Source of the DNA: an uncultured Candidatus Saccharibacteria bacterium
GTDB taxonomy: Bacteria > Patescibacteriota > Minisyncoccia > Phycocordibacterales > Phycocordibacteraceae
Direction: 5' to 3'
Assembly (NCBI GenBank): GCA_964593365.1
Contig: CAZQGQ010000004.1
Coordinates: 1 to 44,868 of the forward strand
DNA: 44,868 bases
The notes under the pieces are model-generated. The model was given only the letters and a program-made list of their open reading frames with translations. It was not told where the DNA came from and ran no database searches. Below, one piece after another: positions 1-44,868 of the stretch. Within the stretch, counting starts at the first letter, position 1. Each line of letters opens with the position of its first letter. A program made the position numbers and the translations under genes.

Positions 1-59
1 CTTGAACCCCCGACCTTCTCAGTGTAAATGAGTTGCTCTACCAACTGAGCTAAGCGCGC
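1..59 (-). tRNA. tRNA-Val(TAC), 3' end cut by window edge
   Basis: Reverse complement GCGCGCT-TA-GCTCAGTTGGTAGAGC (D arm), anticodon loop TT-TAC-AC, T loop GGTTCAAG at the edge. Confidence 0.9.
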
Positions 60-99
60 TTACAGAGCTACCATAACTGAAATAGTGTATTTTTGAAAG

Positions 100-375
100 A
101 TGGAGCGTCTTGAAGCGATCGTATACGGACGGGTACAGGGTGTTATGTACCGCGATTTCACCTGCCGAAAGGCGAGGGGCCTGCGCCTTACGGGTGCTGT
201 GCAAAATCTCCCGGACGGCACGGTGAGAGTGGTCGCAGAAGGGAAGCGGGGAGATCTCGAACAGCTCCTTTCGCGCCTTAATCACGGGCCCTTGTTTGCG
301 AACGTTGAGCGCGTTGATTCTACCTGGAGCAAAGCGACCGGAGACCTCGGTTCCTTTGCCATTTGCTATAAGTGA
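100..375 (+). CDS. acyP: Acylphosphatase
   Basis: GRVQGVMYR and GAVQNLPDGTV motifs, 91 aa. Confidence 0.92.
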   Translation: MERLEAIVYGRVQGVMYRDFTCRKARGLRLTGAVQNLPDGTVRVVAEGKRGDLEQLLSRLNHGPLFANVERVDSTWSKATGDLGSFAICYK

Positions 376-389
376 CATAGGGTAGCTCT

Positions 390-1130
390 ATGGACCTCCC
401 GATCATCTACGAAGACGACCAGCTCGTCGCAGTGAACAAGCCCTCCGGCGTCATGACGCACGGGGATGGGCGAACCAAGGAAGAAACGGCAAGCGACTGG
501 TTTGCAAAAAAATATCCGGACAGCAAGGACGTTGGAGAGACGCAGCGGCTTCCAGACGGAAGCGAGCTTGCGCGCCCAGGCATCGTGCACCGGCTTGATC
601 GGGAAACCTCAGGCGTCCTTGTCTTTGCGAAAACTGCTGAAGCGCATGCGTTTTTGAAAGAAGCTTTCCATAACCGACAGGCAAAGAAAACGTATCTCGC
701 GTTTGTATACGGCGTTCCGAAAGAGAAGAAGGGAACGATTGATTTTTCGATCGGGCGGTCGCGCCAGGATTTTCGCCTCCGTTCCGCGCAACCGAAAGCA
801 AAAGGGATACTTCGCGACGCGATCACGCGCTATGAGGTCATCGCAGACGACGGCAAGCACTCGCTATTGAAAGTGATGCCAGAGACCGGCCGTACCCACC
901 AGATCCGCGTGCACCTGAAAGCGATACACCATCCCGTCGTCTGCGACCCTCTGTATGCTCCAAAGCGCGACTGCACCCTCGGGTTTAAGCGGCTTGGCCT
1001 TCATGCGTATCGCCTGGAGCTCCCGCTCCCATCAGGCAAAACGCTCGCCCTTGAGGCTCCCGTTCCTGAGGATTTGCTGCAGGGACTAAGCTCATTCCCG
1101 GGTAAAGAAGCGCTTATTGCCTCGACATAA
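390..1130 (+). CDS. RluA/RluD-family RNA pseudouridine synthase
   Basis: VNKPSG, HRLDRETSG (catalytic Asp), TGRTHQIRVH, LHAYRL motifs. Confidence 0.93.
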   Translation: MDLPIIYEDDQLVAVNKPSGVMTHGDGRTKEETASDWFAKKYPDSKDVGETQRLPDGSELARPGIVHRLDRETSGVLVFAKTAEAHAFLKEAFHNRQAKKTYLAFVYGVPKEKKGTIDFSIGRSRQDFRLRSAQPKAKGILRDAITRYEVIADDGKHSLLKVMPETGRTHQIRVHLKAIHHPVVCDPLYAPKRDCTLGFKRLGLHAYRLELPLPSGKTLALEAPVPEDLLQGLSSFPGKEALIAST

Positions 1131-1156
1131 GAGGCGTGTTAGAGTTCCCCCACGTT

Positions 1157-1651
1157 ATGGAAGTCATCACTCCCGTTAAGGTAGAGGAGCGCCAAAAGAT
1201 CGGTATAAAGCCCGGGGATACTGTCCGTGTCCACCAGAAGATCGTTGAAAAGGGAAAGACCCGCACGCAGGTCTTCGAAGGACTTGTCCTTGCAACCAAG
1301 CACGGCTCTGAGGCAGGTGCTACGTTCACGGTCCGTGCGACCCTCTCTGGCATTGGCGTTGAACGTATCTTCCCCCTCTATGCTCCGTTCATCGAGAAGA
1401 TTGAGATCGTAAAGCGCTCGAAAGTCCGCCGCGCAAAGCTCTACTTCATCCGCGATAAGGTTGCCCGCGAGGTACGCCGCCAGCTCCGCAACATGCGCAT
1501 GATGAACGTCTCAACCGACGACTTTGCCGAAAAGGAAGTGCCTGCAGAGGCTCCTGAGGAAGTCGTCGCAGAAGAAGTCGTTGAAACTCCGGTAGTAGCA
1601 GAAGAGGCAGCAGCTCCTGCAGAGGAGACCGAAGAAGTGAAGGCTGCCTAG
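1157..1651 (+). CDS. rplS: 50S ribosomal protein L19 with acidic C-terminal extension
   Basis: PGDTVRVH, QVFEG, GVERIFP, KVRRAKLYFIR; ATG at 1157 preferred over 1136. Confidence 0.95.
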   Translation: MEVITPVKVEERQKIGIKPGDTVRVHQKIVEKGKTRTQVFEGLVLATKHGSEAGATFTVRATLSGIGVERIFPLYAPFIEKIEIVKRSKVRRAKLYFIRDKVAREVRRQLRNMRMMNVSTDDFAEKEVPAEAPEEVVAEEVVETPVVAEEAAAPAEETEEVKAA

Positions 1652-1693
1652 TTTGTAAAACGCTCGATCGGTCGGTATAGTACGCACACACCT

Positions 1694-1778
1694 GCCCAGG
1701 TGTTGAAATTGGTAGACAAGCTACCTTGAGGTGGTAGTGCCGAAAGGCATGGAGGTTCGAGTCCTCTCCTGGGCACCA
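1694..1778 (+). tRNA. tRNA-Leu(GAG)
   Basis: Acceptor GCCCAGG/CCTGGGC-A-CCA, anticodon arm CTACC-TTGAGGT-GGTAG, long variable arm, GGTTCGAGTCC. Confidence 0.96.
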
Positions 1779-1788
1779 TTTGGCGAAA

Positions 1789-1831
1789 GAAAATAAGAGG
1801 ACCCCACGCGACATCACGAAGCGTAGGGCCC
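1789..1831 (-). terminator. Terminal hairpin/terminator of the Trp unit
   Basis: Minus strand GGGCCCTACGC-TTCGTGATGTC-GCGTGGGGTCC followed by TCTTATTTT. Confidence 0.7.
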
Positions 1832-1866
1832 AATAGTTATTGCCTGTTCAGGCTAGTGCCAACTGC

Positions 1867-1875
1867 TTACCACAT
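1867..1875 (-). CDS. Two-codon minigene Met-Trp-stop
   Basis: Minus strand AAGGGAG-7 nt-ATG TGG TAA GC, downstream of a Trp attenuator; positional twin of ATG CAC TAA GC at 2749-2757. Confidence 0.65.
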   Translation of the reverse strand: MW

Positions 1876-1916
1876 AGTTGGTCTCCCTTCATAAGGCTGG
1901 TCTGTAAGGTAGACGC

Positions 1917-1995
1917 AAAACCCCTCCGTAAGGAGGGGGTTGGCTTTATGCGTGGTTCAGGCATCAAGACAATCCTCTCCTTAGGAGGGGATGGT
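1917..1995 (-). promoter_or_regulatory. Transcription attenuator (Trp-responsive)
   Basis: Segment 1 1995-1984, segment 2 1980-1961, segment 3 1951-1932 (16 of 20 positions pair with segment 2); terminator AACCCCCTCC-TTAC-GGAGGGGTTTT 1941-1917. Confidence 0.8.
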
Positions 1996-2052
1996 CCAGG
2001 CCCACATGCCAAAACGCGCGGCAGAAATGGAAGCGGTGGCGTTTCGATTCAT
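1981..2052 (-). CDS. Trp leader peptide MNRNATASISAARFGMWAWTIPS (23 aa)
   Basis: ATG 7 nt after a -10 box; TGG-GCC-TGG directly before attenuator segment 1; stop codon directly before segment 2. Confidence 0.75.
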   Translation of the reverse strand: MNRNATASISAARFGMWAWTIPS

Positions 2053-2059
2053 TAGTACT

Positions 2060-2087
2060 ACCCTAGCAATTCCAGTAGAGTCGTCAA
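2060..2087 (-). promoter_or_regulatory. Sigma70-type promoter of the Trp unit
   Basis: TTGACG-16 nt-TAGGGT with extended TGn. Confidence 0.65.
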
Positions 2088-2124
2088 GCCACAGCGAATA
2101 GCCCAAAACTGCTATAGTTTGCGT

Positions 2125-2682
2125 ATGACGAGCAGCATTCAAGACAAGATAGCCCTCTTCGAGCGTGTATTGGCTGAAGTCCCCGAACTTCGCTATGCAG
2201 GCGATCCCATCCTTCGAACGCCAGCAAAAAGCGTGGCCTTGGAAGAAGGTCTTTTGATAGGGAAGCGGCTGGAAGAGGTACTGCTTCGCTTCCGTGCGAT
2301 TACTGGCGTTGGACGAGGGCTTGCAGCTCCGCAAATTGGAGAAGGTGCTTCTGTTTTTATTACGTACGTAGATGACACGGTTGAGACATTCATCAATCCC
2401 CGCATCGTTTCGACATCTGACACGAACAATATGTACAAAGAGCTTTGCATGAGCGTTGGCATTCTTGCAGCTGAAGTTGAGCGGGCAGAGGAAATACAGA
2501 TGGAGTGGACGGACGCTGAAGGGAACTCGCGCTCTGGGACTTTCAGTGGTTTTCTTGCGCGCCTCTATCAGCACGAGGAAGCCCATTTGCAGGGTCGTTT
2601 GAATATAGACGAGGCTACGCCAGGGGGAATTGAGTTTGCCACCTTTGACCCGCTCCAGGAAAAATTGCGACCGGTGAAATAA
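2125..2682 (+). CDS. def: Peptide deformylase (divergent motifs)
   Basis: GRGLAAPQIG, FINPRI, ELCMS (canonical EGCLS), QHEEAHLQG (HExxH); ATG 6 nt after TG-C-TATAGT. Confidence 0.88.
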   Translation: MTSSIQDKIALFERVLAEVPELRYAGDPILRTPAKSVALEEGLLIGKRLEEVLLRFRAITGVGRGLAAPQIGEGASVFITYVDDTVETFINPRIVSTSDTNNMYKELCMSVGILAAEVERAEEIQMEWTDAEGNSRSGTFSGFLARLYQHEEAHLQGRLNIDEATPGGIEFATFDPLQEKLRPVK

Positions 2683-2723
2683 AAGAAGCCCACGCAACGA
2701 CTAACGAAGTCGCGTGGGCTTCT
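2679..2723 (-). terminator. Terminal hairpin/terminator of the His unit
   Basis: Minus strand AGAAGCCCACGC...GCGTGGGCTTCT followed by TTTATTT; may also terminate def on the plus strand. Confidence 0.75.
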
Positions 2724-2748
2724 GGCTCATTGAGCTTGGCGGTTTAGC

Positions 2749-2757
2749 TTAGTGCAT
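2749..2757 (-). CDS. Two-codon minigene Met-His-stop
   Basis: Minus strand GGAGG-5 nt-ATG CAC TAA GC, downstream of a His attenuator. Confidence 0.65.
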   Translation of the reverse strand: MH

Positions 2758-2803
2758 TGTCGCCTCCACTTTCGGGCCTTCCGTTTTATGGATTAACGAA
2801 TTG

Positions 2804-2898
2804 AACCCCTCGTCACTTGCGTGAGGAGGGGGCTATCTTCATGACACTCATCAAGACAATCCTCTCCGCGCGCGTGACGCCGGATGGTGCAGTTTATG
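2804..2898 (-). promoter_or_regulatory. Transcription attenuator (His-responsive) overlapping the 3' end of the repressor gene
   Basis: His codons at 2898-2896 and 2889-2884; segment 2 2867-2848 (19 nt identical to the Trp unit); segment 3 2844-2825; hairpin 2834-2804 with a GCAA loop and a weak U tract. Confidence 0.72.
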
Positions 2899-3162
2899 CA
2901 TCATCATTTTGTAACCGCCTTCTCCTTCCTGGAGCCACTTCGATACGCGAGCAACGGTCGTTGAGCTAAAGCCCGTTTTCTTCTCGATCTCGGTGTAGGG
3001 AACGTGCTTTGAAAGGAGCTCTGCCGTCTGGAAGCGCTTAGCGAACTCCGTGATCTCGCCTTCGGTCATAAGGTCGCGCAAAAAGCGTCGAACCTCATCC
3101 GGAGTTTCAAGGGCGAGCAGGGACTCGATAAGGCGGCGGTTTTCTTTCAAGGTCCAATTCAT
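2851..3162 (-). CDS. YerC/YecD (HisR), TrpR-like DNA-binding repressor with His-rich C-terminus
   Basis: FLRDLMTEGE...YTEIEKKTGFSSTTVARVSKWL..G.GGY matches the YerC/TrpR-related pattern; tail MMMHKLHHPASRARRGLS. Confidence 0.88.
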   Translation of the reverse strand: MNWTLKENRRLIESLLALETPDEVRRFLRDLMTEGEITEFAKRFQTAELLSKHVPYTEIEKKTGFSSTTVARVSKWLQEGEGGYKMMMHKLHHPASRARRGLS

Positions 3163-3169
3163 CAAGAGG

Positions 3170-3199
3170 CACTTTACTAGGGTAAAGTGAGCGTGTCAA
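3170..3199 (-). promoter_or_regulatory. Promoter TTGACA-17-TAAAGT with overlapping 20-bp palindromic operator
   Basis: -35 at 3199-3194, -10 at 3176-3171; palindrome CACTTTAC-TAGG-GTAAAGTG at 3170-3189. Confidence 0.85.
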
Positions 3200-3244
3200 G
3201 CTGTCTTCCGGACCCTCTGTATTCGTGATATAACCACAACACAT

Positions 3245-3321
3245 GGCGGCCTTAGCTCAGCTGGTAGAGCTCCGGTTTGTGGTACCGGCGGTCGTGGGTT
3301 CGAGCCCCACAGGTCGCCCCA
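3245..3321 (+). tRNA. tRNA-His(GTG)
   Basis: G-1 followed by GCGGCCT acceptor pairing with AGGTCGC-C-CCA; anticodon arm CCGGT-TTGTGGT-ACCGG. Confidence 0.96.
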
Positions 3322-3322
3322 T

Positions 3323-3706
3323 ATGAAATCATTCATAGAAGAGTTCCGAACATTCGCGCTTCGCGGCAACGCGCTAGATCTTGCCGTGGGCGTTGTCATA
3401 GGTGCCGCCTTCAACAGCATCGTCACTTCGCTTGTCACGAACGTACTCACTCCTCCCTTGGGGCTCATGATCGGGGGCGTTAATTTCAGTGAGCTTGTCA
3501 TACCTATCGGCGGAACAGCGAGCATCCAGTACGGGCTCTTCGTGCAGGCGATCGTGAGCTTCGTCATCACCGCGTTCGCTCTCTTCCTCCTCATCAAGCT
3601 CATCAATAAGTTCCTTCGCAAAGCTAATACCGAGCCGCAGGCGCCCGCCCCTAAGTCCCCAGAGCTTCTGGTGCTTGAGGAGATCCGGGACGAGCTGAAG
3701 AAATAA
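3323..3706 (+). CDS. mscL: Large-conductance mechanosensitive channel
   Basis: EFRTFALRGNALDLAVGVVIGAAF, YGLF, LEEIRDEL. Confidence 0.96.
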   Translation: MKSFIEEFRTFALRGNALDLAVGVVIGAAFNSIVTSLVTNVLTPPLGLMIGGVNFSELVIPIGGTASIQYGLFVQAIVSFVITAFALFLLIKLINKFLRKANTEPQAPAPKSPELLVLEEIRDELKK

Positions 3707-3724
3707 CGAGGTATACTTTTCTCT

Positions 3725-4384
3725 ATGAAAACACTTGCCGCAGGCGTCGTCCTTATTCTCTTGCTCGGGTTCGCCGGATTCTTTTATCGAAACGTTGCGG
3801 AGCAGACCGCTACTCCCCAGATGGCCTGCACGCTTGAGGCGAAGATCTGCCCAGACGGCTCCTCCGTCGGGCGCACAGGTCCTTCGTGCGAGTTTGCTGC
3901 CTGCCCGCTTCCTGGCGTTGAACTGCAAGATGCAGGCCTGGCGTTCGTTATCCCAGCTGACTACGCTCCAGACAACGCTGCTCCTGGCGCAGACCTAGCT
4001 ACCCTCGCTTCGTTCGTAAAGCCTTCGCTTACCGGAGGCGTGCCCCACGTGATTAGCGTTAGCCGCTACCAGATTCCGGAAGGGGAGACGGCAGAGGATG
4101 TCATGCTCGCACATACTCGCTACCAGCCAGCTGATATGCAGGCGGAAGACTTTGAACGCTTCGAGACCGTTCTCATTAACGGAAAGGAATTTAAAGGCAC
4201 CGTCATCGAGCGTTTTGAAGCGCAGATCCAGAGCGCGTACTACCTTGCACGCGGAGCAGACGTCCTTCGTTTTGATGTTATCGAGCACGACGTCGTTGAT
4301 TGGATGGAGCCAGCGCTTGAAGTCAGCAAGCTTCCCGAGCACGCGGCTTTCCTGAAGATGCTCGGAACGATCGAGCTTCGCTAG
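3725..4384 (+). CDS. Membrane-anchored exported protein with Cys-rich motif
   Basis: N-terminal hydrophobic helix, then CTLEAKICPDGSSVGRTGPSCEFAACP. Confidence 0.7.
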   Translation: MKTLAAGVVLILLLGFAGFFYRNVAEQTATPQMACTLEAKICPDGSSVGRTGPSCEFAACPLPGVELQDAGLAFVIPADYAPDNAAPGADLATLASFVKPSLTGGVPHVISVSRYQIPEGETAEDVMLAHTRYQPADMQAEDFERFETVLINGKEFKGTVIERFEAQIQSAYYLARGADVLRFDVIEHDVVDWMEPALEVSKLPEHAAFLKMLGTIELR

Positions 4385-5143
4385 TTACTCAAGCACAAGA
4401 AGTGCGACCATCACGAGAAGCCCAACGCCAAGGGCAAGAAGCTGAAGCGCCGAGTGGCGGACACGCGTCGTTTTATGCAGTTCAGGCACCAGGTCGGCAA
4501 GTGCGATGTAGATAAAGTTTCCAGCTGCGAATGCCGCGATAAGCGGGATGAGCATCTCGTGTATTCCGGCGAGCATGAAGGCAAGCCCGAGCCCTACGAA
4601 AGCAGTGAGTCCCGATAGGAAGTTCACGAAGAGCGCCTTTGCGCGCGAGTAGCCTGCGTGCAGCAAGAGTCCGAAGTCGCCGATTTCCTGCGGGATCTCA
4701 TGGAGCGCGATTGCAAGCGTGGTTGCGATACCGACTTCGGTCGAGACCATGAATGCGGCCCCGATAGCCATACCGTCGATAAGATTGTGCATGCCGTCAG
4801 AGACAAGCACGAGGTGTCCGACCGGATGGATCTGCGCGTGTTCGGGAGAGAACTCCTCATCGCCGTGGCTGTGGTGCCAGTGGAGGAATTTCTCAAGCAC
4901 GAAGAAGCTGAAGATTCCCGCAAGGATAAGAAGCGACACCAGAAGAGGATTGCCGGTCTCCTCAAACGCTTCTGGGATGAGGTGGATGAATGCGTCTCCA
5001 AGCAGGGCGCCTGCTGCAAGCGAGATGAGGAGGAAAAGTATCCGGCGAAGCAAGTTCTCCTTGAGAGAAAGGGTTGCGATACCGATAAGCGATACGAGGC
5101 TTATGGCAAGAACGGCGAGGGCGCCTGCTGCAAAGGGAGTCAT
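4385..5143 (-). CDS. ZIP-family zinc/metal transporter
   Basis: HLIPEA, His-rich loop HWHHSH, DGMHNLIDG, LHEIPQEIGDF. Confidence 0.93.
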   Translation of the reverse strand: MTPFAAGALAVLAISLVSLIGIATLSLKENLLRRILFLLISLAAGALLGDAFIHLIPEAFEETGNPLLVSLLILAGIFSFFVLEKFLHWHHSHGDEEFSPEHAQIHPVGHLVLVSDGMHNLIDGMAIGAAFMVSTEVGIATTLAIALHEIPQEIGDFGLLLHAGYSRAKALFVNFLSGLTAFVGLGLAFMLAGIHEMLIPLIAAFAAGNFIYIALADLVPELHKTTRVRHSALQLLALGVGLLVMVALLVLE

Positions 5144-5249
5144 GCAAGCGAGTATAGCGCACTGAAGAAATATTGGTTTTTGGCTCCTGCACGGCCAAAA
5201 AAGGCCATATGATATACTTTTTCTACATTACTTAATCACCTTTATATCT

Positions 5250-6062
5250 ATGAATGAGACTTGGCAGGAAACAATCGTGCGTATCAGCAAGCCAGTGCGC
5301 TACAGCGCAGCAGCGGCGCTCTCGCTTCTCGCACTCTTCCTCTTGGTGCAGACCTTGGACGCATTGACGGACTTCGGACGCTCTGACAATCCGTACATGA
5401 ACACGATTACGGTTGAAGGAACCGGCAAGGCCGCTTCAATCCCGAATCTTGCTGTCGTCTCGTTCTCAGTGACTGAGCGCGGAACAACTGTTGCTGAAGC
5501 TCAGACCAAGGCAACGGGCAAGACCGACGCAGCGCTCGCTGCAGTTGAAGGAATGGGCATTGAAGAAAAGGACGTGAAGACGACTGCATACAACGTGTAT
5601 CCGCAGTACGAGAACATCCAGCCCTGCTACGGCATGGTCTGCCCTGAGATCGCTCGCAACCCGCGCATCATCGGCTACGAAGTCTCGCAGACGGTAGAGG
5701 TAAAGGTCCGCGACACCGCGAAGGCAGGAGACGTGCTTCAGGCACTCGGTACGTTGAATGTGCAGAACATCTCAGGACCGAACTTCACGGTTGATGAGGA
5801 TGACGCTATTCGAAACGCCGCTCGCGAAGAGGCAATCGAACAGGCTAAAGCAAAGGCAAAGGTGCTCGCCGACGAGCTTGGCGTTCGACTTGGAAAGGTC
5901 ATCTCGTTCTACGAGAACAACCAGTACCCGTATTACGAAGAGGGCTTCAACGGGGCTAAGGGAGGTATGGCGATGGACGCTATGGCGCAATCAGCTCCTC
6001 GTCTTCCAGCAGGAGAGCAGGAGACCGAGATCTCTGTCTCGATCACCTACGAGATCCGCTAA
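5250..6062 (+). CDS. SIMPL/DUF541 domain protein
   Basis: ITVEGTGKA..PNLA, AKAKAKVLADELGVRLG, VSITYEI; N-terminal membrane anchor. Confidence 0.88.
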   Translation: MNETWQETIVRISKPVRYSAAAALSLLALFLLVQTLDALTDFGRSDNPYMNTITVEGTGKAASIPNLAVVSFSVTERGTTVAEAQTKATGKTDAALAAVEGMGIEEKDVKTTAYNVYPQYENIQPCYGMVCPEIARNPRIIGYEVSQTVEVKVRDTAKAGDVLQALGTLNVQNISGPNFTVDEDDAIRNAAREEAIEQAKAKAKVLADELGVRLGKVISFYENNQYPYYEEGFNGAKGGMAMDAMAQSAPRLPAGEQETEISVSITYEIR

Positions 6063-6075
6063 GGATCTAGGCGCT

Positions 6076-6106
6076 AAACGGGCGGGTCTTTTGGCCCGCC
6101 CGTTTT
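6076..6106 (+). terminator. Intrinsic terminator
   Basis: AAACGGGCGGGTC-TTTT-GGCCCGCCCGTTTT. Confidence 0.85.
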
Positions 6107-6180
6107 CGTTTGTGGAAAACTCTACGTGCCGTATCATATGACTTTGGAGCAGTTCTCGCTTCGCTTTTGTGGGGGATCCC

Positions 6181-6486
6181 ATGGATCACCTTATGAAAAT
6201 CGGTCACACGTATCGACTCGTTCCTATCTCTAGCGGTTACGCGATACATCACGAAGACGGCAACGGCAGCCCGCTTCAGGTTCCTCCTTTCCAGGGGGAA
6301 CTCCGGATAAAACTCTGGGGACTACCCGACGCAATTACCAAGCGTTGGGGTCTTGAAACGGAAGCAGTCGAAGCCGCCTTAATTCGAGAGCCACCCGAGA
6401 AATTTCTTCGGATCCGGCTCCCGAACGGGAAGCTCCCGCTTCTGGAACTATTCGCCGACCCGCACGTTAAGATCGAGCTTATGTGA
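6181..6486 (+). CDS. Hypothetical protein (start uncertain)
   Basis: About 100-aa ORF filling the gap, preceded by a TATCAT box and followed by hairpin GGCGCAGTC/GACTGCGCC. Confidence 0.5.
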   Translation: MDHLMKIGHTYRLVPISSGYAIHHEDGNGSPLQVPPFQGELRIKLWGLPDAITKRWGLETEAVEAALIREPPEKFLRIRLPNGKLPLLELFADPHVKIELM

Positions 6487-6591
6487 GACCAAGGAGTTTG
6501 GCGCAGTCCCCTAAGACTGCGCCGCTTCATTTGACTACCAGGGCCGAAAGGGTATACTTTTGACATCAGCGCCCAAGGGGCGTTTTTAAAT

Positions 6592-6777
6592 ATGAAATCA
6601 TTCATTAACTACCTCAAGAACGTCCGCGTAGAGTTGCAGCACGTCGTCTGGCCGACCCGCAAGACGGCCTTGATTCACACAGGACTCGTGATTCTCTTGT
6701 CTGCGTTTGCAGCGCTCTATATCGGCGTCTTGGACTACCTCCTTACCAGCGGCGTGGGCCTCATCATTGGCCAGTAA
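6592..6777 (+). CDS. secE: Preprotein translocase subunit SecE
   Basis: ELQHVVWPT motif, single TM helix, directly upstream of nusG. Confidence 0.93.
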   Translation: MKSFINYLKNVRVELQHVVWPTRKTALIHTGLVILLSAFAALYIGVLDYLLTSGVGLIIGQ

Positions 6778-6787
6778 TTTCTTTCCT

Positions 6788-7357
6788 ATGGAACTTACAA
6801 GCAAACCGCAGTGGAGCGACGATGCCGCATCAAGCGAGCCTCGCTGGTACACCATCCATACCTACGCAGGCTACGAGAACGCTGTTGAGCGAAACTTGAA
6901 GCAGCGCATCGAATCTCTTGGCATGGAGCACAAGATCTTCGACGTTGTCGTGCCAACTGAAAAGAAGGTCCGCGTCAAAGCAGGGAAGCGCGTTGTCGAA
7001 GAAGAGAAGATCTACCCAGGCTACATCCTGGTCCGCATGATCGTGGACGAGGATTCTTGGTTTGTCGTTCGAAACACGCCTCGCGTGACGGGCTTCGTGG
7101 GTTCAGGAACCACTCCTGTTCCTATGGAAGATTCGGAAGTAGCTTCCCTTATGAAGCGCATGGGTGCGGAAGCTCCCAAGCACCGCATCGACCTCATGAA
7201 AGACGACCCGGTCGTCATTAATGATGGCCCCTTCAAGGACCTTGAAGGCAAGATCGGGGAGATTGATGAGGAGCGCGGAAAGGTCAAAGTCCTCGTGTCC
7301 ATGTTCGGGCGCGAGACCCCCGTCGAACTCGACTTTTTGCAAATCCGTAAGCTCTAG
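6788..7357 (+). CDS. nusG: Transcription factor NusG
   Basis: WYTIHTYAGYE, YPGYILV, VRNTPRVTGFVG, KOW domain, FGRETPVEL. Confidence 0.97.
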   Translation: MELTSKPQWSDDAASSEPRWYTIHTYAGYENAVERNLKQRIESLGMEHKIFDVVVPTEKKVRVKAGKRVVEEEKIYPGYILVRMIVDEDSWFVVRNTPRVTGFVGSGTTPVPMEDSEVASLMKRMGAEAPKHRIDLMKDDPVVINDGPFKDLEGKIGEIDEERGKVKVLVSMFGRETPVELDFLQIRKL

Positions 7358-7380
7358 CGTAGAGTCCTTAACACATACAT

Positions 7381-7800
7381 ATGGCTAAAGTAGTAAAGAA
7401 AATCAAACTTCAGATTCCCGCAGGTAAGGCAACCCCGGCGCCGCCAGTCGGTACCGTGCTCGGCCCCGCAGGCGTTAACATCGGCGACTTCGTGAACAAG
7501 TTCAACGAAGCTACCCGCGACAAGATGGGGGACATCATCCCGGTGGACCTTACCGTCTACGATGACCGCACCTTCAGCTTCGTCTTGAAGACTCCTCCTG
7601 CTTCTCGCCTTATTTTGAAGATCCTCGGACTTGATAAGGGCTCACAAAAGCCAGGCTCAAAGAAAGCAGCAACGCTCTCTAAGGCGCAGGTCCGCCAGGT
7701 AAGCGAACAGAAGATGCCGGACCTTTCCGCAAGCTCTCCTGAAGCTGCCGACCGCATCATCGAAGGAACGGCTCGCTCGATGGGAATCGACGTTAAGTAG
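7381..7800 (+). CDS. rplK: 50S ribosomal protein L11
   Basis: KLQIPAGKATPAPPVG, KTPPAS, GTARSMGI. Confidence 0.97.
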   Translation: MAKVVKKIKLQIPAGKATPAPPVGTVLGPAGVNIGDFVNKFNEATRDKMGDIIPVDLTVYDDRTFSFVLKTPPASRLILKILGLDKGSQKPGSKKAATLSKAQVRQVSEQKMPDLSASSPEAADRIIEGTARSMGIDVK

Positions 7801-7833
7801 CATTCGGCCCTCTGGCCGGTTAGACTTTCTATA

Positions 7834-9612
7834 GTGAAAGATTTCCTCGGAATGAACGAGGTAGTCGTCCGGTATACCAACTGGCAGCTGCTTCGCGACG
7901 TAGCGACATTCATCCGGCCGTACCGCTGGCGTTTTTGGTTTGCCTCACTATGTCGTCTTGTCGGCGACCTCGTGTGGCTCTACCCGCCTTTTGCGCTTGC
8001 GGCGATCATCGCCTTCCTGGCCGAGTATGAGCCGGGCATGTCTGCCCAGCCTCTTATCACTATCGTGCTCTTGTGGGCAGCAGCAATGGTCATTCGCTCC
8101 GTGGCTCAGTTCACTGCTAAGTACATCGGATACCAGATTGGGGAAAAGATAGCGATTGAGTCGTCCTTAAAGACGCTCCGCCACCTGTTCCTTCTTGATA
8201 TGCGCTGGCATGAGAAGGAGAACTCAGGCAATAAGATAAAGCGCATTCAAAACGCGAGCGCTGGCCTCGACCGCGTCGTTCGCATTTGGTTTAACAACCT
8301 CATTGAAATCGCCGTCAACTTCGTCGGTATCTTTATCATCCTTTCGCAGATCGATACTCTAGTTCTTGGCCTTCTTTTCGTGCTTATGGTTCTTTACTTC
8401 GTTATCTCATACGTGCTGACACGCAGGGCAAGCGCAGCCATCTATATCGTGAACGCCCAGGAGGAAGTGGTAAGCGGCCTCCTGTTCGAGGCTATTAACA
8501 ACATACGAAGCGTGAAAGTCATGGCGATGGCCGGGGCGCTTTTCAAGATCGTACAGGCCAGCACCGAGGACCTGTTCGGGAAGATCCGGACCCGCGTCTC
8601 TCGGTACCAGACGCGGAACTCGGTGCTTATGTTCTGGGGACACGGATCAAGGCTGATTATTTTCAGCGTCATCATCTACGGGATCTTAAACGGGCGCTAT
8701 GAGCTCGCCTTCCTGGTTCTTTTTAACGGCTATTACAGCAACATTTGGGATTCGATTGATGAGCTCTCTAACGCGATACAGGAGTTTACGACCGCCAAAT
8801 ACAGCATCTCGCGGATGCAGGATGTCTTGGACGAACCTGTCGAGATAGGACGTGAAGAAGGTAAAGTCGCGCTTGCGCCTGACTGGAAGCGCATAACGTT
8901 CAAAGACGTTTCGTTCTCATACGGAGATAACGAAGTGTTGCAGAACCTTTCTTTTGAAGTGAAGCGCGGGGAGAAGGTCGGTATCGTCGGGCTCTCGGGC
9001 GCAGGGAAGTCGACCGTCTTTAAACTACTTCTCAAGGAACGGGAAGAATTCACGGGCGACGTTCTTTTTGACGACGTATCGCTCAAAGATATCCGTGCAA
9101 GCGACTACTTCACTCAGGTGTCAGTCGTTATGCAGGATACTGAGGTATTCAATCTCTCGTTGAAAGACAACATCACCATCACCAATCCAGATCAAGAAGT
9201 GAATCAGCCTCTTCTTGAACAGGCCATGGTGACGGCCCACGTTACAGATTTTCTTTCGAAGCTCCCACAAGGGCTTGATACTCTCATCGGGGAGAAGGGG
9301 GTAAAGCTGTCAGGAGGAGAGCGCCAGCGCCTTGGCATCGCTCGCGCGATATTCAAGCAACCTGAGCTTCTCCTTATGGATGAGGCGACATCGCATCTGG
9401 ATCTTGAATCAGAGGAGAAAATTCGCGATTCACTCCATACCTTCTTTGAAAAGGTTACTGCGATCGTGATTGCGCATCGCCTGACGACCATCCGTGCGAT
9501 GGACCGTATCCTCGTGCTTGAAGGAGGGAAGCTTATCGAGCAAGGAAGCTTTGACGAGCTCTACGCGAAGAAAGGTCGCTTCTATGAGCTTTGGGAGAAA
9601 CAGAAACTCTAG
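7834..9612 (+). CDS. ABC exporter, fused permease and ATPase (MsbA/multidrug type)
   Basis: N-terminal TM domain, Walker A GLSGAGKST, LSGGERQR, DEATSHLD, IAHRL. Confidence 0.93.
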   Translation: MKDFLGMNEVVVRYTNWQLLRDVATFIRPYRWRFWFASLCRLVGDLVWLYPPFALAAIIAFLAEYEPGMSAQPLITIVLLWAAAMVIRSVAQFTAKYIGYQIGEKIAIESSLKTLRHLFLLDMRWHEKENSGNKIKRIQNASAGLDRVVRIWFNNLIEIAVNFVGIFIILSQIDTLVLGLLFVLMVLYFVISYVLTRRASAAIYIVNAQEEVVSGLLFEAINNIRSVKVMAMAGALFKIVQASTEDLFGKIRTRVSRYQTRNSVLMFWGHGSRLIIFSVIIYGILNGRYELAFLVLFNGYYSNIWDSIDELSNAIQEFTTAKYSISRMQDVLDEPVEIGREEGKVALAPDWKRITFKDVSFSYGDNEVLQNLSFEVKRGEKVGIVGLSGAGKSTVFKLLLKEREEFTGDVLFDDVSLKDIRASDYFTQVSVVMQDTEVFNLSLKDNITITNPDQEVNQPLLEQAMVTAHVTDFLSKLPQGLDTLIGEKGVKLSGGERQRLGIARAIFKQPELLLMDEATSHLDLESEEKIRDSLHTFFEKVTAIVIAHRLTTIRAMDRILVLEGGKLIEQGSFDELYAKKGRFYELWEKQKL

Positions 9613-9614
9613 GC

Positions 9615-10109
9615 CTACTTTTCAAGTGTGATGTATTTAAACTTCGTGCCCTCGTGCTCGTGCTCTTCCTGCTCGATTATTTTCGTGAACTGCGCATAGT
9701 CAGGGAAACGAACGTCTCCCTCGGTATCATCATCGACAAGCGTTAGATAGAGCCGCTCCGCATGCGGGAGGCCTTCGGTGTATATCTCACCACCACCGAT
9801 TATAAAAATCTCATCGTTTCCTTTGGCGGCCTTGGCTTTCTCGATCGCTTCTTCCATGGAAGGGACGAGGATTGCGCCAAGCGCCTGATAGTCTGCTTGG
9901 CGGGTTATGACGATGTTGGGTCGGTCGGGAAGGGGACGACGTCCAGGCGGTAGCGACTCCCAGGTCTTTCGTCCCATGATGATCGGGTGGCCCTTGGTTA
10001 TCTCGCGAAAGCGCTCAAGGTCCTTCGGGATCTTGAACAGAAGGTCGTTATCTTTGCCAAGCGCCCGGGTCCGTTCGCCAATGGCGGCGATCATGTTAAT
10101 GCGGTTCAT
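9615..10109 (-). CDS. folA: Dihydrofolate reductase
   Basis: MIAAIG, IMGRKTWESLP..RPLPDR.NIVIT, IIGGGEIY, GDVRFP; start set at MNRINM. Confidence 0.95.
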   Translation of the reverse strand: MNRINMIAAIGERTRALGKDNDLLFKIPKDLERFREITKGHPIIMGRKTWESLPPGRRPLPDRPNIVITRQADYQALGAILVPSMEEAIEKAKAAKGNDEIFIIGGGEIYTEGLPHAERLYLTLVDDDTEGDVRFPDYAQFTKIIEQEEHEHEGTKFKYITLEK

Positions 10110-10113
10110 GGTT

Positions 10114-11232
10114 CTACTCAGCGTAATCTGCATTCTCTCCGTTTGTAACGATGCGCATGTCCCAGAGGAAGCCGCCTTCAAGGTCGCCGTTCTCATCAAA
10201 TGAGATCGTGGAGACTGAAACCCCGTTTTCATAGGTTAGCTTATCGAGGTAATCGCGTACGGCGTCTTTGTCGGTTCCGACCGCGTCAAACGCCTGCGCA
10301 AAGATCATCACGGCGTCATAGGAGAATCCAGACACTTCGCTTGCGGCACGACCCGTCTCTTCGACCACTCGGTCCGTGAAGTCTTGAGGAGCCTTTGAGA
10401 TAGGAAGGGTGAACAGGACACCTTCTGCTTCGGGAACATCGTAGATTTCATCAGTTGCAAACAGGTCGGTTCCGACAAGCGGCACGTTCACATTCGCTTC
10501 TTTTAATTGCTTGATTGCTGCGGCTCCTGTTTGCGGGAAGAGGGCAAGATATACCGCTTCTGGATTGGTATCTTTTATCTTTGCGACTGATCCGCGCACT
10601 TCAGTCGCTTCCTGAAGCGAGCCCTCAATGATCGTTATTGTTCCTCCGAGCGCTTCGAAGTCGTGGACGAACTTATCTTTAAGCTCGATGCCCCAGTCGC
10701 TGTTGACGTAAAGAACTGCGACATTTTTCTTCTGGAGCGTGTTGAAAATAAACTCTGCAGAAAAACCAGCTTGAGACGCGTCTGACGGATAGTTGCGGAA
10801 GATGTAGTCACCTACGCGCGTGAGAGAAGGGGCGGACGCACCGATGATGACCGGGACACCAGCCTCCTGTGCGATCGGAAGACCAGCACCTGCCGTTGGG
10901 GAGCACAGCGGCCCAACGATCGCATCAACCTGATCCACGCTAATGAATTTGTTGAATATTGTTGCGCCGGTAGCGGTAACGCAGCGACTGTCCTCGATAA
11001 CAAGTTCGACCAGGCGTCCGTCGATACCCCCTCGCTCGTTTATGTCCTTAACGGCAAGCTCTGCACCTCCGGCCCACGCCTCACCGAATCCCGCCGCTTC
11101 TCCTGTCATGGGAGAAGAGAGCCCGAGCTTAATGGATCCCTTGTCAGACGCCTGGTTATTGTTGGCATACAGGCCAAGGGCAATAAGGATAATAACGAGC
11201 CCGGCAGTAATAAGAAGCTGTGTTCGGTTCAT
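10114..11232 (-). CDS. Branched-chain amino acid (LivJ/LivK-like) substrate-binding protein
   Basis: IKLGLSSPMTG..A..G, DINERGGIDGRLVELVIED, YIFRNYPSD, YDAV; N-terminal TM anchor. Confidence 0.88.
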   Translation of the reverse strand: MNRTQLLITAGLVIILIALGLYANNNQASDKGSIKLGLSSPMTGEAAGFGEAWAGGAELAVKDINERGGIDGRLVELVIEDSRCVTATGATIFNKFISVDQVDAIVGPLCSPTAGAGLPIAQEAGVPVIIGASAPSLTRVGDYIFRNYPSDASQAGFSAEFIFNTLQKKNVAVLYVNSDWGIELKDKFVHDFEALGGTITIIEGSLQEATEVRGSVAKIKDTNPEAVYLALFPQTGAAAIKQLKEANVNVPLVGTDLFATDEIYDVPEAEGVLFTLPISKAPQDFTDRVVEETGRAASEVSGFSYDAVMIFAQAFDAVGTDKDAVRDYLDKLTYENGVSVSTISFDENGDLEGGFLWDMRIVTNGENADYAE

Positions 11233-11255
11233 GAGGAAATGATAGCAGTTTTGAG

Positions 11256-11597
11256 CTAGTGGAACAGGAGCGCCAGTGCAAGCGAAATCGTGAGAAAGGC
11301 AACGCTCGCCGGATATAAAAGCCGCGGGGCAACGGTGATGCCGGTCAGCTTAGAGGAGTAGTAACTAAGAAACGAAGAGTCGTAGTTGATCGCAGGATCC
11401 GTCTTCTTTCGAAAGAAGAATTCGAAGCGGCTGAGGAAACAATGCCCAAGAGCAATTTGGGATACCAGTGTCGCTGCAAGGATTCCTATATATAAAGGAT
11501 AGAGGGACGGGAATGCCCAGCCGAAAAGAATGACGAAGACAACAGCGAGATGGATGAGAAGCACAATCTCTGCAATGATTCGAAAGACGAGCTTCAT
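11256..11597 (-). CDS. Small membrane protein, DUF2784-like
   Basis: HLAVVFVILFGW and HCFLSRFE pattern, about 3 TM helices; ATGA overlap with the upstream gene. Confidence 0.6.
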   Translation of the reverse strand: MKLVFRIIAEIVLLIHLAVVFVILFGWAFPSLYPLYIGILAATLVSQIALGHCFLSRFEFFFRKKTDPAINYDSSFLSYYSSKLTGITVAPRLLYPASVAFLTISLALALLFH

Positions 11598-12052
11598 ATC
11601 GTAATGATACGTGAAATGCGATTTGATTCTTTTTGCACAACGCATACGACATCCATCGCCTGATCCCACGCCTCACGCCGTAGTGGTTCTTGTGAAAGCT
11701 GCTCTTCAAAGCAAACACCCACCCGAAGCCACTCTCGGGGAACAAAGGTAAGAAACCGATCATACCAACCGCCACCTTGCCCGTGTCGCGTTCCCGTTAC
11801 GTCGAACCGGCGTCCTGGTATGAACATGAACGCGGGATCAGTCCCTATGCGTTCGAGCGCTCGGCTTGCTTCTGTCTTTGGATCCAGGGAAGCTCGCGGG
11901 GCGATCTCGTATATAAGAGCGTCTTTAGGAAGGGATATAAGGTCAAAGATAGCCACTTCAGTCTGTAGTGGCACATACGTAACAAAGGCTCGGTACGAAG
12001 CTATAAGAGCCGACAGTTCCTCAGAGCCGTCAACGTTCTTGCTTTCCCTCAT
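11594..12052 (-). CDS. 5-formyltetrahydrofolate cyclo-ligase
   Basis: IPGRRFD..GTRHGQGGGWYDRFL, EAWDQAMD; start set at MRESK. Confidence 0.88.
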   Translation of the reverse strand: MRESKNVDGSEELSALIASYRAFVTYVPLQTEVAIFDLISLPKDALIYEIAPRASLDPKTEASRALERIGTDPAFMFIPGRRFDVTGTRHGQGGGWYDRFLTFVPREWLRVGVCFEEQLSQEPLRREAWDQAMDVVCVVQKESNRISRIITI

Positions 12053-12071
12053 GTGGCATATAATAACCGGC

Positions 12072-12635
12072 ATGTCAGTTATCGGTATTAAAGAGGTGGT
12101 CCGAAGAATCCAGGAAGAGGATTTGATCACTGGTCTTGCCGGACGCGACCTTTCAAACCCTGAGGGAACAGGAATTGATCTTCGCCTTGCAAGCGCACAC
12201 AAGATTACAGAGGGAGGAGCCTTCATCGAGGCTGATGGAGCTGCGGGCCTTGGAAAGCGTAAAGGTGTTACGACCGAAGAGGTGTGCAAGCTCAAAGAAG
12301 GAGACGTGCAAGATGAACTTTCAATAGGGCCCGGAGAATATTATTTGGTGCAGACAGCAGAGACGATCAAGACGCCGCTCGATCTTATGCCGGTCGTCTT
12401 CCCGCGCTCCAGCCTGTTCCGCGGTGGACTTCTACTGCTTGCGACAAAAACAGACCCCGGCTACGAAGGCCCTCTTACGTTTGGGCTTACAAACCTCAGC
12501 CCTTTTCCCGTGAAGCTCCAGATGGGTGCGCGTATCTGCAACATCGTCTTTATGAAAATAGAAGGAGAGGTCATTGGATATCGGGGACAGCATCAGGGGG
12601 GTCGTGTATCCTTTGGCGAAGAGACCCAAGTATAA
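12072..12635 (+). CDS. dCTP deaminase/dUTPase superfamily protein
   Basis: GIDLRL, FPRSSLFRGGL, DPGYEG, YRGQHQ; ATG 7 nt after TATAAT. Confidence 0.85.
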   Translation: MSVIGIKEVVRRIQEEDLITGLAGRDLSNPEGTGIDLRLASAHKITEGGAFIEADGAAGLGKRKGVTTEEVCKLKEGDVQDELSIGPGEYYLVQTAETIKTPLDLMPVVFPRSSLFRGGLLLLATKTDPGYEGPLTFGLTNLSPFPVKLQMGARICNIVFMKIEGEVIGYRGQHQGGRVSFGEETQV

Positions 12636-12641
12636 ACACCT

Positions 12642-13211
12642 ATGTTTCTCTCTGACATCGACATCAAGAAAGGCGTAAAAAACGGCAGCATCGTCATTAA
12701 GCCGTTCAAGGAGAAACAGCTCCAGATGGCAAGCTATGACGTTACTCTCGGTAACGAGTTTCAGGTGACTGATCGTCACTCAACCACGGCAATCGATCCT
12801 GCAAATAAGCTATTCCCCAAGACGCGCACGATCAAGGTGAAAGATGGAGAAGCATTCATCCTTCATCCAGGCGAGAGCGTTCTTGGAAAGCAGAAGGAAT
12901 TCATTGGTGTTGACCACGAGCATCTTATTTTGCTTTCAGGAAAGTCTTCGCTCGCTCGTGCAGGACTCGTCGTCCATAACACCGCAATGCTCTTCAACCC
13001 GGGCCATCATTTCTTTCCTACGTTTGAGCTCGTGAACACCAATAACGTTCCTTTGATTCTTCGTCCCGGTATGGAAGTCGCGCAGCTCATGTTCGCTCGC
13101 CTCACGTCAAAGACCTCCAAGGGGTATGAGACCCATGGCCGCTACGATAAGAAGAATTCAACTCACTTTGTTCCAAAGAGAAAGCCGGCCGCAAAGAAGA
13201 AAAAGAAATAA
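12642..13211 (+). CDS. dcd: dCTP deaminase
   Basis: LSDIDI, QMASYDVTLG, GKSSLARAGL, FELVN, VAQLMF. Confidence 0.88.
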   Translation: MFLSDIDIKKGVKNGSIVIKPFKEKQLQMASYDVTLGNEFQVTDRHSTTAIDPANKLFPKTRTIKVKDGEAFILHPGESVLGKQKEFIGVDHEHLILLSGKSSLARAGLVVHNTAMLFNPGHHFFPTFELVNTNNVPLILRPGMEVAQLMFARLTSKTSKGYETHGRYDKKNSTHFVPKRKPAAKKKKK

Positions 13212-13213
13212 CC

Positions 13214-14185
13214 ATGAATGATCGCCACCCCGAGCATCAGTATCTCGATCTCGTTCGTGAGCTTCTTGAAAAGGGAGACGAGCAGGTTGATAAAGGAACG
13301 GGTGTAAAAACGTACAGTGTCTTTGGGCGGCAGATCCGTTTTAATCTTGCCGAAGGGTTCCCGCTCCTTACGACGAAGAAGATGTTCTGGAAGGGAATCA
13401 TCCAAGAGCTCTATTGGTTCATTTCAGGAAACACGAATGTCGCTTATCTTACTCGCGAAGGCGTGCACATTTGGGACGATTACCCATACAAGATTTATGT
13501 AGAGAATGCGAAGAAGAATGGCCTGCTTGAGCTTGGGCGTGAAGCCTTTATCGAGAAGCTCAAGACAGACGATGCGTTTGCCGAGGCCCACGGCCATCTG
13601 CCGCATATCTATAGCGAGCATTGGCGTAAATGGCAGGCAAGTGACGGCCGTACTATTGACCAGCTTGGCTGGGCCATTGAAGAGCTCCGCAAAGATCCTG
13701 ACGCTCACAATACGCTCGTCACTTCTTGGAATCCGGAATATCTCTACAACATGGCAGCACCGGGGAAGGGAGTACGATTCCCGATCTGCCACAACATGTA
13801 TCAGTTGAATATTAAGGATGAAAAGGTGTGCCTGCAGCTCTACCAGCGTACGGCGGATGTATTTCTTGGCGTACCGTTTAATATCGCAAGCTACGCCCTT
13901 CTGACGATGATCATTGCTAAGATCCTTGGGCGAGAACCGGGCGACTACGTGCACACGTTCGGCGACCTTCATGTCTATGAAAACCATAAAGACCAAGCTC
14001 TCGAACAGATTGCTCGCGATCCAATGCCGTTTCCCCGCGTAAAGATTAGTGACGCGGTTACCTCACTCGATGCGTTCCGTCCTGAACATATAGAGCTTCT
14101 CGATTACGAATCCCATGGACCAATCAGGGCACCGCTTACTGTCGCTGGCGGATATAACGAGACGCTTCACGCGCCCACCTCATGA
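13214..14185 (+). CDS. thyA: Thymidylate synthase
   Basis: GFPLLTTKK, ELYWFISG, PICH (catalytic Cys), YQRTADVFLGVPFNIASY, GDLHVYENH. Confidence 0.97.
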   Translation: MNDRHPEHQYLDLVRELLEKGDEQVDKGTGVKTYSVFGRQIRFNLAEGFPLLTTKKMFWKGIIQELYWFISGNTNVAYLTREGVHIWDDYPYKIYVENAKKNGLLELGREAFIEKLKTDDAFAEAHGHLPHIYSEHWRKWQASDGRTIDQLGWAIEELRKDPDAHNTLVTSWNPEYLYNMAAPGKGVRFPICHNMYQLNIKDEKVCLQLYQRTADVFLGVPFNIASYALLTMIIAKILGREPGDYVHTFGDLHVYENHKDQALEQIARDPMPFPRVKISDAVTSLDAFRPEHIELLDYESHGPIRAPLTVAGGYNETLHAPTS

Positions 14186-14865
14186 TCGGGACACTCATCG
14201 TCATAGATGGCATCGACGGGTCAGGAAAAGCGACCCAGGCCAGGCTCTTGCATGAGCGGCTTGCCAAAGAGGGTATTGCAGCAGAGAAGATCGATTTCCC
14301 TCGTTATAACTCGCAGGTGTACGGCGAATTTCTTGGCGAATGCATCGCCGGTAAGCACGGAGACTTCCAGCACCTGGACCCAAAGATCATCTCGACCTTG
14401 TTCGCGCTTGATCGCTTCGAAGCACTGGATCAGATCCATGAATGGTTTGCACAAGGGAAGATCGTGATTGCTGATCGCTTCACAAGCTCGAATCAAATAC
14501 ACCAGGGAGGAAAGATTGTGGACGTCGAGAAGCGCACGAAGTTTCTCGCATGGGTGGACCGCGTCGAGCACGAGGTGTTCGGACTCCCGCGCCCAGGCGC
14601 CGTCATTTACCTTCGCGTTCCAGTCGACACGAGCATGGAGCTCCTTTCTAAAGAGCGCGAAGTTAAGAACCAGGCGCTGGAAGAAGCTGGCGCGGACCTT
14701 CTTGAGAAAGACAAGATGTATCTTGAGCGCAGTTTAGAATCTGCAGAGCAGCTTTCCAAGAACCCTGACTGGCACGCGATCGAATGTGTCGTTGATGGGC
14801 ACATGCGCTCTCCTGAATCCATACACGAGGATGTGTATACGATTGTTTCAAAAATGCTTGCATAG
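14182..14865 (+). CDS. tmk: Thymidylate (deoxynucleoside monophosphate) kinase
   Basis: IDGIDGSGKATQ P-loop, FPRY, ADRF. Confidence 0.9.
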   Translation: MIGTLIVIDGIDGSGKATQARLLHERLAKEGIAAEKIDFPRYNSQVYGEFLGECIAGKHGDFQHLDPKIISTLFALDRFEALDQIHEWFAQGKIVIADRFTSSNQIHQGGKIVDVEKRTKFLAWVDRVEHEVFGLPRPGAVIYLRVPVDTSMELLSKEREVKNQALEEAGADLLEKDKMYLERSLESAEQLSKNPDWHAIECVVDGHMRSPESIHEDVYTIVSKMLA

Positions 14866-14867
14866 CC

Positions 14868-15287
14868 ATGGCAAACGGAGCCGAACTAGAAAGAGGGAAG
14901 CAAAAGATGGAGTCCGCGGCAGCCGTTGCCGTGCTCGCAAACTACGGGGCTCTCATTGAGAAGAATCCAATCGTCGTTGGCGTGTATAAAGCCCAGTTCC
15001 GGTTCGGCGAGGTTCTCGTAACCTTCGAGCTCGGCCTTCAAGACTACACGGGAGCCGATCTCGTCATAAGCCACATGACCACACTGCCAAAAGAGAAGGC
15101 CGAACAAGGCTTCGGGAGCCAGGCGCTCACACGGGTCCTTAACTGGGCGGCCGCCAACAACCTGAAAACCATCCGTGCCGTGCAAGTACAAGAGGAAAGT
15201 ACGCTCTTTTGGGAAAGGAGCAGCTTTGTCCGGATGCCAGACCCCAACCCAACAAACGACTATATCTATACACATGCGGGCCAATAG
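14868..15287 (+). CDS. GNAT-fold protein
   Basis: QGFGSQAL (R/QxxGxG-like) and FWERSSF near the C-terminus. Confidence 0.6.
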   Translation: MANGAELERGKQKMESAAAVAVLANYGALIEKNPIVVGVYKAQFRFGEVLVTFELGLQDYTGADLVISHMTTLPKEKAEQGFGSQALTRVLNWAAANNLKTIRAVQVQEESTLFWERSSFVRMPDPNPTNDYIYTHAGQ

Positions 15288-15362
15288 GCACGCGGTATAC
15301 TGGAAGGCAATGGTGTAAGTACTCCTCGCTCGGGCGCTTTTAGAAACGTAAGGCACAGAACC

Positions 15363-16631
15363 ATGGCACACAGTTACGCTCATATAGAAAACGAGGATCC
15401 GGAGGTATTCAAGGCAATAGATGGAGAAGAGAAGCGCGAGCGCGAAGGCCTCGAGCTTATTCCGTCCGAAAACTACGTATCGCTTGCTGTTCGCGAAGCG
15501 ATGGGAAGCGTACTCACGAACAAGTACTCAGAAGGATATCCAGGGAAGCGCTACTACGGCGGGCAGACTTACACGGATATCGTCGAAGACATTGCGCGCG
15601 ACCGCGCTAAAGAATTATTCGGTGCCTCGTACGCAAACGTCCAACCACACGCGGGTGCCCCTGCAAACATCGGTATGTACTTCGCGCTTCTTGAGCCTGG
15701 AGACACAGTGCTTGGCATGGATCTCTCGCACGGCGGCCATCTCACGCATGGACACCCCGTCACGTATCTCACCAAGATCTTCAACTTCGTTCGATACAAG
15801 ATGAAAGATGTAGAGACCGGCGAGATCGATTATGACGAAATGCTTACGGTCGCAAAGCGCGAGAAGCCGAAGATACTGCTTGCCGGTTATTCTGCGTACC
15901 CGCGCGAACTAGATTACGAAAAGTTTGTCGCGATAGCTCGCGAAGTTGGTGCGCTTGCCGTTATGGACGTAGCGCATATCGCAGGACTCATCGCAGGAAA
16001 GGCAGTCAAGAATCCTTTTGATTACGGATTCGATGTGATGACCACTACGACGCATAAGACGCTTCGCGGTCCTCGAGGCGGCATGATCCTAACGCGAGAA
16101 AGCGAAGAGATCGCCAAGAAGATCGATAAGTCGATGTTCCCTGGCCTGCAGGGAGGACCGCTTATGAACACGATCGCTGCAAAGGCAGTCTGCTTTGGGG
16201 AAGCACTTCGTCCCTCGTTTAAAACCTATGCCAAGCAGATTATTGAAAACGCGCAGGCTATGGCGGAAGTGTTCCAGAAAGACGGAGCACGTCTCATTAC
16301 GGGCGGCACGAGTAATCACCTCATTCTTGCTGACGTGTGGAGTTCCTATCAGATCTCGGGCGGGGAAGCAGAGACATTGCTTGATGAGGCGGGCATCACT
16401 CTCAACAAGAATGCGATCGCAGATGATACACGTAAACCTATGGACCCGTCTGGCATTCGCTTTGGCACTCCCGCAATCACAACGCGCGGGTTCAAAGAGG
16501 CTGAGTGTGCTCGCGTCGCAGAGCTTATGATCGAGATATTGAAGAAACGAGACGCCGCAACCGTCGCTTCCGCGAAAGCCGAGATCAAAACACTTGCCGA
16601 GGCACACCCCGTCCCTGAAAGCTTCGACTAG
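15363..16631 (+). CDS. glyA: Serine hydroxymethyltransferase
   Basis: ELIPSENY, KYSEGYPGKRYYGG, TTTTHKTLRGPRGG, SGIRFGTPA. Confidence 0.98.
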   Translation: MAHSYAHIENEDPEVFKAIDGEEKREREGLELIPSENYVSLAVREAMGSVLTNKYSEGYPGKRYYGGQTYTDIVEDIARDRAKELFGASYANVQPHAGAPANIGMYFALLEPGDTVLGMDLSHGGHLTHGHPVTYLTKIFNFVRYKMKDVETGEIDYDEMLTVAKREKPKILLAGYSAYPRELDYEKFVAIAREVGALAVMDVAHIAGLIAGKAVKNPFDYGFDVMTTTTHKTLRGPRGGMILTRESEEIAKKIDKSMFPGLQGGPLMNTIAAKAVCFGEALRPSFKTYAKQIIENAQAMAEVFQKDGARLITGGTSNHLILADVWSSYQISGGEAETLLDEAGITLNKNAIADDTRKPMDPSGIRFGTPAITTRGFKEAECARVAELMIEILKKRDAATVASAKAEIKTLAEAHPVPESFD

Positions 16632-16655
16632 GCTAATTTGCTAGAATAAGCCCCT

Positions 16656-18341
16656 ATGGAAGAACGGATACGAAACGCCGTCCAAGAAGCCCTCGCTGAG
16701 AGCGGGGCTTCTGACGTTTCCTTTGCTGTTGAATGGCCGGGAGACCTCGCCCACGGGGACTTCGCCGTAAACGCTGCTATGGCTGCAGCCAAGAGCACCG
16801 GCCGCAATCCCAAGGAACTTGCTGCGGAACTTGCTCCTCGCATCGAAGAAAAGCTCAGCGATATCGTGTCTAAGGTTGAAATTGCAGGACCTGGGTTTAT
16901 AAACCTGACGCTCACGCGCGAAGGAATCTCTCAAACCATTGCGAAAGTGGAGGAAGAGGGCGACATGTGGGGACGAGGGATAGGACACATTGGCGAGACG
17001 GTAATGATTGAGTACGCAACTCCCAATCCTTTCAAGGAGATGCACATTGGGCACCTCATGAGCAATGTCATAGGCGAATCTCTTTCGCGTCTTCTTGAAG
17101 CTTCTGGTGCCCGCGTTCTCAGGGACACGTTTGGCGGGGATGTAGGGCCGCACGTGGCAAAAGGGCTGTGGGCACTTAACAAGAAAGGCATTAAGGATAT
17201 TGGAAACGCGCAGGAAATAGGAAGCGCGTATATCCAAGGCTCAAATGCGTACGAAGAAAGCGAAGAAGCAAAGGCAGAGATAGATGCACTGAATACAAGA
17301 ATCTATGATCTTGTGGCGAGACAGCAGGAGCTGAACTCGCTTCCGATTGAAGACCAGGAACTTTTGAATATATGGCGACGCGGTCGAGAGATCTCCATGG
17401 AGGAATTCCATCGAATCTTTAAGATACTGGGCTCGAAGTTTGATTATGTGTTCTTCGATAGCGACACTACGGAAGGTGGCATGCGCATTGTGCGAGACGG
17501 TCTTGCAACCGGCGTTTTCGAAGAGAGCGACGGGGCGATTATCTACCGAGGCGAGAAGAAGGGACTACATACGCTCGTGTTCATCACGTCGCGCGGGACC
17601 CCGACCTATGAAACTAAAGATATCGGTCTCGCATTTTTACGAGAGGAGCGTCACTCAACTGACCGAGTCATCATCCTGACGGGTGTAGAACAAGTGGGGC
17701 ATTTCAAAGTATTCCTTGCAGCGCTTGAGGATATTGCGCCTTTGCTTGCACGAAAAACAGAACACGTTGCGCACGGCCTTCTCCAGCTCACAACAGGGAA
17801 GATGTCTTCTCGAAAGGGGAACATCATCACTGGCGCAGGTTTGCTTGAAGACATGATTGCTCGCGCGCAGGAGAAGAACGAGGATCCGTTAATTGCCGAA
17901 CAGGTCGCTGTGGGAGCTGTTAAATATATGATTTTACGCCAAGCAATCGGTGGCAATCCAATCTTCGATCCTGAAAAGTCGCTTTCCCTTGAAGGAGACT
18001 CGGGACCATATTTGCAGTATGCCCTGGTGCGCGCAGCAACCATTCTTGAGAAAGCAGGGAAGAAGGGGAGCGCAGAAAATGCACCCGCAGATCCGTATAC
18101 GCTTGAGCGTCTTATCATCCGCTTCCCGAAACTCGCTGCTAAGGCAGAAGCTCTTCGTGCGCCGCACCTGCTCGTCCAGTACCTGACGCAGCTTGCTGGA
18201 GAATGGAACTCTTTTTACGCACAGGAACGCATCATTGATGGAGAGAACGAGGCATACAAGCTCATGCTCGCTGGCGCATTCGTTCAGACTATGAAAAACG
18301 GTCTTTGGCTCCTTGGTATTCCTGCTCCAGAGAAGATGTAG
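16656..18341 (+). CDS. argS: Arginine--tRNA ligase
   Basis: HGDFA, AGPGFIN, PNPFKEMHIGH, KMSSRKG, GDSGPYLQYA, GIPAPEKM. Confidence 0.97.
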   Translation: MEERIRNAVQEALAESGASDVSFAVEWPGDLAHGDFAVNAAMAAAKSTGRNPKELAAELAPRIEEKLSDIVSKVEIAGPGFINLTLTREGISQTIAKVEEEGDMWGRGIGHIGETVMIEYATPNPFKEMHIGHLMSNVIGESLSRLLEASGARVLRDTFGGDVGPHVAKGLWALNKKGIKDIGNAQEIGSAYIQGSNAYEESEEAKAEIDALNTRIYDLVARQQELNSLPIEDQELLNIWRRGREISMEEFHRIFKILGSKFDYVFFDSDTTEGGMRIVRDGLATGVFEESDGAIIYRGEKKGLHTLVFITSRGTPTYETKDIGLAFLREERHSTDRVIILTGVEQVGHFKVFLAALEDIAPLLARKTEHVAHGLLQLTTGKMSSRKGNIITGAGLLEDMIARAQEKNEDPLIAEQVAVGAVKYMILRQAIGGNPIFDPEKSLSLEGDSGPYLQYALVRAATILEKAGKKGSAENAPADPYTLERLIIRFPKLAAKAEALRAPHLLVQYLTQLAGEWNSFYAQERIIDGENEAYKLMLAGAFVQTMKNGLWLLGIPAPEKM

Positions 18342-18397
18342 CGGCATTTGTACGGGCCGTTTTCATTTTCCGTCCGAGACGATAGGATAGGAGGACT

Positions 18398-21728
<3,331 letters not shown>

Positions 21729-21739
<11 letters not shown>

Positions 21740-22295
21740 GTACCACACCAGAGCGATCGTGCTTGCAAGGTCACCGCAAGGAGAAGCGAACGCGAACCTG
21801 CTTCTTCTTACTGAGGAGTTCGGCCTCATCCGCGCACGAGCGCAGGGGATTAGAAACCCAGGAGCAAAGCTCGCTGGAGCACTCCAGACATTCTTTGAAT
21901 GCGAAGTCGTGCTTATTCGCGGGAAAGATACGTGGCGCATTTCAGGAGCGACGCTTGAGCGCTCCTTTGCGAGCGAGCTTTCTGTTTCTGCGCGTCTTCG
22001 CGCAGGCAGGATCTCAAGCTTGCTTGCTCGCCTCATCCGCGGGGAATCGAGCGACCCGTCAGCCTTCCTTATATTCCAAGGTCTTTTGGATTCGCTTATC
22101 ACTGCGACTGAGCCTGAAGGGGAAGTGGCGGAGTGTCTTGCTGCGCTTCGCATTTTGCGCGGGCTTGGGCTTGATGCGGGCGAGATTCCGGGAGAGGAGT
22201 CTTCCTATGACGAGGAGACGCTCAAGGAGGCGAGCGCGGCTCGCAAGGGACTTGTTATGCGGGTGAACCGCGGCATCAAAGCTTCAGGGCTCTAA
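21729..22295 (+). CDS. recO: DNA repair protein RecO (short form)
   Basis: AIVLAR..QGEAN..L.LLTEEFGLIRARAQGIR...KL OB-fold pattern. Confidence 0.82.
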
Positions 22296-22317
22296 GCTCT
22301 GCGTTATACTAGGGCCT

Positions 22318-24201
22318 ATGAAAGAATCCGACTCGTCGGAGAGTCCGCTTGAGAGTCTGCGAAAGCGACTCTATGGAAGCGGCGCGCTCACTGATCGCCG
22401 AGAGCGTCAGGCTCCTTCGGCTAAGCCACAGGCTCCCGAGCACTGGCAGCAAGCCCCGCAGCTTCCTGAGCGCCCGAAGCGTCATATCTCAGGCTCGACA
22501 CTTTTTTTGATAAGCGCCGTCGCCTTCTTTGCGATTGCCGGCATTGCTACCGCAGTCGTCCTCTTTCTTGGAGGCCGAAGCGTCTCGTCTGAAAACCTCG
22601 AGATACTTATTGAAGGACCGACATCTGTTGAAGGCGGGGATGCGGTCTCTTTGTTGGTCACCATACAAAACGACAATCCAGTCGCCGTCTCAGGAGCGGT
22701 ACTCTCGGTTGATTTCCCAGAAGGAACGTATGCATCTGCGAGCCAGACCGATCCGCTTCGCCACTTGAGCGAGGAGGTGGGAGACATTCCTGCAGGCGCG
22801 AGCGTGCGAAAGACAATACGCGCATCCTTCTTCGGTTCGGAAGGGCAGAAGATCCTCGTGCCGATGACGGTTGAATACACCACCAGTGATTCGAATGCGA
22901 CATTTGTTAAAAACAAGCAGTACGAGCTTGTCATCGGTACTGCTCCTGTCTCTCTTTCCGTATCGACGTTGTCTGAAGTCCCTTCAGGGCAGCCCTTCAC
23001 GCTCTATGTCGCCGTTCGCTCGAACGCAGCAACGCCGCTTGAAAACGTAGCAGTTCGCGCCGAGTATCCGTTTGGCTTCCGACAGACGGCTGCTGCTCCA
23101 GAACCGGTAGCAGGATCCTTGTTTGCGCTCGGCCGGCTCTCGCCCGGAGAAGAAAAGGAAATACGCATCGCAGGTACGCTCTCAGGACTAAACGGAGAAG
23201 AGCGAAACTTCCGCTTTACCGCAGGCGCACTCGGTACCATCGAGCCGCCGGCGCTCAGCGTCTCGTATACGGAAGAGAATGCGGAAGTAGCGATTGCCCG
23301 GCCATTCCTTGATGTAGGACTTTCGATAAACCAGTCAGAAGAACCAGCGGTCGTTATTCCGTCTGGCTCAACCGCACAAGCGTCGCTCTCGTGGGAGAAC
23401 ATGATCCCAAGCAACATCCTTGATGCTTCGATCTCCGTGCTGTTGTCTGGCCCTGCGCTTAATACCTCAAGCGTTGAGGCCAACGGCGGCTTCTATCGCT
23501 CGTCGAGCCGTACGGTCGTCTTTAGCAAAGAGACGATGGGCACGCTCGCTGAACTAGCTCCTGGAGCTAAGGGAGCTGGTACGTTTACCTTCTCGACTCA
23601 GACAGGCTCAGCGCTCACCTCGCTTCGAAATCCTGCCATCACGCTTGAAGTGTCGGTTTCTGGTCGGCGCGTCGGGGCAGGGAACGTCGCGGAGACGATT
23701 ACCTCGACCATAAATCGCACGGTTAAGGTTTCAACTGATCTTACGCTCGAATCGCGCGCGGTCCGCACGATCGGAGAGTTTAGTAATACCGGTCCATGGC
23801 CGCCGAAAGTGGATACCGAGAGCACGTACACCATTTTGCTCATGGCACGAAATACGGTGAACTCCGTTGCAAACGCAACGACGCGCATGACGCTTCCTCC
23901 GTACGTCCGCTTCACCGGAAAGATTAGCGCTGGAAGTGGCATTACCTACAGCGATACGAGCCGGCAGGTAACCTGGACCCCGGGAGATATGGCTGCAGGC
24001 ACGTCTCGCGAAGCGGCATTCCAAGTCGCTCTCTTGCCAAGCGTCACGCAAAAGGGTACAAGTCCGGTACTGGTTTCGGAACAGACGATTACTGGTTTTG
24101 ATCGATTTGCGCAACAGAACGTTACATCGACGCATTCTGTCTTGAACACGCAGATAACGACTGATCCGGCGTATGGACTCAATAAAGGAGCCGTTGAATA
24201 A
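22318..24201 (+). CDS. Single-pass membrane protein with repeated Ig-like beta domains
   Basis: One TM helix near residue 60-85, then repeated beta-rich units (I.N...LENVAVRAEYP.GF; L.PG). Confidence 0.7.
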   Translation: MKESDSSESPLESLRKRLYGSGALTDRRERQAPSAKPQAPEHWQQAPQLPERPKRHISGSTLFLISAVAFFAIAGIATAVVLFLGGRSVSSENLEILIEGPTSVEGGDAVSLLVTIQNDNPVAVSGAVLSVDFPEGTYASASQTDPLRHLSEEVGDIPAGASVRKTIRASFFGSEGQKILVPMTVEYTTSDSNATFVKNKQYELVIGTAPVSLSVSTLSEVPSGQPFTLYVAVRSNAATPLENVAVRAEYPFGFRQTAAAPEPVAGSLFALGRLSPGEEKEIRIAGTLSGLNGEERNFRFTAGALGTIEPPALSVSYTEENAEVAIARPFLDVGLSINQSEEPAVVIPSGSTAQASLSWENMIPSNILDASISVLLSGPALNTSSVEANGGFYRSSSRTVVFSKETMGTLAELAPGAKGAGTFTFSTQTGSALTSLRNPAITLEVSVSGRRVGAGNVAETITSTINRTVKVSTDLTLESRAVRTIGEFSNTGPWPPKVDTESTYTILLMARNTVNSVANATTRMTLPPYVRFTGKISAGSGITYSDTSRQVTWTPGDMAAGTSREAAFQVALLPSVTQKGTSPVLVSEQTITGFDRFAQQNVTSTHSVLNTQITTDPAYGLNKGAVE

Positions 24202-24202
24202 C

Positions 24203-25576
24203 ATGAACACCACCCCAACCCTCGAAGATATTGTCGCGCTCGCCAAGCGTCGCGGCTTCGTGTATCCCGGCTCTGATATCTACGGGGGACTCGCAGGAAT
24301 CTATGACTTTGGTCCTCGCGGCGTAGAGCTTCTGAATAATCTGAAGCGCGCGTGGTGGAAGTCGAATGTATACGACAAGGAAAACTCTTTTGGTCTGGAC
24401 TCTGGGATGTTCAAGCACCCTAAGGTGTGGGAGGCGAGCGGCCATACGAGCGGGTTCTCTGATCCGCTAGCTGAATGCAGGAAATGCAATACGCGCATAC
24501 GCGTAGACAAGGTGCTCGGTAGCATCGGTGTGTTTGCAGACGAGAAGATGACGGAAGAAGAGATCAATGCGCTTTTTGATGACGCGCGCACAAAGATTGC
24601 ATGTGAGAAGTGCGGTGCCAAGGATTTCTCAAAGGTGCGCAAGTTCAACCTCTTGGTGAAATCCAACTTGGGCGACTTCACCTCAGAAGGCAACGACCCG
24701 GTCTACTTGCCCGGGGAAGCATGCCAGGGCATCTACCTCAATTTTAAGAATATCGTCGACACCATGTCGCCGAAGATGCCGTTCGGTATCGTGCAGATCG
24801 GCAAGGCGTTCCGCAACGAGATATCACCGCGCAACTTCCTGTTCCGTACGCGTGAGATGGAACAGGCAGATACGCAATTCTTCGTCCGTCCGAACGAGAA
24901 CAAGGAAGCGTACGACCGCATCAAGCAGGAGCGCTGGGATTGGTACCTGTCGCTTGGTATCCGAGAGGAGAACTTGCGCTGGCATCAGCATGAGAACCTC
25001 GTCTTCTACGCCAAGGATGCGTGGGATATCGAGTACAACTTCCCGTCGCTTGGCTTCGATGAGCTTGAGGGCATCCACGATCGTACCGATTACGACCTTA
25101 CGCAGCACATGGAATTCTCAGGACAAGATCTCCGCTATGTCGATCAAGAGACGGGAGAGAAATACATCCCGTGGATCCTCGAGACGTCTGTAGGAATGGG
25201 CCGCATGTTCATGGCAGTTCTCGCGGACGCCTACCGAGAAGACGAGCTCGGGGGAGAGAAGCGCGTGTATCTTGCCCTTGCCCCGCACCTTGCCCCGGTG
25301 CGCGCTGCGATCTTCCCGCTCCTTAAGAACAAGCCAGAGCTCGTCGCTAAGGCGCGTGAAGTATTCTCAATGCTGAAGCAATCAGGAGTCGTCGTCGCGT
25401 TCGATGATAACGGGAATATCGGGAAGCGTTATCGCCGCCAGGACGAGATTGGTACGCCCGCTTGCGTCACGATCGACTTCGAGACGCTCGAGAACGATAC
25501 TGTCACGCTTCGAGACCGAGACACGGGAGAGCAGGAGCGTATTCCTGTTTCAGAGCTGCTTCTGCGCATTCGCTAA
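24203..25576 (+). CDS. glyQS: Glycine--tRNA ligase, alpha2 type
   Basis: KRRGFVYPGSDIYGGL, WEASGH, QIGKAFRNEISPRNFLFRTREMEQ, IGKRYRRQDEIGTP. Confidence 0.96.
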   Translation: MNTTPTLEDIVALAKRRGFVYPGSDIYGGLAGIYDFGPRGVELLNNLKRAWWKSNVYDKENSFGLDSGMFKHPKVWEASGHTSGFSDPLAECRKCNTRIRVDKVLGSIGVFADEKMTEEEINALFDDARTKIACEKCGAKDFSKVRKFNLLVKSNLGDFTSEGNDPVYLPGEACQGIYLNFKNIVDTMSPKMPFGIVQIGKAFRNEISPRNFLFRTREMEQADTQFFVRPNENKEAYDRIKQERWDWYLSLGIREENLRWHQHENLVFYAKDAWDIEYNFPSLGFDELEGIHDRTDYDLTQHMEFSGQDLRYVDQETGEKYIPWILETSVGMGRMFMAVLADAYREDELGGEKRVYLALAPHLAPVRAAIFPLLKNKPELVAKAREVFSMLKQSGVVVAFDDNGNIGKRYRRQDEIGTPACVTIDFETLENDTVTLRDRDTGEQERIPVSELLLRIR

Positions 25577-25606
25577 CCGAAAGAGCCGATTTGTTACACT
25601 AGAGGG

Positions 25607-26152
25607 ATGAAAAAGTTCCTCATCGGGTTAGGCGTTCTTATTGTTGTCCTCGTTGCTGCATTTTTTGCGATACAGGCGTATCTGAATAGTGAAAGGCAAG
25701 GAGTCGTTCCCGAGGCTGAGCCTCTCGCCGGATGGGCGCGTATGACAACCTCGCAAGGGATCGAGTTCATGTACCCGGAGTCTTTGCAGACCACCTATAT
25801 CTCCGCACAGGAGTGGCCGCCGCGTATTGAAGAAGTTGCACATGAGTATTCCTGTACTGAAGGAACAATCACCGCAACTGACGGTCCGCTCACGCGAGTT
25901 GAGCGAAAGGCTATCAATGGGCGCGAGTATTGCGTTGGCGTCTCGAGCGAGGGAGCGGCAGGAAGTACGTACCGCACCTACGAGTACACGACCGTCGTTG
26001 ACGACTCGACGGTGCGCCTGGTACTTACGCTCCGCTTCCCTCAGTGCCTGAACTACGACGATCCTAACCAAAGTGCCTGTGGGACAGAACAGGAGCGTTT
26101 TAACCTCGACAGCATCGTCGATCGGATCATTGAGACGGTCAGGCTGCCCTAA
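25607..26152 (+). CDS. Membrane-anchored exported hypothetical protein
   Basis: MKK plus hydrophobic helix; FMYP, WPP, EGAAGS, four Cys. Confidence 0.7.
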   Translation: MKKFLIGLGVLIVVLVAAFFAIQAYLNSERQGVVPEAEPLAGWARMTTSQGIEFMYPESLQTTYISAQEWPPRIEEVAHEYSCTEGTITATDGPLTRVERKAINGREYCVGVSSEGAAGSTYRTYEYTTVVDDSTVRLVLTLRFPQCLNYDDPNQSACGTEQERFNLDSIVDRIIETVRLP

Positions 26153-26178
26153 GAGGGCCATATGCTACTATCTACCCA

Positions 26179-27204
26179 ATGGAAGGGGACAAGCATGCCA
26201 TATCGATAACGTCGGGGAGCATCATCCGGGTGATCGTCATAGGAGCCGCAGCCTACGCGCTCTGGCAGCTTTCCACCCTAGTGCTCCTGCTTCTCTCGGC
26301 AATTGTCATTGCCTCTGCGGTTGAGCCTGGCGTTGAGTTCTTCACGAAGCGTAAGTTCCCGCGCGCCCTGGGCGTTGTCTTGGTATATGCGCTTTTGTTC
26401 GCGCTCATCGCCGCTCTCGTATGGTTTTTCATCCCGCCGATGCTTAACGAAGCCATCGCGATCCTCGCCGTGCTTCCGCAGTACGTGAGCCAGGTAGAAA
26501 ACTTCAGCCTGCCATTCTTGCAAAGCGCTGGAGGCCCGAACCTCACGGAAACTATCTTGAACCTGCAGAACACCTTCGCTGACACGGGCGCCGGCGTTTT
26601 GCGCTTCATTGCATCCATCTTCGGCGGCGCGTTCTACTTCATGCTCACGATCGTCGTCTCGATCTACTTCTCGCTCCAAGAAACGGGAATCGATGACTTC
26701 TTGAAGATCGTTACGCCTGCTAAGCATCGGGACTACGTCATCTCGCTCTGGAAGCGCTCGCACAAGAAGATCGGCCTGTGGATGCAGGGGCAGCTTCTTC
26801 TATCGCTTATTATCACGGTGCTACTGTATCTAGGTCTTTCGCTTCTTGGCGTTCCCTATGCGCTCTTGCTTGCGATCTTCGCCGGAGTCCTTGAGCTCAT
26901 CCCCGTGTTTGGTTCCTTGGTCGCTGCCGTTCCGGGAATTGGCGTCGCGCTGTTGACGGGAGATCTTACGCTCACCGTCATTGTCGCCGGCTTCTATCTC
27001 ATCGTGAACCAGTTCCAGGCACACCTTATTTATCCGCTTGTGGTGCAGAAGATCGTTGGCGTTGCCCCTATCCTCGTCATCATCGCCCTTATTGCAGGCG
27101 GCCAGCTTGCTGGCTTCTTGGGCGTCCTTCTTTCTGTGCCTATCGCCGCTGCCGTGCAGGAGTTCGTGAAAGATCTCCAGAAACGTCGCGTCGAAGTCGC
27201 TTAA
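26179..27204 (+). CDS. AI-2E (PerM) family transporter
   Basis: WMQGQL, ELIPVFG, IYPLV, GFLGVLLSVP; multi-pass membrane protein. Confidence 0.9.
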   Translation: MEGDKHAISITSGSIIRVIVIGAAAYALWQLSTLVLLLLSAIVIASAVEPGVEFFTKRKFPRALGVVLVYALLFALIAALVWFFIPPMLNEAIAILAVLPQYVSQVENFSLPFLQSAGGPNLTETILNLQNTFADTGAGVLRFIASIFGGAFYFMLTIVVSIYFSLQETGIDDFLKIVTPAKHRDYVISLWKRSHKKIGLWMQGQLLLSLIITVLLYLGLSLLGVPYALLLAIFAGVLELIPVFGSLVAAVPGIGVALLTGDLTLTVIVAGFYLIVNQFQAHLIYPLVVQKIVGVAPILVIIALIAGGQLAGFLGVLLSVPIAAAVQEFVKDLQKRRVEVA

Positions 27205-27217
27205 TCCAATCTTTCGC

Positions 27218-28657
27218 ATGGCGCGGTACATCACCACGACCCTCCCGTACGTAAACGCCGATCCCCATATCGGTAATGCGCTTGAATTCATTCAGGCGGA
27301 TGCAGTGGCTCGTTCGCTTCGGCTTTCAGGAGAGGAGGTTTTCTTCAATACCGGGACCGATGAGCACGGACAAAAGATTCTGCAGGCTGCAGAGAAAGCT
27401 GGTCGGGAAGTGCATGAGTATACCGATCATTTCTCAAACGAGTTCAAGAAGCTCGGGGAAGCACTCGATCTTTCCTATGATGCATTCATTCGAACGACTA
27501 ATCCCGAGCACTATGCCGCAGCGCAGGAAATGTGGCGCAGATGCGAGGCGAAAGGGGACATTTATAAAAAAACGTACACTGGTCTGTACTGCGTCGGCTG
27601 CGAGTTCTTCAAGACCGAAAAGGACCTTGATGAGAACGGGAAGTGCCCGATCCATCCTTCGCTTACCCCGGAGACTATCTCTGAGGAAAACTATTTCTTC
27701 CGCCTCTCTAACTATCAGAAGCAGCTTCTCGATTATCTGTCTCAAGACGGCGTCATCATCCCTGAATGGCGAAGGCTTGAAGCAGTAGCCTTTGTCGAGG
27801 GAGGACTTGAAGACTTCAGCATTTCACGAGAGAAAGCGCGTCTTAGCTGGGGTGTTCCGGTCCCTAATGACGACTCCCAGGTTATGTTTGTCTGGTTTGA
27901 CGCGCTTACTAACTACATCTCAACTCTTGGCTGGCCCTCAGACGCCGAAGGGAAGTTTGAGAAGTTTTGGACTAATGGGCACGTGCTCCAGATGGCCGGC
28001 AAGGACCAGGTACGCTTCCAGTCCCTGATGTGGCAGGCGATGCTTTTCTCTGCAGACATTAAAAACAGCGACCAGGTCTGCTACCACGGGTTCATAAACT
28101 CTGGAGGGCAGCGCATGTCAAAGTCTTTAGGGAACGTAATCAACCCGTATGACCTTGTGAATAAGTACGGCACCGACGCGACGCGCTACCTTCTTTTGCG
28201 GCACGTGCACCCGTTCGAAGACTCGGACATTACATGGGAACGGCTTGATGAGTGGTATACCGCTAACCTCGTGAACGGGCTGGGTAACTTAGTCGCGCGC
28301 GTTATGAAGCTTGCCGAGGATAATTTGCCATCACCGATTGTCCTTACAAAGGAAGATATGACTCTTGAAGACGCGTTCGTTCAAAAGATTAATCTTTTCA
28401 AATTCAACGAAGCGGTTGATCTTATCTTCGAGCACATTGGCAAGGGAGACGAGTACATGACCGCTCATGAGCCGTATAAGAAAGTAAAGAACGAAGAGAG
28501 CAAGGCAGACGGCGTTGCTGACATCGAGAAACTCGTACATCACGTTGCGAAGGTTGCGACACACCTCTCTTCGATTATGCCAAAGACTGGCGAAGCGATT
28601 CTTGCCGCAGTGAAAGAGAACAAGAAGCCTGAGAATCTTTTCCCGCGCCTATCGTGA
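27218..28657 (+). CDS. metG: Methionine--tRNA ligase (short form)
   Basis: TTTLPYVNADPHIGN, TGTDEHGQKI, VWFDAL, RMSKSLGN. Confidence 0.97.
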   Translation: MARYITTTLPYVNADPHIGNALEFIQADAVARSLRLSGEEVFFNTGTDEHGQKILQAAEKAGREVHEYTDHFSNEFKKLGEALDLSYDAFIRTTNPEHYAAAQEMWRRCEAKGDIYKKTYTGLYCVGCEFFKTEKDLDENGKCPIHPSLTPETISEENYFFRLSNYQKQLLDYLSQDGVIIPEWRRLEAVAFVEGGLEDFSISREKARLSWGVPVPNDDSQVMFVWFDALTNYISTLGWPSDAEGKFEKFWTNGHVLQMAGKDQVRFQSLMWQAMLFSADIKNSDQVCYHGFINSGGQRMSKSLGNVINPYDLVNKYGTDATRYLLLRHVHPFEDSDITWERLDEWYTANLVNGLGNLVARVMKLAEDNLPSPIVLTKEDMTLEDAFVQKINLFKFNEAVDLIFEHIGKGDEYMTAHEPYKKVKNEESKADGVADIEKLVHHVAKVATHLSSIMPKTGEAILAAVKENKKPENLFPRLS

Positions 28658-29439
28658 GGTACTTTGACGCGCACTGCCACGTCCAGTTCGATGCGTACGA
28701 CCTAGACCGTGCAGAGGTGCTCGCGTCCATGGAAGAAGCGGAAGTGGGCGGGCTCATTGTCGGGACAGACGCAGCTTCCTCAAAAGCCGCTGTTGAGCTT
28801 GCTGACGGGAGTAATTTTTTCGCGTCCGTCGGGCTCCACCCAAACGATAAGCCAGCTGAAGGTTATGACGACGCCTACTATGAGGAGCTTGCTAGAGACC
28901 CGAACGTAGTTGCAATAGGGGAGTGTGGTCTTGATTACTACCGTCCGGAAGACCCGGAAGCCGAGAAAGCTCGCCAAAAGGACGTGTTCTCTCGCCACAT
29001 CAAACTCGCTGCACAAACAGGGAAGACTCTGATGATTCACGCGCGTCCCTCGAAAGGGACGATGGATGCGTACGAAGACGCTCTTTCAATGCTTGAGGAA
29101 GCGAAACAGGGATACCCGGCGCTTAAGGGCAATATGCACTTTTACGTAGGAGACCTTGCGGTCACGAAGCGGTTCCTTGCGCTCGGGTTTACGTTTTCTT
29201 TCACGGCAGTTCTTACCTTTACGCACGATTACGATGAGGTCGTCCGGTTCATCCCGCTTGAAAACATCCTTTCTGAGACCGATTCTCCCTATGTTGCTCC
29301 TGCGCCAAATCGCGGGAAACGAAACGATCCGCTCGCGGTCCGGGAGGTGATTCGCGCTCTATCGACTATCCGGGGAGAGGATGAGGAGGCAGTCCGTGCG
29401 GCTGTTTTGGATAACGCCAGGCGGGTGTTTAAGCTCTAA
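28654..29439 (+). CDS. TatD-family hydrolase
   Basis: DAHCH, GLHP, AIGECGLDY, ETDSPY; follows metG. Confidence 0.93.
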   Translation: MRYFDAHCHVQFDAYDLDRAEVLASMEEAEVGGLIVGTDAASSKAAVELADGSNFFASVGLHPNDKPAEGYDDAYYEELARDPNVVAIGECGLDYYRPEDPEAEKARQKDVFSRHIKLAAQTGKTLMIHARPSKGTMDAYEDALSMLEEAKQGYPALKGNMHFYVGDLAVTKRFLALGFTFSFTAVLTFTHDYDEVVRFIPLENILSETDSPYVAPAPNRGKRNDPLAVREVIRALSTIRGEDEEAVRAAVLDNARRVFKL

Positions 29440-29487
29440 AAGCCTTATGTTGCCCCTTGGGAGGGCCCATGATAGGATTCGCCAATC

Positions 29488-29973
29488 ATGGCTAAGAAAG
29501 AAATCGAGAAGGACGAGCAGGAAATAGAGGCCGATCACGCCGAGCTTCGTGTCTACGAGCTTGGTTTTCACATTGACCCAGAGCTAGGAGCCGAGGACGC
29601 TAAGAAGGTGTACCAGGGACTCCGCTCCAAGATGGAGGCTGCGGGTTCTATCGTCGCAGAAGGGGAGCCACAGAAGATCCCGCTCGCCTACACTGTATCT
29701 CGAGGAGAGACCGGAGGCCGCCGCGACTTTGATTCAAGCTACTTCGCTTGGGTCGCCTATGAAGCAAATGGAACAGGACATGAGGGTGTTCTCACCGCAG
29801 CTCGCGCTGAGACCCGCGTCTTCCGCTTCCTCGACATCCGAACGGACAAGGAGGCAGCCCGCCACGCAGCCGAAATGCACGCCATCATGGCCCAGAACGC
29901 CGAGAAGACCGATGCAGGGGATGAGGTTTCAGACGTCGATATCGACGCAGCCCTCAAGGACGTCGCCATCTAG
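29488..29973 (+). CDS. rpsF: 30S ribosomal protein S6
   Basis: YELGFHIDP, LAY, VFRFL; rpsF-ssb-rpsR gene order. Confidence 0.88.
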   Translation: MAKKEIEKDEQEIEADHAELRVYELGFHIDPELGAEDAKKVYQGLRSKMEAAGSIVAEGEPQKIPLAYTVSRGETGGRRDFDSSYFAWVAYEANGTGHEGVLTAARAETRVFRFLDIRTDKEAARHAAEMHAIMAQNAEKTDAGDEVSDVDIDAALKDVAI

Positions 29974-30020
29974 CCCATACGGTATACTGGAGGGTATACG
30001 AGCTTTAACGCACCACCAGG

Positions 30021-30473
30021 ATGTACCTCAACAAAGTTCAGCTCTACGGTAACCTCACTCGCGATCCAGAGATGCGAGCGCTTCCGTCAGGCCAGCAGGT
30101 AGCGAACTTTTCAATAGCAACCAATCGCACCTACAAGGATAAGGACGGTCAGAAGAAGGAGCAGACGGAATTCCATAACGTTGTCGCCTTCGGCAAACTC
30201 GCCGATGTGATCGGGCAGTACATGAAAAAGGGACGACCGCTTTACATTGAAGGACGCATTCAGACGCGCTCATGGGAGGCAGATGGCAAGAAGAACTACC
30301 GCACGGAAATCGTAGTTGAGAACTTCCAGTTTGGCGCAGGCGGTGGAACTGGCGCTGGAGCAGGAGGAGGCGCATCTCGCGGAGACGATGCTGAACAGAA
30401 GGCCCCACAGGATGATGGCGGACAGATTCAGTACCCGGACGAGGAAATTAATCCGGAAGACATCCCGTTTTAA
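30021..30473 (+). CDS. ssb: Single-stranded DNA-binding protein
   Basis: LNKVQLYGNLTRDPE, EGRIQTRSW, C-terminal EDIPF. Confidence 0.97.
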   Translation: MYLNKVQLYGNLTRDPEMRALPSGQQVANFSIATNRTYKDKDGQKKEQTEFHNVVAFGKLADVIGQYMKKGRPLYIEGRIQTRSWEADGKKNYRTEIVVENFQFGAGGGTGAGAGGGASRGDDAEQKAPQDDGGQIQYPDEEINPEDIPF

Positions 30474-30517
30474 GCGTTTTTGACAAACACTGGGTACTCA
30501 TATAGATTGGGACGACT

Positions 30518-30724
30518 ATGGCATATCAATCAGAGCGCGAAGAAATAGAGCACAAGAAATTTGTCGACTACAAGGACATTGTGTACCTTCGCCAGTTCAC
30601 GAACCCGCACGCAAAGATGCTTTCTCGCCGCCGCACCGGCACTCCAGCCGACAAGCAGCGCCAGATCACCCTTGCAATCAAGCGCGCCCGCTACATGGCA
30701 CTCTTGCCGTATCTCGCAGCGTAA
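30518..30724 (+). CDS. rpsR: 30S ribosomal protein S18 (no Zn ligands)
   Basis: DYKD, RRRTG, QRQITLAIKRARYMALLPY. Confidence 0.95.
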   Translation: MAYQSEREEIEHKKFVDYKDIVYLRQFTNPHAKMLSRRRTGTPADKQRQITLAIKRARYMALLPYLAA

Positions 30725-30734
30725 CGATAAAAGA

Positions 30735-30760
30735 AAGAACCGCCTTAGGGCGGTTTTTCT
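30735..30760 (+). terminator. Intrinsic terminator after rpsR
   Basis: AACCGCC-TTAG-GGCGGTTTTT. Confidence 0.85.
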
Positions 30761-30767
30761 TATATAT

Positions 30768-30822
30768 AAAAAACACCCTCTGCGGAGAAACTCACCTTTG
30801 AGCTTCTCACGCAGATAGGGCG
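30768..30822 (-). terminator. Long hairpin with U tract
   Basis: Minus strand GCCCTATCTGCGTGAGAAGCTCA..TGAGTTTCTCCGCAGAGGGTG-TTTTTT. Confidence 0.65.
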
Positions 30823-30848
30823 GACACGACTACAGGGACCCGGCGACG

Positions 30849-30902
30849 TTATCCCAAGAAGCCTTCATCTGGTGGGCGAAACCAGACATAGTCTCCGACC
30901 AT
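30849..30902 (-). CDS. Candidate 17-aa ORF MVGDYVWFRPPDEGFLG
   Basis: Lies between the efp stop (with a TG-C-TACGCT -10-like box) and a long terminator; no clear SD. Confidence 0.35.
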   Translation of the reverse strand: MVGDYVWFRPPDEGFLG

Positions 30903-30945
30903 GGCAACACTGCGCTTTGGTCGTCTGCGGAGCGTAGCACAAGGG

Positions 30946-31521
30946 CTACGCCTTTTCCATTCGCTCGACGTATTCTCCCGTTTCCGTATTGATCTTCAAA
31001 ACGTCTCCCGGATTGATGAAAAGGGGAGTGAGAACCGTTGCACCTGATTCAAGAGTGACGATCTTATTGCCGCCAGTTGCCGTATCTCCTTTGACTGCAG
31101 GGGGAGCGTCCGTAACCTTAAGCTCGACTTTGATCGGGATATCAAGCGTCATCGGATTTTCGTTGTAGGTAAGGACTTCGACAGGGGAGTTCTGGATAAG
31201 CCACTGGATCTTGTCGTGAACGACGTCCTCAGGGAAGGAGAAGCGGTTCTTCGGGTTTCCTACTTCCGCAAACCAGGACTCACCGCGGTTGGTGTAGAGG
31301 TAAAGGGCTTCCATGGTCCCGATATCCGCTTCCGGAACGCTCTCGTTTTGGTGGAAGGAGATCTCAGTCACTTTGCCAGATACGAGGTGCTGGAGCTTGG
31401 TCTGGTTGACCGGCTTTCGCTGCTGCATGCGGAAGACGTGCGAAGACAACACCTTGTACGGCTCGTTGTTGTAGACGATCACTTTCTTCTGGACGATTTC
31501 GTTGTATGAGAGTATGGCCAT
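30946..31521 (-). CDS. efp: Elongation factor P
   Basis: YLY, PAVKGDTA, LESGA...PLFINPGDVLKINT..GEYVER. Confidence 0.93.
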   Translation of the reverse strand: MAILSYNEIVQKKVIVYNNEPYKVLSSHVFRMQQRKPVNQTKLQHLVSGKVTEISFHQNESVPEADIGTMEALYLYTNRGESWFAEVGNPKNRFSFPEDVVHDKIQWLIQNSPVEVLTYNENPMTLDIPIKVELKVTDAPPAVKGDTATGGNKIVTLESGATVLTPLFINPGDVLKINTETGEYVERMEKA

Positions 31522-31592
31522 GGCAATAAAAATTCCCCGAGCGGGGTGATGCAGGCATCATACCCGTCTTGGCAGTTGTTTTCAAGACGCCG

Positions 31593-31621
31593 TTGACAAT
31601 CAGCCGTCCTCTTTCTATGGT
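31593..31621 (+). promoter_or_regulatory. Sigma70-type promoter divergent from efp
   Basis: TTGACA-17 nt-TATGGT. Confidence 0.7.
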
Positions 31622-31678
31622 GGTTGCTCGGCTGTTTCCAAGCAGCTCAACCTGTTACAAGGGGGTAACCAGCGGCTA

Positions 31679-31831
31679 ATGAAAAACCTCTGGTGCGAAT
31701 TCTGCCTAGAACACGTCTTCTTCCCGTGCGAAACGGAGGAGGAGTCGAAAGACCGGTGCTGGAACAAACGACCGCCTGAAGAGACGGTCATACCAACGGA
31801 GTCGCCCGTAGAAGAAACGGTGCGGCGATGA
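31679..31831 (+). CDS. 50-aa Cys-rich small protein, possibly Zn-binding (not in the ORF track)
   Basis: MKNLWCEFCLEHVFFPCETEEESKDRCWNKRPPEETVIPTESPVEETVRR; has its own promoter and terminator. Confidence 0.6.
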   Translation: MKNLWCEFCLEHVFFPCETEEESKDRCWNKRPPEETVIPTESPVEETVRR

Positions 31832-31857
31832 AGGTGTTGGTCCAGCCCCTAACTAAG

Positions 31858-31892
31858 ACGCGCGCTCAAGAACAGAGCGCGCGTTTACTTTT
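31858..31892. terminator. Hairpin terminator between the small ORF and recA
   Basis: ACGCGCGCTC-AAGAACA-GAGCGCGCGT-TTACTTTT. Confidence 0.75.
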
Positions 31893-32949
31893 ATGCCTCT
31901 GCGAGCTTCTCGCGGATCTGCTTCAGAAGATCTGCAGCAATCGGCTTGTTGTCTCGAAGGAAGGTACGCGATGCGTCGTAGCCTCGGCCAAGAGAAACCT
32001 CTCCAAACTTGTAGGAAGAGCCTGACTTCTGGACAAGGTCATAGCGCTCGCCAAGTGCGATTAGTTCACCCTCGCGGCTGATGCCTTCGTTGTAGAGAAG
32101 ATCGAACTCAGTTGTCTTGAAGGGAGCTGCAACCTTGTTCTTAACGACTTTGACGCGCACGCGTCCGCCCACAATCTCTTCTCCTTTCTTGATCTGCGCG
32201 ATGCGGCGGATATCAAGACGGACTGAGGTGTAGAACTTCAAGGCTTTTCCGCCCGTAGTCGTCTCAGGGTTTCCGAACATGACGCCGATCTGCATGCGGA
32301 TCTGGTTGATGAAGATGATGATGGTCTTCGATTTCGCGGTGATTGCCGTGAGTTTGCGAAGTGCTTGGGACATGAGGCGCGCCTGCTTACCCATCTGCGC
32401 AGAACCCATATCTCCTTCAATCTCATCCTTTGGAGTCAACGCTGCGACTGAGTCAACGACGATGATGTCGACTGAGTTTGCTCGAACGAGGGATTCGACA
32501 ATCTCAAGCGCCTGTTCGCCAGTGTCTGGCTGGGAGATGAGAAGCTCCGGGAGCTTCACGCCGATGCGGCGTGCGTATTCAGGATCAAGCGCGTGCTCAG
32601 CGTCGACGAACGCGCAGATGCCTCCTTTCTTCTGCGCTTCTGCAATTGAGTGGAGCGCGAGTGTTGTCTTACCGGAAGACTCAGGTCCATAAATCTCGAT
32701 GATGCGTCCGCGGGGAAGTCCTCCAACGCCAAGCGCGGCATCAAGCCCGATTGATCCCGTTGGGATAACAGGAATAGCGGCTACTTTTCCAGAGCCGTAG
32801 GTCATGATGGATTCCTCGCCGAACTTCGTGCGAATCTCCTTGAGCGCGAGCTCAACGGACTTCGCCCGCCCGTCTTTGGTGTCCGTATCTAGTTCTGATC
32901 GGGTTTCTTCGGTCTCAGCTTTCTTCGTCGTTTTCTTTTTCGTAGCCAT
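31891..32949 (-). CDS. recA: Recombinase A
   Basis: [51 protein letters not shown]. Confidence 0.99.
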
Positions 32950-32966
32950 ACAGAAATTTCGTTTAA

Positions 32967-33293
32967 TTATGGGACGAACACCGTCCTCCGTTCGGTCGTC
33001 ATCCTTCCGAACCGGTCCTTTGCCGTCAAAGTAAGTATACCGCCTCCGGAAGGGAGGAGCAGTTCCTTCTCGAAGCGTCCTTCCTGGTCAATGAGAAGAG
33101 GAGCTCCATTCAAAGAAACCGACTCAGTATGGTGGGCCACTCCTGAAACGATGATGAACCCGTCTGGGGCGCTCGCATGGTCTGCAGGGGACTCAATGGA
33201 AAGGGAAGGCCCAGAAAGGAGAGGCCAGGCCTTTATGGCCCCGTACCCGAGCAAAACGACGAGGACGAGACCGACAGCGCTCCGTATGAGCAT
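32967..33293 (-). CDS. Small membrane-anchored Ig-like protein
   Basis: TM helix, then [21 protein letters not shown]. Confidence 0.7.
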
Positions 33294-33296
33294 GGG

Positions 33297-35459
33297 CTAG
33301 TAGGGGCGCTCCTCGACGGCCTCAGGGGCTACAGGGATTGCTCCTCCTCCGCGCGAGAGGATGTCTCGAGGGCGAGAGCCATCTGCGCTTCCGATAACGC
33401 CCTTTTCCTCAAGGATATCCATAAGGCGAGCAGCGCGGGAGTAGCCGATGCGGAGCTTGCGCTGCAGGTACGAGGTTGAGGCACGTCCGGCTTCTTCAAC
33501 CGCCGCCTTAGCATCTTGATAAAGGTCGTCATCTGAGTCGTCATCTTCCATCGACATGGAGATGGCAGTATTCGGTTCATGTCCGGTGCCGTTTTGGCCT
33601 GCCCCAAGATCAAGGGAGGCGAGAGAGCCGGCGTTCTTCTGCTTGATGAAACTCACCACTTTCTTTACTTCGTTCTCGTTAATGTAAGCAGTCTGCAATC
33701 GCACAGGCTTTTGCATGTCGCTTGAGAGGTAGAGCATGTCTCCGGCGCCAAGGAGGGATTCTGCGCCTCCGGTATCAAGAATGGTTCTCGAATCGATCTG
33801 GCTTGCAACCTGGAGCGCCATGCGCGTTGGCACGTTCGCTTTGATGAGGCCGGTGATCACGTTAACAGAAGGGCGCTGCGTTGAGAGGATGAGATGGATA
33901 CCGACAGCGCGAGACATCTGCGCAAGGCGTACGATCCCAGCTTCAAGCTCGCGCGGGTAGCTCGACATGATATCGGCAAGCTCGTCGATAACGACGATGA
34001 TGTAGGGCATCGGCTCAGGCATTTCGGCTGAGTTCTTTTTCTTTGCAGGCTCGACGACGGTGCGGTGATAGGAATCGATATCGCGCACCTGCTCGGTCTC
34101 AAGGATGTTGTAGCGGCGTTCCATCTCCTTTGCTGCCCACTTCAAGGCCATGATGCATTTCTTAGGGTCGGTGATGACGGGAGTAAGCAGGTGGGGGATA
34201 CCGTTATAGAGGGTGAGCTCGACGCGCTTCGGGTCGACCATGATGAAGCGCAGCTGGTTAGGGCCGTTGCGGTAGAGCAAGGATGTGATGAGCGCGTGGA
34301 TGGCAACTGACTTACCTGAGCCCGTAGCGCCTGCGACAAGGCCGTGAGGCATCTTCGCGATGTTCAGGTAGTGGGGAGTTCCGGTAATGTCGCGGCCAAC
34401 AGCAGCCAGAAGAGGCTTATCGCTCTTGTTCCACTCAGGGGAAGAGAGGACGCCACCGAGGCCCACCATCGCCTTGGATGCGTTCGGGACTTCAATACCA
34501 ACGAGCGATTTGCCAGGGATAGGTGCTTCGATGCGTACGGGATGCGCGGCAAGGGCAAGTTCAAGGTTGTTTTGGAGCGAGACGATCTTCGAGAGGCGTA
34601 CGCCCTCTGCAGGCTTAAGTGCGTAGCGAGTGACGGTCGGGCCGATGGACACTTCGTCCATCTCAACTGAGATACCGAAGTTCTGGAAGGTGCGGCGGAT
34701 AACGTTTGCGTTTGCCTTGATATCGCCGACGCCCGGCTTCCCGCGATCCTCTGCAAGTATGGAAAGGGGAGGGGGAGTGTATTCAGTATCGAATACAGGG
34801 ATAGGTCCTACCGCCTGGTTTTTAGTTTCCTCGTTGAATACCTTAACGACCGGATCCGATTCGATATCCGCTTCCTTTATAGGAGCGGTTTCTTTCGTCT
34901 GAACGTCCTCGTCTTCGTACTCTTCCTCTTTCTCAGCTTTCACCGGAAGCTTAAGCGAACCGAGTGTGCTTCCAACGTTCTCCGCCATGCCGGAAATGCG
35001 CTTCAGCAGCGCGACAACGTCCGTTGCGATGATGAGCCCGACAATCGCTAATGCTGCAAGAAGGATTATTCCGCCGCCTACGCCAAACAAGTCGGTCGTG
35101 AGCCCGCCAAGAAAAAAGCCAAGCTGCCCGCCAAGGGTATCTGAGGCGATGCCGATAAGGGAAAGCATCGAGAGGAATATAAGGAGTGCCCCGGCGCCAA
35201 CAAGCGGAGGAATGAGGGAGCGCTTCATGATCAGCATCACGCCTCCAAGGAGGAGCCCAAGGGGAATAAGAAAGGCGCCGATACCTGCCAGGTGATAGCT
35301 AAAGGAGAAAAGCGCGCCTCCTGCGAACCCGCCGCTTCCAAAGGACGCAAACAAGAGGATGAGTCCGAGAGCGATGATTCCTACAGCGATGGCCCAGCGG
35401 ACGATATCCCCGTATTCACCGGTCTCTTTCTTCTTGCGCCGCTTCATAGATAGACGCAT
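33297..35459 (-). CDS. ftsK: DNA translocase FtsK/SpoIIIE
   Basis: N-terminal TM helices, GATGSGKS, DPKRVEL, IDELAD, TQRPSV, LQRKLRIGYSRAARL; start may be 35447. Confidence 0.96.
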   Translation of the reverse strand: MRLSMKRRKKKETGEYGDIVRWAIAVGIIALGLILLFASFGSGGFAGGALFSFSYHLAGIGAFLIPLGLLLGGVMLIMKRSLIPPLVGAGALLIFLSMLSLIGIASDTLGGQLGFFLGGLTTDLFGVGGGIILLAALAIVGLIIATDVVALLKRISGMAENVGSTLGSLKLPVKAEKEEEYEDEDVQTKETAPIKEADIESDPVVKVFNEETKNQAVGPIPVFDTEYTPPPLSILAEDRGKPGVGDIKANANVIRRTFQNFGISVEMDEVSIGPTVTRYALKPAEGVRLSKIVSLQNNLELALAAHPVRIEAPIPGKSLVGIEVPNASKAMVGLGGVLSSPEWNKSDKPLLAAVGRDITGTPHYLNIAKMPHGLVAGATGSGKSVAIHALITSLLYRNGPNQLRFIMVDPKRVELTLYNGIPHLLTPVITDPKKCIMALKWAAKEMERRYNILETEQVRDIDSYHRTVVEPAKKKNSAEMPEPMPYIIVVIDELADIMSSYPRELEAGIVRLAQMSRAVGIHLILSTQRPSVNVITGLIKANVPTRMALQVASQIDSRTILDTGGAESLLGAGDMLYLSSDMQKPVRLQTAYINENEVKKVVSFIKQKNAGSLASLDLGAGQNGTGHEPNTAISMSMEDDDSDDDLYQDAKAAVEEAGRASTSYLQRKLRIGYSRAARLMDILEEKGVIGSADGSRPRDILSRGGGAIPVAPEAVEERPY

Positions 35460-35596
35460 TTTATCACCACCACGCCTTGTTTCCTTATTTTCGAGCGATG
35501 CCTCGTAATATATTCATCGAAAATCCGGGCTTGGTTTAGCCTTTTTTGACACCCCTAAGTCGGAGAGTATACTTGTCCTTGACTCAACATCTGACC

Positions 35597-36361
35597 ATGG
35601 ACGACAAAGGACAAACCAGCCAAATCAAATCCGTCTCTCTTCGGAATAAGGCTGACGGGCTCAGCGGTTTTGTCCTTGATAAGTCCATATTTAACAAAGT
35701 ATTTGAAAAGGACGTACGCCGCGTATACGTCTACAAGAAGTCAGAACGGATCGCAAAAGCCATCCACATGATCAGTCCGGCCTTCAAGGACTCCCGGCCA
35801 ATGCGCGAACGCCTTCAAAGACTCGCGGTCGAGCTCATAGACGCGGCCTCACGTCCTATACCAGAATCGCGCGAAGCCCTGTCTCGAGAACTCCTGACCC
35901 TCCTTAGCATCCTCTCGATGGCCCGCTCAAGCCAGATGCTTTCCCACATGAATGCTGACCTGATCGGAAGGGAAGCGCAGGCGCTCCTCCAAGACATCTC
36001 AGGATACGAGGACCCCCGCGTCGCCTTTGAAGACGTCCCAACGCTCGCTTCTATTTCTAAAGCCGTTCCTCAAAAGGGAAGCCAGCCGCTTTCCCAGAAA
36101 GCCCAGGCGTCCTATCCCGATATCTCAGATAAAAGACATGATAAAGGACTTGCCCCTCAGATAAAGGACAACAGTTCCCGCCGCGAATCCATCCTCTCCG
36201 TCCTGAAATCAAAAGGCCCTTCCTATATAAAGGATATCTCTACGGTCATCCGCAACGTGAGCGAAAAGACAGTCCAGCGCGAACTCCAGACGCTCGTGTC
36301 TGAGGGTCTGGTCAGCAAGAAAGGGGAGCGTCGCTGGACCACATACTCCGTTATTTCTTAA
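35597..36361 (+). CDS. Hypothetical protein with C-terminal DeoR-like winged HTH
   Basis: Helical N-terminal domain; RRESIL...IKDI...VSEKTVQRELQTLV..G.V.K.GERRW. Confidence 0.75.
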   Translation: MDDKGQTSQIKSVSLRNKADGLSGFVLDKSIFNKVFEKDVRRVYVYKKSERIAKAIHMISPAFKDSRPMRERLQRLAVELIDAASRPIPESREALSRELLTLLSILSMARSSQMLSHMNADLIGREAQALLQDISGYEDPRVAFEDVPTLASISKAVPQKGSQPLSQKAQASYPDISDKRHDKGLAPQIKDNSSRRESILSVLKSKGPSYIKDISTVIRNVSEKTVQRELQTLVSEGLVSKKGERRWTTYSVIS

Positions 36362-36544
36362 GGACTTCGGCAATCTTCATCTTTGACGTGAAGAGCCTTT
36401 TAGGCTACTATCTGACTCGTGGGTGCTCTCTCTATTTAGCGGATCAAAACAGCAGGCCGGGCAACCGGTCAGTTTTCCGTTATATACGAAGGGTTATCCA
36501 CACGGGCCAGTACACGTGTAAACACTTGGTTTCCCGTATACTGG

Positions 36545-36937
36545 TACCTAGGTCCAGTTTGGCCTTCCAAGGCTAGACTGGATTGACGGGGCTTGGCCCC
36601 AAAAGATTTTTGACATCTTTCATCGTGCGTTCATCCAGTCGCCCCTACAATAGGGGAAGACGTATTGAGCGTGCTGATGATCATAGTCACAATACAGAAA
36701 CGGTTGCTTCATCCAGTTACGAAAGAAACTCTGAAACGACTAACCTAGCCAGCTAGCCGATGGGACGTGGGTCGAGACTACGCCCTGTCGGATAGACTGA
36801 AATGCGTATATCAGAATTGAGTCTTCACGGATTTGATTCTGGTGGTCATTACAAAACTTGAGAACGGACGCGCGTGCGGCGCACATTATTAGTAGTCGCA
36901 CCGCACCTGCGTCTCTAAAAACAAATTAAAAACACAT
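36545..36937 (+). promoter_or_regulatory. Long structured 5' leader of the surface-protein gene
   Basis: TATACT at 36537-36542, then about 390 nt with at least six hairpins and no convincing ORF. Confidence 0.6.
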
Positions 36938-38872
36938 ATGGTTGCAAACAATGCAATTGCTAAGATCGCGGCAGTAGTCGCTGGTCTTGGACTCGTTGCG
37001 ATGTCGTTTGCGTACGCTGCTCCGGCACGTGCTGCAACAACGGCAGAACTCGAGGCCCAGATTCAGGCACTTATGGCGCAGCTCGCAGCACTCGGAGGTA
37101 CTACCTCCGCTTCTACCACGTTCACGATGGATCTTACCCTCGGTTCAACAGGACCTCAGGTAACGGCTCTTCAGAACTGGCTTATCAGCAAAGGATTCGC
37201 TATTCCTGCAGGCGCAACTGGATACTTCGGTGCCCAGACGCAGTCAGCAGTAGCAGCATTCCAGGCAGCTAACGGAATTTCTCCAGCCGCAGGTTACTTT
37301 GGTCCGATGACTCGAACCAAGGTTAACGCTATGGCAGGTGGTTCAACTGGTGGAAGCACCGGTGGTTCAACTGGAGGAAGCACTGGCGGTTCAACTTCGT
37401 CTGACGAAGGCTACCTCGACGAGTTCGATGAGATTTCATCGATCAGCAGCGAGGAAGTTGGAGAAGATGAGGAAGACGTAGCAGTCCTCGGTGTAGAGAT
37501 GGAAGCTGTTGACGCTGATCAGACGATCACGCGCGTAACAGTTGAAATCGACACTCCAGCAGGTTCAAGCCCTTCTGACGACCTCGAAGACTTCATCACT
37601 GAAGTCTCTGTATGGCTCGACGGCGAGGAACTCGACCGCATGGAAATCGAAGACGCAAGCCACGACCGCTCAGCAGATGAATACACCTTCCGCTTCACTG
37701 GCCTTGATGGCGAGATCAGCGAAGGTGATATGGCAGAGCTTACGGTCGCAGTTACTGGAGTCGGAAACCTCGACTCTGATGACGAAGGCGACGGATGGAC
37801 CGTTACGATTCCTACTGATGGAATCCGCGCAGTCTCTCCAAACGGAGTTGATGACACCTACGATTCAGGTGCCTTCAACGAAACGTTCACACTCGAGACT
37901 TTTGCTTCGGCAAACGATGTTGAGTTGAACGCAACTCTTACGGACGAAAGCCCAGAAGAGACCGTTGCTATCGTTGAAGACGAAGACGAGGAAATCGTTC
38001 TTCTTGAGTGGGATTTCGAAGCTGATGGGGATTTGACCCTCAACGACCTCGAGATCGACCTCACTTCAGTCGGTGCTGATCCAAACGTTATCGCAAACGA
38101 ACTCACTCTCGATTGGGGAGATGATTCACAGCGCGAGAACATTGGTGCTGGCGCAGGACCTATCGCGGTTGTCTTTGATGACCTCGAACTCGACTTCGAA
38201 GACGGTGACACGATGACCTTCCAGGTTATCGCAACCGTTAACGACTTCGGTGGCGCCTTCGGCGCAGGCGACACGCTTAAGGCTGATCTTGACACCTCTG
38301 AAACAGACGTAGAGGACGCATCCGGTGAAGAACTCACTGGTACCGACCTTTCCGGTTCTGCTAACGGTGAAGCTCAGCACTTCTTCGAGATTGCTCCAGA
38401 AATCGACCTAGAAAACGTCGAAATGAGCATTGTTGAGAAGGATAACGGCGATGCCGCAGCTGAATCAGCAACGGCCACCATCGAATTCGATCTTATCGCC
38501 CGCGGCGGAACTTTGTTCCTCAACGGTGATGATGAGACGACCGAGGCGGACGAAGCCTTCCGCGTGGACGCAACTGGTACCGACTCATCGGTTACGAGCT
38601 ACACAGTGACCATCACTGGATACTCTGACGTCGATAACAGCGGTGCTAACGAGGAATACTTCACTGTTGACGAGGATCGAGAGGTCCACGTCCTCATTGA
38701 AGCTGTCGTTACCAAGGACGGTGCAGGAACAGCTCTCGTTGGCCTTGAGGTCATCGAAGTACAGTTCGGTACTGTTGCCACAGATGATGACACCCGCTCT
38801 GCGTTTGTCATGAGCTGGGCAGACCTTCTCGATGAACTCGAGACAGGCCGCTTGGCACTCACTGGTGCGTAA
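36938..38872 (+). CDS. Secreted acidic S-layer-like protein with N-terminal peptidoglycan-binding domain
   Basis: Signal peptide, coiled coil, GPQVTALQNWL..TGYFGAQT..AV..FQAANGI...GYFGPMTR, GGST linker, very Asp/Glu-rich beta-rich body. Confidence 0.85.
   Translation: MVANNAIAKIAAVVAGLGLVAMSFAYAAPARAATTAELEAQIQALMAQLAALGGTTSASTTFTMDLTLGSTGPQVTALQNWLISKGFAIPAGATGYFGAQTQSAVAAFQAANGISPAAGYFGPMTRTKVNAMAGGSTGGSTGGSTGGSTGGSTSSDEGYLDEFDEISSISSEEVGEDEEDVAVLGVEMEAVDADQTITRVTVEIDTPAGSSPSDDLEDFITEVSVWLDGEELDRMEIEDASHDRSADEYTFRFTGLDGEISEGDMAELTVAVTGVGNLDSDDEGDGWTVTIPTDGIRAVSPNGVDDTYDSGAFNETFTLETFASANDVELNATLTDESPEETVAIVEDEDEEIVLLEWDFEADGDLTLNDLEIDLTSVGADPNVIANELTLDWGDDSQRENIGAGAGPIAVVFDDLELDFEDGDTMTFQVIATVNDFGGAFGAGDTLKADLDTSETDVEDASGEELTGTDLSGSANGEAQHFFEIAPEIDLENVEMSIVEKDNGDAAAESATATIEFDLIARGGTLFLNGDDETTEADEAFRVDATGTDSSVTSYTVTITGYSDVDNSGANEEYFTVDEDREVHVLIEAVVTKDGAGTALVGLEVIEVQFGTVATDDDTRSAFVMSWADLLDELETGRLALTGA
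37337..37396 (+). repeat. Five 12-nt coding tandem repeats (GGST linker)
   Basis: GGTGGTTCAACT alternating with GG(T/A)GGAAGCAC(C/T). Confidence 0.8.
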
Positions 38873-38907
38873 TCTCTAGATCTAACGATCTAAAGGTCAC
38901 AACCTAC

Positions 38908-38935
38908 AAAAACCGCCCCTTAGGGGGCGGTTTTT
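38908..38935 (+). terminator. Intrinsic terminator
   Basis: AAAAACCGCCCC-TTAG-GGGGCGGTTTTT. Confidence 0.88.
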
Positions 38936-39044
38936 GTTTACCCTGACAAGCAAAGTTATCCCCTATCTCGAAGAAGATGCGAGGAATAGGGGTTACACTA
39001 GGTACAAACGACGCTGTCGTTTACTAATTAATAAAATCATTACT

Positions 39045-40550
39045 ATGTATCGACAACTCGCTCTTACGAGCCCTGTTCGGTTTCTTACGGCAGCAGTTCT
39101 TGCTGCAACATTAGTCGCAGTCCTTGTGGTCCCGAGCTTTGCTCAGGCTGCAACGCTTACCCTTACGGCTAGCGAGACGACCCCTAACTCAACCATAAAG
39201 TCTGTTCCGGCCATCACGACCGCCGGCGGCGTTACGGAAGTAAAGGCAACTCGAACCATCACCGTTGACACTGTTCCTGCGAACGCTGTCACGCTTACCA
39301 TCGGTACTTGTGTCGTCACCTTCGGTACGGCAGCATCTCAGGAACTCAGCTGTAGCGACAACGTTGCAGCAGTGAACACCACTACGGATGCTACTGCCGC
39401 CGCTGTTGCTGCTCGCCTTCGTTCTTTGACAAACGTCTCTGACACCGGTCACGGAGCTCTTACAGTTGGAGGAAGTGGTTCAACAGCAAGCTTCACTACA
39501 ACTGGTACTGAGTCAGCTGCAACCGTCATCACAGCGTCGCTCTCTTCTGGATCGTCAATCACACTTACGACTGTAAATACTACAGGTGTAATTCCAGTTG
39601 CAGCAACTGTAACGATTGTTATCACTGGTGCACTTCCAGCAGTTTCTGCTGACCAAACTCTCAACATCGATGCAGACCTCGGTGTCGCCCTTGGAGCATC
39701 GGCTTTGACTGCAGCAGAAGTTGCGGATGCAATTCGCACCCAGGTTACCGCTGACCCTCAGTATGCTGGCAAGAACTATGCCGTGACTGGAGCAGGCGCT
39801 AACATCATCTTCACCCGCGAATCTGCAGGTGCAGCTGGAAACGGAGCCATCACTATCACTGAAGGAGACTACGGTTCAAAAGCACAGGTAGTTACCTTCA
39901 CGACAGCAGATACTTCTCCAAGTAAGGTGTTCACGATTACTATCAACGACAACGACTATAGCGTAGAAGACGTAGACTCAGCACAGGACATGGTTGAAAG
40001 CCTTGTTGAACTGCTTGCTGCTGAAACAGCTATAACCTGCACCGAAGATAACGTTGTGATTACCTGTACTGCAGATGTTGCAGGAACAGCTTTCACGTAC
40101 GCAACCGCAGTTACTGACCGAGAGGACAGTGGCGGAGGAGGTGGTGGTGGTGGTGGTGGCTCGTCTAACAACAACGATGACGATGAAGACGAAGACGAAG
40201 ATGAGGATTCAAACGATGACTCAAATTCTGATTCTGACACCGTAACGGTTGAAAGCATCCTCGCAAAGATCGCACAGATCCGCGCAGCTCTTGCTGAAAT
40301 GAACGGTGGAACAACGACCGTCGCAGTTGAGGCAAGTGCAGACCTCGACCTTGAATCTGAAGGACCTCAGGTAGTCTCACTTCAGACTTGGTTGATTGCA
40401 AAGGGATACGCTATCCCAGCCGGTGCAACTGGATACTTCGGTGCCCAGACACAGGCAGCTCTTGCGGCATACCAGGCAGCTAACGGAATCACTCCAGCAG
40501 CTGGCTACTACGGCCCAAAGACGCGTGCGTTCATGCAGGCCAACCCGTAA
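39045..40550 (+). CDS. Secreted Thr/Ala-rich surface protein with C-terminal peptidoglycan-binding domain
   Basis: Signal peptide ending AQA, poly-Gly and Asp/Glu linker, coiled coil, GPQVVSLQTWL..TGYFGAQT...GYYGPKTR; start set at ATG 39045. Confidence 0.85.
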   Translation: MYRQLALTSPVRFLTAAVLAATLVAVLVVPSFAQAATLTLTASETTPNSTIKSVPAITTAGGVTEVKATRTITVDTVPANAVTLTIGTCVVTFGTAASQELSCSDNVAAVNTTTDATAAAVAARLRSLTNVSDTGHGALTVGGSGSTASFTTTGTESAATVITASLSSGSSITLTTVNTTGVIPVAATVTIVITGALPAVSADQTLNIDADLGVALGASALTAAEVADAIRTQVTADPQYAGKNYAVTGAGANIIFTRESAGAAGNGAITITEGDYGSKAQVVTFTTADTSPSKVFTITINDNDYSVEDVDSAQDMVESLVELLAAETAITCTEDNVVITCTADVAGTAFTYATAVTDREDSGGGGGGGGGGSSNNNDDDEDEDEDEDSNDDSNSDSDTVTVESILAKIAQIRAALAEMNGGTTTVAVEASADLDLESEGPQVVSLQTWLIAKGYAIPAGATGYFGAQTQAALAAYQAANGITPAAGYYGPKTRAFMQANP

Positions 40551-40570
40551 TAACGGATAATTGGTTTGTC

Positions 40571-40600
40571 GAGAAAGCCCCGCTCACGCGGGGTTTTCTC
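40571..40600 (+). terminator. Intrinsic terminator
   Basis: GAGAAAGCCCCGC-TCAC-GCGGGGTTTTCTC. Confidence 0.8.
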
Positions 40601-40718
40601 ATGGTATGGTATTTGGAATGCACGAGTACCTTGTCGAGTTTCTGAAGTTTATGTGCGGCTTCACCATGTTTATCGGCGTATCGCTTGCAATTATTTACCT
40701 AGCTTCTGGCACTATCGT

Positions 40719-41096
40719 ATGAAAAAGAACCGCATACTCATTATCGCCATCATCGTTGTGGTCATCGGTGGCCCGATGGGGTACTGGGCGTGGTATATGA
40801 CGCAGCCAGGGAAGTATGACAATTTCGCAACCTGCATCGCAGAAAGCGGCGCGACATTCTATGGCACCTACTGGTGCCCGCATTGCCAGGAGCAGAAAGT
40901 GCGATTTGGGAAGTCAGAAGCACTTCTTCCATACGTCGAATGCTCGCTTCCAAATCGACAAGGCCAGACACAGGTTTGTACTGATGCCAATATCACCGGC
41001 TACCCAACCTGGGAATTCGCAGGCGGATCTCGAGTGAGCGGAACACAGGCATTCGAGACCCTAAGTGAGAAGACTGGCTGCGAACTTCCAAGCTAG
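40719..41096 (+). CDS. Membrane-anchored thioredoxin-fold protein (resembles the VKOR-associated Trx domain)
   Basis: TM helix, FYGTYWCPHCQEQK, YVEC, C..ANITGYPTW. Confidence 0.85.
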   Translation: MKKNRILIIAIIVVVIGGPMGYWAWYMTQPGKYDNFATCIAESGATFYGTYWCPHCQEQKVRFGKSEALLPYVECSLPNRQGQTQVCTDANITGYPTWEFAGGSRVSGTQAFETLSEKTGCELPS

Positions 41097-41142
41097 AGAC
41101 TTGCACATATCTTCCACCTGGCATACAGTAGCCCCTGTACGG

Positions 41143-41260
41143 ACCGAAGACAGCAGGCACCCATAAGCCCTGCCGAGGAACGATTAAGGAAAGCCCCGCT
41201 TTCCGGTCGACAGTCTCCTCGCAACGGTCCCCATATGGGGACTTTTGCCGTTTCGTACGA
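41143..41260 (+). ncRNA. Ribosomal protein L10 leader
   Basis: ACCGAAGACAGCAGG...CCTGCCGAGG core directly upstream of rplJ. Confidence 0.8.
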
Positions 41261-41269
41261 ACCAAACCT

Positions 41270-41761
41270 ATGGCAATCACAAAAGCAAAAAAACTAGACA
41301 TCACCGCAAAGATTGGGGAGTCGCTCAAGAACGCCGTTTCGGTGGTCTTTGTTCGATTCAACAAGATGACGGTTGCTGACACTACTGAGATGCGCCGATC
41401 CCTTAAGGGAGAGGGCGTCGGATACTACGTCGCGAAAAAGACGCTTTTGAAGCGTGTCTTGAACGATGCAGGATTCAAAGGAGAGCTGCCAAGCCTTGAA
41501 GGGGAGGTCGCCATCGCCTGGAGCGATACAGACGCAACAGCGGCTGCGCGCGGCATCTTCACTCACGGCAAGAAGCACAAGGGTCTTTCGATCCTCGGCG
41601 GCGTCTTCGAAGGGGCATTCATGGATGCATCCCACATGCAGGAGATCGCAACGATTCCAAGCATGCAGGTGCTTCGTGGCATGTTCGTGAACGTAATCAA
41701 CAGCCCTATCCAGGGACTCGTGATCGCGCTCAGCAAGGTCAGCGAAAAGAAAGGTGCGTAA
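41270..41761 (+). CDS. rplJ: 50S ribosomal protein L10
   Basis: VAKKTLL, LGGVFEG, IATIPS; upstream of rplL. Confidence 0.95.
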   Translation: MAITKAKKLDITAKIGESLKNAVSVVFVRFNKMTVADTTEMRRSLKGEGVGYYVAKKTLLKRVLNDAGFKGELPSLEGEVAIAWSDTDATAAARGIFTHGKKHKGLSILGGVFEGAFMDASHMQEIATIPSMQVLRGMFVNVINSPIQGLVIALSKVSEKKGA

Positions 41762-41785
41762 TTAATCACATTGATTCTTATACCT

Positions 41786-42262
41786 ATGGCAGATGACACA
41801 ACCCAGGACGCAGCAGCAGTTGAAGAAACCGCCGCTCCGGCCCCTGAAGTGAAAGAAGCTCCTGCGGCAGCCCCTGAAGCTGAAGTAGAAGTCCCGGCGA
41901 AGTTCAAGAAGCTCGTCGAAGAAGTTGAGAACATGAGCGTTCTCGAGCTCAACGAGCTCGTGAAGGTTCTTGAGAAGAAGTTCGGCGTATCAGCAGCAGC
42001 CGTCGCAGTTGCAGGTCCTGCAGCTGGAGGAGCTGGCGCTGACGAAGGCAAGTCAACGGTTGACGTTGAGCTTACCGACGGAGGAGCAAACAAGATCTCG
42101 GTCATCAAGGCCGTGAAGGAGGCGCTCTCACTCGGACTCAAGGAAGCCAAAGACTTTGTCGATGGCGTACCGTCAGTCATCAAGGCTGGCATGAAGAAGG
42201 AGGAAGCAGAGGAATTGAAGAAGAAGATCGAAGAGGCAGGCGGCAAGGTTACCCTCAAATAA
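41786..42262 (+). CDS. rplL: 50S ribosomal protein L7/L12 with acidic N-terminal extension
   Basis: [51 protein letters not shown]. Confidence 0.97.
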
Positions 42263-42277
42263 CCAACCCCTCTCTAG

Positions 42278-42312
42278 ACGGCAAAAGCCCCGAAAGGGGC
42301 TTTTGCCGTTTT
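42278..42312 (+). terminator. Intrinsic terminator after rplL
   Basis: ACGGCAAAAGCCCC-GAAA-GGGGCTTTTGCCGT-TTT. Confidence 0.9.
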
Positions 42313-42340
42313 GGCGTTCCAAGCCTATAATCCGGTGGTC

Positions 42341-42910
42341 ATGGACCCACTCGCAAAACTCTTCGGCTCAGCCGCCCGCGTGAAGCTTCTCCGCCTCTTT
42401 CTCTTTAACGAGACAAATGTATATACCGCAGCTGACGCAGGTACTCGCGCGAAAGTCGCCAAAGACGCGACGCGACGCGAGCTCACGCTCCTTACTAATA
42501 TCAAAGTGCTGAAGAAGAAAGCAGGGAAGGGAGGTACCGTCTTTTACTCAAACCCGAAGTTTGCGCACTACGAATCACTCCGCACGTTCCTTAGAACTTC
42601 GTCAGGGATTGATGACGCAGCAATCGGTACGAGTCTGAAAAAGGTAGGAAGCCTGCGCCTCATCCTGCTTTCAGGGATCTTTAGCGGTGTTCCAGAATCG
42701 AAGATCGACCTTTTGATCGTCGGTGACCGTCTTGATGAGCGGGCACTTGCCGGAGTGATACAAACGCTTGAAGCTGAGCTTGGACGCGAGCTTCGCTACG
42801 CCTCTTTCTCAACGGCAGACTTCCGGTATCGCGTCGGAGTCTATGATCGCCTCATCCGCGACGTCCTCGACTACCCGCACCGCCTTCTTCTCGACCGGAT
42901 CGGGCTCTAA
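42341..42910 (+). CDS. Winged-HTH plus nucleotidyltransferase-like hypothetical protein
   Basis: LFGSAARVKLLRLF; SGIF....IDLLIVGD; LEAELGRELRY. Confidence 0.72.
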   Translation: MDPLAKLFGSAARVKLLRLFLFNETNVYTAADAGTRAKVAKDATRRELTLLTNIKVLKKKAGKGGTVFYSNPKFAHYESLRTFLRTSSGIDDAAIGTSLKKVGSLRLILLSGIFSGVPESKIDLLIVGDRLDERALAGVIQTLEAELGRELRYASFSTADFRYRVGVYDRLIRDVLDYPHRLLLDRIGL

Positions 42911-43039
42911 AACCCGAGGTTTCGGGTATCCACATGCGGGCTTCCGCTTCCTGGGGGCCTTGCTACACTTATAGATAAGCAGGTGGTCAGATGCCCCCCG
43001 CCCGTCATTACAAGGCTTAAAGATACTTAATCCATACCT

Positions 43040-43720
43040 ATGTTTTTCACCACGTGGGCGGATGTCCTCACACAGTCCTTCCAGAATCTTTTCTACGGAC
43101 TCGTGGCGTTCATCCCCAATTTAGTAGCCGCTATCATCATCTTCGTCATTGGCTGGCTCATCGGAGCAGGTCTCGGACGAGTGGTGGCGCAAGTTGTTAA
43201 CTCTCTCCGCGTCGACCAAGCTCTTCGCGCTGCAGGAGTTGACCGAGTTGTCGAGCGCGCCGGATTCACTTTGAACTCTGGAGCATTCCTCGGCGTCTTG
43301 GTGAAGTGGTTCTTCATTATCGTCTTCCTCGTTGCAGCACTCGACGTGCTCCAGCTCACGGAAGTAACCATCTTCCTTCGCGCCGTCGTACTCGGCTACC
43401 TCCCTCAGGTCATCGTTGCTGTGTTGATCCTGTTGGTAGCCGCAGTCGTCGCAGAAGCGGCACAGCGCGTGGTCTCCGGAAGTGCAGCTGCAGCGAACCT
43501 TCGCTCAGCAAACTTCTTGGGCTCGGTCTCTCGCTGGGCAATCTGGGTATTCGCGATTCTCGCCGCACTCGACCAGCTCGGCGTGACTCCGTTTGTTCAG
43601 ACCCTCTTCACGGGCGTCGTCGTAGCACTCGCTCTTGCATTCGGCCTTTCCTTCGGACTTGGCGGACAGGCAGCAGCAGCACGCTACATCGACAAGATGC
43701 GCGAGCAGATCAAGGACTAA
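43040..43720 (+). CDS. Small mechanosensitive channel TM-helix family membrane protein (CmpX-like)
   Basis: FIPNLVAAIII..IGW, YLPQVIVA, ALDQLGV, ALAFGLSFGLGG. Confidence 0.8.
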   Translation: MFFTTWADVLTQSFQNLFYGLVAFIPNLVAAIIIFVIGWLIGAGLGRVVAQVVNSLRVDQALRAAGVDRVVERAGFTLNSGAFLGVLVKWFFIIVFLVAALDVLQLTEVTIFLRAVVLGYLPQVIVAVLILLVAAVVAEAAQRVVSGSAAAANLRSANFLGSVSRWAIWVFAILAALDQLGVTPFVQTLFTGVVVALALAFGLSFGLGGQAAAARYIDKMREQIKD

Positions 43721-43739
43721 CCACCCTCCTTTGTTTTTT

Positions 43740-43772
43740 CGAAAGGCGCCCTTCGGGGCGCTTTTCGTTTTC
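43740..43772 (+). terminator. Intrinsic terminator
   Basis: CGAAAGGCGCCC-TTCG-GGGCGCTTTTCG-TTTT. Confidence 0.85.
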
Positions 43773-43850
43773 ATACGCTCCTGGTGTATAACATTCATAT
43801 TCGTACCCGAACCGGACGGAATCCGGCGTCGCCAAACCAGGAGATTCTCC

Positions 43851-44009
43851 ATGGCGGACGATGATGATGACGATAACGACGAGACCATCGAGGAAGAGAT
43901 TAAGCGTCTCCAGGAGCTGTACCGAGAAACAGAGAGCGAAGAATCGCGCGATTATTACGCCCGTCGCCTCCGCTCTCTTGGGATAAACCCTGAAGAACCG
44001 CCTAAATAA
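43851..44009 (+). CDS. 52-aa acidic hypothetical protein
   Basis: AGGAG SD at 43839-43843; MADDDDDDNDETIEEEIKRLQELY...; hairpin downstream. Confidence 0.6.
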   Translation: MADDDDDDNDETIEEEIKRLQELYRETESEESRDYYARRLRSLGINPEEPPK

Positions 44010-44105
44010 GCCCCTCGAACCCCTTCGAATTGACCGCGGTGCCCCAAGCGCCGCGGTCTTTTCTTATCCCCAATGTCCCCAGAAGGGGGGCCGAAAGCCC
44101 GAGGG

Positions 44106-44134
44106 TTGACACCCCTAAAAACGAGGAATATACT
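44106..44134 (+). promoter_or_regulatory. rRNA promoter
   Basis: TTGACA-17 nt-TATACT about 225 nt upstream of the 23S gene. Confidence 0.85.
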
Positions 44135-44359
44135 CTCTTTTACGTGTATAAGAACTTGAAATTCCCCCGAAAACGAAGCGGTTAAGACTCGCGCGTATGC
44201 GCGAGACTTGAAACCGCCTCACTGGCGGTTTTCTCGTTTAAAGATGCACGCGCTCGTTGACATACGAATATGCATTAGGTAATTAACCTGCACGCGTTGT
44301 GAATGCGTGCAGGGGAAAGTGCAATTCACAAAGTTAATTGTGGTGTTCAGGTTTCCGCA

Positions 44360-44868
44360 CAGGAAACACTGAAGGGTGCGCGGTGGATGCCTAGGCTTAC
44401 AACAGCGATGAAGGACGCGATTAACCGGCGAAACGCTTCGGGGAGGTGGTTATTAACCTTTGATCCGGAGATATCCGAATGGGGAAACCCAGACCTTTAT
44501 TGGTCTATCTCTTCCATTACAGGAAGGGGAGCGAACCTCGGGAAGTGAAACATCTCAGTACCGAGAGGAATAGAAAACAACAGCGAGTTGTGTTCTCTTC
44601 AAGCATTATGTTTGTTTGAAGGGAACACAACTCTCGCGATTTCCTTAGTAGCGGCGAGCGAAACGGAAACAGCCCAAACCGTAGGTCTTCGGACTTGCGG
44701 GGTAGTAAGACGGAAGCGCCGTACTTGTACGGCATAAGTTACAAAACGTTTCTATAGCGGAAGTTGCTGGAAAGCAACGCCCCAGAGGGTAATGGCCCCG
44801 TACGCGAAATAGAAATGACTTATGTGCTTCTGTTCTTGAGTAACTCGAGACACGAATAGCTCGGGCGA
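44360..44868 (+). rRNA. rrl: 23S rRNA, 5' portion (runs off the window; 5' end approximate)
   Basis: CGGTGGATGCCTAGGC, GCGATGAAGGACG, CCGAATGGGGAAACCC, GAAGTGAAACATCTCAGTACC, AGTAGCGGCGAGCGAA. Confidence 0.97.

Follow-up and report, generated by a model that had tools for sequence, protein, structure and literature searches.

What can an amino-acid attenuator regulate when no gene stands behind it? The question is raised by two minus-strand units within a 44,868-nt stretch of DNA from an uncultured Candidatus Saccharibacteria bacterium (the window). Judged by their sequence, both are ribosome-mediated transcription attenuators, unit 1 for Trp and unit 2 for His. Read-through adds about 130 nt in each case and ends at a second terminator (T2); between this and the first terminator (T1) there is only a two-codon ORF. 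The original prediction assigned the units a common layout, which is confirmed by direct reading and by computed checks, and proposed that they control dipeptide minigenes alone. Within this genome that description holds. The wider comparison leads us, tentatively, to a different answer: the units may be orphaned attenuators that have lost their downstream genes.

Architecture of the two units

Both units contain the same 19-mer, GGAGAGGATTGTCTTGATG, of which the window holds exactly two copies, both on the minus strand (1980-1962 and 2867-2849; minus-strand coordinates are given in the direction of transcription), against a chance expectation of 0.01. A search of the 716-kb genome found no copies beyond these. 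As predicted, the 19-mer stands at a near-constant distance from the last sensor codon, with 15 nt separating it from the last leader TGG in unit 1 and 16 nt from the last CAT of the ORF in unit 2. In both, the antiterminator takes its 5′ arm from the 19-mer, and its 3′ arm shares nucleotides with the terminator.

Unit 1 starts with a promoter-like site (2087-2060; −35 TTGACG at 2087-2082, 16-nt spacer, −10 TAGGGT at 2065-2060) that lies under the threshold of the promoter scan and is not listed by it. Since the leader ATG follows 7 nt after the −10 box, the mRNA is probably leaderless or nearly so; −10 boxes in relatives are of the TATACT type and lie 7-8 nt upstream of the leader ATG. The leader ORF (2052-1981) has 23 codons, MNRNATASISAARFGMWAWTIPS followed by the stop, with Trp codons at 2004-2002 and 1998-1996. 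Its sensor run is W-A-W; homologous leaders in relatives have W-Y-W or Y-W-F. Region 1, comprising the last leader codons, pairs with the 19-mer (1:2 hairpin, −14.8 kcal/mol). The antiterminator (1980-1932; 2:3, −16.5 kcal/mol) joins the 19-mer (1980-1962) across a loop to a 3′ arm at 1950-1932, and T1 (1939-1914; 3:4, −16.8 kcal/mol) consists of CCCCCTCC / GGAGGGG and then TTTTGCG; the terminator scan lists it with a stem at 1938-1921. In constrained folds, masking region 1 lets the antiterminator form, and masking the 19-mer, as a ribosome at the stop codon would, gives T1; the predicted RNA thus switches as expected of an attenuator. Further downstream (1887-1865), the SD GGGAGA (1887-1882) is followed after 7 nt by ATG TGG TAA (1875-1867) and then GC. 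A small hairpin (GCCTG-AA-CAGGC, 1853-1842) precedes T2 (1831-1785; stem 1831-1799, U tract 1798-1785), which adjoins the 3′ end of a convergent tRNA-Leu(GAG) gene (plus strand, 1694-1778).

The promoter of unit 2 (3199-3171; −35 TTGACA at 3199-3194, 17 nt, −10 TAAAGT at 3176-3171) matches at 10 of 12 positions and is the only one of the two that the scan lists; of the predicted pair of sigma70 promoters, the one in unit 2 therefore stands and the one in unit 1 remains a sub-threshold site. A 20-bp palindrome at 3170-3189, CACTTTACTAGGGTAAAGTG, overlaps the −10 box and has no mismatch to the HisR operator consensus cacTTTAnnnnnnTAAAgtg given in the excerpts of PMC9413887. It is the only site in the genome with zero or one mismatch, and lies before hisR, so that no his regulon is visible; one-mismatch sites are found directly upstream of hisR in the relatives L194, L205 and L173. 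An operator placed over the gene's own promoter indicates probable autoregulation.

The hisR gene itself (3165-2851) encodes a 104-aa TrpR-like repressor of the YerC/YecD family (Trp_repressor, PF01371, 6e-20; NCBIfam TIGR02531, 65.2 bits against a cut-off of 42.2), and together with the operator this bears out the predicted HisR-like repressor. It ends in ...HKLHHPASRARRGLS and the stop, with the sensor run H-K-L-H-H (His codons at 2898-2896 and 2889-2884), and its last five codons (RGLS and the stop) lie within the 19-mer. The predicted sensor of unit 2 is the set of C-terminal His codons of this complete gene. The same arrangement, C-terminal His codons and then the switch, is found in eight other hisR genes of relatives. 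A near-leaderless ORF ending in sensor codons had been predicted for both units; in unit 2 this ‘leader’ is the entire hisR gene.

The antiterminator of unit 2 (2867-2825; −19.6 kcal/mol) pairs the 19-mer (2867-2849) across a loop with a 3′ arm at 2843-2825. Its T1 (2832-2795; stem 2832-2806, −17.6 kcal/mol) has a good stem and a weak U tract, the tail being poor in U (UUCAAUUCGUU); the terminator scan does not list it, and the minimum-energy fold retains T1 even with a stalled ribosome. The SD GGAGG (2767-2763) is followed after 5 nt by ATG CAC TAA (2757-2749) and GC (whole element 2767-2747), a small hairpin (GCTCA-A-TGAGC, 2735-2725) and T2 (2723-2676), with a U tract that overlaps the def stop codon, def being convergent with the unit. 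Unit 1 and unit 2 have homologous T2 hairpins, with 36 of 54 aligned columns identical, and none of 300 shuffles scores as well. Stems, small hairpin, terminal hairpin with U tract and an SD-ATG-X-TAA-GC element in which X is the sensed amino acid were thus all found in both units as predicted.

Neighbouring genes

The def gene between the units (def2, plus strand, 2125-2682) is a second, divergent peptide deformylase and not the housekeeping one. A search of 259 family genomes found a single ortholog (G272), without such units beside it; the suggested link between deformylase and attenuators does not hold up, and we do not count def2 as part of the switch. Divergent from hisR lies the genome's only tRNA-His gene (GTG anticodon, plus strand, 3246-3321); this tRNA-His/hisR neighbourhood is also found in L066.

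A family of attenuators in Saccharibacteria

The same switch occurs in 38 other Saccharibacteria elements. At the position of the sensor run, their leaders carry runs of Trp/aromatic, His, Ile/Leu/Val, Thr or Val codons (FWYWF, YFFYF, HHH, AIIVVSILL, TTTTTTTT, VVVVVV and others). A constant switch behind leaders rich in differing amino acids is the signature of ribosome-mediated attenuation; it sustains the predicted Trp and His attenuators and shows that other leader amino acids do occur at the kept position.

The 19-mer is present with at most two mismatches in 9 of 258 other family genomes. A covariance model (R1) has matches in 44 of 151 family genomes at E ≤ 0.1, and 13 of the best 16 matches, on inspection, are a leader plus switch. 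At order level, R1 matches 10 of 151 genomes at E ≤ 0.001, including G256 and the present genome (G000), and five of eight new matches are real; among metagenome contigs found by pattern, all 13 carry the element. In the antiterminator alignment, 93% of cells are paired over 11 distinct sequences, compared with at most 62% when the partner is slid, and the covariation score is reached by 9 of 500 shuffles.

An Rfam search at the locus returned Leu_leader as its sole leader match, which falls on the T2 hairpin and scores 21 bits where the gathering score is 50; the loci of 12 relatives gave no match, and T-box (RF00230) none in the region or in the genome. Our literature search found no description of this switch. 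From its sequences, this is an attenuator family widespread among Saccharibacteria that has no entry in Rfam.

Proposed mode of action

Stalled at the sensor codons (Trp in unit 1, the C-terminal His codons of hisR in unit 2), a ribosome would cover region 1. This would leave the 19-mer free to pair with its 3′ partner; the antiterminator so formed would consume the 5′ arm of T1, and RNA polymerase would read on. If a ribosome gets as far as the stop codon, situated next to the 19-mer or within it, it would instead melt the antiterminator and allow T1 to form. In unit 2, the promoter would additionally be repressed by HisR with histidine, and a combination of HisR repression with attenuation at His codons would make this unit sensitive both to free His and to charged tRNA-His. 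We infer this mechanism from predicted structure and from comparison with relatives. In the latter, read-through would express the downstream gene; here, the downstream genes are absent.

Downstream genes in relatives and their absence here

All 38 elements of relatives place the switch upstream of a longer ORF. These ORFs include hisS (L066; TIGR00442, 362 bits), hisE (G301; PRA-PH, 4.7e-19), a GNAT protein gene with an M20 peptidase gene behind it, and small ORFs that encode Zn-ribbon proteins or are unnamed; a conserved protein of about 300 aa follows hisR in three of the eight relatives whose switch is of the hisR form (E values 6e-60 and 1e-44). When ten of the relatives' downstream proteins were searched against the present genome by tblastn, no homologue was found. 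As the relatives' switches lead into ORFs that are absent here, and none of them has ATG-X-stop at the corresponding position, the two units are cargo-less. The original prediction named as evidence against itself homologues that lead into trp or his genes or transporters and lack ATG-X-TAA, and a minigene codon that does not follow the leader amino acid; hisS, hisE and the rest largely supply the former, and outside this genome the codon does not follow the leader.

Control of a gene related to the sensed amino acid is therefore seen in relatives and not in the window. It is also seen elsewhere in this genome, where thrS (G000 contig 2) is attenuated behind the leader MQLQTTTTTAL; hisS and trpS, when inspected, had no leader. 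The biosynthetic pathways are missing, as is usual in CPR bacteria: TrpA is absent from the genome, and neither HisA nor HisF has a match above the Pfam cut-off.

The reading towards which we lean, at a little under an even chance, is that the units are orphaned attenuators and their two-codon ORFs the stumps of lost downstream genes, with no dedicated dipeptide system. In its favour, the SD and ATG occupy the position at which the downstream ORF starts in relatives: the ATG lies at an offset of 105 (unit 1) or 110 (unit 2) from the 19-mer, and the relatives' ORFs start at 102-116. The first post-switch ORF starts with ATG CAC in G157, L195 and G346, in the former two at offset 110.

Several features sit poorly with relics. 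Both mini-ORFs have strong SDs at ideal spacing, and promoter, operator, intact hisR, leader ORF and both terminators have all been kept. The T2 hairpins are old paralogs, so the cargo-less form may have been kept for long, which is a poor fit to debris in a 0.7-Mb genome.

Are the two-codon ORFs functional?

The codon match goes far beyond chance in both units and raises the possibility of a lineage-specific functional mini-ORF. When the 3′ domains are shuffled, ATG-TGG-stop appears in 0.17% of cases for unit 1 (chance 0.0017) and ATG-CAY-stop in 0.34% of cases for unit 2 (0.0034), with a joint chance of about 6e-6; genome-wide, there are 8 and 10 such 9-mers in 1.43 Mb, both strands counted. 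A matched mini-ORF with an SD is present in two of two units here and in none of the relatives' 38 elements, in which ATG-X-stop of any kind occurs three times in 38 x 245 nt.

An attenuator whose cargo has been lost or replaced could drive a short RNA, kept by selection, on which a strong SD loads ribosomes onto AUG and the starved codon. We consider this a serious possibility, which we would nevertheless put below even chances. The initiation complex might wait there with its A site unoccupied, and the mini-ORF might then act as a hungry-codon trap supplying RelA with deacylated tRNA, sequester tRNA as lambda bar does, or be a source of fMet-Trp and fMet-His. The SDs (GGGAGA and GGAGG, at 7 and 5 nt), the TAA stop and the GC after it are common to both units; the upstream control is intact, down to a perfect HisR operator that is the genome's only site with zero or one mismatch; and the divergence of the T2 paralogs speaks against a fresh deletion. 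The genome also has one RelA/SpoT homologue, one Pth and single tRNA-Trp and tRNA-His genes, and there are known two-codon minigenes that act in regulation or sequester tRNA (excerpts of PMC8708949 and PMC2490762).

His stands at codon 2 in 3 of 14 His-type relatives, in two unrelated protein families, which counts in favour of a selected mini-ORF; on the other side, ATG CAC may simply go back to a lost ORF like that of G157. In none of the 13 Trp-type relatives does the first ORF begin with ATG TGG, which excludes inheritance as the source of the Trp match. Against a selected mini-ORF, the arrangement is confined to one genome: BLAST of the 3′ domains against 258 other family genomes gave chance-level matches only, and the 38 homologous elements lack it. 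Moreover, the two mini-ORFs do not lie opposite each other in the best free alignment of the 3′ domains, and the T1 of unit 2 is weak.

Alternatively, the read-through RNA could itself be the product and the mini-ORF untranslated, the RNA acting in trans like rnTrpL or displaying its codon to a tRNA anticodon in the manner of a T-box. In the minimum-energy folds of both units, ATG-X-TAA does lie in a hairpin loop, and attenuator-derived RNAs with trans functions have been described (excerpts of PMC6614838). The stems of these hairpins are, however, unequal (six and four pairs), the 3′-domain BLAST found no homologues, the locus matches neither T-box nor another Rfam family, the conserved tRNA-acceptor-binding bulge is absent, and the strong SDs favour translation; we regard this explanation as unlikely. 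That the units are non-regulatory, being ordinary terminators beside short ORFs that arose by chance, or else leaders of def on the plus strand, is highly improbable and already contradicted by the comparative data: the hairpins can be read on both strands, R1 gives the reverse strand a score too, of fewer bits, and the unit 1 promoter is weak against consensus, but leader ORFs are conserved, the amino-acid run varies among relatives while the switch stays constant, the spacing from run to 19-mer is fixed, and the U tracts are on the minus strand.

Comparison with known systems

In E. coli trp and his attenuation, a leader ORF contains codons for the sensed amino acid, regions pair as 1:2, 2:3 and 3:4, and starvation leads to read-through. 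The units resemble these enterobacterial attenuators (Rfam Trp_leader, His_leader) in their sensor-codon ORF, four pairing regions, predicted intrinsic terminator (poor in U in unit 2) and predicted read-through. They differ in having no sequence or structure match to Rfam, in mRNAs that are probably leaderless or nearly so, in a host without the biosynthetic pathways, in the lack of any downstream gene, and, for unit 2, in a ‘leader’ that is a complete repressor gene. Aminoacyl-tRNA synthetase genes can also be under attenuation control, as in E. coli pheST; the same kind of leader precedes hisS in L066 and thrS here, whereas neither window unit precedes a synthetase gene.

Saccharibacteria, though tiny amino-acid auxotrophs, possess a large family of classical leader-peptide attenuators that is absent from Rfam. 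From the leader codons, it would sense at least Trp/aromatic, His, branched-chain amino acids, Thr and Val; its targets would be synthetase genes, candidate enzymes of His salvage and small Zn-ribbon proteins that are hypervariable, and it offers a direct handle on how Saccharibacteria read their hosts' amino-acid supply.

The excerpts of PMC9413887 summarise the E. coli attenuator logic and treat HisR and His attenuators as alternatives, each used by other lineages; they contain no occurrence of Saccharibacteria, Patescibacteria or TM7. Our hisR resembles HisR (YerC) in family membership and in its operator, which equals the published consensus and overlaps its own promoter. Unlike the HisR systems treated there, the repressor gene carries the attenuator's predicted sensor codons, and no his biosynthesis or transport gene follows; a hisR whose own last codons serve as sensor would be an unusual fusion of two control layers. 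The excerpts of PMC6614838 and PMC7298713 describe rnTrpL and peTrpL of Sinorhizobium, an attenuator RNA and a leader peptide active beyond the downstream operon; there, unlike here, the attenuator still stands upstream of trpE(G).

The cargo-less units are either regulatory parts that have outlived their targets or the first attenuator with a hungry-codon mini-ORF as output, and the codon match makes the latter worth a bench test. If it were true, scarcity of Trp or His would put more ribosomes on the hungry codon, as a feed-forward to the stringent response or to tRNA sequestration in an auxotrophic epibiont; in the His unit two gates would apply, one being the HisR operator and the other the closing His codons of hisR.

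T-box riboswitches, which often control synthetase genes, use a displayed codon to sense whether the tRNA for one amino acid is charged; in the present units, specificity is explained instead by the predicted translated leader ORFs. Lambda bar is a two-codon minigene. So is axe-txe mg2 (excerpts of PMC8708949), and the known effects of minigenes include sequestration of the cognate tRNA as peptidyl-tRNA (excerpts of PMC2490762) and cis stabilisation of an mRNA. The mini-ORFs, which have no downstream cistron on the same strand, share with both the succession of SD, AUG, one sense codon and stop; what sets them apart is that they stand behind a predicted amino-acid attenuator and that their codon is that of the sensor.

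Organisation of the locus

The two minus-strand units of the window are almost certainly both amino-acid attenuators, judging from their sequence. Unit 1 would sense tryptophan through a leader ORF, and unit 2 histidine through the C-terminal codons of hisR. Both lie on contig 4 of the Saccharibacteria genome G000 (716 kb, 99.7% complete). Read along the plus strand, the order is a pseudouridine synthase gene with rplS, tRNA-Leu (1694–1778), unit 1, a deformylase gene (def2; 2125–2682), unit 2, tRNA-His (3246–3321) and mscL. Direct reading of the sequence recovered every element of the original prediction at its position. The window contains exactly two copies of the shared 19-mer GGAGAGGATTGTCTTGATG (chance expectation 0.01), and the rest of the genome none. 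A scan of positions 1400–3800 against Rfam at E ≤ 10 returned the tRNAs and sub-threshold noise only. The tRNA-His gene is the only one of G000. In both this genome (3246–3321) and the related locus L066 (3306–3379), the divergent tRNA-His gene lies upstream of the His-unit promoter, at a distance of about 60–80 nt.

The deformylase had been regarded as part of the system; this proposal was abandoned. The gene at 2125–2682 is a second, divergent def that scores below the NCBIfam def cut-offs, the canonical one being located on contig 2 (82863–83351). Its sole ortholog among 258 other family genomes, in G272 (63% identity), is not flanked by attenuator units, and the adjacency in G000 is therefore treated as coincidence. 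A tRNA-Leu gene is close to def2 in both genomes.

The switch and its proposed mode of action

The antiterminator is a long, imperfect hairpin with the 19-mer as its 5′ arm. Its 3′ arm ends in CCCCCTCC, and this stretch is shared with a G+C-rich terminator (T1), in which it forms the 5′ arm. Standard pairs make up 93% of the cells of the antiterminator helix in 11 distinct sequences, against at most 62% when the partner is slid; covariation in this set is modest. In unit 1, the predicted folding energies are −14.8 kcal/mol for pairing of the last leader codons with the 19-mer, −16.5 kcal/mol for the antiterminator and −16.8 kcal/mol for the terminator. With a ribosome footprint masked at the stop codon, unit 1 folds into the terminator, and with the footprint at the second Trp codon into the antiterminator. 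For unit 2 the corresponding test is ambiguous, because the minimum-energy structure retains the terminator with the ribosome stalled. T1 of this unit has a poor U tract and is absent from the output of the consensus terminator scan.

Observed directly were the component sequences and their conservation, the swapping of amino acids between leaders, the match to the HisR operator and, in G000, the lack of genes downstream. Beside these observations the following scheme may be set. A ribosome stalled at the Trp or His codons would free the 19-mer, the antiterminator would form, and the polymerase would pass T1. In G000, read-through would yield merely an extension of about 130 nt, ending at a second terminator (T2). 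The promoter of unit 2 would, in addition, be shut by HisR with bound histidine.

The 104-aa ORF of unit 2 is a member of the Trp_repressor / YerC-YecD family. YerC of Bacillus subtilis is the histidine repressor HisR, with histidine as corepressor and cacTTTAnnnnnnTAAAgtg as operator consensus (PMC9413887); the text of that paper makes no mention of the phylum of G000. The hisR promoter contains CACTTTACTAGGGTAAAGTG at 3170–3189, overlapping the −10 box, with no mismatch to this consensus. This predicted operator is the sole site in the genome with zero or one mismatch, and one-mismatch sites are found upstream of hisR in the related loci L194, L205 and L173. Eight other hisR genes end in two to four His codons, followed by an RGLS-type tail encoded by the 19-mer and by the same switch (G232, G275, L194, L204 and L205, and, from three other families of the order, G363, G321 and G399). 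In this arrangement the final codons of an intact repressor gene would thus double as the sensor of the attenuator.

A family of attenuators in related genomes

Homologous switches were sought by sequence pattern and by R1, a covariance model built from 12 copies of the switch. The pattern search covered 259 family genomes and allowed up to three mismatches to the 19-mer; matches with at most two were taken as true homologues, and were found in nine other genomes. BLAST with whole units against 61 relatives detected G027 only. At family level, R1 matched 44 of 151 genomes at E ≤ 0.1; among the best 16 new matches, which were inspected, 13 consist of a short ORF and the switch, and three are ordinary terminators. 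At the level of the order, 10 of 151 genomes were matched at E ≤ 0.001, including G000 and G256, and five of the eight new matches are real. Among metagenome contigs, a pattern scan picked out 13, and the element is present in every one. The matches listed from the scan of genome contigs were mostly due to chance, with the element in at least five loci, four of them duplicating genomes already in the set. Two weak R1 matches on contig 7 of G000 were rejected as attenuators, belonging to an unrelated repeated element. This element is about 120 nt long, contains two G+C-rich hairpins (type CCCC..CCCTTTAGGGATGGGG) and is found at 2889–3008 and 4552–4671; both copies are on this 5.3-kb contig and adjoin the ends of opposite-strand ORFs.

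After removal of duplicates, 38 elements remain besides the G000 pair, some of them close kin and thus not independent. Fourteen have Trp/aromatic leaders (FWYWF, YWF, WFW, YFFYF), six have short His leaders (HH, HHH), eight have the His-rich hisR tail, and ten have branched-chain, Thr or Val leaders (AIIVVSILL, LILIV, IVVVLTLI, TTTTTTTT, VVVVVV and others). The clustered residue varies among the elements, and its distance to the switch is fixed. Ribosome-mediated attenuation predicts just this combination, an unchanging RNA switch preceded by a run of codons that can be exchanged. In two Trp-type loci, L024 (genome G110) and L042 (G217), an additional stretch of about 100 nt is inserted after the first terminator and ahead of the small ORF downstream, about 90–215 nt past the 19-mer; it comprises a hairpin and a 37-codon ORF.

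No Rfam family matches either unit or the loci of 12 relatives, and no T-box was found in the G000 genome. A literature search for leader-peptide attenuation in Saccharibacteria found no description; one streptococcal review mentions the phylum once. For the candidate phyla radiation and Patescibacteria, the literature search pointed to two genome papers in which the term 'leader peptide' appears a single time each. The family to which the units belong is probably new, as far as Rfam and the searched literature are concerned.

Genes downstream of the switch

The original prediction that these attenuators control only dipeptide minigenes does not hold in relatives, in which homologous switches precede several kinds of genes. 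In L066, where tRNA-His is located divergently upstream as in the window, hisS (362 bits on TIGR00442) follows about 215 nt after the switch; in G301 the switch is followed by hisE (PRA-PH, 4.7e-19). In L194, G275 and L204, hisR is followed by members of one conserved family of about 290–317 aa (E 6e-60 and 1e-44), with genes at 5890–6762 in L194, 598–1455 (minus strand) in L170 and 311–1261 in L204. This family of about 300 aa has no Pfam match, and a protein-atlas look-up gave a weak ATP-grasp-like lead. A HAD hydrolase gene follows the gene for the 300-aa protein in L194. In L205, the slot after hisR is occupied by the gene for a GNAT protein and then an M20 peptidase gene. These genes after hisR are candidates for His-salvage genes under the control of HisR and the attenuator.

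Trp-type elements precede small Cys-rich ORFs of 55–80 aa. The Trp/aromatic attenuators of relatives share one conserved locus, with a pyrH-like gene convergent alongside (L004 at 1622–1822, L040, L041, L043, L044, L197, L200, L202 and L203). The downstream ORFs are Zn-ribbon-like and, by eye, fall into at least three seemingly unrelated groups; a protein-atlas look-up of the Zn-ribbon protein returned nothing. The locus looks like a hypervariable slot for small proteins under aromatic-amino-acid control.

In G000, tblastn with ten downstream proteins of relatives detected no homologue. TrpA is absent, HisA/HisF gave no match above cut-off, and hisS, trpS and tyrS have no leader. When the genome was screened for short ORFs that contain amino-acid runs and precede terminators, 104 candidates were obtained. 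One of them, MQLQTTTTTAL, is a Thr leader immediately before thrS (642 bits on TIGR00418); it has a TTGACA/TATACT promoter and an antiterminator and terminator of its own. Within this locus (L254; contig 2, 141900–144600), the leader is at 202–237, the terminator at 272–290 and thrS at 323–2074. Leader-peptide attenuation is thus used in G000 for at least one synthetase gene. The Thr leader belongs to a different sequence family, since R1 fails to detect it.

Origin of the mini-ORFs

The 3′ domains of both units contain a mini-ORF whose single codon between start and stop matches the amino acid sensed (ATG-TGG-TAA in unit 1, ATG-CAC-TAA in unit 2). These may well be relics of lost downstream genes. 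A matched ATG-X-stop is found in none of the 38 relatives' elements, and ATG-X-stop of any kind, in any frame, only three times in their 38 × 245 nt. Counted from the start of the 19-mer, the mini-ORFs begin at 105 and 110 nt, within the 102–116 nt at which relatives' downstream ORFs start, and the Shine–Dalgarno sequence of unit 1 (GGGAGAC, 5 nt before ATG) is that of Trp-type relatives. The first ORF likewise begins with ATG CAC in G157 and L195, where it starts at offset 110, and in G346; the M-H-initial ORFs of G346 and G157 show no detectable relatedness (E 13).

Other observations are less easily reconciled with relics, and it is possible that selection maintains the mini-ORFs as a matched-codon output. 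Shuffling of the 3′ domains gave ATG-TGG-stop in only 0.17% of cases for unit 1 and ATG-CAY-stop in 0.34% for unit 2, and such 9-mers number only 8 and 10 over the 1.43 Mb of both genome strands. None of 13 Trp-type relatives has Trp as codon 2 of its first ORF. Both mini-ORFs have strong Shine–Dalgarno sequences, and all upstream parts are intact. The T2 hairpins of the two units are diverged paralogs (36 of 54 positions identical; none of 300 shuffles as good), which suggests that the short form is old; a 10-mer common to both is found nowhere else in the genome. T2 was rejected as the remaining terminator of a typical Trp-type downstream gene, those terminators being of a different, CCGGCAGCG type. 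As regards positional homology of the two mini-ORFs, free alignment of the two 3′ domains scores 51.5, with the mini-ORFs offset by 16 nt, and alignment anchored on the ATGs 36.5. No homologue of either domain was found in the 258 other genomes of the family, where short matches are at chance level (7 and 11 genomes at E ≤ 0.05 per genome, against about 13 expected). As for the effects on stringent signalling and tRNA supply originally envisaged for a matched-codon output, G000 encodes one RelA/SpoT homologue, one Pth, one tRNA-Trp gene and one tRNA-His gene, and thus the necessary parts exist. That the read-through RNA alone is the product is improbable, given the strong Shine–Dalgarno sequences of both mini-ORFs.

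Comparison with known systems

In their working, as known here from sequence, the units resemble the enterobacterial trp and his leaders, as well as the attenuators of synthetase genes. They are members of none of the Rfam leader families. As to their short output, lambda bar is a two-codon minigene that sequesters tRNA. Such sequestration is described for one class of two-codon minigenes (PMC2490762), and the two-codon minigene of axe-txe acts as a cis element (PMC8708949). In Sinorhizobium, attenuator-derived RNAs and peptides have roles in trans (PMC6614838, PMC7298713). None of these systems is known to pair an amino-acid attenuator with a minigene of matching codon, unlike the two units of G000, in which each switch is followed by a mini-ORF carrying the codon for the amino acid sensed.

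What the first reader, a model, noticed from the sequence alone, without database searches (positions are those of the whole stretch)
1867..1889. Met-Trp-stop minigene with an SD, sitting in a hairpin loop
Minus strand AAGGGAG-ACCAACT-ATG-TGG-TAA-GC-AGTTGG lies 41 nt past the attenuator terminator. CCAACT/AGTTGG can pair and place the whole minigene in the loop. Most genes in this window lack an SD, so its presence here suggests selection for initiation. Established: two-codon minigenes such as lambda bar cause peptidyl-tRNA drop-off and tRNA sequestration. The function here is inference.
Basis: partly seen in the sequence, partly recalled or inferred. Interest (0 to 1): 0.88.

Follow-up and report, generated by a model that had tools for sequence, protein, structure and literature searches.

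The report
Two-codon stub after tryptophan attenuator
The Met-Trp-stop mini-gene is real and sits exactly where related bacteria start the gene controlled by a tryptophan-sensing RNA switch, so it is probably the stub of a lost gene, although a matching Met-His-stop after a histidine switch nearby keeps a real function possible.

Summary
The string is in the sequence exactly as described. It belongs to a compact minus-strand unit: promoter, leaderless leader ORF (…MWAWTIPS*), alternative pairings 1:2/3:4 versus 2:3, terminator T1, 41 nt, AAGGGAG-N7-ATG-TGG-TAA, then its own terminator T2. The attenuator is a conserved, uncatalogued family in this small-genome (Patescibacteria-like) order.

In 10 of 10 Trp-type relatives a 37-100-codon ORF starts 21-45 nt after T1. 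None starts ATG-TGG or stops early, and the T1-T2 stretch has no homologue in 221 genus genomes.

The "SD" argument fails. SD motifs are not enriched in this genome, and 4 of 4 congeners checked lack the CCUCC anti-SD. The hairpin folds no better than shuffles.

One result argues for function. A second unit 890 nt away is a histidine attenuator fed by the His-rich tail of a HisR/YerC-like gene, and it ends in GGAGG-N5-ATG-CAC-TAA. So both orphan attenuators carry a two-codon ORF whose second codon matches the sensed amino acid.

Odds: neutral stub of a lost gene about 0.45; selected amino-acid-matched mini-cistron about 0.35.

The parts
2060..2087 (-). Putative promoter of the Trp unit: TTGACG (2087-2082), 16-nt spacer, TAGGGT (2065-2060). 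The A of the leader ATG lies 7 nt further on, giving a leaderless mRNA.
   Evidence: Read. The consensus scan did not list it (only 3 of 6 matches in the -10 hexamer). TATACT-like boxes 7-12 nt before ATGs are the most enriched upstream words in this genome and precede the leader ATG in relatives. This part is inferred.
1981..2052 (-). Leader ORF MNRNATASISAARFGMWAWTIPS*. Trp codons at 2004-2002 and 1998-1996; stop at 1983-1981.
   Evidence: The aligned position carries one or two TGG in 10 of 10 Trp-type relatives, within F/Y-W-Y/F-W-F-T.
1984..1990 (-). Segment 1 (CCCCTCC), which pairs with segment 2.
   Evidence: Helix 1:2 has 79-83% standard pairs, and 3 of 7 pairs show compensatory change over 21 sequences.
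1962..1980 (-). Segment 2 plus the 5' arm of the middle helix: the 19-mer GGAGAGGATTGTCTTGATG, which is the 5' strand of the 19-bp antiterminator.
   Evidence: The MFE fold chooses the antiterminator rod.
1917..1950 (-). CATAAAGCCAA plus segment 3 (CCCCCTCC 1939-1932), loop, segment 4 (GGAGGGG 1927-1921) and T-run 1920-1917. This is terminator T1; its 5' half is the 3' strand of the antiterminator.
1900..1914 (-). Small hairpin GTCT-ACCTTAC-AGAC just after T1.
   Evidence: MFE. A hairpin with a TACCT-type loop stands at the same place after T1 in hisR-type units of other families (by eye).
1883..1889 (-).
   Evidence: Similar G-rich purine motifs precede the controlled ORF in 13 of 13 relatives tabulated. 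A canonical anti-SD is lacking in congeners.
1867..1875 (-). ATG-TGG-TAA two-codon ORF (the finding).
1859..1881 (-). CCAACT / AGTTGG inverted repeat around the mini-ORF.
   Evidence: not better than shuffles.
1785..1831 (-). Terminator T2 of the unit: GGGCCCTACGC (1831-1821), loop, GCGTGGGGTCC (1809-1799), then T-rich tail 1798-1785. It ends 7 nt before the convergent tRNA-Leu.
   Evidence: listed in part as 1822-1801; 11-bp stem in the MFE.
2851..3165 (-). HisR/YerC-like gene (Trp_repressor family). Its tail ...MMMHKLHHPASRARRGLS* runs into the second copy of the 19-mer (2867-2849). His codons at 2898-2896, 2889-2887 and 2886-2884.
   Evidence: PF01371, E 6e-20, residues 11-92. His-rich tails followed by the same attenuator occur in relatives.
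2806..2843 (-). 3' strand of the second antiterminator plus terminator-like hairpin T1' (CCCCTC ... GAGGGG with an inner TCAC/GTGA stem and GCAA loop). Its T-run is degenerate (TTCAATTCG).
   Evidence: CM 17.9 bits, E 0.0014.
2749..2767 (-). GGAGG (2767-2763), 5 nt, ATG-CAC-TAA (2757-2749): a second two-codon ORF, Met-His-stop.
   Evidence: It lies 94 nt after the hisR stop. Relatives start a 54-312-codon ORF 76-151 nt after theirs.
2681..2723 (-). Strong terminator T2' with its T-run on the minus strand. It overlaps the stop codon of the convergent def gene.
   Evidence: z = -4.6 for the interval.

Best explanation
ATG-TGG-TAA is all that stands at the position of the controlled cistron in a self-contained, ribosome-mediated tryptophan attenuator unit.

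How the unit works:
1. A leaderless leader ORF (…M-W-A-W-T-I-P-S*) is translated while the RNA is being made.
2. With enough charged tRNA-Trp the ribosome runs to the stop. Segments 1:2 and 3:4 form and transcription ends at T1.
3. When tRNA-Trp is short, the ribosome stalls on the Trp codons and covers segment 1. The 19-bp 2:3 helix forms and transcription runs on through the mini-ORF to a second terminator, T2.

In relatives this read-through expresses a small zinc-ribbon protein gene that starts at the same distance behind a similar purine motif. In this genome that gene is gone and its ancestral locus has collapsed.

I judge the two-codon ORF most likely a lineage-specific stub of that gene's translation start. 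It is not a conserved bar-like minigene, and its purine motif is not a working Shine-Dalgarno site.

Shown: the attenuator anatomy and its conservation; the positional equivalence; the lack of conservation of the mini-ORF; the lack of SD use.
Inferred: the promoter, read-through on Trp shortage, the gene-loss history, and absence of function.
For: **Family**
- The 19-mer with up to 2 mismatches occurs in 12 of 259 family genomes, G000 included; all are in the same genus, and the reversed control gave 2 hits.
- 9 of the 11 foreign hits are full attenuators. L006 and L011 are not.
- The covariance model finds it in 22 of 151 genus genomes at E<=0.001 and in 13 of 151 order genomes at E<=1e-4, both counts with G000. 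Several weak hits are plain terminators.

**Structure**
- 91.1% of cells pair in the terminator state and 83.6% in the antiterminator on 10 sequences.
- On 21 sequences, compensatory changes occur in 3 of 7, 4 of 6 and 5 of 7 pairs of the three helices and in 12 of 19 antiterminator pairs (on a CM-fitted alignment).

**Leader**
- TGG stands at the aligned place in 10 of 10 Trp-type relatives. The peptide frame downstream of it is not kept, which points to an RNA-level constraint.

**Position**
- In 13 of 13 relatives tabulated, the first ORF behind a purine motif starts 21-55 nt after T1 and has 37-296 codons. In the window the starts are at +42 and +46, each with 2 codons.
- 14 more hisR-type relatives have 54-312-codon ORFs and no SD-led ORF of 5 codons or fewer.

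**No conservation**
-.

**Gene loss**
- In G000 the kinase gene and the pyrH-like gene abut, and the NUDIX gene has moved. The ancestral locus (kinase, then NUDIX and/or a small conserved ORF, attenuator, zinc-ribbon ORF, convergent pyrH-like gene) no longer exists.
- Partner genes of the hisR units were not found in G000 with two queries.

**Decay of the sister His unit**
- HH instead of HHH, T-run lost, and the GTTCTTT…GGAG start motif lost.

**SD**
- and PMC9297842.
Against: **Two stubs, both codon-matched**
- Both orphan units end in exactly two codons, and in both the second codon is the amino acid sensed by the leader (TGG after the Trp leader, CAC after the His leader). Both are followed by TAAGC.
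- If ATG is taken as inherited and the next bases as random, codon identity alone has p of about (1/61)(2/61). It is still about 1/61 if the His case is discounted because 2 of about 19 His-type relatives also start ATG-CAC (starts partly read by eye).
- These are the only ATG-TGG-stop and ATG-CAC-stop among the 38 SD-led two-codon ORFs of the genome.

**The Trp unit looks maintained**
- Its leader, helices, T-run and T2 are intact. It is as conserved at the DNA level (72-82%) as rplS (71-79%), while def gives no DNA match in the same 5 genomes. That is unexpected for a useless relic in a 0.7-Mb genome.

**No trace of the lost gene**
- No remnant of a lost gene is detectable between T1 and T2.
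Confidence: 0.45

Rival explanations
1. Selected, amino-acid-matched mini-cistron. The two-codon ORF is the maintained output of the orphan attenuator. It is transcribed only on read-through, when the cognate charged tRNA is low. A ribosome that starts on AUG must then wait for the same scarce tRNA at codon 2. This could hold a ribosome with a hungry A site (a RelA-type alarm), or trap the tRNA as fMet-aa-tRNA that drops off at the stop and needs Pth (bar-like amplification of the starvation signal), or protect the short RNA.
For: - The same design occurs twice in one genome with matching codons: M-W after the Trp leader and M-H after the His leader. Each has a purine motif 5-7 nt upstream, TAAGC after codon 2, similar distances from T1 (42 and 46 nt), and its own terminator.
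- Shuffle frequencies for a cognate SD-led two-codon ORF are 2e-5 and 9.5e-5.
- The Trp unit is intact and conserved.
- Pth and a RelA/SpoT homologue are encoded.
- Natural two-codon ORFs with cis effects are in print: LEE1 leader (PMC3262186, abstract) and axe-txe (PMC8708949, abstract). Hungry codons next to the start act like minigenes (PMC2490762, listing and abstract start only).
Against: - It is found in this one genome only: 0 of 10 Trp-type and 0 of 17 His-type relatives examined have a short ORF there.
- No homologue of the interval exists in 221 genus genomes.
- No working SD is expected, and the hairpins are not significant.
- There is no downstream cistron to act on, unlike the published cases.
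- The His unit shows decay.
- The best alignment of the two intervals does not put the two mini-ORFs opposite each other.
- The codon match was noticed after the fact.
Confidence: 0.35
2. Codon display to a tRNA, not translation. UGG and CAC sit in hairpin loops and pair with the anticodons of tRNA-Trp and tRNA-His (the genome's tRNA-His has anticodon GUG). This would resemble a minimal specifier loop and add a tRNA-binding step to the read-through RNA.
For: Both codons lie in loops closed by short stems of like design: stem, AU, G-N pair, 5-nt loop NNUAA, GC, stem. CAC is the exact Watson-Crick partner of the GUG anticodon.
Against: - No T-box or other family match at E<=10 over 1600-2300.
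- No platform for the tRNA elbow, no T-box bulge, and no gene or switchable terminator to control.
- The folds are not better than shuffles.
- No conservation.
Confidence: 0.05
3. Chance: an accidental ATG-NNN-stop with an accidental purine run, of no evolutionary meaning.
For: 513 two-codon ORFs exist in the genome and 38 have an SD-like 4-mer. The hairpin is at chance level.
Against: - The expected frequency in this 83-nt interval is 0.0034, and 7.5e-6 for both intervals together.
- The motif plus ATG stand at the conserved start position of the controlled cistron.
- The context CAG-CCTTAT-GAAGGGAG resembles the conserved CAG-TTCTTT-…GGAG start region of relatives (by eye).
Confidence: 0.05

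Closest known systems
Ribosome-mediated attenuators of amino-acid operons (enterobacterial trp and his leaders; Rfam Trp_leader and His_leader; candidate His attenuators of Firmicutes in PMC9413887)
   Same: A short leader ORF carries the regulatory codons just before segment 1. Pairings 1:2/3:4 and 2:3 are mutually exclusive. An intrinsic terminator with a T-run follows. Trp and His versions share one scaffold.
   Different: - No Rfam model matches, even at E<=10.
- The leader mRNA appears leaderless.
- The host lacks TrpA and has no HisA/F hit above cut-off, so no biosynthetic operon is controlled.
- In relatives the controlled genes are small 4-Cys ORFs or proteins without a Pfam family.
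- In the His version the 'leader' is the C-terminal tail of the hisR-like gene.
- In this window nothing but two codons follows.
Phage lambda bar minigenes and synthetic two-codon minigenes
   Same: A start codon, one sense codon and a stop, with a purine motif at SD distance. Pth is present in the genome.
   Different: - bar toxicity needs strong SD-driven initiation, high expression and limiting Pth.
- Here SD use is not detectable and congeners lack the anti-SD.
- Expression would be gated by an attenuator.
- No conservation.
Natural regulatory two-codon ORFs: LEE1 leader AUG-AAA-UAG (PMC3262186, abstract) and axe-txe mg2 (PMC8708949, abstract)
   Same: Two-codon ORFs inside leaders, and they are translated.
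   Different: Those act in cis on the next cistron, with distance and frame being critical. Here no cistron follows: the next element is a terminator and then a convergent tRNA gene.
HisR (YerC), the histidine-responsive TrpR-family repressor (PMC9413887, passages seen)
   Same: The neighbouring ORF 3165-2851 matches Trp_repressor (PF01371) and is YerC-like in length and sequence. Its link to histidine fits the His codons of its tail.
   Different: The published survey, as far as the passages seen go, does not include this phylum and describes no His-rich tail feeding an attenuator. Orthology and histidine binding were not tested here.

Membership tests
Ribosome-mediated transcription attenuator (trp/his leader class) | Short leader ORF with regulatory codons placed just upstream of segment 1 | tested here: met
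   The window has W-A-W 2004-1996, 5 nt before CCCCTCC. TGG stands at the aligned site in 10 of 10 Trp-type relatives. His runs stand there in the His-type units.
Ribosome-mediated transcription attenuator (trp/his leader class) | Mutually exclusive terminator and antiterminator pairings, kept in evolution | tested here: met
   (91.1% and 83.6% paired); compensatory changes in 12 of 19 antiterminator pairs and 5 of 7 terminator pairs on a CM-fitted alignment of 21 sequences. MFE.
Ribosome-mediated transcription attenuator (trp/his leader class) | Intrinsic terminator with a U-run | tested here: met
   7-bp stem with 6 GC pairs, then TTTT. In the sister His unit the U-run is degenerate.
Ribosome-mediated transcription attenuator (trp/his leader class) | A controlled gene downstream on the same strand | tested here: not met
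   In the window only ATG-TGG-TAA and then terminator T2 follow. The feature is met in 13 of 13 and 14 of 14 relatives.
Ribosome-mediated transcription attenuator (trp/his leader class) | Termination responds to charged tRNA | not testable with these tools
   Needs in vitro transcription-translation or in vivo reporters.
Rfam Trp_leader / His_leader / T-box | Match to the curated covariance model | tested here: not met
   apart from the tRNA, nothing reached any family's gathering score (best other match E 0.89), and none of the weak matches is one of these families.
bar-type minigene (drop-off / tRNA sequestration) | Start codon, one sense codon, stop | tested here: met
bar-type minigene (drop-off / tRNA sequestration) | Efficient ribosome binding site | tested here: inconclusive
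   The purine motif is at the right distance. However, SD words occur at 6.4% against 6.85% background, and 4 of 4 congener 16S ends lack CCUCC. The 16S gene of this genome is not in the assembly.
bar-type minigene (drop-off / tRNA sequestration) | Translation, peptidyl-tRNA release, effect on the tRNA pool | not testable with these tools
   No RNA run is listed as a holder. No ribosome profiling is available.
HisR/YerC (TrpR family) | Trp_repressor fold, about 100 aa | tested here: met
   PF01371, E 6e-20, 71.5 bits against a cut-off of 27.
HisR/YerC (TrpR family) | Histidine-dependent DNA binding and a HisR operator | not tested
   No operator search or assay was done. The link rests on PMC9413887 (passages) and the His-codon context.

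The most novel reading that the evidence does not exclude
In this reduced genome two attenuators have been rebuilt into stand-alone starvation sensors. Their only output is a two-codon cistron carrying the very codon that the leader senses (Met-Trp after the Trp leader, Met-His after the His leader). Read-through on shortage makes an RNA that loads a ribosome onto a hungry second codon. This would be a gated ribosome or tRNA trap that amplifies or reports shortage of one amino acid, for example through RelA or through peptidyl-tRNA drop-off. No such device has been described.
Probability: 0.3. Interest if true: 0.85.

Novelty: new variant of a known kind. Interest (0 to 1): 0.6.

Why it matters
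- **If the stub reading is right,** the minigene itself is ordinary. The work still exposes an uncatalogued family of ribosome-mediated Trp and His attenuators in tiny, auxotrophic, SD-less bacteria that have no Trp or His biosynthesis to regulate.
- **A repressor gene's tail may act as a leader peptide.** The histidine leader appears to be the C-terminal tail of a HisR-like repressor gene. This arrangement is conserved across many families of the order.
- **If the matched Met-Trp and Met-His mini-cistrons are selected,** they would be the first natural case of amino-acid-specific two-codon ORFs as the end product of an attenuator. That gives a directly testable model of how a minimal cell senses shortage of single amino acids.

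Tried and rejected
- **Rfam.** At gathering score over the whole window and at E<=10 over 1600-2300, no known RNA family explains the stretch.
- **Repeat or mobile element.** The 19-mer occurs only twice in the genome. ATGNNNTAAGC occurs 10 times against 22 expected, with nothing else in common.
- **Third attenuator in the window.** The CM hit at 38905-39009 (E 0.002) is a plain terminator between two large genes. The own-genome hit at C7:4635-4706 has W-Y-W in a frame that has no start codon after the preceding stop.
- **Metagenome scan.** Of the 80 loci returned, only L123, and weakly L069, matched the model. The cap for that collection is now spent, so close relatives in metagenomes were not found.
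- **Expression.** No RNA holder is listed.
- **Strain variation.** Contigs of 4 DNA runs are identical over the locus, so they give no test of selection. Parts without cover are not interpreted.
- **Pseudogene remnant.** Local alignments of both T1-T2 intervals to 13 relatives' downstream 580 nt gave only a few matches of 33-34 nt (z 3.2-5.2) that lie about 370-520 nt into that window (well past the small controlled ORFs), read by eye as chance.
- **Paralogy of the two intervals.** The global alignment has z = 5.4, but this is driven by the T2 hairpins, and the two mini-ORFs are not aligned to each other.
- **tRNA-His next to hisR as a conserved link.** Not seen in 17 relatives' loci.
- **Pfam for the His-controlled proteins** (294, 296 and 116 aa): no family.
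- **Supplements of papers** were not opened. The supplementary genome lists of PMC9413887 could show whether any Patescibacteria hisR was covered.
- **Literature on novelty.** The search 'leader peptide' + 'attenuation' + 'Patescibacteria' found 0 papers. I ran no other search on that point.
Full report
**1. What is there**

The neighbours are:
- rplS (+, 1136-1651);
- tRNA-Leu(GAG) (+, 1694-1778);
- peptide deformylase (+, 2119-2682; PF01327);
- a Trp_repressor-family ORF (-, 3165-2851; PF01371, E 6e-20);
- tRNA-His(GUG) (+, 3246-3321).

The window is contig C4 of a 716,520-bp, 47-contig genome scored 99.7% complete. It has a 23S rRNA with an insertion. It has no TrpA and no HisA/F hit above cut-off. 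This is the profile of a small, auxotrophic, Patescibacteria-like organism.

**2. The upstream 'attenuator' is real and belongs to a conserved family**

The 340-nt spacer between tRNA-Leu and def matched one of 60 relatives over 81 nt (82% identity). It also matched a second place in the window itself.

The shared core is the 19-mer GGAGAGGATTGTCTTGATG. It is present twice in the genome, at 1980-1962 and 2867-2849, both on the minus strand.

With up to 2 mismatches it occurs in 12 of 259 genomes of the family, all in the window's genus; the reversed control gave 2 hits. Nine of the 11 foreign sites share the whole element:
- a TATACT-like -10 box about 10 nt before an ATG;
- a short ORF with F/Y-W-Y/F-W-F-T;
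- CCCCTCC (segment 1);
- GGAGAGG (segment 2) followed by ATTGTnTTGATG;
- a variable loop;
- CATCAAnCCAn;
- CCCCCTCC (segment 3), a loop, GGAGGGG (segment 4) and a T-run.

Segments 1:2 and 3:4 give a hairpin plus terminator. Alternatively the 19-mer pairs over 19 positions with CATCAA…CCCCCTCC, which is the antiterminator.

On 10 sequences, 91.1% of cells pair in the first state and 83.6% in the second.

A covariance model (R1) finds the element in 22 of 151 genus genomes at E<=0.001 and in 13 of 151 genomes of the order at E<=1e-4. Both counts include the window's genome, and some weak hits are plain terminators.

On 21 curated rows of the model-fitted alignment, compensatory changes occur in 3 of 7, 4 of 6 and 5 of 7 pairs of the three helices and in 12 of 19 pairs of the antiterminator. 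The alignment was fitted to the terminator state, so the antiterminator count is the more independent one.

The peptide frame after W-F-T is not kept among relatives (for example L009 against L007), so the downstream conservation is at the RNA level. The MFE fold of the window's unit chooses the antiterminator rod. No Rfam family matches.

In the window the leader is MNRNATASISAARFGMWAWTIPS* (2052-1981). A plausible promoter is TTGACG-16-TAGGGT, which puts the transcript start at the A of the ATG (read; inferred). This fits the genome's habit. The most enriched words within 22 nt before ATG starts are ATACT, TACTA and TATAC, at 8-9 fold, which indicates leaderless mRNAs.

**3. The mini-ORF stands at the start of the controlled cistron**

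In 13 of 13 relatives tabulated, the first ORF behind a G-rich purine motif starts 21-55 nt after T1 and has 37-296 codons. These were 10 Trp-type relatives (L007, L008, L009, L012-L016, L024, L025) and 3 His-type (L010, L026, L123).

In the window the ATG is 42 nt after the T1 arm and the ORF has 2 codons.

The context CAG-CCTTAT-GAAGGGAG-N7-ATG resembles the CAG-TTCTTT-(N)-GGGAG/AAAAAGGAG-N-ATG start region seen in relatives (by eye). A small hairpin with a TACCT-type loop follows T1 in the window as in other units (by eye).

In Trp-type relatives the controlled ORFs are small (55-80 aa), very diverse 4-Cys zinc-ribbon-like proteins. They are convergent with a pyrH-like gene. The attenuator itself lies downstream of a kinase gene and then a NUDIX gene and/or a small conserved ORF, in varying combinations.

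In the window's genome that locus has collapsed. The kinase gene (C6:9667-10224) and the pyrH-like gene (10227-10937) are 2 nt apart, and the NUDIX gene sits on another contig next to an unrelated convergent gene. So the Trp unit sits at a new place without its gene.

The unit also has its own terminator T2: an 11-bp stem at 1831-1799 with a T-rich tail on the minus strand. It is therefore a closed transcription unit of about 270 nt.

**4.

*Conservation.* None of the 10 Trp-type relatives has TGG as codon 2 or an early stop. The 147 nt from T1 to the tRNA have no match better than a 24-nt hit at E 0.001 in 221 other genomes of the genus. Nothing in the interval resembles the relatives' controlled genes.

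*SD.*
- GGAG/GAGG/AGGA at -14..-5 precedes 31 of 483 long ORFs (6.4%), against 6.85% at random positions.
- The genome's 16S gene is not in the assembly.
- In 4 of 4 congeners whose 16S end I read, the tail is …GGAACAUAUCCAAU or a close variant, with no CCUCC.
- Loss of the anti-SD in a subgroup of Parcubacteria is published (PMC9297842, passages).

So the motif cannot be taken as a working SD. Its regular presence before attenuator-controlled ORFs suggests some other role in these start regions, which I could not define.

*Hairpin.* It is not better than shuffles (131 of 200 fold as well).

*Expression and strain variation.* No RNA run is listed, and the DNA contigs of four runs are identical over the locus, so there is no evidence either way.

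**5. The second unit**

The other 19-mer copy lies at the 3' end of the Trp_repressor-family ORF. Its tail reads …GGYKMMMHKLHHPASRARRGLS*, and the stop lies inside the 19-mer.

YerC of B. subtilis is the histidine-responsive repressor HisR of the TrpR family (PMC9413887, passages).

His-rich tails of the type …K-L/I-H-H-H-N/S-S-x-Q-x-R-R-G-L-S*, running into the same antiterminator and terminator, occur in these places:
- in the genus (L172, L174, L175);
- in a metagenome contig (L123);
- in at least 12 genomes of other families of the order (L233-L241, L243-L245).

Homologues were found in 31 of 401 order genomes at E<=1e-12, G000 included.

Stand-alone His leaders on the same scaffold also exist: L010 with E-H-H-S, L026 with Q-H-H-H, L224 with H-N-H-H.

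In 14 of 14 hisR-type relatives scanned, a 54-312-codon ORF starts 76-151 nt after the hisR stop, and no SD-led ORF of 5 codons or fewer precedes it.

In the window, 94 nt after the hisR stop, stands GGAGG-CGACA-ATG-CAC-TAA-GC (2767-2747), followed by a strong minus-strand terminator that abuts def. Two partner-gene families of relatives were not found in this genome (one query each, so 'not found with this query').

The His unit looks worn: HH instead of HHH, no T-run after T1', and no GTTCTTT…GGAG start motif.

**6. Weighing**

Both orphan attenuators of this genome are followed, at the conserved start position, by a two-codon ORF whose second codon is the amino acid that the leader senses.

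Arguments against accident:
- These are the only ATG-TGG-stop and ATG-CAC-stop among the genome's 38 SD-led two-codon ORFs, and 2 of the 6 that are intergenic.
- Shuffles give 2e-5 and 9.5e-5 for such a cognate ORF in the two intervals, and 0.0034 and 0.0022 for any SD-led two-codon ORF.
- Chance alone is thus excluded, but the proper null is inheritance of motif plus ATG from a lost gene. Under that null the codon match has p of about 5e-4. It is about 1/61 if the His case is set aside because 2 of about 19 His-type relatives (L010, L217) also begin ATG-CAC (some starts read by eye).
- The Trp unit is intact. At the DNA level it is as conserved as rplS (72-82% against 71-79%), while def gives no DNA match in the same five genomes.

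Arguments against function:
- The design is unique to this genome.
- No working SD is expected.
- No cistron follows on which a mini-ORF could act, unlike the published LEE1 and axe-txe cases (PMC3262186 and PMC8708949, abstracts).
- The His unit is decaying.
- The two mini-ORFs are not aligned to each other in the best alignment of the two intervals.
- The match was noticed post hoc.

I therefore put a neutral stub at about 0.45, a selected amino-acid-matched mini-cistron at about 0.35, a tRNA-displaying loop at about 0.05 and chance at about 0.05, with the remainder (about 0.10) unassigned.

Pth and a RelA/SpoT homologue are present. Either a drop-off or a stalled-ribosome alarm mechanism is therefore possible in principle, but neither is shown.

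**7. Comparison and novelty**

The switch works like the classical trp and his attenuators but is not a member of any curated family. It controls no biosynthetic genes.

The mini-ORF has the form of a bar-type or LEE1-type two-codon ORF. It fails the conservation test, and its ribosome-binding feature is inconclusive.

The overall object is an orphan attenuator ending in a cognate two-codon ORF, which I class as a new variant of a known kind. A search for 'leader peptide' + 'attenuation' + 'Patescibacteria' found 0 papers; I did not search further for prior descriptions.

**8. Verdict**

- Observation: confirmed.
- Interpretation: partly supported. The context is right; the SD, hairpin and conservation arguments are not.
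- Interest: 0.6. This rests mainly on the attenuator family, the HisR-tail leader and the unexplained Met-Trp / Met-His parallel.

Noticed in passing
window 2749-2767 (-): A second two-codon ORF, GGAGG-N5-ATG-CAC-TAA (Met-His-stop). It lies 94 nt after the stop of the HisR-like gene and about 46 nt after a His-type attenuator hairpin.
   Followed up: yes
window 2849-3165 (-); L123, L172, L174, L175, L233-L241, L243-L245: A HisR/YerC-like (Trp_repressor family) gene whose C-terminal tail carries 2-3 His codons and ends inside the antiterminator of an attenuator. The repressor's own tail would then serve as a histidine leader peptide. The arrangement is conserved across many families of the order.
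   Followed up: partly
L229-L232 (16S 3' ends of four congeners); whole genome G000: The genus lacks the CCUCC anti-SD (the tail reads …GGAACAUAUCCAAU or a close variant). SD words are not enriched before genes. TATACT boxes 7-12 nt before ATGs are enriched 8-9 fold, which points to widespread leaderless mRNAs.
   Followed up: partly
L009, L010, L013, L026, L123, L175, L233, L236, L237, L243, L244 (about 15-25 nt before the controlled ORF's ATG): A conserved start-region motif, (A)GTTCTTT(AAAAA)GGAG, stands before attenuator-controlled ORFs, even in lineages that appear not to use SD. A conserved hairpin (TTTGCC…TACCT loop…GGCAAA, with compensatory variants) lies between T1 and this motif. Its role is unknown.
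   Followed up: no
L007, L009, L012, L013, L015, L016, L024, L025 (first ORF after T1): The genes controlled by the Trp-type attenuator are small (55-80 aa), highly divergent 4-Cys zinc-ribbon-like ORFs of unknown function. The leader's sensing run is aromatic (F-W-Y-W-F), so it may sense more than Trp.
   Followed up: no
L007 and L014 against L008 (between T1 and the zinc-ribbon ORF): An extra segment of about 85 nt is present in L007 and L014 and absent from the otherwise near-identical L008. It has a long hairpin with compensatory changes and could also be read as a 37-codon ORF (MRRIVLRTL…). It may be a second RNA element or an insertion.
   Followed up: no
L038 (G063): A weaker model hit with a leader rich in Met codons (A-M-M-A-S-M), possibly a Met version of the same scaffold.
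   Followed up: no
G000 C6:9667-10937 and C2:25336-25788: The locus that holds the Trp attenuator in relatives has collapsed here: the kinase and pyrH-like genes are 2 nt apart and the NUDIX gene has moved to another contig.
   Followed up: yes
window 44360-44868 (+): Start of a 23S rRNA gene with a 55-nt insertion relative to the bacterial model near model position 230. No 16S gene is in the window or the assembly.
   Followed up: no
window 2106-2127 (+): The def gene appears leaderless (TATAGT 6 nt before the ATG). Its promoter lies back to back with the putative promoter of the Trp unit, so the two may compete.
   Followed up: no

Follow-up and report, generated by a model that had tools for sequence, protein, structure and literature searches.

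Transcription attenuation by a leader peptide is textbook regulation, known almost exclusively from free-living bacteria, where it precedes operons for amino-acid biosynthesis or related functions. In E. coli trpL, as in the his, phe, leu, thr and ilv attenuators, a leader ORF carries its regulatory codons just before or within RNA segment 1, the stop codon lets a terminating ribosome mask segment 2, the pairings 1:2, 2:3 and 3:4 are mutually exclusive, and the terminator consists of a GC stem followed by a U tract. The Bacillus subtilis anti-TRAP operon opens with rtpLP, a leader peptide with Trp codons, followed by the small zinc-binding protein AT, under T-box and translational control, while the TnaC arrest peptide relies on a conserved set of Trp, Asp and a last Pro, whose distances to the stop codon are fixed, and on Rho-dependent termination. 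About regulation in candidate-phyla-radiation bacteria, to our knowledge, almost nothing is known. For Sinorhizobium meliloti, two reports describe an attenuator-derived sRNA, rnTrpL, and a leader peptide, peTrpL, that act in trans (PMC7968998, PMC7298713). In Firmicutes, according to a passage of a further report, his genes are controlled either by HisR, the histidine-dependent repressor also named YerC, or by leader peptides with 3–5 His codons, the two being alternatives in different lineages that both act on his genes (PMC9413887).

The locus described here lies in a 44,868-nucleotide contig (CAZQGQ010000004.1; "the window" denotes this whole stretch) of an uncultured Candidatus Saccharibacteria genome of 716,520 bases in 47 contigs, with 53% GC and a rated completeness of 99.7%. 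The local gene order on the plus strand comprises an rluA-like gene (390–1130), rplS (1136–1651) and tRNA-Leu(GAG) (1694–1778), after which a spacer of 340 nt (1779–2118) leads to def (plus strand, ATG at 2125 to 2682). Beyond def follow a TrpR-family, YerC/HisR-like gene on the minus strand (2851–3165; Pfam Trp_repressor, E 6e-20) and tRNA-His on the plus strand (3246–3321), then mscL. All leader features of the spacer are on the minus strand, so oriented that tRNA-Leu(GAG) is convergent to the leader. Logan contigs from four microbial-mat DNA runs contain the stretch and match it at every base (0 differences), an example being a 943-nt contig that spans 1753–2695; one of these runs is possibly the source sample, and no RNA run was among the sequencing runs that match the stretch.

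Within this spacer, the minus strand holds a leader unit with the E. coli features listed above. Its leader ORF (MNRNATASISAARFGMWAWTIPS, 1981–2052) consists of 23 codons and a TAA, with the ATG at 2052–2050 and the TAA at 1983–1981, and its peptide ends in ...F-G-M-W-A-W-T-I-P-S; in the ORF listing, it forms the end of an ORF of 238 aa that runs antisense to def. Two of the 23 codons specify Trp, in the run TGG-GCC-TGG (Trp-Ala-Trp, 1996–2004; TGG at 2004–2002 and 1998–1996), and segment 1 (AUCCCCUCC, 1984–1992) doubles as the I-P-S codons that close the ORF. Segment 2 (GGAGAGGAUUGUCUUGAUG, 1962–1980), which contains an AUG that never varies as well as an SD-like run, can partner with segment 1 or segment 3, and segment 3 (CAUAAAGCCAACCCCCUCC, 1932–1950) in turn with segment 2, as the antiterminator, or with segment 4 (GGAGGGG, 1927–1921), as an intrinsic terminator whose U tract (UUUU, 1920–1917) has only four U. 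The initial annotation had proposed a 23-aa leader with TGG-GCC-TGG, segment 1, the stop and segment 2 in this order, as well as a GC-rich 3:4 stem with a U tract; the former is borne out at 2052–1962 of the minus strand, and the latter coincides with the site found by a terminator scan (1938 to 1921, minus strand; 7 pairs, 6 of them GC, loop of 4, tail TTTTGCGTCT).

A second terminator-like hairpin closes the minus-strand unit at 1801–1822 (8 pairs, 3 GC and a loop of 6 in the scan, tail CCTCTTATTT), within the 138 nt that separate 1917 from the end of tRNA-Leu at 1778, close to the approximately 130 nt first estimated. Overall, 5 terminator-like sites occur in 1400–2800, against 1.7 ± 1.3 in shuffles. 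At the other end, a putative leader promoter can be read from the sequence: a -35-like hexamer TTGACG (2082–2087, minus strand) stands 16 nt upstream of a -10-like hexamer TAGGGT (2060–2065), which ends 7 nt before the ATG. TAGGGT matches the -10 consensus at only 3 of 6 positions, and this is why the promoter is absent from the consensus scan listing.

The predicted folds agree with a switch between exclusive structures. The 191-nt minus strand folds at -63 kcal/mol (z -2.46), a value equalled by 2 of 200 shuffles, and sub-folds of 1:2, 2:3 and 3:4 give -12.3, -16.5 and -17.1 kcal/mol, respectively. Segment 2 had been said to pair with segment 1 or with segment 3 (16 of 20 positions); both pairings hold, with 15 of 19 positions for 2:3 when counted by hand. 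Folding of the alternative states, which the initial annotation had proposed as a check, came out as expected when the 5' part was masked: for RNA from 1985 on, as with a ribosome at the second UGG, the MFE structure is the antiterminator with segment 4 unpaired, and for RNA from 1970 on, as with a ribosome at the UAA, it includes the 3:4 terminator. The unmasked whole RNA at equilibrium forms one long hairpin of 2:3 plus 1:4, which is expected because segments 1 and 3, and likewise segments 2 and 4, resemble each other.

We evaluated whether this arrangement has relatives, starting from an exact repeat within the window (19 of 19 bases identical between 1962–1980 and 2849–2867), which was the source of the search motif. 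Within the genus, the 18-mer motif with up to 2 mismatches matched 14 of 200 other genomes, 9 of them clearly the element, and a reversed control matched 0. With a covariance model built from 10 leader units (R1), the window reached 92.3 bits on its minus strand (E 8.9e-22) as opposed to 36.5 bits on its plus strand, a homology that excludes a chance arrangement. The element is near-palindromic, and its opposite strand also aligns and scores. A plus-strand reading, with an SD-sequestering hairpin and a 35-aa ORF (MRGSG...), was ruled out by the difference between these scores (92 against 36 bits) and is further countered by the promoter, ORF and U tracts, all of which are on the minus strand.

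Applied to 150 sampled genomes of the genus, R1 matched 12 at E ≤ 0.001, comprising eight strong matches (77–122 bits), one His-type, one plausible distant relative and two terminators only, and the element is present in roughly 10 of the 150. Among 150 sampled genomes from the rest of the order, there were two weak matches, one of them plausible. Weak R1 matches in G160, G005 and G291 proved to be terminator hairpins only, and G008 and G289, apparent distant His-type relatives, were excluded from the counts. An exact-pattern scan of metagenome contigs yielded 24 loci, 23 of which are the element; the remaining one (L183) was dropped as a chance match within a coding region. A scan of genome contigs with the unspecific pattern GGAGAGGATTGNNNTGATG returned at least 121 stretches, with one element (L085, Candidatus Paceibacterota) among the 80 examined, and L094 and L110, among the matches listed for this pattern, reached 26–30 bits with R1. 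When the 340-nt spacer was compared in full with 40 relatives by BLAST, nothing matched at E ≤ 0.001, as the element is too short and too diverged, so that the motif and the covariance model were needed. Likewise, Rfam cmscan of 1–6000 (both strands, E ≤ 1) found nothing in 1779–2118, and the sole Rfam leader match in 1–6000, Leu_leader at 21 bits where the gathering score is 50, corresponds to a terminator hairpin at 2682–2747. Judged by title or abstract, no attenuation paper was found among the matches listed for candidate phyla radiation, Parcubacteria or Patescibacteria. This genome holds two copies of the element only, and a reading as a repeat or mobile element was dropped on that ground. 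The family, as delineated by these searches, appears to be previously undescribed, outside Rfam, and present in a minority of the genomes of Paceibacterota, which belong to the candidate phyla radiation.

Both alternative structures are conserved across the family. In an alignment of 34 rows (A4), restricted to true-strand matches and leaving out the duplicates L166, L169, L184 and L085 as well as L030 (the G008 match), the 16 pairs of the 2:3 antiterminator are formed in 94.3% of cells, 5 pairs (17 cells) having changed on both sides, with the limit that the columns of segment 2 and part of segment 3 were unable to vary because the metagenome loci had been fetched by an exact pattern fixing them; the compensatory changes were contributed by the columns left free and by the genus genomes found by the model. 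For comparison, partners slid by 1–3 columns pair in 41–60% of cells. The terminator state (1:2, the middle hairpin and 3:4) is paired in 83.0% of cells with 6 pairs changed on both sides, and its helices, taken singly over the 34 sequences, in 68.5% (1:2), 90.2% (middle) and 91.9% (3:4). None of 500 shuffles reached either structure, counts that overstate the support because the 34 sequences are mutually related. Tails are U-rich in all relatives. In segment 2, the stretch GGAGAGGAUUG with its AUG is more invariant than pairing alone would demand, in part as a result of the exact-pattern fetch.

The leader ORFs have the character of leader peptides. Relatives' leaders have 15–31 codons, and 18 of 26 distinct stand-alone leaders have an in-frame TGG, with TGG found 26 times in frame against 5 times out of frame. 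The usual codon block is Y-W-F-T-x-P-S or F-W-Y-W-F-T-x-P-S, in which T-x-P-S is encoded by segment 1, and the residues upstream of the aromatic block are free to vary. Past segment 1 the reading frame is not kept, three frames being in use, which indicates that this region is constrained as RNA rather than as protein. Relative to the first position of segment 2, all 26 stops fall between -3 and +30 nt, always ahead of segment 3. Four of the 26 leaders (L162, L170, L174 and L175) have neither Trp nor His-His. Given the conserved Y-W-F or F-W-Y-W-F block, what is sensed may be the aromatic amino acids as a group rather than Trp alone. The leader of the present copy has diverged from its relatives (WAW versus FWYWF) with every functional feature retained. 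A TAnnnT box that ends 5–9 nt before the leader ATG, with TTGnnn 16–18 nt further upstream, was seen for 24 of 27 stand-alone leaders; a box so near the ATG would imply a start of transcription that yields a leaderless mRNA. By reading, a TnaC-type peptide was set aside, since W-T-I-P-S-stop has no Asp, the stop position is variable in relatives, and the element has an intrinsic terminator and an antiterminator.

A sister type carries His codons on the same scaffold. HH or HHH replaces the aromatic block in 4 of the 26 stand-alone leaders (L009, L165, L179 and L027), and also in G008. Moreover, HH or HHH is present in 7 of 7 leaders that are fused to YerC-like genes, namely six metagenome loci and the second copy of this window; at these loci, the C-terminal end of a YerC-like protein (...LHH(H)......GRGLS-stop) stands in the place of the leader, and its UGA falls inside segment 2. 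In the window, this His-type copy (2797–2905, minus strand; R1 17.9 bits, E 0.006) overlaps the last 16 codons (MHKLHHPASRARRGLS, then stop) of the YerC/HisR-like gene, with CAC-CAT at 2889–2884, segment 2 at 2867–2849 and a terminator hairpin at about 2830–2804, and no gene lies behind it. A further resemblance, in which M-W-stop and M-H-stop after the Trp and His copies would form a matched pair, was not upheld, the downstream alignment being weak and out of register.

The two copies of the window differ from their relatives in what follows them, as a cis gene follows the leader in all relatives examined. There, the terminator is followed by an SD and a start codon, 27–61 nt past it in most cases and 152 nt in L005, that open an ORF of 55–300 aa. 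W-type leaders precede CxxC proteins of 55–80 aa that belong to no Pfam family, four YerC-fused units precede GNAT acetyltransferases into which a zinc ribbon is inserted, and other uncharacterised genes follow the remaining units. BLAST sorted the downstream proteins into at least 10 groups without relation to one another, none linked to Trp; they gave no match to the anti-TRAP Pfam at E ≤ 0.01, and for one of them the Protein Atlas offered nothing beyond generic look-alikes with a zinc ribbon, which fell short of its threshold for naming. Behind the Trp leader of this genome, the only ORF is the two-codon ATG-TGG-TAA (1875–1867), set 7 nt after an SD-like AGGGAG (1888–1883) and followed by the second terminator, and tblastn with the relatives' downstream proteins found no homologue in this genome. 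This AGGGAG-N7-ATG-TGG-TAA resembles the start region of the L012 gene. Because it stands at the site where the regulated gene starts in relatives, 1888–1867 is probably the remnant of such a gene, the simplest reading being an internal deletion of a gene of roughly 190 nt.

Nor do the hosts offer a corresponding pathway. The initial annotation had seen no trp operon behind the leader, and this holds for the genome as a whole: trpA, trpB, a chorismate-binding enzyme (trpE-like) and hisG were not found in this 99.7%-complete assembly, which has trpS, one tRNA-Trp and one tRNA-His. In five leader-bearing relatives, trpB was not found either. With no gene following here, the switch has no visible target of regulation.

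The reading that we favour, with moderate confidence, is a real ribosome-dependent transcription attenuator for Trp or aromatic amino acids that belongs to a new family and has been orphaned in this genome. Family conservation, compensatory changes, in-frame Trp codons and the His-type sister all lend support to the E. coli-like Trp attenuator first proposed from this sequence. The promoter would fire a leaderless mRNA that opens with the 23-codon leader ORF. When charged Trp-tRNA (in relatives possibly also Tyr- or Phe-tRNA) is scarce, the ribosome would stall at UGG-GCC-UGG and cover segment 1, upon which 2:3 would pair, the 3:4 terminator would be blocked and transcription would read through. 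When charged tRNA is plentiful, the ribosome would reach the UAA and cover segment 2, and 3:4 with its UUUU would end transcription at about 1917. In relatives, the device would control a small zinc-ribbon-like or other uncharacterised gene, and we regard the present unit as orphaned because that gene is reduced to SD-ATG-TGG-TAA before the second terminator. The products remaining to it would be the 23-aa peptide, a terminated leader RNA of ~135 nt and, whenever transcription reads through, an RNA of ~250 nt. Several observations count against this reading, including the weak -10 box TAGGGT and the lack of an SD, with translation presumably relying on leaderless initiation, along with the U tract of four U, the missing cis gene, the relatives' genes that are not linked to Trp, the four leaders with neither Trp nor His-His, and a conserved block that is Y-W-F and no pure run of Trp.

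An alternative reading is a leader that senses translation itself rather than the supply of Trp, with Y-W-F-T-x-P-S acting as an arrest or pausing peptide, or with the leader reporting translation stress (e.g., from ribosome-targeting antibiotics), and the same hairpin switch opening the gene. The block Y-W-F-T-x-P-S is kept as a peptide and not merely as Trp codons, the downstream genes are not amino-acid genes and at four YerC-fused loci are GNAT acetyltransferases, a group that includes drug-modifying enzymes, and 4 of the 26 leaders dispense with both Trp and His-His. However, the encoding of T-x-P-S by segment 1 means that its conservation is explained by RNA pairing, and the residues ahead of the aromatic block are variable. 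The attachment of the His-codon type to a HisR/YerC homologue favours codon-specific starvation sensing, as two different runs of rare codons on one RNA scaffold, of which one is linked with a regulator of histidine genes, fit codon-specific attenuation and not a shared arrest peptide. We regard the sensing of translation as such as unlikely.

The missing cis gene also raises two accounts that concern this copy in particular. Trans action of the rnTrpL/peTrpL type is the only use that we know of for an attenuator with nothing behind it, and the promoter, ORF, Trp codons and four segments are all intact here despite the lack of an ORF past the terminator. The unit could accordingly be a stand-alone gene for an sRNA and/or a 23-aa peptide acting in trans, with 3:4 as a mere terminator, for which the S. 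meliloti reports provide a precedent in a trans-acting attenuator RNA and leader peptide (PMC7968998, PMC7298713). We consider this quite unlikely, because all relatives examined have a cis gene, the alignments contain no conserved unpaired seed, and both the 5' part and the 2–3 loop vary among relatives. Alternatively, the unit may be a decaying relic in which the regulated gene was deleted and erosion of the leader is still to come, the hairpins doing no more than halting stray transcription in the interval from tRNA-Leu to def. The two-codon ORF in place of the relatives' gene, the lack of a homologue in the genome by tblastn, a -10 box weaker than those of relatives and a second window copy that likewise has no gene are in line with decay. 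Yet old debris is improbable where a 340-nt spacer of a 716-kb genome has retained a frame of 23 codons that is still open, both Trp codons, three compatible helices and the U tract, and the leader has diverged in its codons (WAW versus FWYWF) while every functional feature was kept. A relic, which would be compatible with the favoured attenuator on origin and differ from it on present activity alone, seems very unlikely to us.

For the attenuator that we favour, the mechanism would be classical, and what would be new is the family and its setting, with apparently leaderless mRNAs, hosts without the pathway and genes that are not biosynthetic, together with aromatic and His versions on one scaffold and the tail of a repressor-like gene used as a leader. 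Compared with E. coli trpL and the Rfam Trp_leader, His_leader and Leu_leader, the element has no Rfam match and an apparently leaderless mRNA without SD, no biosynthetic operon follows, trp genes were not found in the host, and the codons mix Trp, Tyr and Phe. A likeness to anti-TRAP may be seen in the order of a Trp-codon leader before a small Cys-rich protein, comparable to the relatives' 55–80 aa CxxC proteins, although the device here is a leader-peptide terminator switch and this genome has retained no protein of that kind. With HisR control in Firmicutes, the second copy has in common that it joins a YerC/HisR-like gene to His-His codons before the same hairpin switch; unlike there, the leader seems to consist of the final codons of the repressor-like ORF itself, hisG was not found, and GNAT or unknown genes follow at other loci. 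rnTrpL/peTrpL resembles the present case as a Trp attenuator whose leader RNA and peptide are products themselves, but the S. meliloti attenuator is reported still to precede trpE(G), whereas the element here has no cis gene (PMC7968998, PMC7298713).

A wider proposal, which we put forward tentatively as a possibility, is that Paceibacterota without amino-acid synthesis use a modular leaderless cassette with exchangeable sensor codons (Trp/Tyr/Phe, or His) to couple tRNA charging to zinc-ribbon, GNAT or other genes. In the His type, the tail of the HisR-like gene would be the leader. In the present genome, both cassettes lack cis genes and might persist through a trans-acting leader RNA or peptide, or through read-through antisense into tRNA-Leu/rplS and def.

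What is unusual is attenuation logic in candidate-phyla-radiation bacteria that lack those pathways, placed in front of tiny zinc-ribbon and other genes. Reduced and probably host-dependent cells may gauge the supply of charged tRNA directly and respond with uncharacterised genes. The family would provide an entry point for studying regulation in the candidate phyla radiation and could help to single out starvation-response genes, and the present copy may be either a fresh relic or an attenuator turned stand-alone RNA or peptide gene.

Segment 2 of the leader, the strand that can pair with either segment 1 or segment 3, contains GGAGAGGAUUG and an AUG 16 nt after its start (window 1962-1980, minus strand, in the Trp-type copy), and both are invariant or almost invariant across family members; part of this invariance reflects ascertainment by the search pattern. 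This constancy exceeds what pairing requires. The two elements look like a Shine–Dalgarno (SD) sequence and a start codon, and in 23 of the 34 aligned family sequences the AUG begins an open reading frame (ORF) of just 1–5 codons.

Two further minimal ORFs, each preceded by an SD-like run, lie downstream of the two copies in the window, i.e., ATG-TGG-TAA after the Trp-type leader (1867-1888 with its SD-like run, minus strand) and ATG-CAC-TAA after the His-type leader (2749-2767 with its SD-like run, minus strand). In both cases the internal codon agrees strikingly with the leader type, Trp in one and His in the other. This agreement may be a coincidence, however, since the two downstream regions align only weakly and out of register.

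In relatives (L005, L007, L008, L011-L014, and L016), W-type leaders, i.e., those with aromatic codons, are found in a syntenic context unlike the tRNA-Leu/def setting of the window. There, the order is a nucleoside-kinase-like gene, a small "MAYED...YYHYKHDP" gene, a NUDIX-like gene, the W-type leader, a small CxxC gene, and a convergent amino-acid-kinase-like gene, with all of these gene names taken from reading the translations rather than from a family search. In the window, def (start region 2113-2127, plus strand), like the mRNA of the Trp-type leader, appears to be leaderless: TATAGT (2113-2118) is followed 6 nt later by ATG at 2125, and there is no SD. A mechanical ORF list places the start at TTG 2119. 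A match to the Rfam family Leu_leader after def (2682-2747, minus strand) scores 21 bits (E 0.7), where the family's gathering score is 50, and corresponds solely to the bidirectional terminator hairpin there rather than to a leader. Elsewhere in the window, the ribosomal protein L19 gene (1136-1651, plus strand; 171 aa) carries an acidic, Ala/Glu-rich C-terminal extension of ~50 residues beyond its Pfam domain (residues 21–114), and a tRNA gene (1-59, minus strand; Rfam tRNA, 41.5 bits) is truncated at its 3' end by the contig end.

The His-type hairpin switch, the second copy in the window (2797-2905, minus strand), overlaps the 3' end of a YerC/HisR-like gene on the same strand (2851-3165), whose UGA falls within segment 2, and no gene lies downstream of this copy in the window. 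The final 16 codons of this repressor-like gene (MHKLHHPASRARRGLS-stop) match those of stand-alone His-type leaders. The same fusion occurs in six metagenome loci (L164, L167, L171, L176, L181, and L182), where GNAT or unknown genes lie downstream. In a relative (L187; G008:C41), a yerC-like gene is followed by a Rossmann-fold "LOG-like" ORF and a divergent His-type leader (MNKSLFKSVAHHTNSFARRGWL), the yerC-like gene and the leader being on the same strand, ~570 nt apart, with one gene in between. This arrangement is a further association of a YerC-like gene with a His-type leader.

Follow-up and report, generated by a model that had tools for sequence, protein, structure and literature searches.

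Met-His-stop and Met-Trp-stop minigenes behind predicted histidine and tryptophan attenuators in a small Saccharibacteria genome: possible remnants of lost genes

Two-codon minigenes, of which bar of phage lambda is reportedly one, consist of a Shine-Dalgarno sequence (SD), a start codon, one sense codon and a stop codon within a transcript. Regulatory or tRNA-sequestering effects are credited to such minigenes in two papers (PMC8708949, PMC2490762), the first of which deals with mg2 of the axe-txe operon. The known effects run via translation of the mini-ORF, by protection of the mRNA in cis or by drop-off of peptidyl-tRNA. None of these cases is known to follow an attenuator that senses an amino acid, or to use the codon of such an amino acid, in contrast to the two minigenes described here, which are recognised from sequence.

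The other relevant systems are the attenuators of amino acid operons. According to the part of PMC9413887 that is available, HisR (YerC) is a histidine repressor of the TrpR family, and leader-peptide His attenuators occur in Proteobacteria, with candidate ones in some Firmicutes. The units analysed here share with the trp and his operon attenuators of Proteobacteria and the candidate His attenuators of Firmicutes a short frame with a run of regulatory codons and mutually exclusive antiterminator and terminator helices. A T-run terminator is shared by the Trp copy and by relatives, and the logic of stalling at hungry codons would be the same. They differ in that a TrpR-family repressor provides the His leader with its C-terminal tail, in place of a separate peptide, that the genes regulated in relatives are non-biosynthetic (Cys-rich proteins, GNATs, unknown families and, once, hisS), and that in this genome a two-codon frame stands in place of a gene. 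The ORF upstream of the His minigene has the Trp_repressor domain in common with HisR (YerC); the available part of PMC9413887 makes no mention of a His-run repressor tail coupled to an attenuator. A limited literature search returned no relevant report on attenuators in Patescibacteria or Saccharibacteria, and neither unit matches an Rfam family at the gathering threshold or at E<=10.

The window, i.e. the whole stretch of 44,868 nucleotides that was analysed, corresponds to contig C4 in a genome of 716,520 bp with a completeness rating of 99.7%, and the stretch occurs in microbial-mat metagenome runs and in no listed RNA run. The features of the His and Trp units and of their surroundings are as follows.

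1694-1778, plus strand: tRNA-Leu, convergent, after the Trp unit
1789..1831, minus strand: terminator of the Trp unit, convergent with tRNA-Leu
1859..1887, minus strand: Trp minigene (GGGAG 1887-1883, 7 nt, ATG TGG TAA 1875-1867, GC)
1916..1950, minus strand: regions 3 and 4 of the Trp attenuator, CATAAAGCCAACCCCCTCC ttac GGAGGGG TTTTG
1962..1980, minus strand: region 2 of the Trp attenuator, the same 19-mer as in the His copy
1981..2052, minus strand: stand-alone Trp leader ORF MNRNATASISAARFGMWAWTIPS (...FGMWAWTIPS, stop), with its Trp codons within 2004-1996
2119-2682, plus strand: def, convergent, between the His and Trp units
2677..2722, minus strand: strong terminator hairpin with T-run, closing the His unit and shared with convergent def
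2749..2767, minus strand: His minigene (GGAGG 2767-2763, 5-nt spacer, ATG 2757-2755, CAC 2754-2752, TAA 2751-2749)
2804..2843, minus strand: regions 3 and 4 of the His attenuator, CATGAAGATAGCCCCCTCC, which pairs with the 19-mer or forms CCCCCTCCTCAC/GTGACGAGGGG
2849..2867, minus strand: region 2 of the His attenuator, the 19-mer GGAGAGGATTGTCTTGATG, overlapping the stop codon of the HisR-like ORF
2851..3165, minus strand: TrpR/YerC (HisR-like) ORF of 104 aa (Pfam PF01371 Trp_repressor, E 6e-20, residues 11-92)
3199-3171, minus strand: promoter-like TTGACA-17-TAAAGT ahead of the HisR-like ORF
3246..3321, plus strand: tRNA-His(GTG), divergent from the HisR-like gene

At its very start the window also cuts a partial tRNA (1-59, minus strand; Rfam tRNA, 41.5 bits).

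Both window copies have codons of the sensed amino acid directly upstream of the RNA switch. The tail of the HisR-like ORF, ...KMMMHKLHHPASRARRGLS followed by the stop (...MMMHKLHHP...), doubles as the His leader, its His codons lying within 2898-2884. The 19-mer GGAGAGGATTGTCTTGATG has just two copies genome-wide, identical in the His and Trp units. For the His copy the antiterminator was calculated at -19.6 kcal/mol versus -17.6 kcal/mol for the hairpin, and the His unit folds far better than its shuffles (z -5.8). The His hairpin is followed by GGGGTTCAATTCGTT, without a T-run, and is thus not called terminator-like, whereas relatives have GGGGGTTTTCGTTTG at this place. As a consequence, the His minigene is probably co-transcribed with the repressor mRNA irrespective of His supply, which makes its starvation-specific expression doubtful. 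The Trp element retains its leader, the 19-mer, the antiterminator partner and a T-run terminator; its hairpin (1938-1921, tail TTTTGCGTCT) is called terminator-like, and the element scores 83.1 bits with covariance model R1, of whose training set it is a member (best relative, 85.8 bits). Downstream of either attenuator there is a two-codon frame and then a terminator, and the regulated gene is absent.

The motif of the initial annotation, GGAGG-CGACA-ATG-CAC-TAA-GC, is indeed present on the minus strand at 2767..2747, the GC occupying 2748-2747 and the local reading being ...gaaagt GGAGG cgaca ATG CAC TAA GC taaacc.... The full pattern has this single match in the window, where 0.01 is expected from shuffles. 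As for its position, the minigene does lie behind the His attenuator hairpin (CCCCCTCCTCAC gcaa GTGACGAGGGG, 2836..2806), and the distance from the hairpin end to the ATG is 48 nt and not the 46 nt given initially. The Met-Trp twin that had been proposed at the same position and in the same TAAGC context was recovered as well: GGGAG accaact ATG TGG TAA GC (1887..1865), with the ORF ATGTGGTAA at 1875..1867, starts 45 nt past its own attenuator hairpin, whose GGAGGGG ends at 1921. Measured from the CCCCCTCC/GGAGGGG hairpins, the two minigenes therefore start 45-48 nt downstream, and they lie 36-44 nt ahead of a strong terminator. Both have SD, start, one sense codon and stop, as in the two-codon minigene type, with an intact SD (GGAGG at 5 nt for His, GGGAG at 7 nt for Trp). 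The flanks had been described as diverged, and this is correct: likeness between the two copies is at shuffle level both upstream of the ATG (1354/2000 shuffles reach the score) and from stop to terminator (548/2000), and goes beyond chance solely in the 19-mer, in one arm of the hairpin and in the terminators at the end of the units, these terminators being alike (0/2000).

That the single sense codon matches the sensed amino acid in both copies had been judged hard to explain by chance, and codon frequencies agree with that judgement. In 309 SD-preceded long ORFs the second codon is His in 4 (0.013) and Trp in 3 (0.0097), so a double cognate match is expected at about 0.013 x 0.0097 = 1.3e-4, a figure for the codons alone that leaves the stop at codon 3 in both copies uncounted. 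Genome-wide (716,520 bp, both strands, 1.43 Mb), GGAG or GAGG followed by ATG, one codon and a stop occurs in 34 cases, one of them with His (the window minigene) and two with Trp (the twin and an unrelated one). Pure chance is unlikely to have produced the double cognate match. Contigs from 4 DNA runs have depth in 30, 28, 18 and 14 of the 30 bins over 1700-3250; the pieces that lie over the two units show 0 other letters, with a partial cover that is uninformative on variation, and every listed difference is located within tRNA-Leu and stems from another organism.

A search outside this genome gave 29 related elements, in related small genomes and metagenomes: 19 by an 18-mer pattern, 6 by HisR synteny and 4 by covariance model R1. 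The pattern scan of the genus (222 genomes) gave 53 matches versus 14 for a control pattern, and inspection of the genus-level matches outside G000 and G089 (50 loci) left 13 true elements. The scan of the order (401 genomes) gave 94 matches; the 40 that looked most motif-like by eye were inspected and 5 were true elements. Matches of a degenerate 18-mer scan of contigs were mostly due to chance, and among those listed L129 alone was useful. When the His unit was searched as DNA against 60 relatives, nothing above chance 15-20-mers was obtained. The loci of the family are window 1916-2052 and 2804-2898 (minus strand), L129, L193-L235, L256 and L289-L295. The family is characterised by a leader rich in His or Trp and by a region 2 of 19 nt, GGAGAGGATTGYSTTGATG, that pairs with CATCAA..CCCCCTCC; this partner of the 19-mer is at the same time the 5' arm of the terminator. 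In alignment A2 (20 sequences), 93.8% of the antiterminator cells are paired versus 44-58% when the arms are slid, and 5 pairs and 27 cells are changed on both sides; 0/500 shuffles reach the score. The claim of a His attenuator hairpin ahead of the minigene is thus strongly upheld by the 29 related elements and their covarying antiterminator.

The leaders are of a Trp type (..FWYWFT..), of a His type (HH or HHH, free-standing or fused to a repressor) and, in one case, Met-rich. As in the window, a TrpR/YerC (HisR-like) repressor often supplies the His-type leader with its C-terminal tail: homologues of the TrpR-like ORF, from genomes of relatives and from metagenomes, have His runs at their ends (LHHH.., NHVHHH..), after which a hairpin follows. 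In L129, from a MAG labelled Saccharibacteria, tRNA-His is divergent from the leader MKISTFATRHHHT..., as it is from the HisR-like gene of the window, and the leader is followed by the 18-mer, the hairpin and a hisS-like gene. Judged from these sequences, this is a widespread family of predicted attenuators in small genomes with a His leader that is often fused to a HisR-like repressor, and its design is that of classical leader-peptide attenuators, in which stalling at the regulatory codons would be the trigger. The minigenes are what led to this family. Among the 16 genomes of the genus with an R1 match, this genome alone has two elements, both orphans.

The content of the relatives at the minigene position bears directly on what the minigenes could be. 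Behind the hairpin and its T-run there are about 40-170 nt to the SD and ATG of a real gene, and in 29/29 relatives this is the start of an ORF of 55-437 aa. Absence of the start-His-stop pattern from homologues had been named beforehand as refuting the minigene, and the pattern is indeed missing from them: SD, ATG, one codon and stop within 300 nt behind the 18-mer was found in 0/29, the real gene starting there instead. Two TTG-started two-codon ORFs occur in the same 300 nt of the 29 elements, both non-cognate. Trp leaders precede small Cys-rich proteins of 55-80 aa, and most His leaders precede proteins of 116-437 aa (two of 57 aa), including two GNATs, two recurrent families of unknown function and, once, hisS; the proteins downstream of two unclassified leaders have 69 and 140 aa. 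Pfam searches assigned most of the regulated proteins to no family; 2 of them matched GNAT, and another weak match, in 2, was to phosphoribosyltransferase. The Cys-rich proteins behind Trp attenuators (L193, L202, L206, L219, L223, L224, L228, L230, L289, L292) are zinc-ribbon-like, and the 2 of these 10 that were scanned have no Pfam family. One of the recurrent families behind His-type attenuators comprises L221, L232 and L051 and the other L053, L234 and L235; the four members scanned (L221, L053, L234, L235) have no Pfam match. In L206, L215, L221, L232, L234, L235, L052 and L053 the SD of the regulated gene is immediately preceded by a recurrent motif, (A)GTTCTTT(A/G), which is absent in the His copy of the window.

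From position, synteny and gene content we have fair confidence that the SD and ATG are the start of a lost attenuator-controlled gene. The reading that we favour, at a little under an even chance, goes further: Met-His-stop would be the orphaned ribosome-binding site and start of a gene lost after the His-sensing attenuator, and the remaining frame would be inert. In such a case, a ribosome stalled at the His codons would free region 2, which would form the antiterminator with CATGAAG..CCCCCTCC (region 3), and RNA polymerase would read into the downstream gene; when the antiterminator does not form, region 3 would pair with the GGAGGGG-type region 4 as a hairpin. The gene body would have been lost in this lineage, leaving SD, ATG, codon and stop before the terminator shared with def. 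With this frame alone remaining and no T-run at the His hairpin, the stretch is probably no more than a 3' UTR belonging to the hisR-like mRNA. A ribosome that loads at the His minigene may make fMet-His and leave, the product being of no use, and the Trp twin would be a remnant of the same type behind a still intact Trp attenuator. The cognate codons would then be a coincidence.

Several observations count for the lost-gene reading besides the real ORF in 29/29 and the two-codon frame in 0/29. The SD/ATG contexts of relatives and window are alike (G071 CAGGGAGACCTACATG versus AAGGGAGACCAACTATG in the window, G198 ACGATGCACT versus ACAATGCACT, L051 TTTGACATG versus GCGACAATG). The regulated gene of G198 opens with ATG CAC T, and for this reason the His codon of the window minigene could be inherited; no such opening with ATG TGG was seen in the Trp-type regulated genes (0/10). 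When the own genome was searched by tblastn with 22 regulated proteins of relatives, no match with E<0.05 was obtained except hisS (C2:110089), which also supports loss of the gene, as does the T-run that is missing at the His hairpin and present in relatives. Short non-cognate frames in the family point the same way. The SD-like GGAGAGG of the 19-mer with an ATG 9 nt further on opens tiny frames of 1-6 codons in most elements (e.g. L230, L129, L232), among them ATG-CGC-TAA-GC in Trp-type G241, M-S-stop in L129 and start-stop in G558 and G184, all of them non-cognate. In the Trp copy of the window, this ATG begins a longer frame of 38 codons, which runs through the hairpin and on through the minigene. 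Counting against the lost-gene reading, local alignments of the stretch after the minigene ATG with ORFs or 3' UTRs of relatives are at shuffle level (best 147/3000), so that the idea of a stump is backed by position and SD context and not by traceable remains. By-eye likenesses of TGTGGTAAGCAG to the CGKQ codons of G233 and of TAGTAAGCG at the stop of G241 were dropped, because these alignments are no better than shuffles. A multiple alignment of the spacer from terminator to start was too noisy for use.

Other observations count against loss of the genes as the whole explanation. These are the double cognate match with the stop at codon 3 and TAAGC in both copies, the two intact SDs, a Trp element so intact that it would be a strange thing for a genome of 0.72 Mb to keep as a useless relic, and the fact that this genome alone has two elements, both orphaned. 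The first three of these features also speak for functional starvation-sensing minigenes, in which selection would have kept or shaped SD, ATG, cognate codon and stop after the gene loss. We regard this alternative as possible and rather doubtful. Under His or Trp shortage, a 70S ribosome would hold fMet-tRNA in the P site and a hungry codon in the A site; such a complex might take up deacylated tRNA and switch on the Rel/RelA homologue that the genome encodes. Other conceivable effects are protection or marking of the read-through RNA and sequestration of ribosomes or of tRNA. In its favour are the match at about one part in several thousand given above, both ORFs being of exactly two codons, a Trp attenuator kept intact though nothing else is left for it to control, the homologues of RelA_SpoT (129 bits) and Pth (169 bits) that the genome encodes, and the precedent of regulatory or tRNA-sequestering two-codon minigenes in PMC8708949 and PMC2490762. 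However, none of the 29 related elements has such a minigene, the His minigene behind a hairpin without T-run would be transcribed constitutively with hisR, and the leader would already stall ribosomes on the same hungry codons, with little clear added gain. Taken together, the double-match statistics argue against pure chance, whereas selection is disfavoured by the absence of such a minigene in all 29 relatives, by the decay of the His terminator and by a function whose added value is not clear. It is possible, with the same doubt, that the lineage swapped two attenuator-regulated genes for the smallest sensor ORF, consisting of fMet, the sensed codon and a stop. Were this so, the read-through transcript would park a ribosome on a hungry A-site codon, as an amino-acid-specific trigger (e.g. 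of a Rel homologue) or as a starvation-gated RNA stabiliser, either of them previously undescribed. Should selection be acting on the cognate codons, no earlier natural case would be on record of an attenuator with a two-codon output ORF that reads the same amino acid, and the units would offer a simple testable model of starvation signalling by a stalled initiation complex. If the minigenes are only stumps, they would be a case of reductive evolution, a tiny genome having lost two starvation-induced genes and kept the switches.

A role at the RNA level and a second-stage leader are weaker options than a relic or a sensor. The first, which we find improbable, would make the read-through tail (about 110 nt, up to the strong terminator) a starvation-induced small RNA or a 3' UTR structure, in which a 'codon' in a hairpin loop might contact tRNA or another RNA. 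Both minigenes do lie within predicted loops, that of the Trp minigene, AUGUGGUAAGC, being closed by a 6-bp hairpin CCAACU/AGUUGG at 1881-1859, and the folding of the His unit noted above fits a structured RNA. But the loop hairpins are short (4 and 6 bp), two sequences are too few for covariation, and pairing of the loops with the anticodon loops of tRNA-His (UUGUGGU) or tRNA-Trp is limited to the three codon bases. The units resemble T-box riboswitches in that a loop ahead of a terminator presents a codon for the amino acid that is sensed; unlike these, they have no Rfam match, T-box included, no structure of the size of Stem I, no downstream gene and no pairing beyond the codon, and there are only about 40 nt to the terminator. 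The second option takes the minigene as a further leader of minimal size, with the strong terminator downstream under its control, a stall letting the polymerase run antisense into def (His) or into tRNA-Leu/rplS (Trp). Geometry alone, with the terminator so close behind each minigene and convergent genes beyond, would suit it. It is very unlikely, as folds judged by eye gave no convincing antiterminator alternative for the second terminators and the terminator stem would be out of reach for a ribosome placed at the ATG.

Applied to the own genome, covariance model R1 found the two known copies and a hairpin at C6:11455. The latter, a weak match (E 0.02), is not an attenuator. In this region (G000 C6:11455-11536; R1, 18 bits) a promoter-like TTGACG comes first and a hairpin of the CCCTC/GAGGG type follows, some 100 nt ahead of the gene for 16S rRNA. 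In L295 (G079:C1:347945-348044), the Met-rich leader MHTFAMMASMSTPRSRSFLMH happens to end in ATG CAC TAA, and this leader is possibly a Met-sensing variant. Finally, more distant YerC-like ORFs (L057-L059) lie directly upstream of an ORF recognised by eye, which we take to be hisG-like, and this adjacency fits a histidine-repressor role of the family.

Follow-up and report, generated by a model that had tools for sequence, protein, structure and literature searches.

Can the C-terminal tail of a repressor also serve as the leader peptide of an attenuator? Leader-peptide attenuation is a textbook mechanism, and the hisL leader of enterobacteria is a mini-ORF that serves this purpose only, with 7 His codons in a row; to our knowledge, leaders have so far been regarded, without exception, as throw-away mini-ORFs. 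The question is raised by a locus of an uncultured Candidatus Saccharibacteria bacterium, which we analysed within a stretch of 44,868 nucleotides (hereafter, the window). An earlier note on this DNA had proposed that a YerC/HisR-like repressor gene ends in a histidine attenuator and that histidine starvation would at once stall the completion of the repressor and open readthrough, i.e., a double switch in one gene. We find that the comparison of sequences lends good support, at the level of the family, to a leader-peptide role of the repressor tail in histidine attenuation, and that the copy in the window most likely serves mainly as the terminator of hisR, or is decaying.

The gene concerned, hisR, encodes a TrpR-like repressor of the yerC/yecD family (Table 1). 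The ORF finder starts it at TTG 3165 (ORF 2851 to 3165, minus strand); ATG 3162 is the likely start, because P0001, a protein 100% identical to the product, is 103 aa long. The product is a member of both TIGR02531 (65.2 bits, cut-off 42.2) and PF01371 (71.5 bits, cut-off 27, 6e-20); the genome of 716,520 bases carries only one copy of the gene, and more than 100 CPR proteins are 63–71% identical to it. The gene had been called YerC/HisR-like, and the pass of TIGR02531 together with an exact HisR operator at the promoter makes it a HisR-type YerC. Indeed, the sequence at 3170–3189 agrees with the published HisR consensus cacTTTAnnnnnnTAAAgtg, described as a 20-bp palindrome in section 6 of PMC9413887, at 14 of 14 specified positions with 0 mismatches. 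It is the only site of the genome with 0–1 mismatch, and no second HisR operator was found in the genome at this threshold. The predicted -10 box ends about 8 nt upstream of the ATG, and the hisR mRNA is probably leaderless, with a promoter recognized by consensus match only. For comparison, 554 CPR yerC loci were found and the best 80 were fetched, most of the counts given below being over 79 loci; similar palindromes are found ahead of yerC at 61 of the 79 loci (best 80 of 554). Taken jointly with the family attenuator reading developed below, it is likely, judging from the operator, that HisR represses its own promoter through the canonical site at 3170–3189, with histidine as a putative co-repressor.

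Table 1. Features of the hisR locus and of the second copy of its 3' element (window coordinates)
Feature	Position	Strand	Description
Orphan attenuator copy (putative; unit 2)	1878..1995	-	Relic tail codons ..LDHPLLRRGLS and stop, segments 2-4, short hairpin-5 remnant
def (peptide deformylase-like ORF)	2119..2682	+	Convergent on hisR, between both attenuator copies
Segment 3:4 hairpin (predicted terminator)	2806..2831	-	CCCCTCCTCAC-GCAA-GTGACGAGGGG, -16.6 kcal/mol
Segment 3	2825..2844	-	TCATGAAGATAGCCCCCTCC; predicted partner segment 2 (antiterminator) or segment 4 (terminator)
Segment 2	2849..2867	-	GGAGAGGATTGTCTTGATG; codons RGLS, stop TGA 2853-2851 and next 2 nt
hisR (yerC/yecD family TrpR-like repressor)	2851..3162	-	103 aa from ATG 3162
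Segment 1:2 hairpin (predicted, terminated state)	2861..2887	-	From MFE structure
Putative regulatory His codons	2884..2898	-	CAT 2898-2896, then CAC-CAT 2889-2884
HisR operator	3170..3189		CACTTTACTAGGGTAAAGTG; perfect 20-bp palindrome overlapping the -10 box of the hisR promoter
Predicted hisR promoter	3171..3199	-	TTGACA, 17 nt, TAAAGT; consensus match only
tRNA-His (GTG)	3246..3321	+	Divergent from hisR, 57 nt past the operator

Read on the minus strand, hisR ends in ...GGYKMMMHKLHHPASRARRGLS followed by the stop, which confirms the tail extension described in the earlier note; its other sequence statements on this first copy of the element (unit 1) also hold on recheck. The His content of the tail is one lone His and one pair, i.e., a short run, and the pair ends 10 codons ahead of the stop. 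As in attenuators, the clustered His codons thus stand in a translated ORF just upstream of the structures, and the stop lies, as had been claimed, inside segment 2, where a terminating ribosome would mask the 5' strand of the antiterminator; the leader, here, is the full 103-aa repressor and not a short dedicated ORF. The 2:3 pairing of unit 1 comprises 18 pairs (-22.0 kcal/mol, RNAduplex), in rough agreement with the 17 of 20 positions counted before. When the last 240 nt are scanned for complements of the terminator arm, the stretch holding the stop codon comes out best (-25.1, z = -4.7), against a mean of -9.2 for distant stretches. The 2:3 pairing scores -25.1 vs. -16.6 kcal/mol for 3:4. 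The terminated and antiterminated conformations of this copy lie near each other in energy. Both units fold more stably than chance (z = -3.05 for unit 1, -3.44 for unit 2).

Unit 1 departs from its family in several respects. Its 1:2 hairpin has a shape specific to the window, PASRA codons replacing the NSIQ-codon segment 1 of the family, and the covariance model of the family leaves this part unaligned. The 3:4 hairpin is followed by a weak U tract (TTCAATTCG, 2805–2797, 5 T in 9), a caveat that had been raised from the start. By its score against the model (11.6 bits, E = 0.05 in 1.2 kb), the hisR copy of the window is degenerate, and the search of the window against Rfam at gathering scores gives no match to the element. 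A second hit of the model in the locus L050 (3994–4134, minus strand) was rejected as only the terminator of a 449-aa ORF, presumably an Asp/Asn-tRNA synthetase, without tail homology. Two small-protein candidates were also set aside: a plus-strand product with 'IKTILS' (ORFs 2817–2969 and 1840–2055), which is the reverse complement of segment 2 with a 119-nt hisR overlap, and a small ORF after the stop (TGATG), whose ATG lacks conservation and, in relatives, runs straight into a stop codon.

The 19-mer of segment 2, GGAGAGGATTGTCTTGATG, recurs exactly at 1980–1962, within unit 2, and the genome of 716,520 bases holds only these two copies, even with up to 3 mismatches allowed. The cores of the two units are alike (score 41 vs. 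13.9 +/- 2.2 shuffled, reached by 0/1000 shuffles) and, outside the core, the likeness of the flanks is not significant (248/1000 and 54/1000 shuffles). ACCATCC, already noticed as common to both units, is confirmed. The differences between the units had been described as preserving pairing, which holds only in part: most are one-sided, from G-U to G-C or U-A, and one breaks a pair. In the yerC frame, unit 2 reads ..HVGLDHPLLRRGLS and a stop; its segments 2 and 3 form 19 pairs (-20.7 kcal/mol, RNAduplex), its U tract (TTTTGCGTCT) is better than that of unit 1, and it scores 39.7 bits against covariance model R1 (model positions 14–136), compared with 11.6 for the hisR copy. Neither an intact hisR attached to it nor a gene behind it on the minus strand was found, the nearby tRNA-Leu and L19 genes being on the plus strand. 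From these features, an orphan copy of the 3' end of yerC is a better reading of unit 2 than a Trp attenuator.

What could unit 1 regulate here? In the window, no same-strand gene follows hisR, and the next gene is the convergent one that we take to be def from our own reading of its sequence; its product matches a def-like ORF in one relative (L031, tblastn), and a terminator-like palindrome, read by eye, follows it at about 2685–2725. No homologue of HisG, HisIE, HisD, HisC, GNAT, or AstE was found in the genome by tblastn; the PF01634 profile has no match and PF00977 only a below-cut-off one. Hence the opening of readthrough proposed by the earlier note has no visible target here, and the control of histidine biosynthesis or uptake genes that characterizes HisR is not seen in this genome. 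The module would, in this genome, have lost its target, its segment 1 and U tract would have drifted, and an orphan copy would have been left beyond def.

The two copies may be the scars of a rearrangement, i.e., direct repeats left by the insertion or recombination of def into the hisR 3' region, a possibility that we rate a little less likely than not. They stand as direct repeats on either side of def, about 890 nt apart, and their likeness is restricted to a core of about 55–90 nt. As a conserved neighbor of yerC, def was rejected: a single locus of the 79 (L031; best 80 of 554) has it close to yerC, and the arrangement of the window is therefore derived. We found neither an integrase, nor a transposase, nor a close relative in which the site is empty, which speaks against such an event, as does the fact that, outside the 19-mer, the copies are only about 70% alike; the event would therefore be old, or the 19-mer kept by selection or gene conversion. 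A rearrangement of this kind is compatible with the family attenuator explanation, and would explain both why the element is doubled and why its target is gone.

The family attenuator reading is best judged on the relatives. The earlier note had pointed to CPR homologues as the place where its proposal could fail, and there, His-rich tails and downstream stems are both present and conserved. An HH pair occurs within the last 25 residues in 111 of the 120 best homologues and HHH in 75 of 120; among the 79 CPR yerC loci (best 80 of 554), 70 carry an HH run, 44 carry HHH and 9 lack any HH pair. In the 70 run-bearing loci, the His run ends 10–11 codons before the stop in 50 and 8–14 codons before it in 67. 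The HH pair is nearly invariant (>90%) in alignment A2. The runs are short (2–3 codons), a point against the attenuator reading, and, judging from sequence alone, the conserved tail could also have a role in the protein. The element, as we propose it, would consist of the last ~16 codons of hisR and ~45 nt after the stop, with, in this order, 2–4 His codons, segment 1 (N-S-I-Q), segment 2 (R-R-G-L-S and the stop), a variable loop and segment 3, and would end in segment 4 and a U tract. It is sporadic, being found in 8 of 151 genomes of the order.

A plainer account would be that of a simple gene end, in which the tail, rich in His and ending in RRGLS, serves the CPR HisR protein itself (ligand or metal binding, dimer contact), the hairpin is the hisR terminator, and the 2:3 pairing is a by-product of GGAGRGG-like words. 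The tail is conserved as protein in the best 120 homologues, the window offers nothing downstream to regulate, and segments 2 and 4 are alike, which makes the complementarity to segment 3 partly free. However, the structures of Firmicutes HisR homologues (3g1c, 3frw, and 3kor) have no His at the aligned positions, and the codons of RRGLS are fixed at synonymous sites in relatives: at the segment 2 positions of 32 relatives, Gly is GGG in 37 of 42 cases (10/161 in the background), Leu is TTG in 31 of 32 (61/288), and Ser is TCT in 31 of 32 (36/162). Conservation at the nucleotide level runs through the hisR stop and past it. Moreover, changes from R to K are accompanied by changes in segments 3 and 4, and in most loci, a same-strand gene follows the terminator at about 50–130 nt.

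The pairings themselves also argue against a simple gene end. Of 78 loci (76 yerC loci, the window, and L003; best 80 of 554), 77 have a hairpin with T's behind it within 130 nt, the terminators of relatives being of the type GGAGGGGGTT with TTTCGTTTG-type T-rich tails, and the best partner of the terminator 5' arm is the stretch with the stop codon in 68 of the 78 loci (median z = -5; best 80 of 554). Across the family, the 2:3 helix is 83.4–84.4% paired, against 41–56% in slid controls. On 32 sequences, a seed chosen by hand for typical tails, it is 84.4% paired and 0 of 500 shuffles reach its score, shuffle statistics being inflated by relatedness among the sequences; in an alignment of 51 distinct sequences built on the other conformation, it is 83.4% paired vs. 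41–54% in slid controls, with 64 double changes vs. 27 +/- 4. The 1:2 helix is 90.5–92.3% paired (90.5% on the 51-sequence alignment), and the 3:4 helix 97.4% on the same alignment. A base of the terminator loop, which is free of the 3:4 constraint, covaries with the first base of an Arg codon (pair 31-91: AU 10, CG 10, GU 4, GC 3). In addition, column 109, in segment 3, covaries both with column 38 (GC 35, AU 10) and with column 135 (CG 38, UA 10). The mutually exclusive terminator and antiterminator claimed for the locus find support in the family: both pairings covary, and one base of segment 3 covaries with segments 2 and 4. We consider the simple gene end improbable.

From the sequences, their conservation and covariation, the gene context and the operator match, we infer stalling, termination, and readthrough, and what the copy may do in this genome, by analogy with trp and his attenuation. 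A ribosome at the hisR stop would cover segment 2, 3:4 would form, and transcription would end. A ribosome stalled at the His codons would instead cover segment 1 and leave segment 2 free, so that 2:3 could form and allow readthrough into the next gene, while in the absence of a ribosome, 1:2 and 3:4 would form and lead to termination. The stalling would also hold up the completion of the repressor and, with His-dependent autorepression, one gene of ~450 nt would sense both free histidine and charged tRNA-His. Among the genes that the switch would precede in relatives are hisG, hisIE, tRNA-His, and those of a GCS2-like ligase and a GNAT acetyltransferase. The hisR tail and the post-stop RNA are probably, as comparative data suggest, part of a family of ribosome-dependent His attenuators, conserved in CPR, whose leader is the C-terminus of the repressor.

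The genes found downstream in relatives bear on what such attenuators would sense. A same-strand ORF of at least 150 aa starts within 350 nt in 63 loci (best 80 of 554), and these ORFs cluster into 23 GNAT, 10 HisG, 10 GCS2-like, 7 and 5 of two unknown families, 2 radical SAM, and 6 singletons that include HisIE. As to the function of the genes most often found downstream, 'GNAT' is all that Pfam and NCBIfam offer, and the family of 295–307 aa has no Pfam/NCBIfam hit in the 2 of 2 members scanned, its only lead to GCS2 coming from the ESM Atlas. A tRNA gene lies within 200 nt downstream on the same strand in 5 of 77 loci, and all 5 are tRNA-His (best 80 of 554). The sensing of histidine that had been proposed thus finds his-related genes downstream in relatives (hisG in 10 loci, hisIE in 1, and tRNA-His in 5). 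The double switch is supported in part: the tail is conserved, the pairings covary, and relatives carry his genes, but in this genome the target is absent and the copy degenerate.

We know of no link to histidine for the GNAT, GCS2-like, radical SAM, and methyltransferase genes found downstream. The switch might then be coupled to translation in general and sense only that hisR is translated to its end, the His codons being incidental. Its geometry needs just a ribosome at the stop codon, many of the downstream genes are not histidine genes, and 9 of the 79 loci (best 80 of 554) do without an HH pair. Against this stand the near invariance of HH in alignment A2 at a fixed distance from the stop, the recurrence of hisG, hisIE, and tRNA-His downstream, and the fact that every directly following tRNA gene is a tRNA-His; we judge a switch blind to histidine unlikely, slightly more so than the simple gene end.

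The proposal of a pair of paralogous attenuators, unit 1 for His and unit 2 (1878–1995) for Trp, the latter with MWAWTIPS as leader, is very improbable: an ATG-TGG-GCC-TGG frame does end just ahead of segment 2 of unit 2, which has the better terminator, and the three His codons said to sit where the Trp codons sit are present, but the Trp codons are in another frame, no Shine-Dalgarno precedes their ATG, the yerC frame gives the relic ..LDHPLLRRGLS and a stop, the family model aligns unit 2 from position 14, the minus strand has no following gene (tRNA-Leu and L19 being on the plus strand), and TrpA was not found in the genome. The two-codon mini-ORFs MH and MW, tried as counterparts, were rejected as not homologous in position between the units.

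Beyond the attenuator itself, the relatives point, a little more than not, to a portable cassette of ~450 nt of CPR (Paceibacteria-type) genomes. In it, one cistron would be both histidine repressor and leader, the pairing of the RNA would largely dictate the tail HHH-NSIQ-xRRGLS, and a conserved fifth hairpin and a GTTCTTTRAAAA box would follow, the whole being placed before different genes, including tRNA-His, and enzymes in organisms unable to make histidine. The GTTCTTTRAAAA box lies directly before the Shine-Dalgarno of protein genes downstream in relatives. An rRNA leader with a boxA-like GTTCTTTRAAAA was rejected, as none of the 79 loci (best 80 of 554) shows the 5' end of a 16S gene in up to 3 kb of downstream sequence.

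Such attenuators would resemble hisL in having a translated ORF with His codons in a run, exclusive 1:2/2:3/3:4 pairings, a predicted intrinsic terminator, and a masking stop; unlike hisL, the CPR leader would be the C-terminus of a DNA-binding repressor of 103–104 aa and has 2–4 His codons. In the trp operon of E. coli, TrpR senses the free amino acid and the trpL attenuator senses charged tRNA. The logic of this dual control by a TrpR-family repressor and an attenuator would be the same, but where E. coli uses three separate units, the CPR repressor gene and leader would be one cistron directly before the target. The HisR (YerC) regulons described in PMC9413887 (Ashniev et al. 2022), whose background summarizes his operon attenuation, share the protein family and the operator consensus cacTTTAnnnnnnTAAAgtg, and the same source describes the autoregulation of hisR and its place as first gene of his operons in some phyla. 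By contrast with the present case, the His attenuators of that paper, as far as its main text goes, occur only in HisR-less lineages; its HisR proteins are under 100 aa, with no His tail mentioned in that text, which names no CPR/Patescibacteria ('patescibacteria' 0 times). The attenuators it describes in the Bacillus cereus group, Peptostreptococcaceae, and Erysipelotrichales are alike in having 3–5 His codons, a terminator, and an antiterminator, but their leaders are short ORFs that stand alone ahead of his operons, with no regulator fused to them. A precedent for an attenuator product acting in trans is reported for peTrpL/rnTrpL of Sinorhizobium; peTrpL, however, is a 14-aa peptide that gained a side function, whereas in CPR a full repressor would have gained or kept the role of leader.

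We came across no use of a repressor tail as His leader peptide, whether in print or in Rfam. In the literature searched, a body that lies outside many subscription journals and the supplements of PMC9413887, neither an attenuator embedded in a HisR/YerC gene nor YerC in CPR is described, and no Rfam family, His_leader and T-box included, matches the element at E <= 1 in the 10 loci searched. At least one screen for attenuators (PMC2965389) discarded, according to its methods, terminators nearer to the upstream than to the downstream gene as ordinary gene ends; attenuators embedded in hisR would therefore have been missed by it.

Taken alone, the window is of modest interest, with a drifting, target-less copy and an orphan copy. 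If the family reading is true, repression and attenuation would be merged in one gene through the C-terminal sensor codons of the repressor, and where the cassette precedes tRNA-His, a tRNA gene would be governed by the decoding of its own codons. The cassette would then also offer a clear example of a protein sequence shaped by RNA structure, and a first entry point to gene regulation in the CPR bacteria, which are little studied.

The yerC gene, present once in the genome (716,520 bases, 47 contigs, 99.73% complete), encodes a TrpR-fold protein, as indicated by a profile search (PF01371, 6e-20), and scores 65.2 bits against the YerC/YecD family TIGR02531, whose cut-off is 42.2. According to the main text of Ashniev et al. 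2022 (PMC9413887), B. subtilis YerC has been identified as HisR, with histidine as co-repressor, and the common HisR operator consensus is cacTTTAnnnnnnTAAAgtg. The palindrome lying just upstream of the window gene agrees with this consensus at all specified positions and is the genome's sole operator site with fewer than two mismatches; when up to three are allowed, there is no excess genome-wide (15 sites, vs 15 in a backwards-read control). Related palindromes (CTTTAC-N4-CTAAAG), often as paired sites with 18 bp spacing, are found 5' of yerC, at the same place relative to the gene, in 61 of 79 related loci. Judged from its sequence, the window gene is HisR. Its predicted -10 box stops ~8 nt short of the ATG and no Shine-Dalgarno sequence precedes this start (window 3162-3199), so the hisR mRNA is probably leaderless.

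The C-terminus of the ORF reads GGYKMMMHKLHHPASRARRGLS up to the stop codon, and this tail had been proposed in the earlier note to double as a His attenuator leader. That description of the sequence was correct, since the stop does lie within segment 2, the 2:3 and 3:4 pairings are found, and the segment-2 19-mer recurs on the same strand at 1980-1962, with just two copies in the genome when up to three mismatches are allowed. Segments 2 and 3, the antiterminator, form 18 pairs (-22.0 kcal/mol); the terminated state consists of 1:2 and 3:4. These two conformations are near-equal in energy: the minimum free energy fold of 2780-2915 is the terminated form, that of 2795-2900 is the 2:3 form, and the fold is better than its shuffles (z = -3.05). 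The predicted geometry of the element is that of classical attenuation.

Features of the window, of related yerC loci (L numbers) and of the family alignment
Sequence	Feature	Coordinates	Strand	Remarks
Window	yerC/hisR ORF	2851..3165	minus	104 aa from TTG; 103 aa from ATG 3162
Window	Palindrome CACTTTACTAGGGTAAAGTG	3170-3189		perfect; eight bases 5' of ATG, over predicted -10 box
Window	Predicted hisR promoter	-10 box 3176-3171	minus	consensus; TTGACA, 17 nt, TAAAGT
Window	tRNA-His (GTG)	3246-3321		divergent from hisR
Window	His codons	2898-2896, 2889-2884	minus	read from ORF
Window	Stop TGA	2853-2851	minus	inside segment 2
Window	Segment 2 GGAGAGGATTGTCTTGATG	2867-2849	minus	holds hisR stop codon
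Window	Segment 3 TCATGAAGATAGCCCCCTCC	2844-2825	minus	partner of segment 2
Window	Hairpin	2831-2806	minus	-16.6 kcal/mol; 5' arm from segment 3; then TTCAATTCG
Window	GGAGG-N5-ATG-CAC-TAA	2749-2767	minus	Met-His-stop
Window	def	2119-2682	plus	
Window	Second attenuator copy	1878-1995	minus	R1 39.7 bits, model positions 14-136
Window	GGGAG-N7-ATG-TGG-TAA	about 1860-1880	minus	Met-Trp-stop
Window	Truncated tRNA	1-59	minus	window start
Window	Direct repeat, 165 nt	37150-37314 and 40361-40525		78% identity; copies 3211 nt apart
Window	23S rRNA gene, 5' part	44360-44868		275.9 bits; window end
L014	AstE/AspA-type deacylase	4117-4932	minus	PF24827, 3.3e-19
L031	AstE/AspA-type deacylase	4062-4889	minus	
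L003	AstE/AspA-type deacylase	2-412	minus	
L025	glmS ribozyme	4199-4392		64.5 bits; after hisG
L074	T-box-like match	1462-1613	minus	weak (34.6 bits vs gathering score 93); 5' of yerC-hisIE locus
L054	ARAGORN tRNA-Tyr call	1382-1455		anticodon ATA; beside normal tRNA-Tyr (GTA)
Family alignment	His codons			CAU-CAU-CAU
Family alignment	Segment 1			AACUCUAUCC
Family alignment	Segment 2			GGAGAGGGUUGUCU-UGA-UG; variable loop next
Family alignment	Segment 3			CAUGAAGCUAACCCCCUCC; loop next
Family alignment	Segment 4 and U tract			GGAGGGGGUU then UUUCGUUUG
Family alignment	3' part			fifth hairpin, GUUCUUURAAAA, GGAG, next start codon

A protein search with the window HisR gave 409 matches at E <= 1e-5, and tails were counted in the 120 best, all of ~92-121 aa and mostly 51-73% identical (the window's own protein, P0001, at 100%); where named, they are YerC/YecD proteins from Paceibacteria-type CPR. 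The last 25 residues contain HH in 111 of these 120 and HHH in 75, and 68 have GLS as their C-terminal end, the typical tail being K-L-H-H-H-N-S-I-Q-x-R-R-G-L-S. A scan of species genomes confirmed 554 yerC loci, the best 80 of which were fetched; among the 79 with a complete ORF end, HH is present in 70 and HHH in 44, and the His run ends 10 or 11 codons from the stop in 50 of the 70 HH loci (8-14 codons in 67). The solved Firmicutes HisR homologues 3g1c, 3frw and 3kor align through the helix after GY, and none of the three has His at the tail positions.

Conservation is found at the nucleotide level, not just in the residues, and runs through the yerC stop and ~100 nt further. Across 32 loci with [RK]GLS at the end, the tail uses codons very differently from the remainder of the same genes: Gly is GGG in 37/42 cases vs 10/161, Leu is TTG in 31/32 vs 61/288, and Ser is TCT in 31/32 vs 36/162. 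Of 78 loci scanned (76 yerC loci whose downstream sequence was long enough, the window and L003), 77 carry a hairpin with T's after it no more than 130 nt from the stop, the exception being L066. When 24-nt windows were slid over the gene's last 240 nt, the one holding the stop was the best complement of the terminator 5' arm in 68/78 loci and, likewise in 68/78, better than every distant window (median z = -5); five of the ten exceptions have a few extra codons past GLS and five are otherwise different. No Rfam family matched the attenuator element in the window or in 10 related loci. Our covariance model, R1, finds it in 8/151 genomes of the order, the window's genome counted. Further 3', a fifth hairpin (GUUUGCC...GGCAAAC, ~+55 to +110 past the yerC stop, L014-L093) shows double changes in 7/7 pairs, and a boxA-like GTTCTTTRAAAA occurs in 40/79 loci; both stand immediately 5' of the GGAG of whichever gene comes next.

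Covariation was tested on two alignments. In A3, built with MAFFT from 32 loci, pairing of the 2:3 helix amounts to 84.4%, vs 41-56% with a slid partner, and double changes occur in 11 pairs, a score reached by 0/500 shuffles, although shuffle statistics on both alignments are inflated by related sequences and we picked the seed ourselves for typical tails. The covariation of A3 pair 31-91 (AU 10, CG 10, GU 4, GC 3) cannot stem from 3:4, because column 91 belongs to the terminator loop. For the other conformation, A3 gives 92.3% pairing in 1:2, 95.9% in 3:4 and 83.8% in hairpin 5. The second alignment, A6 (52 matches, 51 distinct), was made by R1, which models the terminated state and does not use 2:3; there, 2:3 is 83.4% paired (41-54% in slid controls), with 64 double-change cells vs 27 +/- 4 (0/500 shuffles), and 1:2, 3:4 and hairpin 5 reach 90.5%, 97.4% and 90.7%. 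Segment-3 column 109 of A6 changes in step with two partners, one in segment 2 (GC 35, AU 10) and one in segment 4 (CG 38, UA 10), and such a joint change is a prediction of a switch. The segment-2 change converts Arg AGA to Lys AAA; thus, the protein follows the RNA.

Behind the element, 63 loci have an ORF of 150 aa or more on the same strand, starting within 350 nt and usually ~90-130 nt past the stop. Blastp clustering groups these ORFs into GNAT (23 loci; 2 scanned, both GNAT), HisG (10 loci; 2 scanned, both PF01634), a 295-307 aa family (10 loci; no Pfam/NCBIfam match for the 2 members scanned; GCS2 suggested by an ESM Atlas lead), two unknown families (7 and 5 loci), radical SAM (2 loci) and 6 singletons, HisIE (L074) and a methyltransferase among them. 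In 5 of 77 loci scanned (L030, L032, L034, L036 and L086), the element has a same-strand tRNA gene no more than 200 nt behind it, and in all five the one directly behind it is tRNA-His (GTG); these loci show two gene contexts and may be mutually related, not five independent events. The hisG gene is usually solitary (L015, L025, L073, L029), being followed by convergent genes in L015, a purF-like gene in L073, a short hisI-like ORF in L029 and, in L025, a glmS ribozyme and an ORF that, on reading, we take to be glmS; hisG-hisD-hisC is found in L087 only, whose YerC is without the typical tail. In several loci, the GNAT or GCS2-like target is followed by a convergent gene for an AstE/AspA-type deacylase; an acyltransferase, a ligase and a deacylase together may point to a pathway for amino-acid conjugates.

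In the window, the hisR tail is the poorer of the two copies (R1 11.6 bits, E = 0.05 in 1.2 kb), with PASRA in place of NSIQ in segment 1 and an eroded U tract. No same-strand target follows it, the next gene, the peptide deformylase-like def, being convergent. In the second copy, the terminator is better (TTTTGCGTCT) and hairpin 5 persists as a remnant; only ~16 relic tail codons are left, ending in HVGLDHPLLRRGLS and a stop in the yerC frame, and inspection of the window revealed neither a start with a Shine-Dalgarno sequence nor a gene behind it. The Trp paralogue claimed in the earlier note is disfavoured: MWAWTIPS, its supposed leader, comes from reading this relic in a shifted frame, and a search of the genome turned up no TrpA gene. 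The two copies form direct repeats around def, their likeness confined to the core, and def is close to yerC in only 1/79 related loci. We read these repeats as the mark of an old rearrangement severing the cassette from its target. Genome-wide, tblastn gave no match to HisG, HisIE, HisD, HisC, GNAT, the AstE-like protein or three unknown families, and profile searches found no PF01634 and only a below-cut-off match to PF00977; HisRS is present. The surviving hisR hairpin may now serve for hisR termination, or may gate antisense transcription over def up to the orphan terminator. A Shine-Dalgarno-like word with a two-codon ORF stands ~45-60 nt behind each copy, at positions that are non-homologous when both copies are aligned, and may be due to chance.

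The full-text literature searched and the main text of PMC9413887 mention no HisR/YerC with an embedded leader and no YerC in CPR; that main text does report His attenuators in lineages without HisR. We rate the mechanism as already known and the fusion of the leader with the regulator as new. By analogy with classical attenuation, we infer that, with a His codon in its A site, a ribosome would occupy segment 1 but not segment 2, that the free segment 2 would base-pair with segment 3, and that the terminator would be unable to form. A ribosome at the stop would cover segment 2, allowing 3:4 to form, and 1:2 and 3:4 would both form without translation. Stalling at the His codons would, as first suggested in the earlier note, also hold back new repressor. 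By autorepression of HisR with histidine at the promoter-overlapping operator, initiation would respond to free histidine, and the 3' end of the same gene would respond to charged tRNA-His.
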